DNA of 64,000 nucleotides, taken from assembly GCA_051294375.1 (NCBI GenBank), contig CM119266.1, positions 2,469,008-2,533,007 on the forward strand, in the 5' to 3' direction. Shown here one piece after another: positions 1 through 64,000 of the stretch. Positions within the stretch are counted from its first letter, which is position 1. Every line of letters starts with the position of its first letter. This DNA comes from Paraspadella gotoi. Its lineage: Eukaryota; Animalia; Chaetognatha. Made by a program: the position numbers and the translations under genes. The notes under the pieces are model-generated. The model had not been told where the DNA came from. It searched no databases and worked only from the letters and a program-made list of their open reading frames with translations.

Positions 1-140
1 AAGATTACAATCTCTCAACAACCCTCCGCCTCTAATCAAGCTTTCACGAACACCCAAAATGTAGTAAATAATCTCAACAGGCTCTTTGCCTACGGCTACT
101 GCTCATATCTCCAGCNNNNNNNNNNNNNNNNNNNNNNNNN

Positions 141-237
141 GGGTCGTGATGTTGAAAGTAGTTGTCGAGTCCCGCGCGGTAGGAAGATGGCGATCTCACC
201 GATGCCGAGCGATCACGGCGTCGGTGATGGGCGATGC
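141..237 (-). CDS. Class A (rhodopsin-like) peptide GPCR, second coding exon (TM2/ECL1); partial, runs into an N gap
   Basis: Pyrimidine tract plus CAG acceptor (ttcttcacag|gc) at 238-239. It is phase 1, matching the donor at 9405. Allowing several single-base insertions it reads (G)IAITDAVILGIGEIAIFLPRGLDNYFNITT, giving the TM2 [L/I]AxxD motif. The indels are probably long-read errors. Confidence 0.7.
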
Positions 238-639
238 CTGTGAAGAAAGGGGAAAGGAAGGAGGGGAGTGAGTCGTGAATTAGGAGGGTGTGAAGAGTGA
301 AGTAGGAGAGAGCCGCGGCGTCACCGAGTCGTGGCGTCACGACGATTCAAGTGAGAAAGTAAGATGTAGAAACGAAAAATGAAAAAAAATAGAGAAAATG
401 TAAAAAGAAATAGGGATTCAAATAGATGAAATATTTAAACATAAAGTTAAGACAGCAAACGTGAAAAAAAAAGAATATGAACTAATAAAAATGACAGAGA
501 ATAAAGTACAGTAAACTAGCTAATCGAAAAGATAATAAATAGAAATGTGTAGATTGGGCGGGAAGTGCTATTCGCAACTTCTATAAGTATAACTGTTCGA
601 GGAGCGAGGGAACGGATCCTGCGCTTTCGGGGTTCCTAG

Positions 640-830
640 GTTTTCCATGCGCCCGAGCAAGTTAAAGGCCGTCCACGTACATGCCGCAGGATAGGTGTCA
701 TTGGGGAACGAGCCTGGTACCTCATTGGAAATAAACTGATGTCTTTACTCAATGAACCAGCGGGTCACCACTTAAACAGTTATGCTTTATAGGCGGGGTG
801 AACTTGGCGCAATGCCCGCCTACAAATGAA
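640..830 (-). mobile_element. tRNA-derived SINE family 1 copy (inverted duplicate at ~3365-3565)
   Basis: GTGACCCGCTGGTTCATTGAGTAAAG head shared with the copies at 47739, 51350 and 40910. Confidence 0.6.
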
Positions 831-3570
831 AAGAAAATTGACAAAATAAAAAAAAAATTATTTTCCTTCTGCTCCGCACCGTGAAGATTCACTGGATGTA
901 TGAAGCGAGAAACATCATCAAAAATAAAGTCACTTTTCACGCTGAGAAGAGAAAGAAAGAAAAAGANNNNNNNNNNNNNNNNNNNNNNNNNNNNNNNNNN
1001 NNNNNNNNNNNNNNNNNNNNNNNNNNNNNNNNNNNNNNNNNNNNNNNNNNNNNNNNNNNNNNNNNNNNNNNNNNNNNNNNNNNNNNNNNNNNNNNNNNNN
1101 NNNNNNNNNNNNNNNNNNNNNNNNNNNNNNNNNNNNNNNNNNNNNNNNNNNNNNNNNNNNNNNNNNNNNNNNNNNNNNNNNNNNNNNNNNNNNNNNNNNN
1201 NNNNNNNNNNNNNNNNNNNNNNNNNNNNNNNNNNNNNGGTTAAAGAAAGGAATTGGAGAGAGGGAGAGGGTGACAGGGAAGGAGACCAAAGGGCACGATT
1301 GGTAAGAGCCAAAAGTCTCCGATGAAGAAAAAGAAAAAAAAGGTTGGTTTTTAACGCTGTTGTTGTTGTTGTTAGTGTCGTCGTCAAGGCCTTTGTACAC
1401 CTGAACTCTTGTTGTAAATCAGGACGAGAAAACAGCTGCTCTTAGCGGTCTGTCTCTCTCTCTCTCTCTNNNNNNNNNNNNNNNNNNNNNNNNNNNNNNN
1501 NNNNNNNNNNNNNNNNNNNNNNNNNNNNNNNNNNNNNNNNNNNNNNNNNNNNNNNNNNNNNNNNNNNNNNNNNNNNNNNNNNNNNNNNNNNNNNNNNNNN
1601 NNNNNNNNNNNNNNNNNNNNNNNNNNNNNNNNNNNNNNNNNNNNNNNNNNNNNNNNNNNTCTAATAATCAAGTGTCATCTCTCGATATTAGAACAGGAAA
1701 AGATTACGGTCAAGCTTCTGTCTAGCTCCTTCGTCAAGGGTCCATAAAGTGAGACCTAGCTTCTCCTTTTATTTTTATTAAATACAACGAATAATGGACG
1801 ATTTAAATATAATATTTATATTTTGTAATCTGTATAAATATTTAATATAACGGAGAAACTGAAAGAAGGAAGGCAACGTAAAGATCAGGAAAAGGGAAAA
1901 ACGTTGGAAACAGTTGGTTCTTTTTTTTTTACAAAAACAGCGGAAGCGGAAAGTTTTTTCTTTTGTTCACATTTTTTTTTAACGAAAATCTACTTCTGTT
2001 TATAGAAGGAATGAGAGAGGGGAGAGAGAAGAGAGGAAGGGAGAGAGGGGAGAGGGGAGAGAGGAGAGAAGAAGAGAAAGGGAAGAGAGAGAGAGAGAGA
2101 AGAGGAGAGAAAAGAGGGGGAGAGATGAGAGAGGAGAAGAAGAGGAAGAGAGGAGCAGAGGAGAGAGCGAGAGGGAAAGAGGAGAGGCGAAGGGAGAGAG
2201 AGGAAAAGAGAAGGCGAGAGAAAAGAGGAAAGGGGAGAGAGGAAGAGGGAGAGAGAAGGAGGAGACAACTGAGATTAGGAAGAGAAGAGAGAGGAATGAG
2301 AGGGAAAAGGCAAAGAGGAAAAAGATGAAAGATAAGAATTGAAGTTTTAGTAACACATGAAATAAAAAGGGCAAAGTCAAGGTAAAAAGGCGCAAAAAGG
2401 GAAATTTGACTATTGCTCACACTGAACAAGAAAAAAAAAGAGAGAGAAGAGAAAGAGAGAGAGAGAGAGAGAGAGATGAGAAAGATGAGAGAAGAGAGAG
2501 AGAGGAGAGAGACACGAGAGAGAGATCCGATTCATCTATACATCGTTATCAAAACACATATAGAGAAAGCAAAAAAAGTTAAAATATTAATAGTTATATA
2601 TTAGCTGCTTAATATTACGAACATACAGATTCAAATTGTTAATAATTTTTATAAACTATACATAATATGAAATTGCGTAATATGTTCCTGTTCTATATCG
2701 AAGATGGACACTTGCATTATTAGAGGAAGGATTCGGAGCAATGTCCTTGGTGAACATTTCTGTCGATTGATGATTCTCCATGCTTGGTTTCCCAGGTTCC
2801 CGTAGCAGGAATACAGAGTTCGCCGAGGGTGGCCTCCACCTGCGCAAAAAGTCCTTTGATTTATAAAGTGAACTTTTTTTAAGAGAAGAGTCGAGATGAG
2901 TGAAGAGAGAAAGAAGAGAGGAAAGAGAGAGAGAAGACGAAGAGAGAGAGAGAGACGAGAGAGAGACGAGAGAAGGAGCAGCTGTTTCTCGTTCCTGATT
3001 TACAACCAAAGCTCGCGGTACAAAGGCTTGACACGACACTAACAACAACAACAAAACGTTAAAAACCACCTTTTTTTTTCTTTTTCCTTCTATCGCGACT
3101 TGGGTTCTTACCAATCGTGCCCATTTGCTCTCCTTCCCTGTAACCCTCTCCCTCTCTCTAACCCCGCTTCCCTCTCCTCATCTCAACCCGCCGCTCCCCT
3201 CTTCCTTTCTCACTTTCCCCGCATTTTTGATCTTTCTTCTTTTCTCTTCTCAGCGTGTAAAGTGACTTATTGTTATGATAGTTTCGTGGCTTCGATTACA
3301 TCCAGTGAATCTCACGGGTGCGGAGCAGAAGGAAAATAATTTTTTTATTTTGTCAATTTTCTTTGCATTGTAGGCGGGCATTGCGCCAGTACCCCGCCTA
3401 TAAAGCATAACGTGTTTGAATGCTGCACCCGCGTGGTTCATTGAGTAAAAACATCAGTTTATTCCAAATGAGTACCAGGCCTCGTTCCCCCAAGCACCTA
3501 TCCTGCGGGCATGATACGTGGACAGGCCTTTATACTTGCTCCGGTGCGCATGCGAAACCTAGGCAAAATC
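640..3570. repeat. Inverted duplication: arm ~640-1470 versus arm ~2930-3570
   Basis: 1261-1445 is the reverse complement of ~2975-3150, and 640-960 of ~3235-3565, with many indels. Confidence 0.8.
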
Positions 3571-4204
3571 TCTCTCTTTTNNNNNNNNNNNNNNNNNNNN
3601 NNNNNTTGTAGCTTGTGACTGTAACCATTCGAGATTAATTTTTAAAGTCATTTAATGTCATTTCACCGTTTTTAATGCCATTAATTTATCATTAATTATA
3701 ATTACATAATTGTACAAAAAACAATGTAACAATGTAACAATGTAACATTGTACAAGGCACATTTCGCCTTGTTTTCCCTGGGGCTCGTTTTCCTTTCGCG
3801 TTTGCCTCATTTTCCACAGTGAATTATGTGCACGTACATTTTTAGAAGTCGTAAAATCTAAGGAGAGAAACCATTATAACCAGAACAGTGATTTTCAATG
3901 GGAGAAAAACGGCGAAAAACAAATAACAACAACAACAACAACATCACAGAAAACTGTGGCCGAGTTCAGAGCGGAGAACAAGGAAATATTATTAAATGTA
4001 ACTAAAAATAATTTGGTCCGTCGGTAACTTATAAAATACTAAAATTCTAAAAAAAAAAAAATTCGAAAAACCACAGCTACATCTAAACGAAAATTTAAAT
4101 TGAATTAAAAAAAAACTTGATATATATAAATTAATCCCGCAAAAACGCGGAAAGAGACATAAAACGAAGGAAAGGGTGTNNNNNNNNNNNNNNNNNNNNN
4201 NNNN

Positions 4205-4731
4205 TGTTTTTAAGACGTTGTTAATTCAAACCACCTTCTCCACGATGTCTCGCTGTGAGGATAAAGTTTGCACCCGTTGTAACGAGCACGTGATAAAATT
4301 GTGAGTCATTCGCTATTCTGTAATCGAGGTTTAATGTTGGGAATTAATATATTTACTCTTCTATAGATAAATTCCGAGAATTTTGGGAAGACTCATTCGA
4401 ATATGGGAGGAGTAGCTCTTTAGCTCCTTAGGCGACTTAGTATTAAATGCAGAAAAAGTTTTTTTTTGATTAAAAAGAAATTAATCACATTTTTTGGGGC
4501 ATTTTAATTTGAGACGAAAGACTTTTAAACGTAAGAGACAAAGTGTGCAGAGATGCCGTCCCGTAAGTGTAACATATGTTATTGTTATATGTATATGTTA
4601 TATGACTATGTTAATTATCTTGTTAAGTGTTGAATGGAGGCCTTAAACCACCAAAGCTGTCCAAAGTCAGGGCAAGATAGCTTATTTATTAAATGATGGC
4701 TAATTTTTATATTGGTTGTAGCCAATTTCAT
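4205..4731 (+). mobile_element. 3' end of a LINE-like (CR1/L2/Crack-type) element; partial second copy at 8753-9146
   Basis: Degenerate EDKVCTRCNEHVI...HSLFC reading (CxxC..H..C-like ORF2 C-terminus) followed by an AT-rich tail ending TTGGTTGTACCAATTTCAT. 4328-4731 is directly repeated at 8753-9146. Confidence 0.5.
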
Positions 4732-5235
4732 AAAAATTCATGCTTCTTGTTTTTGATGCTAGTGCGGGAGTACAATATAGTATTCCCCGATTAATACTTA
4801 AGGGAGTGGTTCTTGTTCATACCAACTTGAAACATTCTTTGAAATATTATACGCACTTCATTGATAAGGGAAGCCAGGTTTCACTGGGAGTGAATAATAA
4901 GACTGTGAGAGAGTCTTGATTGAAAGCTTGCAAAAACTGCTATGTTATTATCTTGTAAGTGTGATGGAGGCCTTAAACCACCAAAGCCTGTCAAAAGTAG
5001 GGACAAGATAGCTTATTTATTAAATGAATGGATATTTTTATATTGTTGTACCAATTTCATAAAATTCAGCTCCTTGTATTTTGATGGCTAGTGGCGGGAG
5101 TAGCAATTAGTATCCCCCGATCTAATACTTAAGGGAGTGGTCGCTTTTCATACAATTGAAACGTTCTTTGAAATATTATACACTTCATTGATTAGGGAAG
5201 TCCAGGTTCACTGGGAGTGAATAAATAAGAATTGT
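4605..5235 (+). repeat. Two degenerate tandem copies of the ~323-bp unit
   Basis: GGAGGCCTTAAACCACCAAAGCC...GGGAGTGAATAAA occurs twice; same unit as 56811-58592. Confidence 0.85.
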
Positions 5236-5240
5236 GAGTG

Positions 5241-8200
5241 TGGAAAGTTGCTATAAACTATTTTATGCTCATCTCAAATAGTTCGTCAGCGTAAGCATCC
5301 ACAATATATCATAAACCTTGTTATTGACTAATTGACATAGGACATGATAGACGCTGGTATCATTTGTAACATAGGCGATACATAATAGAATTAGAAGAAG
5401 AAGAAGAAGTAGAGAAGCTTTAACTGTAAAACAAATATAACCTTTTAAATACTTTAACCATTTGAACAAATATACATGTTCAAATACAAATACCTGGCTA
5501 TAGAATCCAAAGAGATAAAATTCCATCTTTAAAAGGCATAAAATATTAGGCAATGTTTTAGCAAGAGTTTTTTCGAGACTGAGACTAAATTGTGACTGAC
5601 TAAAAACATTGTGGAGAATCAAAAATAGGCAGGGCAGAAACATCTGAGTATTCTATGAGTTCAGTCCACGGAGATGTTTACGGAAATCTGCTTACGGTAG
5701 TGTTCGGGAAACAAAAGACAACTATTAAATTATACCAATAAGATATGTCTTTTAAAACATAAGAAATAACTATAAATAATTCTACATTAACCCGCCTCCA
5801 GAACTTGACAAAGGTAATGTTTTGACTCACAAATAAATAAATAAAAATCTCGTTCATTAAGAAATAAAATTAAACATTGAAACGATGCAAAGCAAAGCAA
5901 ATCGTTACGCTACGTCAAGGAAAATTTAATAAAAAATGAATTAACAAAACTACGAGTTTTGTAAAACAAACGGAATCAGACATGAAACGCATTTATCTAC
6001 TAAATTTATTTATAAGCCAAGTTTATGACTAAGCAACAGACATAGCTACAGAGTTAATTTTTGTTTGGTTTACTTTTTAAATTTTTTTATATAGCGTTTT
6101 TCTCAAAATTATTATAAAAATGGAAACTTACTTAATTAACGAATGTTAATTAAAACTAGCAGAACAAACAATAATCGACAGAAATACTACTTTTTCTTTT
6201 CGGGGAATTCTACGTGAAGCGCTCGGGTTTTGGGATGAGGAATTTTTTTCAGAATGCAGCGCGCCCCGCCGTTTTAAGGTTTCGGCGCCGTAATTGGCGA
6301 TGAGGGTTGGTCCACGATTAAAGGGAGAGTGAATCGCCCTCAGTAACTTGAAACGGATTGCGGCTCGTCGTCGACCAAAGAGACAGATTTTTTGACGGAG
6401 CGAATTTTCTTCAGATTCCGACCGCCTCTAGTAATACAACTTTGACGGCACGCTTCCGCTTCGAATTCACGGCGCGCCGATTTTCCACGCGAAGGCGCCG
6501 GCACGAATGGCGCGTATGAGTCGCGGGAAAAGGTTGCAATGACGACGCCGAGGGGCGCACTCGTCTCTTGGAGTGATTTCTGAGGAAAGAAGGACTAAAT
6601 CACCAAGTTGAAAATTGCGTTGAGGTTTTAAAGGCATTTTGACGAGCTTTGCAACATCGTAATATATTCTTTGATCCAACCGCTTCCATAAATGAATCAG
6701 CCAGATGTTGAGTTGGTGCCAAATCGCCGAGATTATTGGCCATCTGCAATCTAAAAGGACTGAGGGAACAATATGGAAATGTAGACATAGTGGGGCCGTT
6801 CCAGGTGAAACCAAAACACGAAGGGGTAATTGCTTGTAAATCGTTTACAATCGTTTGATACGCGAGTCAATGGCCTTTGGTTAACAATACCTTTTTAGCA
6901 ATTAAGCGACAAGGGTTCAAATTACACATCTGATGGGACAAGCTGAATCGAAATATCGACTTTAAGACACGTTTTTAAACTGAGCGGAAAGGCCGCTCCC
7001 GAATGCCGCCAAAATGAGGGGCCGCTGGGGGTTAAAAGACCAATTTATACCTTTGCTGTTAAGACATGGAGAATTCTTTCATTCCACTCTTGACACCGTT
7101 TCTGAAGCTCTTTTATCAGCCTGACGCTAAACATTGTACCACTCTGTCAGACAGCATTTGCTGCACTCTTGGGCGACGGGAAGCAGAATTAAGTAAGCAA
7201 ATTACTGAAAGCAGAAGTTGATAAGTCACAAGCGACTTCAAGGTGAAATCGCACCGCATTTTTAAGGCATGTAAATAAAAGATATATGCGTTTGCGCATT
7301 GCGCGGCCGACTTTTACAAAAAATGAGACCCATGAAATCAACCGCTTTACATTCAAAGGGATAAGAAGGAGACAAACGGTATGAGGGATTGAACCCAGTT
7401 TTCTGTGGCTTTGGTTTGGAAAAGAGACGTAAGACATTTAAACATTTTCCAAATTCAGACTTAATAAAAGCTCGGCCTTTTTAATATCCAAATATTTTTC
7501 TCTCAAATATGGATGAACCTGTTCAACGCAGCAGTGCCCATCTCCTCAGAGTGAACGTGGACGAACAAGAGTTTTGTGACATGATGGCGGGGAGAAGAAT
7601 CGGGTGCTTCGACATCAAAGGGAAGTTCGGATTGGCGTAGTCGACCTTCCGACGCGAAGTAGATTTCTGAATGAAAGGATCCCCAGTTGGCGGCGTATAT
7701 CGCTTCTTTCTTTTGCAAACCTACGCTTTTCGGGATCACGGGAGTAACCTTACCAAAAACTTTAATTTTAAAAAGATTAAATCTGCGTCAGAAAAATAAT
7801 GTTTTTGTAAGAACTGAATTAAGACAATTCTCTGCTAATGCCACTCATTATGGTTATGGTTCCTTGTGACTAAATTAATTTCCCTTTTCTAATTTAGAAA
7901 TACAAATGACTTAAACCTTAAAAAGACCAACAGACAGCTTTTAAAGCTTATCCATGAAGAATAACGTTGGGAATAAGTCCTTCAAAAAATTCAAATCAAT
8001 CTGCCTTACTTCGGTCTGCGGAGAATCTCGACGTTTTCCGTCGTTTTTTATCCTGAAAGATATTTTCTGGCCAATGAGTAGGATCTTGGCCATAAGAGCT
8101 TGGTCCCTTGAAGGAAAAACGTTCCCATGAATCTTCATCGCCGGCGCACGAACCCCGGCGGCTGCAGAGATCGGCTGGATTCAAAGCTGTTGGACCATGA

Positions 8201-8750
8201 GCCATTGTGAGGGAGAGGAAACAGCATGAATCTTTGCTTATTCTATTGAAACAACGGTTTTGGTCGTGTTGTGCGATTATTAGATCTGTCGCAAGACACA
8301 AGATGACATCAACCCAGAAAGTGATTTCGTCCGGTTGAAAATCGCAATTCACGAGTAAGAAACTTGTGCATATCTTATGATACACGCTGCAGTTAATTCA
8401 AGTCTAGGAACTGGAACCATGTAATTTGAAGTTGAAACACTGTTTGAGAGGGGCAACACGGTGTGCTTTTTGACATAAGAAGACCGAGACATGGGATTTT
8501 GCCCACCTATCACAAAACCTGATATAATGCAGTAGAACGATACCTGAGCTGCTTGCATCGGAAAAGTAGTGCAATTGAATTTTAATATTTACACTTTAGA
8601 GTTTTATCATTAGCATAAACGGGAAATTTTAAAATCCTCTATCGTGTGGTAATGAATTTTGCAATTCATCTAAAACGGTTAACCTGATCATGTGAATGAT
8701 GTCGTCGCAAGTTAATCCAGAGGCACAATACTGTGCTGATTAAAATTTTT
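5241..8750 (-). mobile_element. BEL/Pao LTR retrotransposon, 5'-truncated and degenerate (RNase H, integrase, DUF5641-like region, putative 3' LTR 5241-5786)
   Basis: Frameshifted pol motifs VPRLELTAA, FWVD, NPADLCSR, EGRLRQSELPF, RHHVTKL, LADSF..., FQLGDLVLL. A purine tract (GGAGGCGGG) precedes TGTAGA at 5786. Homology with the second copy stops at TTCCA (5241). Confidence 0.85.
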
Positions 8751-9404
8751 GCGGTTTAATGTTGGGAATTAAATATATTACTCTTCTATAGATAAATTCG
8801 AGAATTTGGAAGGACTCATTCGATATGGGAGGAGTAGCTCCTTAGCTCCTTAGCGACTTAGTATTAAATGCAGAAAAAAGTTTTTTTTGTGATTAAAAAG
8901 AAATTATCACATTTTGGGGCATTTTATTTGAGACGAAAGACTTTTAAACGTAGAGACAAAGTGTGAGAGATGCCGTCCCGTAAGTGTAACATATGTTATT
9001 GTTATATGTATATGTTATATGCTATGTTATTATCTTGTAAGTGTGATGGAGGCCTTAAACCACCAAAGCCTGTCCAAAGTCAGGGACAAGATAGCTTATT
9101 TATTAAATGAATGGATAATTTTTATATTGGTTGTACCAATTTCATATAAGTATTGGATATAACGTATTCCGCATCAAAAGTATTGCTTCACATTGCATCA
9201 CATCCCATCACATCTTAACCCATCATGTAACGTCTCATCTTCCAACTTATCACTTCTCATCACACTCATCACGTCACTTTACTATCACCTAACTTATTAT
9301 TCCATCATCTCACGTCCTATCACTTCCCATCCGAACACTTCACGGGCAATCGGATGAGATCTCACGATGTCATTATCACTATCACTATCACTATCACTCC
9401 TCAC

Positions 9405-9615
9405 CGATGATATAAAGCGTGACGGACGTCCTGGGATGCATCGAGAATAAAACGACGAGAGTCAAGACGTTGCCGATGAATCCGGCGCCGTTGACGACGC
9501 CGCCGATGACGCCGTAGACGACGAATTGGAAAGGATCGCGATGATCCGTCGACGACAACGACGACGACGATAACGACGACGTCAGATTCTCGCCGACCGA
9601 GAGTTCGGGATCCAT
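9405..9615 (-). CDS. Class A peptide GPCR (FMRFamide/peptide-receptor-like), first coding exon (N-terminus, TM1, ICL1)
   Basis: MDPELSVGENLTSS...FQFVVYGVIGGVVNGAGFIGNVLTLVVLFSMHPRTSVTLYII. It has an N-glycosylation sequon (NLT), the TM1 GNxLT motif, and a phase-1 GTGAGG donor at 9404. Confidence 0.85.
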
Positions 9616-10354
9616 TGTTTATGTTTTATTTTTAAGGGGGGAGATAAAGGAGGAACTTGCTTTGTTTATTTTTTAAAGTTTTCTTTTTATTGTTTTTTGT
9701 TTAAAAGGATCGAAATTACGACGAGGCCGTGAGATACTATTGACGCCCGCAGATGAATCCGGATCTGTTTAGATGCATTGTTTATTTTTCGGAGGAAATA
9801 ACTGGGTCGAGGGGGGGGGAATTGAAAGAGTCTTTTGTTTATGTTTATTGTTTACGAGGATGGAAGAGACGATGTGAAGATCGAGACTCGGGGATCGTCG
9901 TCATCGTCCTCATTTTTTTGTCTTTTCGTTTATATTTTCGCTTCCAACTTTCGGCGTCGATCGGAGACGAATCAAAGATGACGGCCGCTCCGAAGCCACC
10001 GCTTCCTGGCGTCCGCTTCTTGGCGTTCGCTCCTAGACGTTCGTTCCAAGACCTCCGCCCCTGGGCGTCCGCTCCTCGTCCTTCTCGTTTTACGATGCGC
10101 AGTTAATTCACATCTCGTTTCACATTCGCCTGTGAGTCTGGTATTTCACTGTTGAAAAAAGTTAAATTAAATTAAAGTCATACTCTCTCTCGCTCTCTCG
10201 CTCTCTCGCTCTCTCTCACTCTCTATCTCTCTCTCTCTCCGTTTCTCGTGCCATTGCCAGCTTCTCAACCCCCTCTGCCCGTCCGGCGCAACGAAGCCAA
10301 GACGCGATAATTAAACTGCGCCGGTGAGACTCTTTTTCTTCGCACAGGCGAATG

Positions 10355-11075
10355 CTCCGGTCTTGGGACGATCGCCGCTTAAAATCGCGCACAATACTCT
10401 CGCATCGGTCTTTGGACGCGACCCTCGCCGCCTTAAAATCGCCACAAATCTCTCGCGTTCTTTGACGATGCGCGCGGCTTAAAAATCGCCACAAATTCTC
10501 TCGGTCTTGGGACGATCGCCGCTTAAAATCGCCACAACAAATCTCTTCGTCTTTGGCGACGATCGCGCTTAAAATCGCCACAAATCTCTCGGTCTTGTGG
10601 ACGATCGCCGCTTGGCTTATGCACAATATGCCACAATCTCTCGGTACGTTTGACGATCGCCGCTTAAAAAACATCGCCACAAATCTCTCGGTCTTATCGG
10701 GACGATCGCCGCTTAAAATCGCACAACATAATCTCTCGGTCTTTGGACGATCGCCGCTTAAAATCGCCACAATCTCTCGGTCTTTGACGATCGCCCGCTT
10801 TAAAATCGGCCACAAATCTCTCGGTCTTTGGACGATCGCCGGTTAAAATCGCCAAATCTCTCGTCTTGGGGACGATCGCCGCTTAAAATCGCCCACAAAT
10901 CTCTTCGAGTCTGGGACGATCGCCGCTTTAAAATCGCCACAAATCTCTCGGTCTTGGAGAGATTGCCGTTAAAATCGAGCACAATCTCTCGCGTCTTGGA
11001 GACGATGCGCGCTTAAAATCGCCAACAAATCTCTCGGTCTTGGGACGATCGCCGCTTAAAACTCGCCATAAATCG
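10355..11075 (+). repeat. ~41-bp minisatellite array (GATCGCCGCTTAAAATCGCCACAAATCTCTCGGTCTTGGAC)n
   Basis: Head-to-tail copies with no unique spacers. Confidence 0.95.
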
Positions 11076-11388
11076 CCCGCATAATATTCGCCTTTAAGTT
11101 CGTCTTCGAATCGCCCTTTATCTCTTTCGGCTTTACGACGCATCGCCCTAAAATTGAGTCCAGCTCTGGAACGATTACGTTCTTTGACTCAGCGTTAAGC
11201 GTTGACTCCCATCTGAGCTGCGCTCAATGGCGCCCGAGTCGTTGCCATAGAAACCGAAATAGTTTTTTTTTCCTTCCTGTCTGGCATAAACGTCCGAAAC
11301 GTCTCTGACTTCTAAACTCTTTGTCTTTTTTTTTCTGGAGGGAAAAATAAAAGTTGCGGTCGTTAAAGGGGAAGCAGATTGGAGAGAG

Positions 11389-11461
<73 letters not shown>

Positions 11462-12224
11462 GAAGAGAGAAACGGGCCAAAGAGCATATTCTCAACTGAC
11501 GAAAAGAACCATTAAAGTTTTCAAATGGTCAGCAGGAAACGAATTATGACCCCAGACTAAAAACATCCATTTTCAACCAAGAAACAAGCAAAAAATAATT
11601 TTAAACAATAAAAGAACAAAGAAGGGAAACGTCGACAAGCGGGAAATATTGTCTATTTTGACCAAAAAAAACGACTACTTCGATCTTTTTCGCTTCCCCT
11701 CCCACATCTCCCTGTTGCTGCAGCACTTTCCTTCTCCTCCTCCTTGCCTCATCACTCCTCCTCCCTTCCCTCCTCTCCTCGCCCCTCTCCTCCTCCTCCC
11801 ACCCTCCTCTCCCCCTCCTCGCTCGCCCCCGCGCCTCTCTCTCAGTCTCTATCGTCCGGGCTCTGTCATCGCATCATCGCCGTCACTCGTCTCTCTCGTT
11901 TCGTCGTCATCATCTCTCTCTCTCTGTCCCTTTCTTGTTCTTATTTACTTTGTTTTCTCTCAAAAAACTCCTCTCTTTATATGCCCACTTTTTTTCTTAC
12001 CACAATTTCTCTCTCTTTTTCTCCCTCCTTTTTATACAGTCACAAGACAATCTTTCTTCTTTCTCTCACCACAATGTCTTCTTTCTTCACTCTTTTCACG
12101 TTTGCTCACAATTTCTCCCCCACTCTCCACAATCTTCTCGATCATCTTTTCTCTCTATCAATCTCTCTATCTCTTTTCCCTCTTCTTGTCTAATCGGCTN
12201 NNNNNNNNNNNNNNNNNNNNNNNN

Positions 12225-12625
12225 AGCAACTCTATAAGTCACTTTTCGGTCCGTTCGGGTAGTGTCCCAGTCCGTCTGTCTCCATATATCGTATATGTAT
12301 ATCTACTATATATGTATTACGTCTATGCAATACATATCGTGGCACCCCATCCCGCATGCTCATCAGCTTCGTTTTTCAAGGCACAGCAAAAAAAAACTCT
12401 CAAATCTAAGAAACTGCTAGCGAAAATAAAATAAAACTAAAAGGAATAAAGACGAAATTTGATGCAGTGGATGTAAAATACATCGGGTTCTTCCAAGAAA
12501 GGTTAATAACGTATTCAATAATACTTACTATTCATTGGTTCAGCCAGAGGCGTCATGATGAATTACACATGATAAGCGCAGTCACTTCGGCGACCACACA
12601 ATTCGACATTACCGCTTCTCCTGTT
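12225..12625 (+). mobile_element. Helentron-associated (HINE/DINE-1-like) non-autonomous element
   Basis: AGCAACTCTATAAGTCACTTTTCGG, then GTCY-type repeats, then GATAAG(G)CAGTCAC...; same family as 20510-20870, 49419-49777 and 58695-59030. Confidence 0.55.
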
Positions 12626-27404: not shown

Positions 27405-27789
27405 ATTATTTAAACTAAACTATAATAAAAGATGCAAAAGTTCAAAATCATATTAGAAAATTTGACCCATGACCTGAGATATGGGGCCACCATTATTTTT
27501 AATTTTATTATAATAATTTAAATTTTTATAAATTTTTTATCGCGAAGTTGCAAAATCGTTTACTAGTTCAGAATATTACATTTATTATGGCCAAAATAAA
27601 TTGTTCAAAGTTACTATGGCCATTGCCAAAGGCATTGGGATACTGTATGCAAAATCATAACGAATTTGGTTCAGTGATTTTTTCAGAAACACTTCTTGGT
27701 CAGAAAAACTGGGATGGCATTGTCTCATATGAAGACTTCTGTAAATGTTCTAAGAAGGTTTACCATCTTAATTTAAAATATTAAAATCA

Positions 27790-28361
27790 AGTATAATCAA
27801 AATTTGAATAGTAGATCCTTAACACTTAACAGACTTGCACCTGTAAACATTTTTAAATAAAAAAATTATTTTTTATTTTTCAATTTTCGAATTAGCCCAT
27901 ATTTATTTATAGTACCCACCACAGAAAATGTCAAAATTTTAAAATGTTTTTTTCTTATTTTTGAAAGCCGATTCGAATTCCTCATGAAAAGTTGATTAAA
28001 GGAAATATAAGTCTTTTTAGAAAATTATTTCATTAAGTGGCTCAAAATCCTAAAAAACTATTATAATTAACCTATAATTAAATTTTAGTATAAAAATATA
28101 GTTTTTTTAATTTTTAGCTAACTTGATTAAGACTTATATTTTCTTTTATCAACTTTTTATGAGAAATTCGAATCTGCTTTCAAAACTAATAAAAAAATTT
28201 TAACAAATTTTAAAATTTTCTATGGTTAGTACTATGTATAAATATGGGCCAATGCAAAATATTGAGATGTTTTAAAATAAATTATATATCAATGTTCTTT
28301 AGTACTGGACTGTTCATGATCAACTATTCGAATTTTGATCTACAACTTTAACTTCACCTTA
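27790..28361. mobile_element. Foldback MITE, same family as 48319-48926
   Basis: Long imperfect palindrome (ATCAAAATTTGAATAGTAGATC vs GATCAACTATTCGAATTTTGAT; AAAAGTTGAT vs ATCAACTTTT). Internal segments match the 48.3-48.9 kb element. Confidence 0.7.
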
Positions 28362-28397
28362 ATCCACACACACCTCACAAATTGACGCAAAAATATC

Positions 28398-28620
28398 ATT
28401 TGCATATTGCAGTATTTAAATTTTTTCTAGGTAATGAAGTAAATTTAAGATAGGGGACAATCAAATTATTTGTAAGGTTAAAATTTTTTCTTAATAAACC
28501 GCCCACCCTGTTTTACCAATGCTTATTAGTTTGTCTTAAAAAATATTACAATCACAAACCCCTAACTCAATCAAAATCAAAACGATATTTTCTATAGATC
28601 GGCTCTACAAAGGATATAAA
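28398..28620 (+). promoter_or_regulatory. Type 3 Pol III promoter of U6 copy 2: octamer (-247), PSE-like (~-64), TATA (-30)
   Basis: ATTTGCAT at 28398-28405, AACGATATTTTCTATA at 28581 and TATAAA at 28615-28620. Confidence 0.75.
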
Positions 28621-28644
28621 GAAGTTTTTACCCCTTCCTGTTAT

Positions 28645-28751
28645 GTATTCTTCGGAATACATATACTAAAATTGGAACGATACAGAGAGAGATATAGCAT
28701 GGCCCCTGCGCAAGGATGACACGCAAATTCGTGAAGGCGTTCCATATTTTT
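28645..28751 (+). ncRNA. RNU6: U6 snRNA, second copy (three single-base insertions)
   Basis: Identical to copy 1 except ACAGAGAGAGATATAGC and GTGAAGGCGT; the promoter elements are intact. Confidence 0.9.
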
Positions 28752-29359
28752 AAATTTTCTTTTAGCTATTTTTCCATTAAGTTAAAACCGCTGTTGGCCT
28801 TTGTGGAAATCGATCATTTAATAACATTGTGATCTTTGAATTTTGATCCGTGAGCCAAACAACAAATCCAAATGTTGTTCCCTTTTATAGCCTCGAGCAG
28901 AAATCTCAAAACACGCGCGCCATTTTCTCAGTCTCTTTTCATACAATATCAAACTTTATTGATCTCCATCTTGTGAAATCAAAACATCTCCACCCTCGAT
29001 CCTTTCGATCTTTCTGTTCAGCCCGCTGCCTCTCCACCCCCTTCCCCCTAAACCCCACAGACTCGATGAAGCCTCTGATTTTCCTTCCGGCGGCGGCACA
29101 CCCCGGAACGCCTCGTCACTTTCATCGACGAAGAGAGACAGACAGGAGAGGTTGGTTGCGTTGGAGGAATCTGGGAGGACCCTCAACATCTTCGTCCAGT
29201 ATCGTTGAATCATGTTTTCGAAAGACGGCAAATCGGCCGCAGGAGATTAATATTCTAGTAGAAGATTTTACAAAAGTAAAATAAGAATGAAGAAAGTAAA
29301 GGGTGGGAAAGATTCAACGATAATGCAACATGTGTGGCTACGTGGCTATCTTGTAAAAT

Positions 29360-29580
29360 GGATGAAGTGAACGCAAGACAGTATTTAATGATTAAGCTGG
29401 TTAAATGCAGCACCCGTTCAACAGTATACAGCAGACACCTGAGGCTCTCGGGATCAAGCTGTAACACTATGTTTACAGGCGGTTAACTGCGCCCCGTCCC
29501 TCTTAACTGCTAAGGCGACCAACCCCGCGTGGGCGGCCTACGAACTCGCCGGCCTCTTTGGGTTGGGAGGGCGAGATGAG
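29360..29580 (-). mobile_element. tRNA-derived SINE family 2 copy
   Basis: Reverse-complement match to 54990-55180 (CTCCCAACCCAAAG...AGCAGTTAAG..GGACGGGGCGC...GTGTTACAGC.TGATCC). Confidence 0.7.
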
Positions 29581-30373
29581 ATCGGTTGGTCGAATTTCTT
29601 TAAGTCCAACCATAACAGACAGGTTTGAACGCCAAGCCCAAACGTCAGCTTACTTTAATAACTCTGTAATTGACATGATATAAATATTAAACATTGGTCT
29701 TTTAGCGATGTTAATGATGAAATTCTAACGTTTAATCTTTCCCGAAGTGGCAAGTGATCAAAATTTTAATTTTTTTTTTTGTCATGAAATAAAGAGACAA
29801 TTTGACAGTTACAGACGATAAAAAGGATAAAACGATTTCGAAACAATTTGACATTCAAACAAATACAATGAGTGATTGAGCAAGATTAATTGCACTCGAT
29901 GGTGATGTGAATGTGAAAGAGCTTAAATCCCACAGGAAAAAGAAGTTGAGAGTGAGAGTCATCTCGCACCTCGAGAATCCCCACTCTTCCGCCGCTCAAC
30001 TTGGAGTCTGAGCAATTCTCATCCGTTAAGCGAATCAGATTTTCACCGCTCCTTGACAGTCCTAACGTCCAGCCTATCACTTCAATTGCTAACATATAAA
30101 GGCTAAAAACCGAAAACCCAGCTCTGTCACACCCGATGTCATAACTCCGATGTCATAACCCCTCATTGCCAGTATCATAATCCGCCCCCCATTTTCCATG
30201 ACCCAACCCCTCGTGCTCATTTTCACTGTGACAATCTGTTTGCCTTCACGAGTTCCCACGTTTCTCTGTTCCGAACGCAGAGCTTCCCTTCCGACTGAGG
30301 ACATACGACAACCATTAATATCAAACTGGAAATTAGCAGTTTTTTATTTCTCTGTGAAAAGCAAATAAACTGT

Positions 30374-30426
<53 letters not shown>

Positions 30427-30479
30427 AGAGAGGAGAAGAGAGAGAGAGAGAGAGAGAGAGACACAGAGAGAGAGAGAGA

Positions 30480-30528
<49 letters not shown>

Positions 30529-30793
30529 CAGAGACAGAGACACATATAGACATTAGAAGAGAAACAGAGAGAGAGAGAGAGCGACAGAGAGAATCGATAC
30601 TTATTTAAATCTGTTTGTAATTCGATTTTAAATTAAAACTAATCACGATTAAAGAAAGATTCATCCCGATATAGAAAACTGATAAATATTTAATAAAAAA
30701 TAAAGTAGATATTGAAAATGAATAAGTTTTTCACTCTTTGTTAATACTTAAATTGTAGTTTAAACGAAAGAGACAAACTTTTATATCAGGCTC

Positions 30794-30849
<56 letters not shown>

Positions 30850-33800
30850 GTAATAAAATGACGAATTCAAAATGAAACGATTGCGATGAAAAAAGGAACA
30901 AACTTCGTTAAAAGCGAAATTCTTCGTTAGAAGCGAATTTTATTTTGAAATCGGTGCCTTTTTGTTTGTAAATCTGTTTTGTATCGAGAAAACGAACGTG
31001 AGATCGTGCGATTGTGAATTGTGAAAGCGAAGCCATCAGAGAATGAGATGAAAACGTGAAATAAAAAAAGTCTAGAGATAAAATTGTGAAAATGTAAGAA
31101 AAAAAAGATGAAATAAAATGGTGAAAAAGTTTAAATCGTGAGATTCGCTGAGAGAAAAAAAATCGTGAAAGTCGTGAACCCAACTCGTTTTTCATCGGAA
31201 AAGTTTTTCCAGATTTCGAAAGAGAAAAAGGTTTTTTATTTTATTTCTTTTTTTTTGTTTTGTTTTTTATCTCTTACAGCCAGAAGTTCCCATTGTAAAA
31301 ACAAAAACATTCATTCGACTTTTAAATTTATAATAAATTCTAGTCTTAATTTATTTAGTTTTTCTCCACACATATAGATTTACTTACGATTTCATTTAAA
31401 CTTTTGGCGGGCAATGTATTTTAGTTGTACCATTAACTCATTCTCTCTTTTCCAAAAATATAACATTAAGCTGAAATAAAAAGTTTTAGAATAACTTTAT
31501 TTCATTCTGATTTTTCCTACTTTTGTTTCTCCCGTATTTTTCTGTCAGAGATTTGATGTTTTCTTTACGATTTTTCACTGACCTCAAATCGAGTCGTTTT
31601 GTTATTCTGTTTGTTGATTGACTGACTGACTGACTGACTGACTAACAGTGACGATTGTCTCAACAAGGAACGACAATCCCACGTTGACTCGCCGCATTAA
31701 CTTTCCTTTCACCTGATCGGATAACAAAGGTTTCATGTGCCAAGTATTATTCTGGATCTGTATTAAACGAGTATTTTGTGTTTTTAACAATTTTAAAAAC
31801 TGTAGGTATTTTTTCGCTCAGTGCCAGTGGCTGTTTAAATAAATTGAAGTAAAATGTCTGGAAATCCGATATCAATGAAAAAAACTGTAAAAAAACCTCA
31901 AAATTGTAAAAAAAACTTTAATAAAGTAGAAATAAACTTTTAAAAAGTCTAAAAAATATCGGTGGTGGAGAGAAAGCGTCCAGTTACGCGTCCCAGGAGA
32001 CTCCAGTGGCTCGTGGATGAGAGAGGGTTGGTTNNNNNNNNNNNNNNNNNNNNNNNNNNNNNNNNNNNNNNNNNNNNNNNNNNNNNNNNNNNNNNNNNNN
32101 NNNNNNNNNNNNNNNNNNNNNNNNNNNNNNNNNNNNNNNNNNNNNNNNNNNNNNNNNNNNNNNNNNNNNNNNNNNNNNNNNNNNNNNNNNNNNNNNNNNN
32201 NNNNNNNNNNNNNNNNNNNNNNNNNNNNNNNNNNNNNNNNNNNNNNNNNNNNNNNNNNNNNNNNNNNNNNNNNNNNNNNNNNNNNNNNNNNNNNNNNNNN
32301 NNNNNCGAGAAAAAAAATGAATCAGAACTGAAAAGAAGTCTTTTTTTCAAATAATTAAGACGGTTGTGTTAGAACGATGTTGTGGTTGTTGTGGTTTTTG
32401 TTGTTGTTGTTGTTGTCGCCATAGATTAAACCACGGATTTCTCCACTAATAACCCCGGGATGTAATCAAGTCACTTTCAAATAATCCCCGGATGTAATTG
32501 AGTTTTCGTACATACGGTTTCATCCGCGAGCTTCATTCAGGCCTGGATGTAATAGCAATTTTGCCACGACCTTAACCTACGCATTTTCCGCGGCCCTGAC
32601 CGCAGTCACCGCCGGCGCCACCGCCGCCTCCGCCGCTGCCGCCGCCGCCTTCGCCACCATCGCCGCTTTCGCCGCCGCCACGACTTCGACATCCAAAAAA
32701 AAGTGGGCTTCCTTAATCGATCTCCCGCGCATTGAATCTCACGAGATCGAAACTCTTTCGCCACTAGTTTTTTTTTCTCTTCCTCTTCCTTCTGTGATTT
32801 TTCATCCGCCTATCCTCGCTATTTACAGGATCACTGACAACGCCGCTTTCACCGCCGCCGCNNNNNNNNNNNNNNNNNNNNNNNNNNNNNNNNNNNNNNN
32901 NNNNNNNNNNNNNNNNNNNNNNNNNNNNNNNNNNNNNNNNNNNNNNNNNNNNNNNNNNNNNNNNNNNNNNNNNNNNNNNNNNNNNNNNNNNNNNNNNNNN
33001 NNNNNNNNNNNNNNNNNNNNNNNNNNNNNNNNNNNNNNNNNNNNNNNNNNNNNNNNNNNNNNTAGATAATAAAACCTTCTTCACTCTCTCTCTATCTTTC
33101 TCTCTTTAACAGTATTTTGTCCCTCTTTGATTTTAATGCAATTCACTCTCTTTTACTCTCTATCTCTCTCTCTCTCCCGTACTCTTTTCTTCCTTCTCTC
33201 TCTCTCTCCCTCCCTCTCCCACGCTATCCTTTTTTTCCCTGCCCAAACAGATGATTCTCCANNNNNNNNNNNNNNNNNNNNNNNNNNNNNNNNNNNNNNN
33301 NNNNNNNNNNNNNNNNNNNNNNNNNNNNNNNNNNNNNNNNNNNNNNNNNNNNNNNNNNNNNNNNNNNNNNNNNNNNNNNNNNNNNNNNNNNNNNNNNNNN
33401 NNNNNNNNNNNNNNNNNNNNNNNNNNNNNNNNNNNNNNNNNNCTCCATTTCGACGAAGACCCGAAATCAATTCACTCTCCTCTCTCTCTCTCCTTCTCTC
33501 TCTCTCTTCTCTCTCTCTCGTCGACATTTGACCGAGGAGTCCAACGGAGAACACGTTCGGTGAATCCTTTTCACGTAAACGTGATTTCCTCTTTTATGAT
33601 CCCTCTTCCTCCTCCTCCTCCTCTTCCTCCTTCTCCTCCTCCTCCTCATCCTCCTCCCATTATTCCTCCTCTTTCTCATCTCATCGATTTGCCATTTCCG
33701 AATTCAATTCCCTTTGACATTTCCTCCATTGTCCAGTGATTTTTTTGTTATTTTTCTGCTTCTTTTATTATTTCTCTTTTTTTCCAAATCCAAGGAAACT

Positions 33801-33876
33801 TCTTTTGAAGTTAAAACCCAGATTTCGTCTCCCAGATTTCCCGCCAAAACTCCCTCCCTCCGCGTCCATCTGTCCG

Positions 33877-34095
33877 AAAGGTTCGAGACCGTGTCAGAAA
33901 AGTCTTCAAAGGTTCGAGACCGTGTCAGAAAGGTCTTCAAAGGTTCGAGACCGTGTCAGAAAGGTCTTCAAAGGTTCGACACCGTGTAAGAAAGGTCTTC
34001 AAAGGTTCGACACCGTGTCAGAAAGGTCTTCAAAGGTTCGAGACCGTGTCAGAAAGGTCTTCAAAGGTTCGAGACCGTGTCAGAAAAGTCTTCAA
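33877..34095. repeat. 31-bp minisatellite (AAAGGTTCGAGACCGTGTCAGAAAGGTCTTC) x~7
   Basis: Near-identical head-to-tail copies. Confidence 0.95.
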
Positions 34096-34225
34096 TAGGG
34101 CCAGTGATCTCATGGGTTTTGTGATTAAAAGTAATGTGAGATTCCGGGTAACAATCAGAAATAAATTCCAAAGACATTTGAACTAAGTTTTCTGCTGATG
34201 AGGCACGAGGTTGACTCTGAAAATA

Positions 34226-34470
34226 CGGCCATATTTTTCAAAAGTCTCTCATTTGAACCTAAATTGATTATTAATAAAGCTCTAAGGATAACATTTAGTT
34301 CGCGATTTGGATTAGAAATTAATGAGTAAGATTAGGTTAAAGTTAGATATTACCATATTAAGATAAGGTTTAAGGTTAATGAATGGGTTAAATATTTTGT
34401 AATATATTTGGGTTAAAATTAATTTTAGGGATTCGGAACGGAAATGGGCCACTTTCGAAAAATAATGCCG
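34226..34470. mobile_element. Small MITE-like element with an internal TTAAGG/TTAGG-rich core; related copy at 59781-60043
   Basis: Imperfect terminal inverted repeats CGGCCATATTTTTCAAAAGT / ACTTTCGAAAAATAATGCCG. Confidence 0.5.
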
Positions 34471-34621
34471 AAAGTTCTCTAGACGCCGAAAAACAAGGAA
34501 ATGAAATACGGCTGCGCGTGTTTCAATGAGTCATGGCATGACCTGTCAAAACAATAATAGGATTTACCTGAGAAGATTCGAGTGTCAGCTTTAAATCCCT
34601 CTCTCTCTTTATGTCTAAAGG

Positions 34622-34682
<61 letters not shown>

Positions 34683-37600
34683 TCTGCGATGTATGTCAAT
34701 GTAAAAGGAAATGTGACGTGAAAATGTAATGAACGATGTGATTTCAATAATACATAATCTTCTTAATTATTTTGATAATTATCCAAATTAATTTTTGATC
34801 GGGGGTGTGAATTGCCAATTTTAATTTAATCTCTTTGTCCGTTCGGTGATTTTCTCGAATGTGGGATATATAAACTAAAGTTTGTTTTTTTAATGTTAAG
34901 TTCATAATACGTGTATTTATCACGACTTTTAAAAAAAAATCTAGAAACGCGACAAACTTATGTATATACTATTTATGCCTCAGGACAGAAAAAAAAATGT
35001 TTTTTTCAAATTTTATACTTTTTCTGGTTTTATTTATGTCGTTATTTCTCCATAATACTCTTTTTCTTCCTCTCTTTTTTTTCATTTGCAATTGCAATCG
35101 GGAGACTGAGGTTTTATATCAAAGAGAAGAGGATATAAAAACGGGGGGGCGAGGAAATGGGGGTTTGGGGGTTTAATAGTGGGGGGAGAACTGATGAGAA
35201 GAAAGATCTTAAGTCAGTCCTTCTTGTTCAATTCTTTCTTTTTTTTTCAATATATAATTATATAGATTATCGAATCTCGAAGAGAAATAATGGAAAATCT
35301 ATAAAATCTTTATCGTTTGTTCTGCGCCGCTGGAAGAAAAAGAAATAATTTTCTTGGGCGAGAAAAAGAATGAGCGATTGTCAAACGGGGAAAGAAGGGA
35401 GAAATAATTGAAAAGAAATAACGCGTGATATATCGATAAATAGTCAATGGGTAAAACAAACAAAGATAACGAAAAAAAAAAAAAATATTGACCAAAACAA
35501 AAACAAAAAGTAAGCAGCGGAAAAAGTATAGGAGAATAGTCGACAATTCTAAAAAAATCCTGAGAACTTATGAAAAATTGAAAAGAAAGAAATATTGTTT
35601 TCTTTTTGGTGATAAAAAGGCCAAAATGCCAAGAAATAAATCATTTTGATAAGAAAACAGATCACTTTTTCGTAAAGTAGCTCACCGACATATAAAACAA
35701 ATTTCAAATTGCAATTTTATGTAGAAAACGTGATCGAGATTTCGTTTTTAATTCTTAATTTAAAAAAAAATAATTCTATTTTTGTTTCTTTAATTTTCTT
35801 TCAATTATCTCTGTTTTTGTTCTCCATATTCTGCCCTTCTTTCTCCCCTCACACAATTTGCCGAATTACATCTAAATTTTTAACGAAAAAAATCTTTTGT
35901 TATAAATTCGATTTTTTTATTTCAGAGTCGAATTCGTTTCCTTATTTTCCCGGAGAAAAAAAAGGGGGGAAGAAGAAAGGTGGAGAGAGAGAGATAGAGA
36001 AAGAGGATTAGTTTAGAGATGGAGTGAATGAGAAGTGAGAAGATATGAATGATAGATGGAGAGACTGGAGACGCAACTGGGAAGCACGCACGACGACGCA
36101 CGATTGGGAGGAGAGTGCGGAGATAGAGAGTGGACTGAGGAGGTAAGAAAAGATGTGGCTGTTGGAAGTCGCGTCTGTCCCAACTGACGGTTTGTTCTTT
36201 ACGCTACAAATTGACATACGCGCTTTTCCTCCGCGTTTGGAGAATTAAGTCGGCCGAACTGAGAGAAAAGTGTTAGTGGATAAAGTGAATCCACTCGCGG
36301 GCCGGATGGATACATTTTATATCACAAACTGCACCCTAATAAAATTCAGTCAGAACAAAAATACATACTTGTTTTCTAGACCTTTATCTCGCGCGCGCGA
36401 GGAGAGAGAGGATGATTGACTGCAGGATCGTTGTTACAGAAGAAAATGTGAATTGTGCTTTTTTTATTAGTTAGAGAGAGAGAGTAGAGAGATGTAGAGA
36501 ATGAGATTGAGAGAGAGTTACAGAGACAGAATAGACGAAGAGATGTGTAGAATAGAAGAGGAGCTTTCGTATGTGGCGAGGGAGAGCAGAGAGCAGAGAG
36601 AAAGAGAGACCGACCGAGGAACGTTTCTCACCTCAACTCCCTAAGACCACCACACCTAACGACACTTCACTTCCCACTATCATCTCATCATCATCATCAC
36701 CACCATCATCATCATCACCTCATCACATCTCACCATCCATCACTATCATCACATCAATCTCATATACTACTCTTAAGCACCACCTTCCACCATAACGACC
36801 CCATTCATATCCCTAATCACAATATTTTCATCATATCATTCATCACATCGCATCATCACCGCCCACATCATCACCATCATCACCGTCCGTTTCTGTCAAT
36901 CAGGATTGCGCGAACCCGAGTCCCGAGTGGCGATCGAAAGCGATCGAAAGCGAGAGCCACATGAAAAAATGACAACAGTATCGGACGAAAGCGGAAACTC
37001 AATAGGAAATAAAAAGTAATAAAATATCTGGTGTCCGTTTGGATGTTTTAAAGCAATTGGTGGTCTGTCAGTTGGTCTGTCAGTTGGTCGGTTGGTCGGT
37101 CGGTCTTGGTCAATGATAACCAAAAATGATATAGAATTTGTTTATCCTTTTTTCATCTGTCTTTATTTTTATATATTATCCGATTGTGATTTAATAATTA
37201 TTGATTAATAATATAGTATTTAATAAAACTTCATAAAAAATCATTTAAATATGAACTGCAAAGCATGCATAGACATAAAATCAAGTTCTCACGCCTTCCC
37301 CCATCCTCAGTCTCATCTTCAACGCGCCACCCTGGCCGTTCGCCAATCTCAACACCTCCAACCGAAATCACAGAACTCCCCCCCCCCATCTGCCTATAAA
37401 TAAGCTCCGTCTCCTCTCTCACCATTCGATACTCGTAGATGTAGTATATGTGCCAGTATATGTGCCAGTTTATGTGCCACTCCAATGCCTCTCCCTCTCT
37501 CCATTCNNNNNNNNNNNNNNNNNNNNNNNNNNNNNNNNNNNNNNNNNNNNNNNNNNNNNNNNNNNNNNNNNNNNNNNNNNNNNNNNNNNNNNNNNNNNNN

Positions 37601-40600
37601 NNNNNNNNNNNNNNNNNNNNNNNNNNNNNNNNNNNNNNNNNNNNNNNNNNNNNNNNNNNNNNNNNNNNNNNNNNNNNNNNNNNNNNNNNNNNNNNNNNNN
37701 NNNNNNNNNNNNNNNNNNNNNNNNNNNNNNNNNNNNNNNNNNNNNNNNNNNNNNNNNNNNNNNNNNNNNNNNNNNNNNNNNNNNNNNNNNNNNNNNNNNN
37801 NNNNNNNNNNNNNNNNNNNNNNNNNNNNNNNNNNNNNNNNNNNNNNNNNNNNNNNNNNNNNNNNNNNNNNNNNNNNNNNNNNNNNNNNNNNNNNNNNNNN
37901 NNNNNNNNNNNNNNNNNNNNNNNNNNNNNNNNNNNNNNNNNNNNNNNNNNNNNNNNNNNNNNNNNNNNNNNNNNNNNNNNNNNNNNNNNNNNNNNNNNNN
38001 NNNNNNNNNNNNNNNNNNNNNNNNNNNNNNNNNNNNNNNNNNNNNNNNNNNNNNNNNNNNNNNNNNNNNNNNNNNNNNNNNNNNNNNNNNNNNNNNNNNN
38101 NNNNNNNNNNNNNNNNNNNNNNNNNNNNNNNNNNNNNNNNNNNNNNNNNNNNNNNNNNNNNNNNNNNNNNNNNNNNNNNNNNNNNNNNNNNNNNNNNNNN
38201 NNNNNNNNNNNNNNNNNNNNNNNNNNNNNNNNNNNNNNNNNNNNNNNNNNNNNNNNNNNNNNNNNNNNNNNNNTGCTTAACGAAAACGACGACGACGACG
38301 ACGCCGAGAACGACGACGACAGCGCCGACGACGACTACGACTTATCACACTAACAAATTCCACCGTGGCTTAATGTTTATGACTCGAAAGTCTCGAGTTC
38401 GAGGGAGGGACCTTCACCTTTTCAACTCAACTTTTCGACTTTCTTTTTTTTTCTTTTTTTCATCCCATATTTCACATTCAAACGAAAATTCGTTTATTTT
38501 TGCCTAATTTGATTTGCGTACGAAATTGTGAAATTGTGCTTGTAAAGCTGTCCAAAAAATTGGTTCACGACGGAAATTGAAAAATGGCTCATTGGTTAAT
38601 TAATTTTAGTTCCGGGACCTCTTAATTTTTTGTTTCGGCAGGGAATGGCTGGGTAGAAAATTTTTCCTGGATATAAACCGCATAATTTTGTAAAAAAATT
38701 TAAACTTATATTTTACTTCTCATGAAGTTTTATTTATTTCATAAGACATAAGACAGTAAATTAAACTAAATACATACATACATAAAAAAATAAATACGAA
38801 CGCACTCCACGAAAATAAATCGTGAAAATTAGCTGAAAATCACCTGAAAAAAAAAACTCTCACGTAATTTGATTGTAAAATCACGCCGGTGTTTGAAGCC
38901 GTGAATTAATTGACGGGTGAAAAACAAACTGAAATAATTTGGGTCACAAGTGACGAAAATTGGTAAAAGGTTGTGACGGAAACACTGTGTCCTCGAATGA
39001 AAGGTAATTGTGACACTATTGCCTTTGGCTGAAAATTGAACGAGGGGGGGGGGAAATTTATTTATTTAAAATTATTTTGACAAGCAGGAGTTCCGTTAAG
39101 ATTATGACGCTTGTGAGGATTGTCACATTGTCACAGGCAGGGAAATGCAATCATGATATCCCATTCGCGCCGCAATTGTAATCGGCGACAGTCAATGACG
39201 CGAAGATGATAGAAAAAAAAATATTATCCTTCTGAAGGATGAATTATTTTGTGTGAAGACGATGATGTCCCCCAGAATTTCTTAGAAATGAGATTCACAC
39301 ACAAAAAGTATAACTTTCGCGTTATTTAATCCCAAAATTATTTGATGATAGATTTTTTAAGTTTTTGAACGAATTTTTAATTTGAATTTTAAAATTATTA
39401 TTCGTCTGTTGACAACACGACGATTACGAATTGAAAAAAAAAAAACGATTACATTTTGATTTATGTTCAACTTACGACGTCGATAACCATTTTGTTATTA
39501 ATGTCGAAATAAAACCGCAGATTCGACACTCGTTAACATAACCAGTTTTATTGACAAATTAAAAAAATAAAAAAATAAAATTAGATGAGAATTTATATTC
39601 TGTTCTGTTCCTATTTTCTGGCAATTTTTCTGACAGGATAAATTTAACTGGGCGCATAAAAAGTAAATTTATAAACAAAAAGAAAAACAAATCTTCATTT
39701 AGAACTAAATTAGGGATTTTTTTAGTTGTCCCTAGATTTTTTTCGGAGATTTTAATGTCAACAAAAGGGAAACTGGAGCAGCTTTGGTTTAATGAGGCAA
39801 ATAAATAATTAATGAGACAAAGCGTGGAACAAATACAGTAAATTGGATGGATAAGGTTTCGAGTTGCTGTGTTCGTGTATTTGCTTGTGTGGAGAGAGAG
39901 AGAGAGAGAGAGAGAGAGANNNNNNNNNNNNNNNNNNNNNNNNNNNNNNNNNNNNNNNNNNNNNNNNNNNNNNNNNNNNNNNNNNNNNNNNNNNNNNNNN
40001 NNNNNNNNNNNNNNNNNNNNNNNNNNNNNNNNNNNNNNNNNNNNNNNNNNNNNNNNNNNNNNNNNNNNNNNNNNNNNNNNNNNNNNNNNNNNNNNNNNNN
40101 NNNNNNNNNNNNNNNNNNNNNNNNNNNNNNNNNNNNNNNNNNNNNNNNNNNNNNNNNNNNNNNNNNNNNNNNNNNNNNNNNNNNNNNNNNNNNNNNNNNN
40201 NNNNNNNNNNNNNNNNNNNNNNNNNNNNNNNNNNNNNNNNNNNNNNNNNNNNNNNNNNNNNNNNNNNNNNNNNNNNNNNNNNNNNNNNNNNNNNNNNNNN
40301 NNNNNNNNNNNNNNNNNNNNNNNNNNNNNNNNNNNNNNNNNNNNNNNNNNNNNNNNNNNNNNNNNNNNNNNNNNNNNNNNNNNNNNNNNNNNNNNNNNNN
40401 NNNNNNNNNNNNNNNNNNNNNNNNNNNNNNNNNNNNNNNNNNNNNNNNNNNNNNNNNNNNNNNNNNNNNNNNNNNNNNNNNNNNNNNNNNNNNNNNNNNN
40501 NNNNNNNNNNNNNNNNNNNNNNNNNNNNNNNNNNNNNNNNNNNNNNNNNNNNNNNNNNNNNNNNNNNNNNNNNNNNNNNNNNNNNNNGAGAGAGAGAAAA

Positions 40601-40769
40601 TAAAAAATAAAATTAAAAAAAAACTCCTAAAACAAGAAATGTCCAGAGCTAAAATAAAAAAAGCTTTTTTTCCTCTGCGTTTGTTTTTGATGGAGACAAT
40701 CAAGATAAATTTAGTTTAGCCGTGGGTTCTATTTTCTTCTTTTTTTTTTTGTTTTGTTTATGTTTGTTT

Positions 40770-40915
40770 TTTGGCTTGGAACCGGCTTGGGGGTTTTCAG
40801 GACCCCAAGGCTTTTAACGGCAGTCGCTCATGCTTCCGCAGAGTAGGTACCATTGGGGATTCGATCCCGGTAACCTAAGGGTCATGAAGCTGATGGCATT
40901 ATCAATGAGCCACGA
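40770..40915 (-). mobile_element. tRNA-derived SINE family 1 copy
   Basis: GTGGCTCATTGA..GCCATCAGCTTCATGACC...GGGATCGAATCCCC...AAAACCCCAAGCCGGTTCCAAGCC on the - strand. Confidence 0.6.
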
Positions 40916-42400
40916 AAAAAGACGTCGATAGAAAAAAAAAAAAAGTGCATGTTAACGCCCCTATTGAAGGAAAACGCAACTTTCTAGGTCTTAGAGTTGC
41001 TTTAGAAGTCAATTACAATATCTATATTATTAAGCAATAAAAGAAAGAAAAAATTAATTTGTAAATTATATAAAATACCGAAATAAACTGAGTGAGAATT
41101 TGACGACAACAGTAAACAAAATTCCGATACATTTCGTGCAATTTAACTTTCAGCTCGGATTCTCTCATGAAATGGGTACCGCCCGTCGTTTGGCGCAATT
41201 CTCCCATCGACGCCGACCGTGCCATAAGACTCAGACGCGGCGCCCCGCGCCGCTCTTGCCGCCAAATGACGACCTCGCACCGGCGCTTAATTGCTGGCGC
41301 GTAGATCCGGCGCCTACGAGAAACACTTAGTGGTTGGCCCCTTTTTACAAATTACGAAAGATTTAAAAAAAAAAGAAGGTCACGAAAATTAATAAACATT
41401 TTGACATACGTCGTACCAATGAAGTAGAAATTTTACCGAGCATTGGGCCTGTACATGGGTGTAACGTGAGCGTTATGACGATTAACTTGCTTTGATAAAG
41501 AAACTAACTTAATAAAAGAAAGCGAAATTGTTCATTTGCGCTAAAAGAAAAACATCGTGACAATGTAAACACATTCCAGATTTAGAAAGAAAGGGGAGGC
41601 GCCTTGATCGTTTGTTTCTTTCGTCTAAAAATAAAGTTTACGTGTGACTGAATAAGGTTAAATCAATTCCTACGAATAGGGTGTTACTTTTGTTAAAATT
41701 GTTTAAATTTAAAGGGAAACATACATATCACATACATTTAACATGAGCCGCCAGAGGCCCATAGCCTGTCCAAGATCGGGGGCTTGTTTATTGGATGAAT
41801 GAATAATTTTTGTAAATCAAATAATCGACGTAAAAGTTCACACGCTATGGTCAGCTTATTATATATTTATATTCAGATGCAAAAATATAGAACAAAAGTT
41901 TTTGCCATGATTACAATTTAAACAGTTCATGAAAATGTTTTACTGATACATTTTAAAGATGGCGAAGCTGGGTGGGATAGTTCCTAATCTAGAAAGCCTT
42001 AGTAGTACCAATTTCATTCACAAAAAATTACAATAGCACCCACGCTCACTCTCTCACACACAGTTCGACAAAACGGTTCGCGCCCAGACGAACACGAAAA
42101 AAAAATAAACCAAAAAAAGCGACGGGGCTCCCAGGGCGAAAGGTCACGTCTTTCGCGGTAATTTAAATATAAATATCAAATCAATTAAGTAATTAAATTA
42201 GACGCTCTATACAAATAGAAAGTATGAAAAAACAAAAACGGGGGGGGTATGAGATTCCGAGAATGAGTTTCGTGTGGAAGATAGAGAGGAAGGGGAGGAG
42301 AAAGGGGAGGGGGGGCTTGTGAAAGGGAGAAGAACGGGGAGGAAAGAAAAGAAAAGGTGGACAAGAGGACGGTAAGAGAGAGAGAGAGAGAGAGAGAGAG

Positions 42401-42446
<46 letters not shown>

Positions 42447-43036
42447 ATATATGAGAGATCACAAACAGAAAAAAAATCTGTGTGAAAGCGGGTGCATTCC
42501 TTAATGAAAAGGAAGGAGTTCCGTTGCTTAAAAGCTTTTTTGCCGTATCGTCGCCGTTGTTGTCGTCGGCCCCGTGGTCGTTGTCGTTGTCGTCGTCGTG
42601 TCGTCGTCGTCCGATTCTTCCTATCTAACCTTTCTTCACAAGCCGTATGCTTTCCGTGTGAGAATTCAATATATTTCTCAAAGATTTATAATAATTAAAT
42701 TGAATAGTCAGATACAAAGAAAATTAGGGCAATAAAAACGATATCCTTTAGGCTTCACGTTCCTTTCCTTTTCGCTTCGCTTTCGACCAATCAGAGCCTT
42801 TCCCTCCAAATTAGAGAGACGAAGATCGGCGGAAAGAACCAAGTTCGCCTGTTGGTATCTTAAGTCAATTTTAATACCAAAGAATTGCATTAAATTTTGA
42901 TCATTTCTACCACGTATTTTATAATTAACGTAATGCCAAATTTTCGTGATTAAAACATATTGAAATGTAATAAATTTCTGTTTCCAGATTTAAAAAAAAA
43001 AAAAAATCAGCCCAGCCAGATTGGACCGAATCGACC

Positions 43037-45616
<2,580 letters not shown>

Positions 45617-46382
45617 AAGAGTAAGGGGGGGGGGTGGGGAAATTAAAGGGAATTCATGTTTTTATCGTTTTTACGCCGTTTTTTGTTCGACAATTTGTTT
45701 TACATTTTATACATTTTTTATAAAAAAATATATAATTCACTTTTACGCAAAGTTTGAAATTATTTTCAGCTCGAACGATAAGAAGTTAAGAATATAAATG
45801 TCATTTTATTTTGACGCAAAACGTGAGTGCGTCAAATACTTCCGTGAGGTGAACGGCCCAAGAAAAATATATAAATTTTTAAATCTATAATACTAGAACT
45901 TGGTCTTAAACTCGGTTATTAATGTTTATAAATGTTATTAAATCTCCTGTCACCATGATGATAATAATGGGATAGAAAAAGTACGTAGTAAAACAAAATA
46001 AAATCTTGGTCATAGAAACTGACGAGTCAATTGTCAATGCAAAACAAAACAAATGGTATTAACTTGGTATTACTTTGTGATACTGATAGGAGGGTTTTTG
46101 ACATGTTAAGTAGGGGACAGACCGACTGGCCAACAGCGAAGTCTCATTTAATTGGCTTTGAGTTGCTTCGCCTGCTACTAGGAAATTATTTGCTATCCCA
46201 CCAGAAATATAAAGTAATGTCTAAAAAATAACTTGCTTATACGTATCTATGCGCGGGACAAAAATATCGTTCACAGAAGATTATATGAGGATTCTCAATG
46301 ATAGAATAAAACGTATGTTTTCTCGATAATATTTCTCTTCGTTTTCAAGGAGACCTAAGTTAGAACAATTTTTTTACTTTGT

Positions 46383-46648
46383 TATGAAATTGGTACAACC
46401 AATATAAAAATTATCCATTCATTTAATAAATAAGCTATCTTGCCCCTGACTTTGGACAGGCTTTGGTGGTTTAAGGCCTCCATCACTCTTACAAGATAAT
46501 GACATAGCAGGTCCCTGCAAGCTTTCAATCAAGACTCTCTCACAATCTCGTTTATTCACTCCCAGAGTACCTGGCTTCCCTATCAATGAAGTGGAAAATA
46601 TTTCAAAGAATGTTTCAATTGTATGAAAAGACCACTCCCTTAAGTATT
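46383..46648 (-). repeat. Dispersed truncated copy of the ~323-bp unit
   Basis: Starts ATGAAATTGGTACAACC on the + strand, the same terminus as the array at 58592. Confidence 0.9.
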
Positions 46649-47073
46649 TTTTAAGATTTTATTTTAACTGTTTCAATCAATAATACCAATTTTATAAACA
46701 TCTACAAATTATCCCCGACTAGTCACACAATTTTGCAGAACTCGCTGTATTCATCATTTGCTCTAATTTGTATTTAAGGCATACTTATTACGTCCTTTTT
46801 ACTGAAGAATCAGATAAACGAAAACCTTACCTACTTATTTAGTAATTTGAACCCATTTAAATCGGTAAGTGCGCGTTAGAAATATCGATCTCAAAATATT
46901 ACATGAGATTTCTCAGATGATAAAACAAACATACGAATTTGTCTAGTCGATATTCGTTGTCATGGAGACAAAAACAATATTAGGAGGTGCAACTGGGGGT
47001 GTTCGCAGGATTGCACCCCCAGGAATTTTCTCACATAAAATCGCACACTATATAAAGTGTATAATCGTGTTTC

Positions 47074-49299
47074 TCAATCGCAAATCCTATCTTGCTGATC
47101 GTAAATCGCCACCGAGTAAAAGCTACTCTGACGGTTTCCAATAGACTCCCGACAAAAGAGTCCGAAGCACTTCGTCAGCATTCGACGTTCCTTGGGGATG
47201 CTGAACATCCCTGTCACATTGCCGCCGCCTTCTGCTCTGCTATAGAATACTCTGGAGACGTTGATGATCGAGACCCAATTCTGGGAAACTCCTGTCCCGG
47301 ATGTAAAGTTCGATATGAAGGCTCCAAAGGTCAGGGGAACCTTCTTCAGTTTCTTAGTCGTCCAAAAGCGAAACCCCGCAATTACCTAAATTACGGTGAA
47401 AGAATAACCTTCCGCTTTACGGTTTTAATTTGCAAATATATCTTGCCCCTGACTTTGGACAGGCTTTGGTGGTTTAAGGCCTCCATCACACTTACAAGAT
47501 AATAACATAGCAGGTTTCTGCAAGCTTTCAATCAAGACTCTCTCACAGTCTTATTTATTCACTCCCAGTGAACCTCGCTTCCCTATCAATGAAGTGGTAT
47601 AATATTTCAAAGAATGTTTCAATTGTATGAAAAGACCACTACCTCTATAATTTTTTCTGTTAGTTTGAAAGGTTAAACGAAGCTTGTAGTCGGGCATTGC
47701 CGAGGTTCACCCCGCCTAGAAGCATGACTCTTTCAGTTGTGACCCGGTGGCTCATTGAGTAAAGCACTCAGCTCATGACCACTGGGTGCCGGGTTCAATC
47801 CCAAGCCGTCTTGGGGGCATGACAAACCCTCAAGCCATGTTCCAAGCCCAGGACCCGTTCCATGGTTGCTAGAGGAGTTATAGAAGTTACGAACAATCAT
47901 CTTCAGCCCACGTAGCGCCTTATCCTCAAGCTTTTTTTTATACGTATCTTACCTTGGACCTTTTTAAACACACATAGGCGAAGTCTCTGCCATTGACCAT
48001 ATTTCTAGCCCACTTGCTATCTTCGCATAAATTTGGTATTCGGCAGAGGGGGCTGCCGTCGGTGAAGTTGAATTGCCCCGTCAGTGCCCACTTGTCTAAC
48101 CGAACGCGACCGTAAAATTCCGCCTCATCTTTCAACGATATGCGGGATCCTGTTTGGTCTTTAATAAAAAAAAAAATTAATTGACTTTTTTTATTTTTCC
48201 AAGAATGGTTTGCTAGCAAATCACTAAGCCAGTGTACTAAGGCACCGAGGGGACATGTGAGGGGTATGATGCATCTCGCAACGGCTGACGCTCAGGGTTT
48301 CAGACCTGCAGTGACCACTAAGGCGTAGTGAAAGTTACATATAAAAATTCTAAAATGTCAATTATGAACAACATACTATCAGTAATATTAATTTATAAAA
48401 AAAATTATTTTATGTTCTTCAATTTTCGCAGTAGGCTATATTTATATATAGTACTATCCTTATAAAATTGCAAAAATTCAACATTGGCTTTTCTTAATTT
48501 TGATTGCAGATTTGAATCCTCGTCAAAAGTTGATAAAAGAATATATAAGTCATTTTAAAAATTCTTTCATTAAGTGGGTTAAAAATTTAAAAAACTATAT
48601 TTGATATATAAAAAGTTAATTTTCAGCTTAAAATATAGCTTTTTCTAATTTTTGACCACTTAATGAAGAATTTTTTAAAAAAAGAGTTAAATTTCTTTTT
48701 ATCAACTTTTTCTGACGAATCCAAATCTGCAAAAAAATCTTAGAAAAAACTGTTTTAAAATTTTAATATTTATTGGATTAGTACTAGTATAAATATGGCC
48801 TACTGTGTAAATTGTAAAATTTATTATAAATTTTTTATTACATAAATGTTTATTAGTTTAATGTTATTCGTTCCTCACTTTTAGAATTTTAATTAAAGTT
48901 AAATTTAGAAATTTTACTACGCCTTAGTGACCACCCCATGTCACTAGCGCGTTAATGCCGACAGTATCATACTATAACCAAGCTATACGCCACAGTACTT
49001 TAAAAAATATTTTTTTCTGCTGAGCATAACCTCTCCGATTTTCACATTTTTTAATTTATAATTAATTGGTAATTAATGCACACTCAAGGCAATCTTTGGA
49101 GGCCAAATGGTGATTTTCAACATTTTTATTTTTACTCACTAGCTTCACAACTCCGGCGAATGACAACTATTTTCCCGCCAAATCTCTGAACGACAGCAGA
49201 CGGACTCGTTGATGAAAATTGATATGTCGATGGAGATGACAATGACGACAAAATCAGCGTAAAACAAAACAAAAGGCGAGGATAAAAAAACAGCGCCAT
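47074..49299 (-). CDS. Secreted protein of unknown family, paralog A (225 aa); exons 49299-49140, 48158-47953, 47385-47074
   Basis: MALFFYPRLLFCFTLILSSLS...PSAVVQRFGGKIVVIRRSCEA | NQTGSRISLKDEAEFYGRV...RNMVNGRDFAYVCLKRSK | VIAGFRFWTTKKLKKVPLTFGAFISN...TKCFGLFCRESIG...IYDQQDRICD*. GT-AG introns in phases 1 and 0, open frame throughout, exon-by-exon homology to paralog B. Confidence 0.85.
47437..47640 (-). repeat. Internal fragment of the ~323-bp unit (intron 2 of paralog A)
   Basis: TATCTTGCCCCTGACTTTGG...GAAAAGACCACT on the + strand. Confidence 0.9.
47685..47870 (+). mobile_element. tRNA(Met-like)-derived SINE family 1 with a conserved 5' extension
   Basis: A-box TGGCTCATTGAG, anticodon-like CTCATGA and B-box GGTTCAATCCC from 47739, preceded by a ~55-bp leader shared with the copy at ~775-830. 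Confidence 0.65.
48319..48926. mobile_element. hAT-like foldback MITE (608 bp) in intron 1 of paralog A
   Basis: TIRs TAAGGCGTAGT...ACTACGCCTTA, flanked by a perfect 8-bp target-site duplication GTGACCAC (48311-48318 and 48927-48934). The interior is an imperfect palindrome. Confidence 0.85.
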
Positions 49300-49418
49300 C
49301 CTTTGGGAGAGCTAAAATCTTTTTTTGAAACGCAATTATTTCACCACCAACAGTTCGGAGGAATATCGGCAGATCCCGATCGATTCCTCGGCTAAAATCT
49401 CGGCAGAGAGTGCCGATT

Positions 49419-49777
49419 TTTTAGTTGCGCCACGAGTACTCGCAGAGCAACTCTATAAGTCACTCTTCGGTCTGTCGGTCGGTCGGTCCGTCGGTATATC
49501 TGTCGGTCGGTCTGTCCCACTTACGATTAAAATATATATAATTTGCCTATAGTTGGTTGCTTTTTTGTTAAGACAGAAAAACCTCAAATCTAAGGGATTC
49601 AAGAGCCGCCTTAAGGAAAAGACGGAATTTTGATGCAGTGTATGTCATAAATACATGGGCTAAGAAAGTTATTGTAGTCATGTTATGTCATGTCATATCA
49701 CGTAATATCATGTTATGAGAAATACATGTGATAAGGCAGTCACTGCGGCGCAACACATTTGAATTGCCTTTCTTGTT
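49419..49777 (+). mobile_element. HINE/DINE-1-like element
   Basis: TTTTTTAGTTGCGCCACGAGTACTCGCAGAGCAAC hairpin, (GTCG/GTCT)n microsatellite and TTCTTGTT end. Confidence 0.65.
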
Positions 49778-51239
49778 CTATTTCGTTGAGCTCCGGCGAA
49801 TAACTTAGAAGAGAAGGATAACGATATGATTTTGAAACATGAGCAATAGAGTGGAGCTCTTGAGAAAAAAAATTTGATTTGAGTCAATTAACAATAATAA
49901 TTTTATGCGAGTACAAAAAGTATTTGGTTCATATTGTGTCGGGAACAGAAAAGCAAAATACAATATATTTATAGAATTATCCTTATAAAATAAGAAATTT
50001 TCCAAAAAAAATTTTTTAAAATTTTTATCAAAGATTCAGATTTCTCATAAAAAGTTAGACCAAAAATATAAAACATGTTATCACAAATTTTTATGTCTAC
50101 AATATCAAAGTTAAAAAAAAATGTTAAAATTCTCAACTTTTTAACTCTCTGTAGTAGAAAATATTATTTGAAAAACCGATATTAAGGATAAGGATATTAC
50201 TACAAAAAAAATCTCATTTGCTCTACTGTTAGGCTAAAAAAATTTTTTAAAAGGCATGATTTTTTGGAGTTATACATACGGAATCAGCAAAAAAATATTG
50301 TTAACTCGCTTAATATTTTCATCACTTAACCCTAATGAGCAACCCAAAACTTTCATACAGGATGCAACGAGATATATACACTTAGCACTTTGAGATAGTA
50401 TGAACCGTTTTGGTGGAAAGAAAAAACGTTTTGCCAATTCTATAAGAAAAACTCAAACTTGCTGAAATTCGTAGGAAAACAGTTTTGTTTAATCTGACTT
50501 TTTTCATTGAATCTGTCATCTCTCTTTAAACTTTTTTAAAATTCTATGATTGATAATTTGACAATTATTTAAAATTTGTAATTTGCTACTCACACTGCAT
50601 CCCTGTATTTACCAGAGTATGTTTTCATCGTCCACTTAAAGCGTCTAATGCAAGCATCCAACAGATGGAAAATGAAACCCGAAAGAGGAAAGGATTAAGG
50701 AAGAGGATTCCGGAAGAGGAAGAAGATTCTGGAATGATTTCGAACGTGGATTTTGGAAGCCAAATCCAGTAAGGAACAATAGTTTCCGGAAGAGGAAAAA
50801 GAAGGTTCCAGAAGAGGAAGAGGAGGATTCCGAAGAAGGAATCTGGCTTCGTCTACTTCCCATTATAAATAGCCTCTGTTTCTGGCTTTGATTCCTCTGT
50901 CCTAAATCTGACACCGTGCTTGCGCTTGTTCTTAGTGAAATAAATATCCACTTTGGTTTCATGTTGAAATCCCTGTCTACTTCTTAAATGTGGTACAGAG
51001 TGGATTCGACAACCACGACTCCAACAGGAAGAGTAAAAACCTTACCACCAAGACCACGCCACTCAAGAAAATGGACTTCGCCATCAGAAGAAAGACGGAA
51101 ATATCGATCGCATGAGAAGTTTCAGATGATGAAATGAATATACGAACTCGTCGCGTAGATATATCCGGTTATCATTTCCTCGTGGACTTATTTGTAATAG
51201 CGTTAATATGGATAAGAGGCGAAGTGGCAGCAATGGAAC

Positions 51240-51375
51240 GGCTTCGAAACCAGCTTGGGGTTTTCCAACCCCAACGCCGGGTAAGCGCCATCGATCCCGA
51301 TATCTGAGGGTCATGAGCTGATGGCTTTACTCATGAGACACCGGGTCACGACTGCGGGTGTATGATTATAAGCTG
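51240..51375 (-). mobile_element. tRNA-derived SINE family 1 copy
   Basis: GTGACCCGGTGTCTCATGAGTAAAGCCATCAGCTCATGACC...AAAACCCCAAGC on the - strand. Confidence 0.6.
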
Positions 51376-51934
51376 CTATTCCGAAACAATAATAACAAAA
51401 CAGACTAAATCGGAGTGATTAACAATTGAACAGTCGACACTTTTTGCGGTCTCATCGAAATATAGAAAGGATAGCACGGAATCACATTCAAACAATTTTC
51501 TATAACTATTTGTTTTTTATTTCAAGGTTTTCATCTGAAAGAGCTAAAACTAACAAAAACGTCATGTCAGTAAACGGTTTTGTAATCGACTTTTGTACTG
51601 CGAAAAAAGGAGACATGAAAATGAAATTCATTAAAAAAAAATGTGACCAAATATATAATTAGATGAGAACTTGAAACTTATAGACGTTGAGTTAAAAAAA
51701 AATTATTTACTGAAAAAAAAATTGAAAAAAAATAATTATGAGACTGATGAACAATTACGAAATGTAGAGGATAAAAAAATTAAGAGAATCAAAAACAGAT
51801 ACTGATATAAAAAATTGTGATGAATGAATGTGAATTGAAATGATGTTTGAATGAACAAAAACTGACGCCGCTTAATCGTTCATCTTCAAAGTTTCTGAAT
51901 CGGAAAAAAAAAGGGGGAAAAAATTGTTGACGCT

Positions 51935-52375
51935 TTATCTTTGGCAACAACAACGACAACAAACAAAGTCAAAACAACAACGACAACAAATTATTCTACT
52001 CTTTCTCTCACCTCCCTCTCCTTTTCCTCTTCCTTCTTTCTCCTTCTTCTCCTTCTTCTCCTTCCTCCCCTTCTTCTCCTTCTTCTCCTTCTTCTCCTTC
52101 CTCCCCTTCTTCCCAAGCGTGATCATCCCCATGTCGACGGCCGACTCGGCGTCCAACTCCGACTTCGGTTCATGAACGACGACAGGAGCGAAGGCGACGG
52201 CGCAGCACTCCGCCTCCAGCCGCAGCGTGTAGTTGCCAGGCAGCAGCAGGCGCCAGAATTCTCCCCATTTCGTCGTCCGCGAGACGACGTCCTCTCGGCC
52301 GACGACGACGACGGAGGCGTTGACGATCGTCACTCCTTTCCAATTTATGGTCACACCTTTGACGCCGATGAGACC
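51935..52375 (-). CDS. M14B (CPE/CPD/CPM-type) carboxypeptidase-like gene: transthyretin-like C-terminal domain exon with Lys/Glu-rich and Cys-rich tail
   Basis: GLIGVKGVTINWKGVTIVNASVVVVGREDVVSRTTKWGEFWRLLLPGNYTLRLEA matches the GVKG...NA.I.V...GDYWRLLxPGxY signature; TTTAG acceptor at 52376-52377. Confidence 0.75.
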   Translation of the reverse strand, partial: GLIGVKGVTINWKGVTIVNASVVVVGREDVVSRTTKWGEFWRLLLPGNYTLRLEAECCAVAFAPVVVHEPKSELDAESAVDMGMITLGKKGRKEKKEKKEKKGRKEKKEKKEKEGRGKGEGGERKSRIICCRCCFDFVCCRCCCQR

Positions 52376-52909
52376 CTAAATATCTACCACTATTTAGGTA
52401 AGTCGGTATTGGGCAGAGACAGACAGACTGACACGGGACTCGTAGTGTTCCATCCGCAGTCCTAATGACTTCCCTCTGCGTTGGCAAAGCGAGACCGTCC
52501 TAGGGTAACCGCGCCAGTGACTGGAGGCGTCACTGAGGGTCGGAAGCCCCCAAAGCCAACAGTGAGATTCCCCATCCCAATGGGCATCACAGGCAACCCG
52601 GCTGTTGCCATAGTGTTACCTTTACGATGTTAGTTTTTATGTTATATTTTTATCAGTGTAGTTTTTATTTGTTTACTGTCTTCCAGTCTTTTTTTCTGTT
52701 ATTGATCTTTTACTAGTTTTGTTTTCAATTATGTTAATATCGTTTTTGTTATTAATAAAAATATAAAATTTCAAGAGATTAAAAAGAAAAATATAGTTTT
52801 ATTAGATACAAAACTCCACGAAAAATGAAAAATTTATCCATGCGTTTTTCCTTTCATGATTATTATACATTTACACAATCTTCACCCCGGTGAATGAAAC
52901 CGACCTCAC

Positions 52910-53101
52910 GCTCCGACCGATGGAATAGAGATAAGCCTGATCAGGATACTTCTCCACCAAACGAGTCATCGTCTCCATCAAATCCGAGTTGGAAAAGTAG
53001 ACGTTCTTTCCCGGCGTCACGGTCTCCTCTCCGGCGCCATCCGTCCACGGCGTCAAAATGGCGCCCAAAAATAAATAAATAGCCGGCGTCGCCGACAGCA
53101 T
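52910..53101 (-). CDS. M14B carboxypeptidase-like gene: first exon (signal peptide plus start of the peptidase domain)
   Basis: MLSATPAIYLFLGAILTPWTDG...VYFSNSDLMETMTRLVEKYPDQAYLYSIGRS matches the YH...L...YP....LYSIGxS start of M14B enzymes; GTGAGG donor at 52909. Confidence 0.75.
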
Positions 53102-53911
53102 TTTTGAACGGGGGGGGGACAACCCGAGAGAGGAACTTCGGGCCGGAATATCCGACTAAGATCTTATAGTATGAGCTTCCATTTAATTATTTAATTCAAG
53201 CCTAAACTTCGTTAAATATTATCGCCTAAAAAGACGATTTAATATTCGATTCTTTTCCGTCGTTGCTTTTTTTAAATCCAAAGCGAAAGCGTTGGGTTTA
53301 ATTTTATTTTTTTAAACAATGGAGATTAAAAAAAACAAACTTTCTGATTTTTAAAATCAGAAAAGTCAAATCTGTCAACTCGCTAAAGTTTAATCGTAGC
53401 AGAATGTAAGTTTTGACAAATAATATTTTTTTGTCAAAATGTATAAGTTACATGAAAAAAAATGTATTTGAAAAAAATAAATAAAGATTTAAAAATAAAG
53501 AAAATTTCTTCATTCCTGGGATTATGAGCCATAGCTGCCCTTTCGATATCCTCCTATTATTCCTATTACTCCAGTGGAAATATAAACAAAAAATGAACGA
53601 ACCAACGGAAGGAATAAAAATGGAGCAATGAAGCGAACAATTTTCATAACGTCACTAAGTGTAGATAAAAGGAAGAATTATTCACTGCTTTACTGAGAAG
53701 CTCGAAAATGATCTTTATCTTCCTTAACACTTTGCTAATATAAAAACAAAATTAAATATTATTAAATTGTATAATTATAATTATAGTATTATCAGTTTTA
53801 TTATTATTATTACTTTGTCTCGCTCCACGACCAATCAGTTTCCTGCGATCTTATTTTCTAGCAACACTTCCATTCCTTATTGCGTTTTGCCATTTGCCAT
53901 TTGCCATTTGC

Positions 53912-55490
53912 TCAACCACAAATCCGCCCTGGCCTTTCATCTCCCTCATAAATCTTCAATCTGGAGAAATTACAAGCTTTCTTCCCAGTCGACTCTCGGC
54001 ACACGAGCCCCAAGCACTTCGTCGGCTTCCGGAGATAGACGGGGATCCTGAAAAATTCTGAGGAGTTGCCGTTGATGGGGCTGTAGTGAAGACTGGAGAC
54101 TTTGACGACGCGGACCCAACTCTGAAGAAAATTGGACCCTTGAGTCAAGTTGGACAGGAAGACTTCAAAGGCGAGAGGAACTTTCTTTGAACTTTGCGGC
54201 TTCGTGAGGCGAAACCCGACGATCGTCTGGAGGTCGGGGAAGGGGATTCGGAGAGGGCCCCGAATACGAATGGCCGAAAGGGGGTTTGGGATTGTGTGAG
54301 GGTCTTGTCAAACTGTTACGTCAAATGACAGGTTTATAAATTATAACTACGAGCTATGTCTTATATATGGAAGACGATTCGGCGTGCGGATCTGATAGTA
54401 TGCCGCCATTTTAGGCGTACAAAATTTGATAAAGAAATATATGAAATATTATTTCGTTCCTTTTTACCTTCGGCCTTTTGAAACAGGCAAAGCAGATGTC
54501 TTTGTGGGGGACCACATTTCGGATGCAGGTGTTTTGGAAGCATTCTTTTCTAAACGGGCAATCGCTATTGTCGATTTTGCCCACCGACTCGTTAAAAGGG
54601 ACGTGACCGAAAAAGTCAGCTTCTTTTTTCAGCGCAATCTGGAGTCCTATTCCTTTATTTTAGGAGTTGGCGGAAAGAGGGAGAATGATGATAATGATCA
54701 TCTTATAGAGAGTGATAGATTTAAGTATTAATATCTACTAAGTAAACAACTTTTCAGGATCTCAAAAGTAATTGATCCCATGACAAAAGAGTATGCCCTT
54801 GCCCAAGGCAACATAAGCTTTTTCACTAGAATTAGAGAAAACAAAGTTTTTTTTGTTGTTACAAACCACGATTTTTTGTATTAGACATAGAAACAGGACA
54901 TGTTTCGGCTTCGGTTCAAAGATTTAAAATTAAATTTGTATGGTGGACTAAAATCCACCAACCGTTCATCAGCGGCCATTGGTGCCGGAGGCAAGTCATT
55001 CGCCTCCCAACCCAAAGGTCCGGGGTTCTAGCCCGGTGGCCGCCTAGCAGTTAAGGGGGACGGGGCGCTTAACCCGCCTGTAACTCGGTGTTACAGCCTG
55101 ATCCGAAGCTCAGGGACTGCATATATTGAACGGTTCTGTCATTAACACTTATCAATAATTACTGTCTCTTCATTTGCATTCTTTCGATGATACGTTGTAA
55201 AAATTATGAATAAGTGATTAATTCTGTCAATTTCGTGCGCTTCGTCAAATTGTGCTTGAATGCAATTGTGGCCTTTACTCACCCGCTTCGCATGTCCTTC
55301 TAACGACCACGAGTTTCCCGCCGAATCTTTCTACAACACCAGACGGACGAGTTGATGGAGAAGATGAAGATGCTGATGTAGTTTTTAACGATACAGACTC
55401 CTTCGACAGCGACGACGACTTGGCAGCGAAAATAAACGTTGAAATAAGCAAAAGGAGATAACAGACCGACAGACGGACGGACAGCGCCAT
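53912..55490 (-). CDS. Secreted protein of unknown family, paralog B (235 aa); exons 55490-55283, 54652-54468, 54226-53912
   Basis: MALSVRLSVCYLLLLISTFIFAAKS...PSGVVERFGGKLVVVRRTCEA | GIGLQIALKKEADFFGHV...RNVVPHKDICFACFKRPK | TIVGFRLTKPQSSKKVPLAFEVFLSN...TKCLGLVCRESTG...IYEGDERPGRICG*. GT-AG introns in phases 1 and 0. Confidence 0.85.
54972..55180 (+). mobile_element. tRNA(Gly-like)-derived SINE family 2 (intron 1 of paralog B)
   Basis: Head GCGGCCA...CCGGGGTTCTAGCCCGG TGGCCGC keeps the acceptor and T stems. The anticodon arm is broken and the 3' body is shared with 29360-29580. Confidence 0.7.
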
Positions 55491-56543
55491 TCTCTGCAGG
55501 GTGAAATCTCGGCAAAAAACCTCTACGATTCTCGACAAAGACTGACGGATTCCGGCAAAGCCAAAGTCTCTATGATAGGGATTAGCAGTATTCGACAAAA
55601 TTTCTATTTTTCTATCGGCCGAAAAATAATAGGGAATTTGATTAGGTTAGGAAAGTAGAGTTAAACCGGAGGCGGAAATATCGACCCCTGAAAGGTAAAC
55701 TAAAGTTTCTCCAATGATAAAATAAACACGTAGTTTGTTTTCTTTATATCCTTATATCATTTCCTCTTCGTCTCGTCGCTATAAAGACAATAACAATAAT
55801 AATAATAACAATAATAATAACAATAATAATAATGACAAAAATCTGTCTTTTACTGAATTTTTCTTTGTATTTTGACTTTCTTTTTTGCTATTTAAAATAG
55901 TTTAGAGATGAAAGGAAAAATTCGTTGTAATAGCAATTTTTATTTTTATTATTGTACATGTTTCGACTCTTAGTGTTACGAGTCTTTTTCTTCAAATATA
56001 TTAAGTTGACAATGCTAACTGTTTGTTCGTCAGGCATACTGTTACACTACATAGGGTTTTTTTTTTTAATTTCAAATAACGAGTTGAACTTGTTAAGGAA
56101 TACCGTCGCATTGAAAAGGGAAGATTTAGAATGTTTATTTGATAATATTTTAACAATTATTTTGCAAAATATTTTTTGTCATCTTCAAATGTAAGTCTCT
56201 AACGAGGAGACAGTTTTCCCATTAAAAGCGAGAGCGTCTCAGTTTTAAGAAGAGGAATGAAAAGTTGAAAGCTAATGGTCGAAATTCTATATCAGAAATG
56301 ATTAGAGAGCTACTTGATGCGGTGACATTACATAATATAATTGATGAAGCAAATGTGGCTTTATTTATACTGTTTTTAAAACATATGCAATTAGCGAATT
56401 TGTCGACCTATTTCCGAAAAAAGTCTAAAAGAGATGCGTCGATGCATCGAAAAATAACGGAAGCAGAAATGGAACTCGAAATGGATCGTTTATGAACTGG
56501 ATGTGGCTGTCAAAGAGAGAGATGGAGATTGGCGGCGTTTTGA

Positions 56544-56576
<33 letters not shown>

Positions 56577-56593
56577 GAGAGAAGAGGAGAGAC

Positions 56594-56627
<34 letters not shown>

Positions 56628-56810
56628 TGATGTCTCGTTAGTTCTATTGGTTTCGACGTTTCCCTTTCAAGAGAAAAAGATTTGAAATATTTGCGGCAAA
56701 AAGTTTAATTTGAATTCTTAATTTGATCAGCGCGCATCTCAACAGACATCGGATACAAAATAACAAATAACAATAACAATAACAATAACAAATAACAAAT
56801 AAATTACAAA

Positions 56811-58592
56811 ATAAACGAGACTGTGAAAGAGTCTTGATTGAAAGCTTGCAGGGACCTGCTATGTCATTATCTTGTAAGAGTGATGGAGGCCTTAAACCAC
56901 CAAAGCTGTCCAAAGTCAGGGGCAAGATAGCTTATTTATTAAATGAATGGATAATTTTTATATTGGTTGTACCAATTTCATAAAATTCAGCTCCTTGTAT
57001 TTTGATGCTCGTGCGGAGTACAATAAGTATTCCCGATCTAATACTTAAGGGAGTGGTCTTTTCATACAATTTAAACATTCTTTGAAATATTTTCCACTTC
57101 ATTGATAGGGAAGCCAGGTACTCTGGGAGTGAATAAACGAGACTGTGAAAGAGTCTTGATTGAAAGCTTGCAGGGACCTGCTATGTCATTATCTTGTAAG
57201 AGTGATGGAGGCCTTAAACCACCAAAGCCTGTCTAAAGTCAGGGGCAAGATAGCTTATTTATTAAATGAATGGATAATTTTTATATTGGTTGTACCAATT
57301 TCATAAAATTCAGCTCCTTGTATTTTGATGCTCGTGCGGAGTACAATAATATTCCCCGATCTAATACTTAAGGGAGTGGTCTTTTCATACAATTTAAACA
57401 TTCTTTGAAATATTTTCCACTTCATTGATAGGGAAGCCAGGTACTCTGGGAGTGAATAAACGAGACTGTGAAAGAGTCTTGATTGAAAGCTTGCAGGGAC
57501 CTGCTATGTCATTATCTTGTAAGAGTGATGGAGGCCTTAAACCACCAAAGCCTGTCTAAAGTCAGGGGCAAGATAGCTTATTTATTAAATGAATGGATAA
57601 TTTTATAATGGTTGTACCAATTTCATAAAATTCAGCTCCTTGTATTTTGATGCTCGTGCGGAGTACAATAAGTATTCCCCGATCTAATACTTAAGGGATG
57701 GTCTTTTCATACAATTTAAACATTCTTTGAAATATTTTCCACTTCATTGATAGGGAAGCCAGGTACTCTGGGAGTGAATAAACGAGACTGTGAAAGAGTC
57801 CTGATTGAAAGCTTGCAGGGACCTGCTATGTCATTATCTTGTAAGAGTGATGGAGGCCTTAAACCACCAAAGCCTGTTCCAAAGTCAGGGGCAAGATAGC
57901 TTATTTATTAAATGAATGGATAATTTTTATATTGGTTGTACCAATTTCATAAATTCAGCTCCTTGTATTTTTGATGCTCGTGCGGAGTACAATAAGTATT
58001 CCCCGATCTAATACTTAAGGGAGTGGTCTTTTCATACAATTTAAACATTCTTTGAAATATTTTCCACTTCATTGATAGGAAGCCAGGTACTCTGGGAGTG
58101 AATAAACGAGACTGTGAAAGAGTCTTGATTGAAAGCTTGCAGGGACCTGCTATGTCATTATCTTGTAAGAGTGATGGAGCCTTAAACCACCAAAAGCCTG
58201 TCCAAAGTCAGGGGCAAGATAGCTTATTTATTAAATGAATGGATAATTTTTATATTGGTTGTACCAATTTCATAAAATTCAGCTCCTTGTATTTTGATGC
58301 TCGTGCGGAGTACAATAAGTATTCCCCGATCTAATACTTAAGGGAGTGGTCTTTCATACAATTTAAACATTCTTGAAATATTTTCCACTTCATTGATAGG
58401 GAAGCCAGGTACTCTGGGAGTGAATAACGAGACTGTGAAAGAGTCTTGATTGAAAGCTTGCAGGGACCTGCTATGTCATTATCTTGTAAGAGTGATGGAG
58501 GCCTTAAACCACCAAAGCCTGTCCAAAGTCAGGGGCAAATAGCTTATTTATAAATGAATGGATAATTTTTATATTGGTTGTACCAATTTCAT
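56811..58592 (+). repeat. Tandem array of ~5.5 near-identical ~323-bp units
   Basis: ATAAACGAGACTGTG recurs at 56811, 57133, 57456, 57778, 58102 and 58424. The array ends TTGGTTGTACCAATTTCAT. Confidence 0.97.
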
Positions 58593-58694
58593 TAAAGTAT
58601 AATAATAATGACAATTATGATATAATTTTTTATGAATTTATTATCTTACGATACAAAAAGCCATTGCTATATTATTTATTTAGGAAATGTTTTC

Positions 58695-59030
58695 ACTCGC
58701 GAAGCAACTCTATAAAACACTTTTCGGTCGGTCTGTCGGTCTGTCCATAGGTCTGTCTCACTTATATTAAAAATGTTCATAACTTGCATATAGCTGGTTG
58801 CTCAAATCTATGGGTCTGTTTGCGCCAACATCAGGAAATCCTAAAACTATAAAGTATAAAAGACGATTTCCTATGCAGTGCGTATCATAAATACACAGAC
58901 TAAAAAGTTATTTTAGTCATGTCATGTCACATCATATCATATCATATCACGTAATGTCATATATAAAAAAAAAAAATATACGTGATAAGGCAGTCACTGA
59001 GGCGCAACACATTTTAATAACCATTCTTGT
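58695..59030 (+). mobile_element. HINE/DINE-1-like element
   Basis: ACTCGCGAAGCAACTCTATAA, GTCG/GTCT repeats, GTGATAAGGCAGTCACTG...TTCTTGTT. Confidence 0.6.
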
Positions 59031-59360
59031 TTTTAGAAAATTAGTCCGATTGAAGATTTAAAAACTAAGAATTAAGTTAAATAAAAGCTAGATTTTTATC
59101 AAAGCATTTTGGCGAAGCATCATTGACACGGCACAATCGACTCATCCACGCGGAAGAGAAACAAGGGCTAACCCGGGCAGACTAATTGAGTTAAACGAAA
59201 CTAATGAAAAACAAATTAAGAAAGAGAATGTGAATTGAGATTCGTGAATTGTGAATTTGTAGTAACGATGTGAGCAGCGGTAAAAGGGTGAGGGCCTTGG
59301 AAAGAATGGCGGAAAACAAAGGGTTCACAAGAGCGTGATTCCCAAGTGCTCACTATTTCC

Positions 59361-59409
<49 letters not shown>

Positions 59410-60186
59410 ACTCTCTCAAAAGAAAAACACTGCTATACATATCCGCTCCAAATGTTTAACGAACTCTTATTTAACGAGATATTTCACTTCGCAAAATAGG
59501 AAAGATGTTTTTTTGTTTTTCAGGAAAAGAAGGCGACTAATCGAATCAACGCGAGCGTCGCCGATGTCACAGACGGAAAAACCTCATTAAATTTTAGGGA
59601 ATTTTTGACGTTGTTATTCCTTTCTTGTAGCCGTTTCTTTTTGTCTTTTTTTTATAAAAAAGGTTTTCAAACTTTTTCCCCAGTTTTCTCTTTCCGTTGA
59701 GGAGAATAACAAGAAAAACCTTTGTCACTTTCCGAGTAAAGGAGGACAAGCGAAAAAGGTCGGCTCGTGTTCTTCTTGACGATATTTTTCGAAATAGCAC
59801 CATTTTCAGCTTAAATTTAGAATTAAATAAGTTTAAGTTAAAATTTAGATTAAAGTTATGCGATTTGGGTTAAGGTTAAGAATGATTAAGATTAAGGATT
59901 AAGATTAAGGTTTAGTTAAAGTTTGGTATCAGGGTTAGGAATTAAATTAACATTATTGGTGTAAGATTAGAGTTAAATAAATTTAAGTTAAAAATTAGTT
60001 CAGAGATTAGGATCTAAAATGGGCGCTTTTGGAAATAGTGCCGAGATCTCTTCAGCCTCGAAAATAAAAGTCACCGTGTGTTGTAACGAATTAAGCGTCG
60101 AATTCAAAGGAGAATTTTATGTCCGTCGCGATCGAGGATTTACACAGTGAACTTAAGAGAACGAGAGGCTGGACTTTATTTTTTAA

Positions 60187-60520
60187 TTTTTATCGAGCCT
60201 TGACCGGCGAAGCCGGGTCAGGCTCTATAATGTTTTAGGGTTGCTTTCCTCTTTGTGGACGTCGTCGTGTCGTCGTCGTCGTGGTCACGCCTGCTTTCTC
60301 ATATATAAAAACTACTACGCTTTTATAGGTTTGGCTTGTGAACTTACCGTTTTTTTTATCGAGCCTAGCCTGACCGGCGAACCGGGTCAGGCCTTATAAT
60401 GTTTTAGGGTTGCTTCTTTGTGACGTCGTCGTCTTCGTTCGTGACGTCGTGGTCACGCTGTTTTCATCTATATAAAAACTACTACGCTTTTATAGTTGGC
60501 TGTGACTTACCGTTTTTTTA
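60187..60520 (+). mobile_element. Tandem dimer (~170 bp x2) of a second HINE/Helentron-like end
   Basis: TTTTTATCGAGCC-TGACCGGCGAAGCCGGGTCAGGC hairpin plus (CGT)n, repeated twice and joined at T runs. Confidence 0.5.
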
Positions 60521-61791
60521 AAATAAAAATTATTATGAATTTGATAAAGTTTTTACAGAAAAGTGTGCGATCATAGTAAGTTAAAAATTTAGATATGGCT
60601 TTTCATCTTGAAGCTAGCTGTGATATTTTCATATTACATTTGGATTTAAGTATTTTTTGTTTAATTTCCACGTTGCATTATGAATTTACTGCATATTGCA
60701 ATGAGATTATAGTACTCATTCATAAATTATATCCAAATTAGGCTAATATAGAAATGCTTTAAGCTAATTTACATATTGCAGTTATATAATAATTTGATCT
60801 CTCCTTNNNNNNNNNNNNNNNNNNNNNNNNNNNNNNNNNNNNNNNNNNNNNNNNNNNNNNNNNNNNNNNNNNNNNNNNNNNNNNNNNNNNNNNNNNNNNN
60901 NNNNNNCACGGATTTCCCGGAGAAGATGTGATGCATCACATTTCGGAGTGAGAGTTGAATATCGCGAAATAAAACCAAACAAGGAACGGTTATTCCAATA
61001 CATGGTCTGTGGCGCACGCATTACTCTTTCTTTTTACTTTCATGCCATTTTTTTTTTTATTTTTTTAAAATGTCTTTAAAAACAAAAGGCGGCGAATAGT
61101 AGTCGGCTTAGATTTGATTTTTAACAAATGTCAACAATCTATAGGGGTTCCGCCTTCACAAAACGTTCGCATTTAGCGAAAAAACAACTCTTTTCCTAAT
61201 ATTGTTTCAGCTTACTTACATATAATTTAATTTTGTACCATAAACAAATTGGCCGAACTAGGGATTGGTTAAAATCATATCCATCCGATTCTAATTATAA
61301 AAAAGTACATTTTTTGCAAATTATTTGAAGAAAAAAAATCATGTTCCATTTTTTGTCCATTTTTCACATTTCGCCCTCTTGATTTGAATGCCAAGGAAAG
61401 TTGAGAAAAATTTTTTACTTTGGAAATCCGTTCTTTCCTTAATCTTATTCATTCTCTGGGTAAATTTATTTGCTTAAATCATTTGTAGTTTTGCCTATGA
61501 ATTAGTTTAAAATTTACTAAGTCAAAAAGTTTCATTTTAGTTTTTATCATTCTAATTTGTTAAACAAAAAATTGTTCAAATTAGTTTAACATTTACAGAA
61601 AATATAGACCTATTGAATAAGCTTTTAAAACTATGAAAATAATTAAAAAAACCTTGCTTTGTTTAGCCACAAATAATTTTTAAAAGACGGCAGATTAATT
61701 TTGTGACTTTTTGTGACTTGCATTATTTTTGTAATAAAAGAATCATTTTTCAACTCATTTTACTAGTTTTAAAGATAATATTACAGAATGG

Positions 61792-64000
61792 TGGAATTCC
61801 TAATAAACTTATTTATGCCTCATCTCATAGTTCGTAGCCGTAAGCATCAAATATATCATAACCTCCGTTTTATGACATAATTGACATAGGACTGATAGAC
61901 ACTTGGTGATCTTAGTAACATAGGCGATGACATAATAGAATTAGAAGGAAGAAGAAGAAGTAGAAGAAGAAGAAGAAAGTAGAAGAAGCTTAACTGTAAA
62001 ACAATATAACCTTTTAAATACTTTAACCATTTACAAATTATAACATGTTTCAAAAACCAAATACTGGCTTTATAGAATCCAAGAGATAAATTTTCCATCT
62101 CTTTTAAAAAGGCATAAATATTAGCAATGTTTTACAAGAGTTTTTCGAGACATTGAGACTAAATTGTGACTGACTAAAAAACATTTGTCGAGAATCAAAC
62201 TAGGCCAGGAGAGAACATCTGAGATTATTCTATGATTCAGTCACGGAGACTGTTACGAAATCTGCTACGTTATTTCGGGAAAACAAAAAAGACAACTATT
62301 AAAGTCTATACAAAAAGATATGTCTCTTTAAAACATGAAGAAAATTAACTATAAATAATCTACATTACCGCCTCCAGAACTTAACAAGTAATGTTTTATG
62401 ACTACAATAAAATAAAAATAAAATCTCGTTCATTAAGAAATAAAATTAACAATATGAAACGATGCAAAGCAAGAAATCGTTAACGCTAACGTTCAAAGGA
62501 AATTTGAATAAAAAGAATCTAACAAACGTACGAGTTATGTAAACACAACGGAATCAGACATGAAACGCATTTATCTACTAAAATATTAGAATAAGCCAAG
62601 TTGCTATGAAACTAAGAAACAAGACACATACTTACAGAGTTAATTTTTGTTTGGTTTTACTTTTTAAATTTTATATAGCGTTTTCAAATTATAATAAAAT
62701 GAAACATACTTATACGGAATGTTAATTAAAACTACAGACAAACAATTAAATCACAGAAATACTAACTTTTTCGTTTTCGGCGATTCTACGCGAACGTCGG
62801 GGTTTGGCGATGAGGAAATTTCAGAATTTCAGCCCGCCGCGTTTGAGGGTTTCAGGACCGTAATTGGCGACGAGGGTTGGTCACGATTAAGGGAGAGTGA
62901 ATCGCCACTCCAGTAACTTTGAAACGGAGCGGCTCGTCGTCGACCAAAGAGACAAGATTTAAGACCGCACGAATTTACTTCGGATTCCGACGCCTAGTAT
63001 ACAACTTGACGCACGCTCGCTCGAATTCACGGCGCGCCGTTTTTACAGCGAAAGGCGCCGCCACGGATGCCGGTCTGAGTCGGGTAAAGGTGCAATGACG
63101 ACGCCGAGGCGGCCACTCGTCTCTTTGTAGTGATTTCTGAAGAAAGAGGACTAAATCACAAGTTGAAAGATTTGCGTTGAGGTTATTACCCCCATTTTTT
63201 GACGAGCTGCAACATGTAATATATTCTTTGGTCCACCGCTTCCAAAATGAATCTGCAGATGTTGAGTTGGTGCAAATTCGACCGGGTATGCAATGCGTCT
63301 ATTGAGCATTGAAAGAACATACGTGGAAACAGGGTAATTGCTTGTAATCATCTTACATCTTGATACACGATCAATGCCTTAATACTTCGCAACAGGGTTC
63401 TAAATACATTCATCTGATGGACAAGCTGAACGGATATCGACTTTAGGACACGTGTTTTTAGCTGAGCGGACAGGCGGCTCCAAATGCCGCCAAAAATGAG
63501 GGCCGCTGGAGGTGGTTAAAAAAGACCAATTTAATACTTTGCATGTTAAGACATGGGACGAGAATTCTTCATTCCACTCTTGACACAGTTCTGAAAGCTC
63601 TGTATCAAGCTGACCTAAAATTATGTACGCATTGTCAACAGCATTTGCCTCACTCCTGGGCGACGGGAACATAGAATCTAAGTAAGCAATAATGAAGACA
63701 GAAGTGGATAGTCAACAAGCGACTTTCAAGGTGGAATCGCACGCATTTAAGCGATGTAAATAAACAGATATAGCGTTTGCGCGTTGCGACGGCCAGAACT
63801 TTTACAAAAAATGGACCCATGAAATCAAACCCTGTACATCAAGGATAAGAGGAGACAAACGGTAATGAGGATTTACCATTTTCTGTGGCTTTGGTTTGGA
63901 AAAGAGACGTAGACATTTAAAACATTTTCCAAATCTCAGACTTAATAAAAGCTCAGACCTTTATAATATCCAATATGTTTTCATCAAATATGATGAACCT
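61792..64000 (-). mobile_element. BEL/Pao LTR retrotransposon, second copy (putative 3' LTR ~61792-62364 plus integrase region; continues past the window end)
   Basis: Colinear with 5241-7520 over the whole length, with many indels. Confidence 0.85.

What the first reader, a model, noticed from the sequence alone, without database searches (positions are those of the whole stretch)
47074..55490. Two hidden paralogous three-exon genes encoding an unrecognised family of secreted cysteine-containing proteins
Seen: two minus-strand genes (225 and 235 aa) with identical intron phases (1, 0), hydrophobic N-termini and a Ser-rich linker. Conserved blocks occur in every exon: PS.VV.RFGGK.VV.RR.CEA; I.LK.EA.F.G.V; RN.V...D...C.KR.K; GFR...KKVPL.F..F.SN.T.G....Q.WV....VS; F.IP...R..TKC.GL.CRES.G; IY...RIC.*. 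Seven Cys positions appear shared. Introns are unalignable while the proteins are conserved, which implies purifying selection. Inference: exon 3 spacing loosely resembles a discoidin/F5-8C-like galactose-binding jelly roll, so these could be secreted lectins, mucus or effector proteins. I do not recognise the family.
Basis: partly seen in the sequence, partly recalled or inferred. Interest (0 to 1): 0.85.

Follow-up and report, generated by a model that had tools for sequence, protein, structure and literature searches.

The report
Twin secreted discoidin-like orphan proteins
Two neighbouring duplicated three-exon genes, one with an intron removed in a public sequencing run, encode small, strongly basic proteins with no relatives found; they are likely secreted and are tentatively predicted to be far-diverged discoidin-type binding domains, a real but fairly ordinary kind of lineage-specific gene.

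Summary
Gene A (55490-53912, 235 aa) and gene B (49299-47074, 225 aa) have GT-AG introns in phases 1 and 0. They share 45% identity and seven mature cysteines, with dN/dS about 0.45. A contig of run X1 skips intron 2 of gene A exactly. Gene B and both first introns have no RNA support. An exon-3 profile found 0 relatives among 1.84 billion proteins, and Pfam named nothing.

The discoidin/F5-8C guess has weak support. Protein-language-model neighbours of A exon 3 are F5/8C clusters (0.93). Two full-length F5/8C profiles scored z 2.7-3.6; two others scored about 0. Low-confidence models match jelly rolls and C2 domains equally. The fucolectin sugar-binding motif is absent, so 'lectin' is unsupported.

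Best reading: likely secreted, disulfide-clamped, discoidin-like single domains that would bind anionic surfaces (about 0.5 overall; fold alone about 0.6). They are not filed as F5/8C members. In passing: a 323-bp repeat carrying a twister-ribozyme-like motif, with one copy in sense orientation inside intron 2 of gene B.

The parts
55283..55490 (-). Gene A exon 1: start codon, hydrophobic leader (about residues 5-23), Ser/Thr-rich linker, conserved basic block (residues 46-69) ending at Cys67
   Evidence: frame, phase-1 GT donor, hydropathy; block 75% identical to B; no RNA cover
54468..54652 (-). Gene A exon 2 (alternative in-frame acceptor at 54646): likely N-terminal third of the jelly roll, with Cys101, 107, 112, 123, 126
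   Evidence: 54642-54468 covered by the spliced X1 contig
54227..54467 (-). Gene A intron 2, 241 nt, GT-AG, phase 0
   Evidence: skipped exactly by an X1 contig, depth 19.7, 175 letters on the short side
53912..54226 (-). Gene A exon 3 coding part: predicted beta-sandwich core, Cys202, 207, 216, 234, stop codon
53823..53911 (-). Gene A 3' untranslated region, as far as covered
   Evidence: X1 contig runs through the stop to 53823, where the tool skips a repeat
49140..49299 (-). Gene B exon 1: start codon, hydrophobic leader, Ser/Thr linker, conserved basic block ending at Cys51
47953..48158 (-). Gene B exon 2 (alternative in-frame acceptor at 48149): Asp87-Gly88, Cys92, 98, 117, Trp103
47074..47385 (-). 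Gene B exon 3: predicted beta-sandwich core, Cys195, 200, 224, stop codon
47433..47503 (-). Twister-P5-like motif in a partial repeat copy inside gene B intron 2, sense to the pre-mRNA, about 50-120 nt upstream of the exon-3 acceptor
   Evidence: Rfam RF02684 25.6 bits, below the gathering score of 37.6
54939..55174 (.). Hairpin-rich repeat element in gene A intron 1, very deep in X1 contigs (SINE-like, inferred)
   Evidence: summed contig depth about 68,000; partial copy at 29376-29521
48303..48942 (.). Degenerate inverted-repeat element in gene B intron 1 (MITE-like, inferred)
   Evidence: 71% self-complementary, related copy at 27844-28361
51935..53101 (-). Separate two-exon carboxypeptidase D/M-like gene between A and B that lacks the catalytic domain (53101-52910 and 52375-51935, both splice ends in phase 0)
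   Evidence: no RNA cover of its exons

Best explanation
Two paralogous three-exon genes encode basic proteins of about 23 kDa that are likely secreted and are predicted to fold as one far-diverged discoidin (F5/8 type C-like) jelly-roll domain, which would bind negatively charged surfaces such as sulfated glycans, acidic mucins or anionic membranes rather than act as a classical galactose or fucose lectin. Shown: gene structure, paralogy, purifying selection, splicing of intron 2 of A, net positive charge (pI 9.8-9.9), absence of the fucolectin motif. Inferred: a signal peptide cleaved near residue 22; a flexible Ser/Thr linker; a domain running from Cys67 to Cys234 in A (51-224 in B) and clamped end to end by a disulfide, as in the factor VIII C domains; further disulfides 101-107 and 126-202, and in A 112-123 and 207-216, leaving B Cys200 free. 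The ligand is a guess from charge and from the behaviour of triad-less discoidin domains. Fold about 0.6; fold plus anionic-surface binding about 0.45.
For: ESM Atlas on A exon 3: three sets at 0.93, two of them F5_F8_type_C clusters (10 and 3 of 30 hits; the third, 17 hits, has no family); 10 of the 10 best hits with a family share one family or clan; recognition 2685. End-to-end profile alignment of spliced A+B to a 46-domain F5/8C profile: z 3.1-3.6 over four gap settings, 0-4 of 500 column shuffles as high; the best of 45 real decoy segments reached z 2.5. A 26-domain genome-only profile gave z 2.7 (3 of 300); 30 of 30 subsamples of these two profiles were positive (z 0.9-4.6), with the signal in the exon-3 part. 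Control folds for A+B: FN3 z 1.0, CBM6 0.8, ricin-B-like -0.4. Landmarks fall in order in the printed alignments: Asp-Gly and Trp in B exon 2, Pro...Ser-Asn...Trp, the penultimate strand and the final Ile-Tyr strand. The exon-3 model is nearly all beta and aligns to the C-terminal 100 residues of the EphA7 ligand-binding domain (Z 5.8, rmsd 3.1, 91 aligned) and of a CBM32 (Z 5.4, rmsd 2.8, 88 aligned). Factor VIII C1 and C2 are discoidin domains with one disulfide each, 2021-2169 and 2174-2326 (PMC8820644, PMC2837666, passages). Factor V C2 lacks the basic triad and binds phospholipid (PMC5712786 section 15).
Against: No Pfam, NCBIfam or PHROG family near a cut-off on single exons. Local HMMs on the spliced proteins fail: narrow 42-sequence profile, nothing above shuffles; broad profile, A 0.5 bits and B not reported; hhalign probability 0.6%, P 0.097. 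Two of the four F5/8C profiles gave z about 0 in the end-to-end test (-0.31 and -0.15). B alone never exceeds z 0.9 and scores higher on FN3 and CBM6 (1.9, 1.8). The ESM hits share only 150-152 features, below the 170 typical of same-family hits, and B exon 3 gave no usable hit. Models are poor (pLDDT 50 and 41); the top wide-search match is a C2 domain (Z 5.6), tied with CBM32, none reaches Z 8, and the B model gives at best Z 2.7. The F5/8C hypothesis was chosen beforehand and all profiles were bacterial. No binding evidence of any kind.
Confidence: 0.5

Rival explanations
1. The genes are real and the proteins likely secreted, but the beta-sandwich is not discoidin-related. It would be a C2-like, prodomain-like or new lineage-restricted fold, and the F5/8C signal would reflect alternating beta-strand patterns.
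For: Top structural row is the Serrate C2 domain (Z 5.6), then pro-myostatin (5.0) and a tardigrade C2 protein (4.8). Two F5/8C profiles gave z about 0. B has no ESM hit. The most conserved part (exon-1 block, 75% identity) has no F5/8C counterpart.
Against: FN3, CBM6 and ricin-B-like controls and 45 decoys do not reach the z of the full-length F5/8C profiles. ESM named neighbours are of one clan. Foldseek's best rows are Eph ligand-binding jelly rolls.
Confidence: 0.3
2. They are discoidin-like but true carbohydrate lectins, like CBM32 or F-type lectins, with a rebuilt sugar site, acting in innate recognition or adhesion.
For: CBM32 and CBM62 entries recur in the structural list (9vak, 8ayr, 2yb7, 7d2a). 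B keeps Asp-Gly at the calcium-site position. FA58C domains occur in sea-star adhesive proteins (PMC9382459, passage).
Against: No HX24RXDX4[RK] motif, nor its second half, in either protein; B has no His; A lacks the Asp-Gly (motif from PMC5712786 section 8).
Confidence: 0.12
3. The exons belong to a larger or membrane-anchored protein, for example a discoidin-carboxypeptidase fusion of the CPXM/AEBP1 kind (names recalled) with the neighbouring M14 pieces, or have an unseen upstream exon.
For: M14 carboxypeptidase fragments lie 0.8 kb downstream of A on the same strand. Both start codons follow an AG with a pyrimidine-rich run. Exon 1 has no RNA cover.
Against: The spliced contig reads through the stop codon of A into 3' untranslated sequence. 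The carboxypeptidase piece has its own ATG and hydrophobic leader. Both genes stop at the aligned position after the last Cys.
Confidence: 0.04
4. One or both copies are decaying or silent duplicates; gene B in particular is untested for expression.
For: No RNA was laid on B. B's introns carry repeat insertions, one with a possibly self-cleaving motif. The neighbouring carboxypeptidase has lost its catalytic domain.
Against: Both frames are intact after about one synonymous change per site, dN/dS is 0.42-0.46, splice sites and seven Cys are kept, and A is spliced.
Confidence: 0.04

Closest known systems
F5/8 type C (discoidin) domain superfamily, Pfam PF00754/PF22633, including bacterial CBM32
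   Same: Order and spacing of strand landmarks, predicted beta-sandwich, size of about 160 residues, ESM neighbours.
   Different: No family HMM score. Stand-alone domain with a conserved basic N-terminal extension, 7-10 mature Cys, a Cys-bounded insert after the Asp-Gly position, and the calcium motif lost in A.
Factor V/VIII C domains (animal discoidin domains)
   Same: A Cys near each end of the domain that could form a domain-spanning disulfide (about 150 residues apart in factor VIII, 167-173 here); no lectin triad; extracellular.
   Different: Those are modules of large proteins with one disulfide each. No sequence hit among solved structures. Membrane binding was not tested here.
F-type lectins (fucolectins)
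   Same: Small secreted jelly-roll proteins with several disulfides, found in many invertebrates (PMC5712786).
   Different: Fucose motif absent; h2DGx calcium motif only partly kept in B and lost in A.
Eph receptor ligand-binding domain; C2 domain of Notch ligands
   Same: Best structural rows for the exon-3 model (Z 5.8 and 5.6).
   Different: 9-10% identity, Z within the background range, no receptor or EGF/DSL modules.

Membership tests
F5/8 type C (discoidin) domain | Family HMM score at or above the curated cut-off | tested here: not met
   Pfam: 0 families for exon 3 of A and B (single exons only, while the domain would span exons). Own local HMMs on spliced proteins: A 0.5 bits, B none.
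F5/8 type C (discoidin) domain | Eight-stranded jelly-roll topology (PMC3320712, passage) | tested here: inconclusive
   Exon-3 model pLDDT 50; CBM32 Z 5.4 and EphA7 Z 5.8 tie with C2 Z 5.6. Full-length protein not modelled.
F5/8 type C (discoidin) domain | Strand-pattern similarity over the whole domain | tested here: inconclusive
   z 2.7-3.6 with two full-length profiles, about 0 with two others; carried by A, not B.
Animal discoidin (factor V/VIII C type) | Disulfide joining the domain's first and last cysteine | not testable with these tools
   Cys present and conserved at both ends (A67/234, B51/224); the pairing is inferred.
F-type lectin | Fucose-binding motif HX24RXDX4[RK] | tested here: not met
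   No match in either protein with spacing relaxed to 20-30; B has no His (motif).
F-type lectin | Calcium motif h2DGx | tested here: not met
   B has Asp87-Gly88-Ser preceded by Phe-Thr, not small hydrophobics; A has no Asp-Gly.
CPXM/AEBP1-type discoidin-carboxypeptidase (recalled) | Discoidin and M14 domains in one reading frame | tested here: not met
   Spliced contig passes the stop codon of A into untranslated sequence; the M14 piece has its own start.
Secreted protein | Cleavable signal peptide | tested here: inconclusive
   Single N-terminal hydrophobic stretch in each protein and no other above 1.8; no predictor available; 5' end of the transcript not seen.

The most novel reading that the evidence does not exclude
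A new family of stand-alone secreted proteins built on a discoidin-like or unrelated jelly roll, with a conserved basic N-terminal hairpin and its own disulfide network (the canonical Asp and Tyr positions replaced by a cysteine pair), with no detectable relative in 1.84 billion representative proteins; gene B may in addition be throttled by a self-cleaving twister ribozyme carried into its second intron by a retrozyme-like tandem repeat that uses twister instead of hammerhead.
Probability: 0.25. Interest if true: 0.65.

Novelty: new variant of a known kind. Interest (0 to 1): 0.4.

Why it matters
If the fold call is right, these genes show a discoidin module diverged beyond the reach of Pfam and used alone as a secreted, disulfide-rich binder. 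They give a small, expressible target for finding what such a triad-less domain binds. Lineage-restricted secreted paralog pairs are common in invertebrate genomes (own knowledge), so the pair alone is of moderate interest. The twister-like repeat beside and inside gene B may matter more: the animal retrozymes in the papers read here carry hammerheads, and this one is testable with a simple cleavage assay.

Tried and rejected
Homolog searches, all empty:
- Exon-3 profile against 1,835,955,588 representatives: 0 at E<=0.001.
- Word-based search of 183-2000 aa proteins: 0 of 519 candidates at E<=1. This tool is insensitive: a clear carboxypeptidase exon returned 1 of 1095 candidates.
- Metagenome, prokaryote-genome and viral contigs: 0 of 313, 0 of 64 and 0 of 79 pattern matches confirmed.
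- Plasmids: 2 chance hits at E 5-8; phages: none.
- PDB sequences: only E 0.8-2.
- Earlier scan findings: nothing in 5 look-ups.
Exons 1 and 2 were not searched against the large protein libraries, and the spliced proteins were scored only in scripts.

Structure: Foldseek gave no match at E<=0.001, best 0.08. The gene-B model was uninformative. ESM Atlas gave no usable hit for B exon 3.

Own errors: one search used a start one base off for B (fixed). The hmmsearch table was a stale file and is disregarded (redone). The dot-bracket was out of register (redone).

Profile test: four F5/8C profiles, four gap settings and seven sub-ranges were tried, so the best z values are not corrected for choice.

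RNA: no listed holder is on record as RNA. Lack of cover over exon 1 of A and over the carboxypeptidase exons is not evidence of silence.

Rejected: out-of-frame acceptors 54701 and 54734 for A exon 2; fusion of A with the carboxypeptidase.

Literature: three searches for secreted discoidin-like or restricted proteins (listings and abstract starts only) showed no description of this family, but the organism is unknown, so this is weak. Supplements were not consulted and could list these genes as unnamed transcripts.
Full report
Observation. The window is eukaryotic, AT-rich and repeat-rich; no whole genome is held. Splicing by coordinates gives two intact minus-strand genes. Gene A: 55490-55283, 54652-54468, 54226-53912, 235 aa. 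Gene B: 49299-49140, 48158-47953, 47385-47074, 225 aa. All four introns are GT-AG, phases 1 then 0. The proteins share 96 of 214 aligned residues (score 370; 300 shuffles, mean -40, max 10.5) and seven mature cysteines; A has three more. Both have one N-terminal hydrophobic stretch, a linker about 60% Ser+Thr, pI 9.8-9.9 and four or five N-glycosylation sequons. dN/dS is 0.42 (0.46 for the mature part) with dS near 1.0, and DNA similarity between the genes at E<=0.001 is limited to exons. No third copy lies in the window.

Expression. One public run, X1 (RNA by guess), holds 0.23 of the words of the region. On 52130-55750, a 589-nt contig covers 54642-54468 and 54226-53823 and skips exactly the 241-nt intron 2 of A. 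It runs through the stop codon, and its one difference is synonymous.

Relatives. None was found: 0 of 1.84 billion representatives at E<=0.001 with the exon-3 profile, 0 of 519 word candidates, none in metagenome, prokaryote or viral contigs, and no family in Pfam, NCBIfam or PHROGs near a cut-off. These used single exons and at most two sequences, and spliced genes of unannotated eukaryotes may be missing from the libraries, so the blank shows isolation, not novelty of fold. The organism is probably an animal; the only pointer is the neighbouring carboxypeptidase, whose best hits are an insect carboxypeptidase D and animal CPD/CPM structures.

Fold, evidence for. ESM Atlas placed A exon 3 next to F5_F8_type_C clusters at 0.93, with 10 of the 10 best family-bearing hits in one family or clan. 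The AlphaFold model of exon 3 is almost all beta and aligns to the C-terminal 100 residues of jelly-roll domains: EphA7 ligand-binding domain Z 5.8, rmsd 3.1, 91 aligned, and a CBM32 Z 5.4, rmsd 2.8, 88 aligned. That is the part expected if exon 3 is the last two-thirds of one domain. I built F5/8C profiles from bacterial domains and aligned the spliced proteins end to end. The 46-domain profile gave z 3.1-3.6 (0-4 of 500 shuffles as high) and 45 real decoys reached at most 2.5. A 26-domain genome-only profile gave 2.7 (3 of 300), and 30 of 30 subsamples were positive. FN3, CBM6 and ricin-B-like controls gave 1.0, 0.8 and -0.4. Conserved cysteines bracket the domain (67 and 234 in A), as the single disulfides of the factor VIII C1 and C2 discoidin domains do (PMC8820644 and PMC2837666, passages).

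Fold, evidence against. Local HMMs do not score the spliced proteins, and hhalign gives P 0.097. Two further F5/8C profiles, one trimmed and one narrow, gave z about 0. The signal comes from A; B alone stays under 0.9, has no ESM hit and a useless model. ESM feature overlap (150-152) is below the level typical of same-family hits. The models have pLDDT 50 and 41, a C2 domain ties for first place (Z 5.6) and no match reaches Z 8. I put the discoidin-like fold at about 0.6 and do not file the proteins as family members.

How it most likely works. Inferred chain: the leader sends the protein out of the cell; a Ser/Thr linker and a conserved basic hairpin precede a single jelly roll clamped end to end by a disulfide. 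Mapping cysteines onto the alignment suggests pairs 67-234, 101-107, 126-202, 112-123 and 207-216 in A, which uses all ten, and leaves one free Cys in B. This rests on recalled strand pairing and is untested. The fucolectin motif is absent, B has no histidine, and the calcium Asp-Gly survives only in B (motifs from PMC5712786 section 8), so a canonical lectin site is unlikely. The same review notes that factor V C2 lacks the triad and binds phospholipid (section 15). With 31-36 Lys+Arg against 15-16 Asp+Glu, the likeliest role is binding anionic surfaces: sulfated glycans, mucus, matrix or microbial membranes. Overall confidence 0.5. Rivals: another or new beta-sandwich (0.3), a rebuilt lectin (0.12), part of a larger protein (0.04), decay (0.04).

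Surroundings. Between the genes lies a carboxypeptidase D/M-like gene whose two exons join in phase but omit the catalytic domain. It has its own start and is not fused to A. A 323-bp repeat (5.5 tandem units at 56810-58596; 11 motif copies in the window) carries a Twister-P5-like motif at 25.8 bits, below the gathering score of 37.6. The closing stem, P4 and both pseudoknots can form (97% of cells paired across 10 distinct copies, no covariation because the copies are near identical), and several pairs differ from the Rfam consensus on both sides (read by eye). P1 is reduced to a 6-base palindrome; P1 is reported dispensable (PMC11662667, passages). One copy lies in sense orientation in intron 2 of B. 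Animal non-LTR retrozymes are tandem repeats of about 170-400 nt with hammerheads (PMC7229834, passages), and twister variants head a Schistosoma retrotransposon (PMC8501958, abstract). Three searches (listings) showed no twister-bearing tandem array, which does not prove there is none.

Papers seen: PMC5712786 passages and sections 8 and 15; PMC3320712, PMC8820644, PMC2837666, PMC10785288, PMC9382459, PMC7229834, PMC11662667 and bioRxiv 10.64898/2026.07.22.740005 passages; PMC8501958 abstract and outline. No supplements were read.

Verdict. Novelty: new variant of a known kind. Interest 0.4.

Noticed in passing
window 56810-58596 (+), with copies at 4606-5225, 9020-9149, 46368-46652 (-), 47439-47656 (-): 323-bp tandem repeat (5.5 units, 97% matches) whose units carry a sub-threshold Twister-P5 match (25.8 bits against 37.6) with closing stem, P4 and both pseudoknots able to form and P1 reduced to a palindrome. 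It looks like a retrozyme-type array with twister in place of hammerhead; activity untested.
   Followed up: partly
window 47433-47503 (-): One twister-like copy sits in sense orientation in intron 2 of gene B, close to the 3' splice site; if active it would cut the pre-mRNA in competition with splicing.
   Followed up: partly
window 53101-52910 and 52375-51935 (-): Carboxypeptidase D/M-like gene with a hydrophobic leader and the first 30-odd M14 residues joined in phase to the C-terminal regulatory-like domain and a Lys/Glu-rich, Cys-ending tail; the catalytic domain is missing. No RNA cover seen.
   Followed up: partly
window 54939-55174 and 52457-52612: Two hairpin-rich elements with very high summed contig depth (about 68,000-74,000) in run X1; no Rfam or tRNA match. 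Probably abundant SINE-like repeats.
   Followed up: partly
window 48303-48942: Degenerate inverted-repeat element in intron 1 of gene B with a related copy at 27844-28361; MITE-like.
   Followed up: no
window about 43550-45600 (+): Multi-exon beta-tubulin-like gene, recognised by eye from the frames (name recalled, not searched).
   Followed up: no
window 6467-6844 (-) and 62975-63711 (-): Degenerate frames resembling the end of an LTR-retrotransposon polyprotein (recalled resemblance).
   Followed up: no
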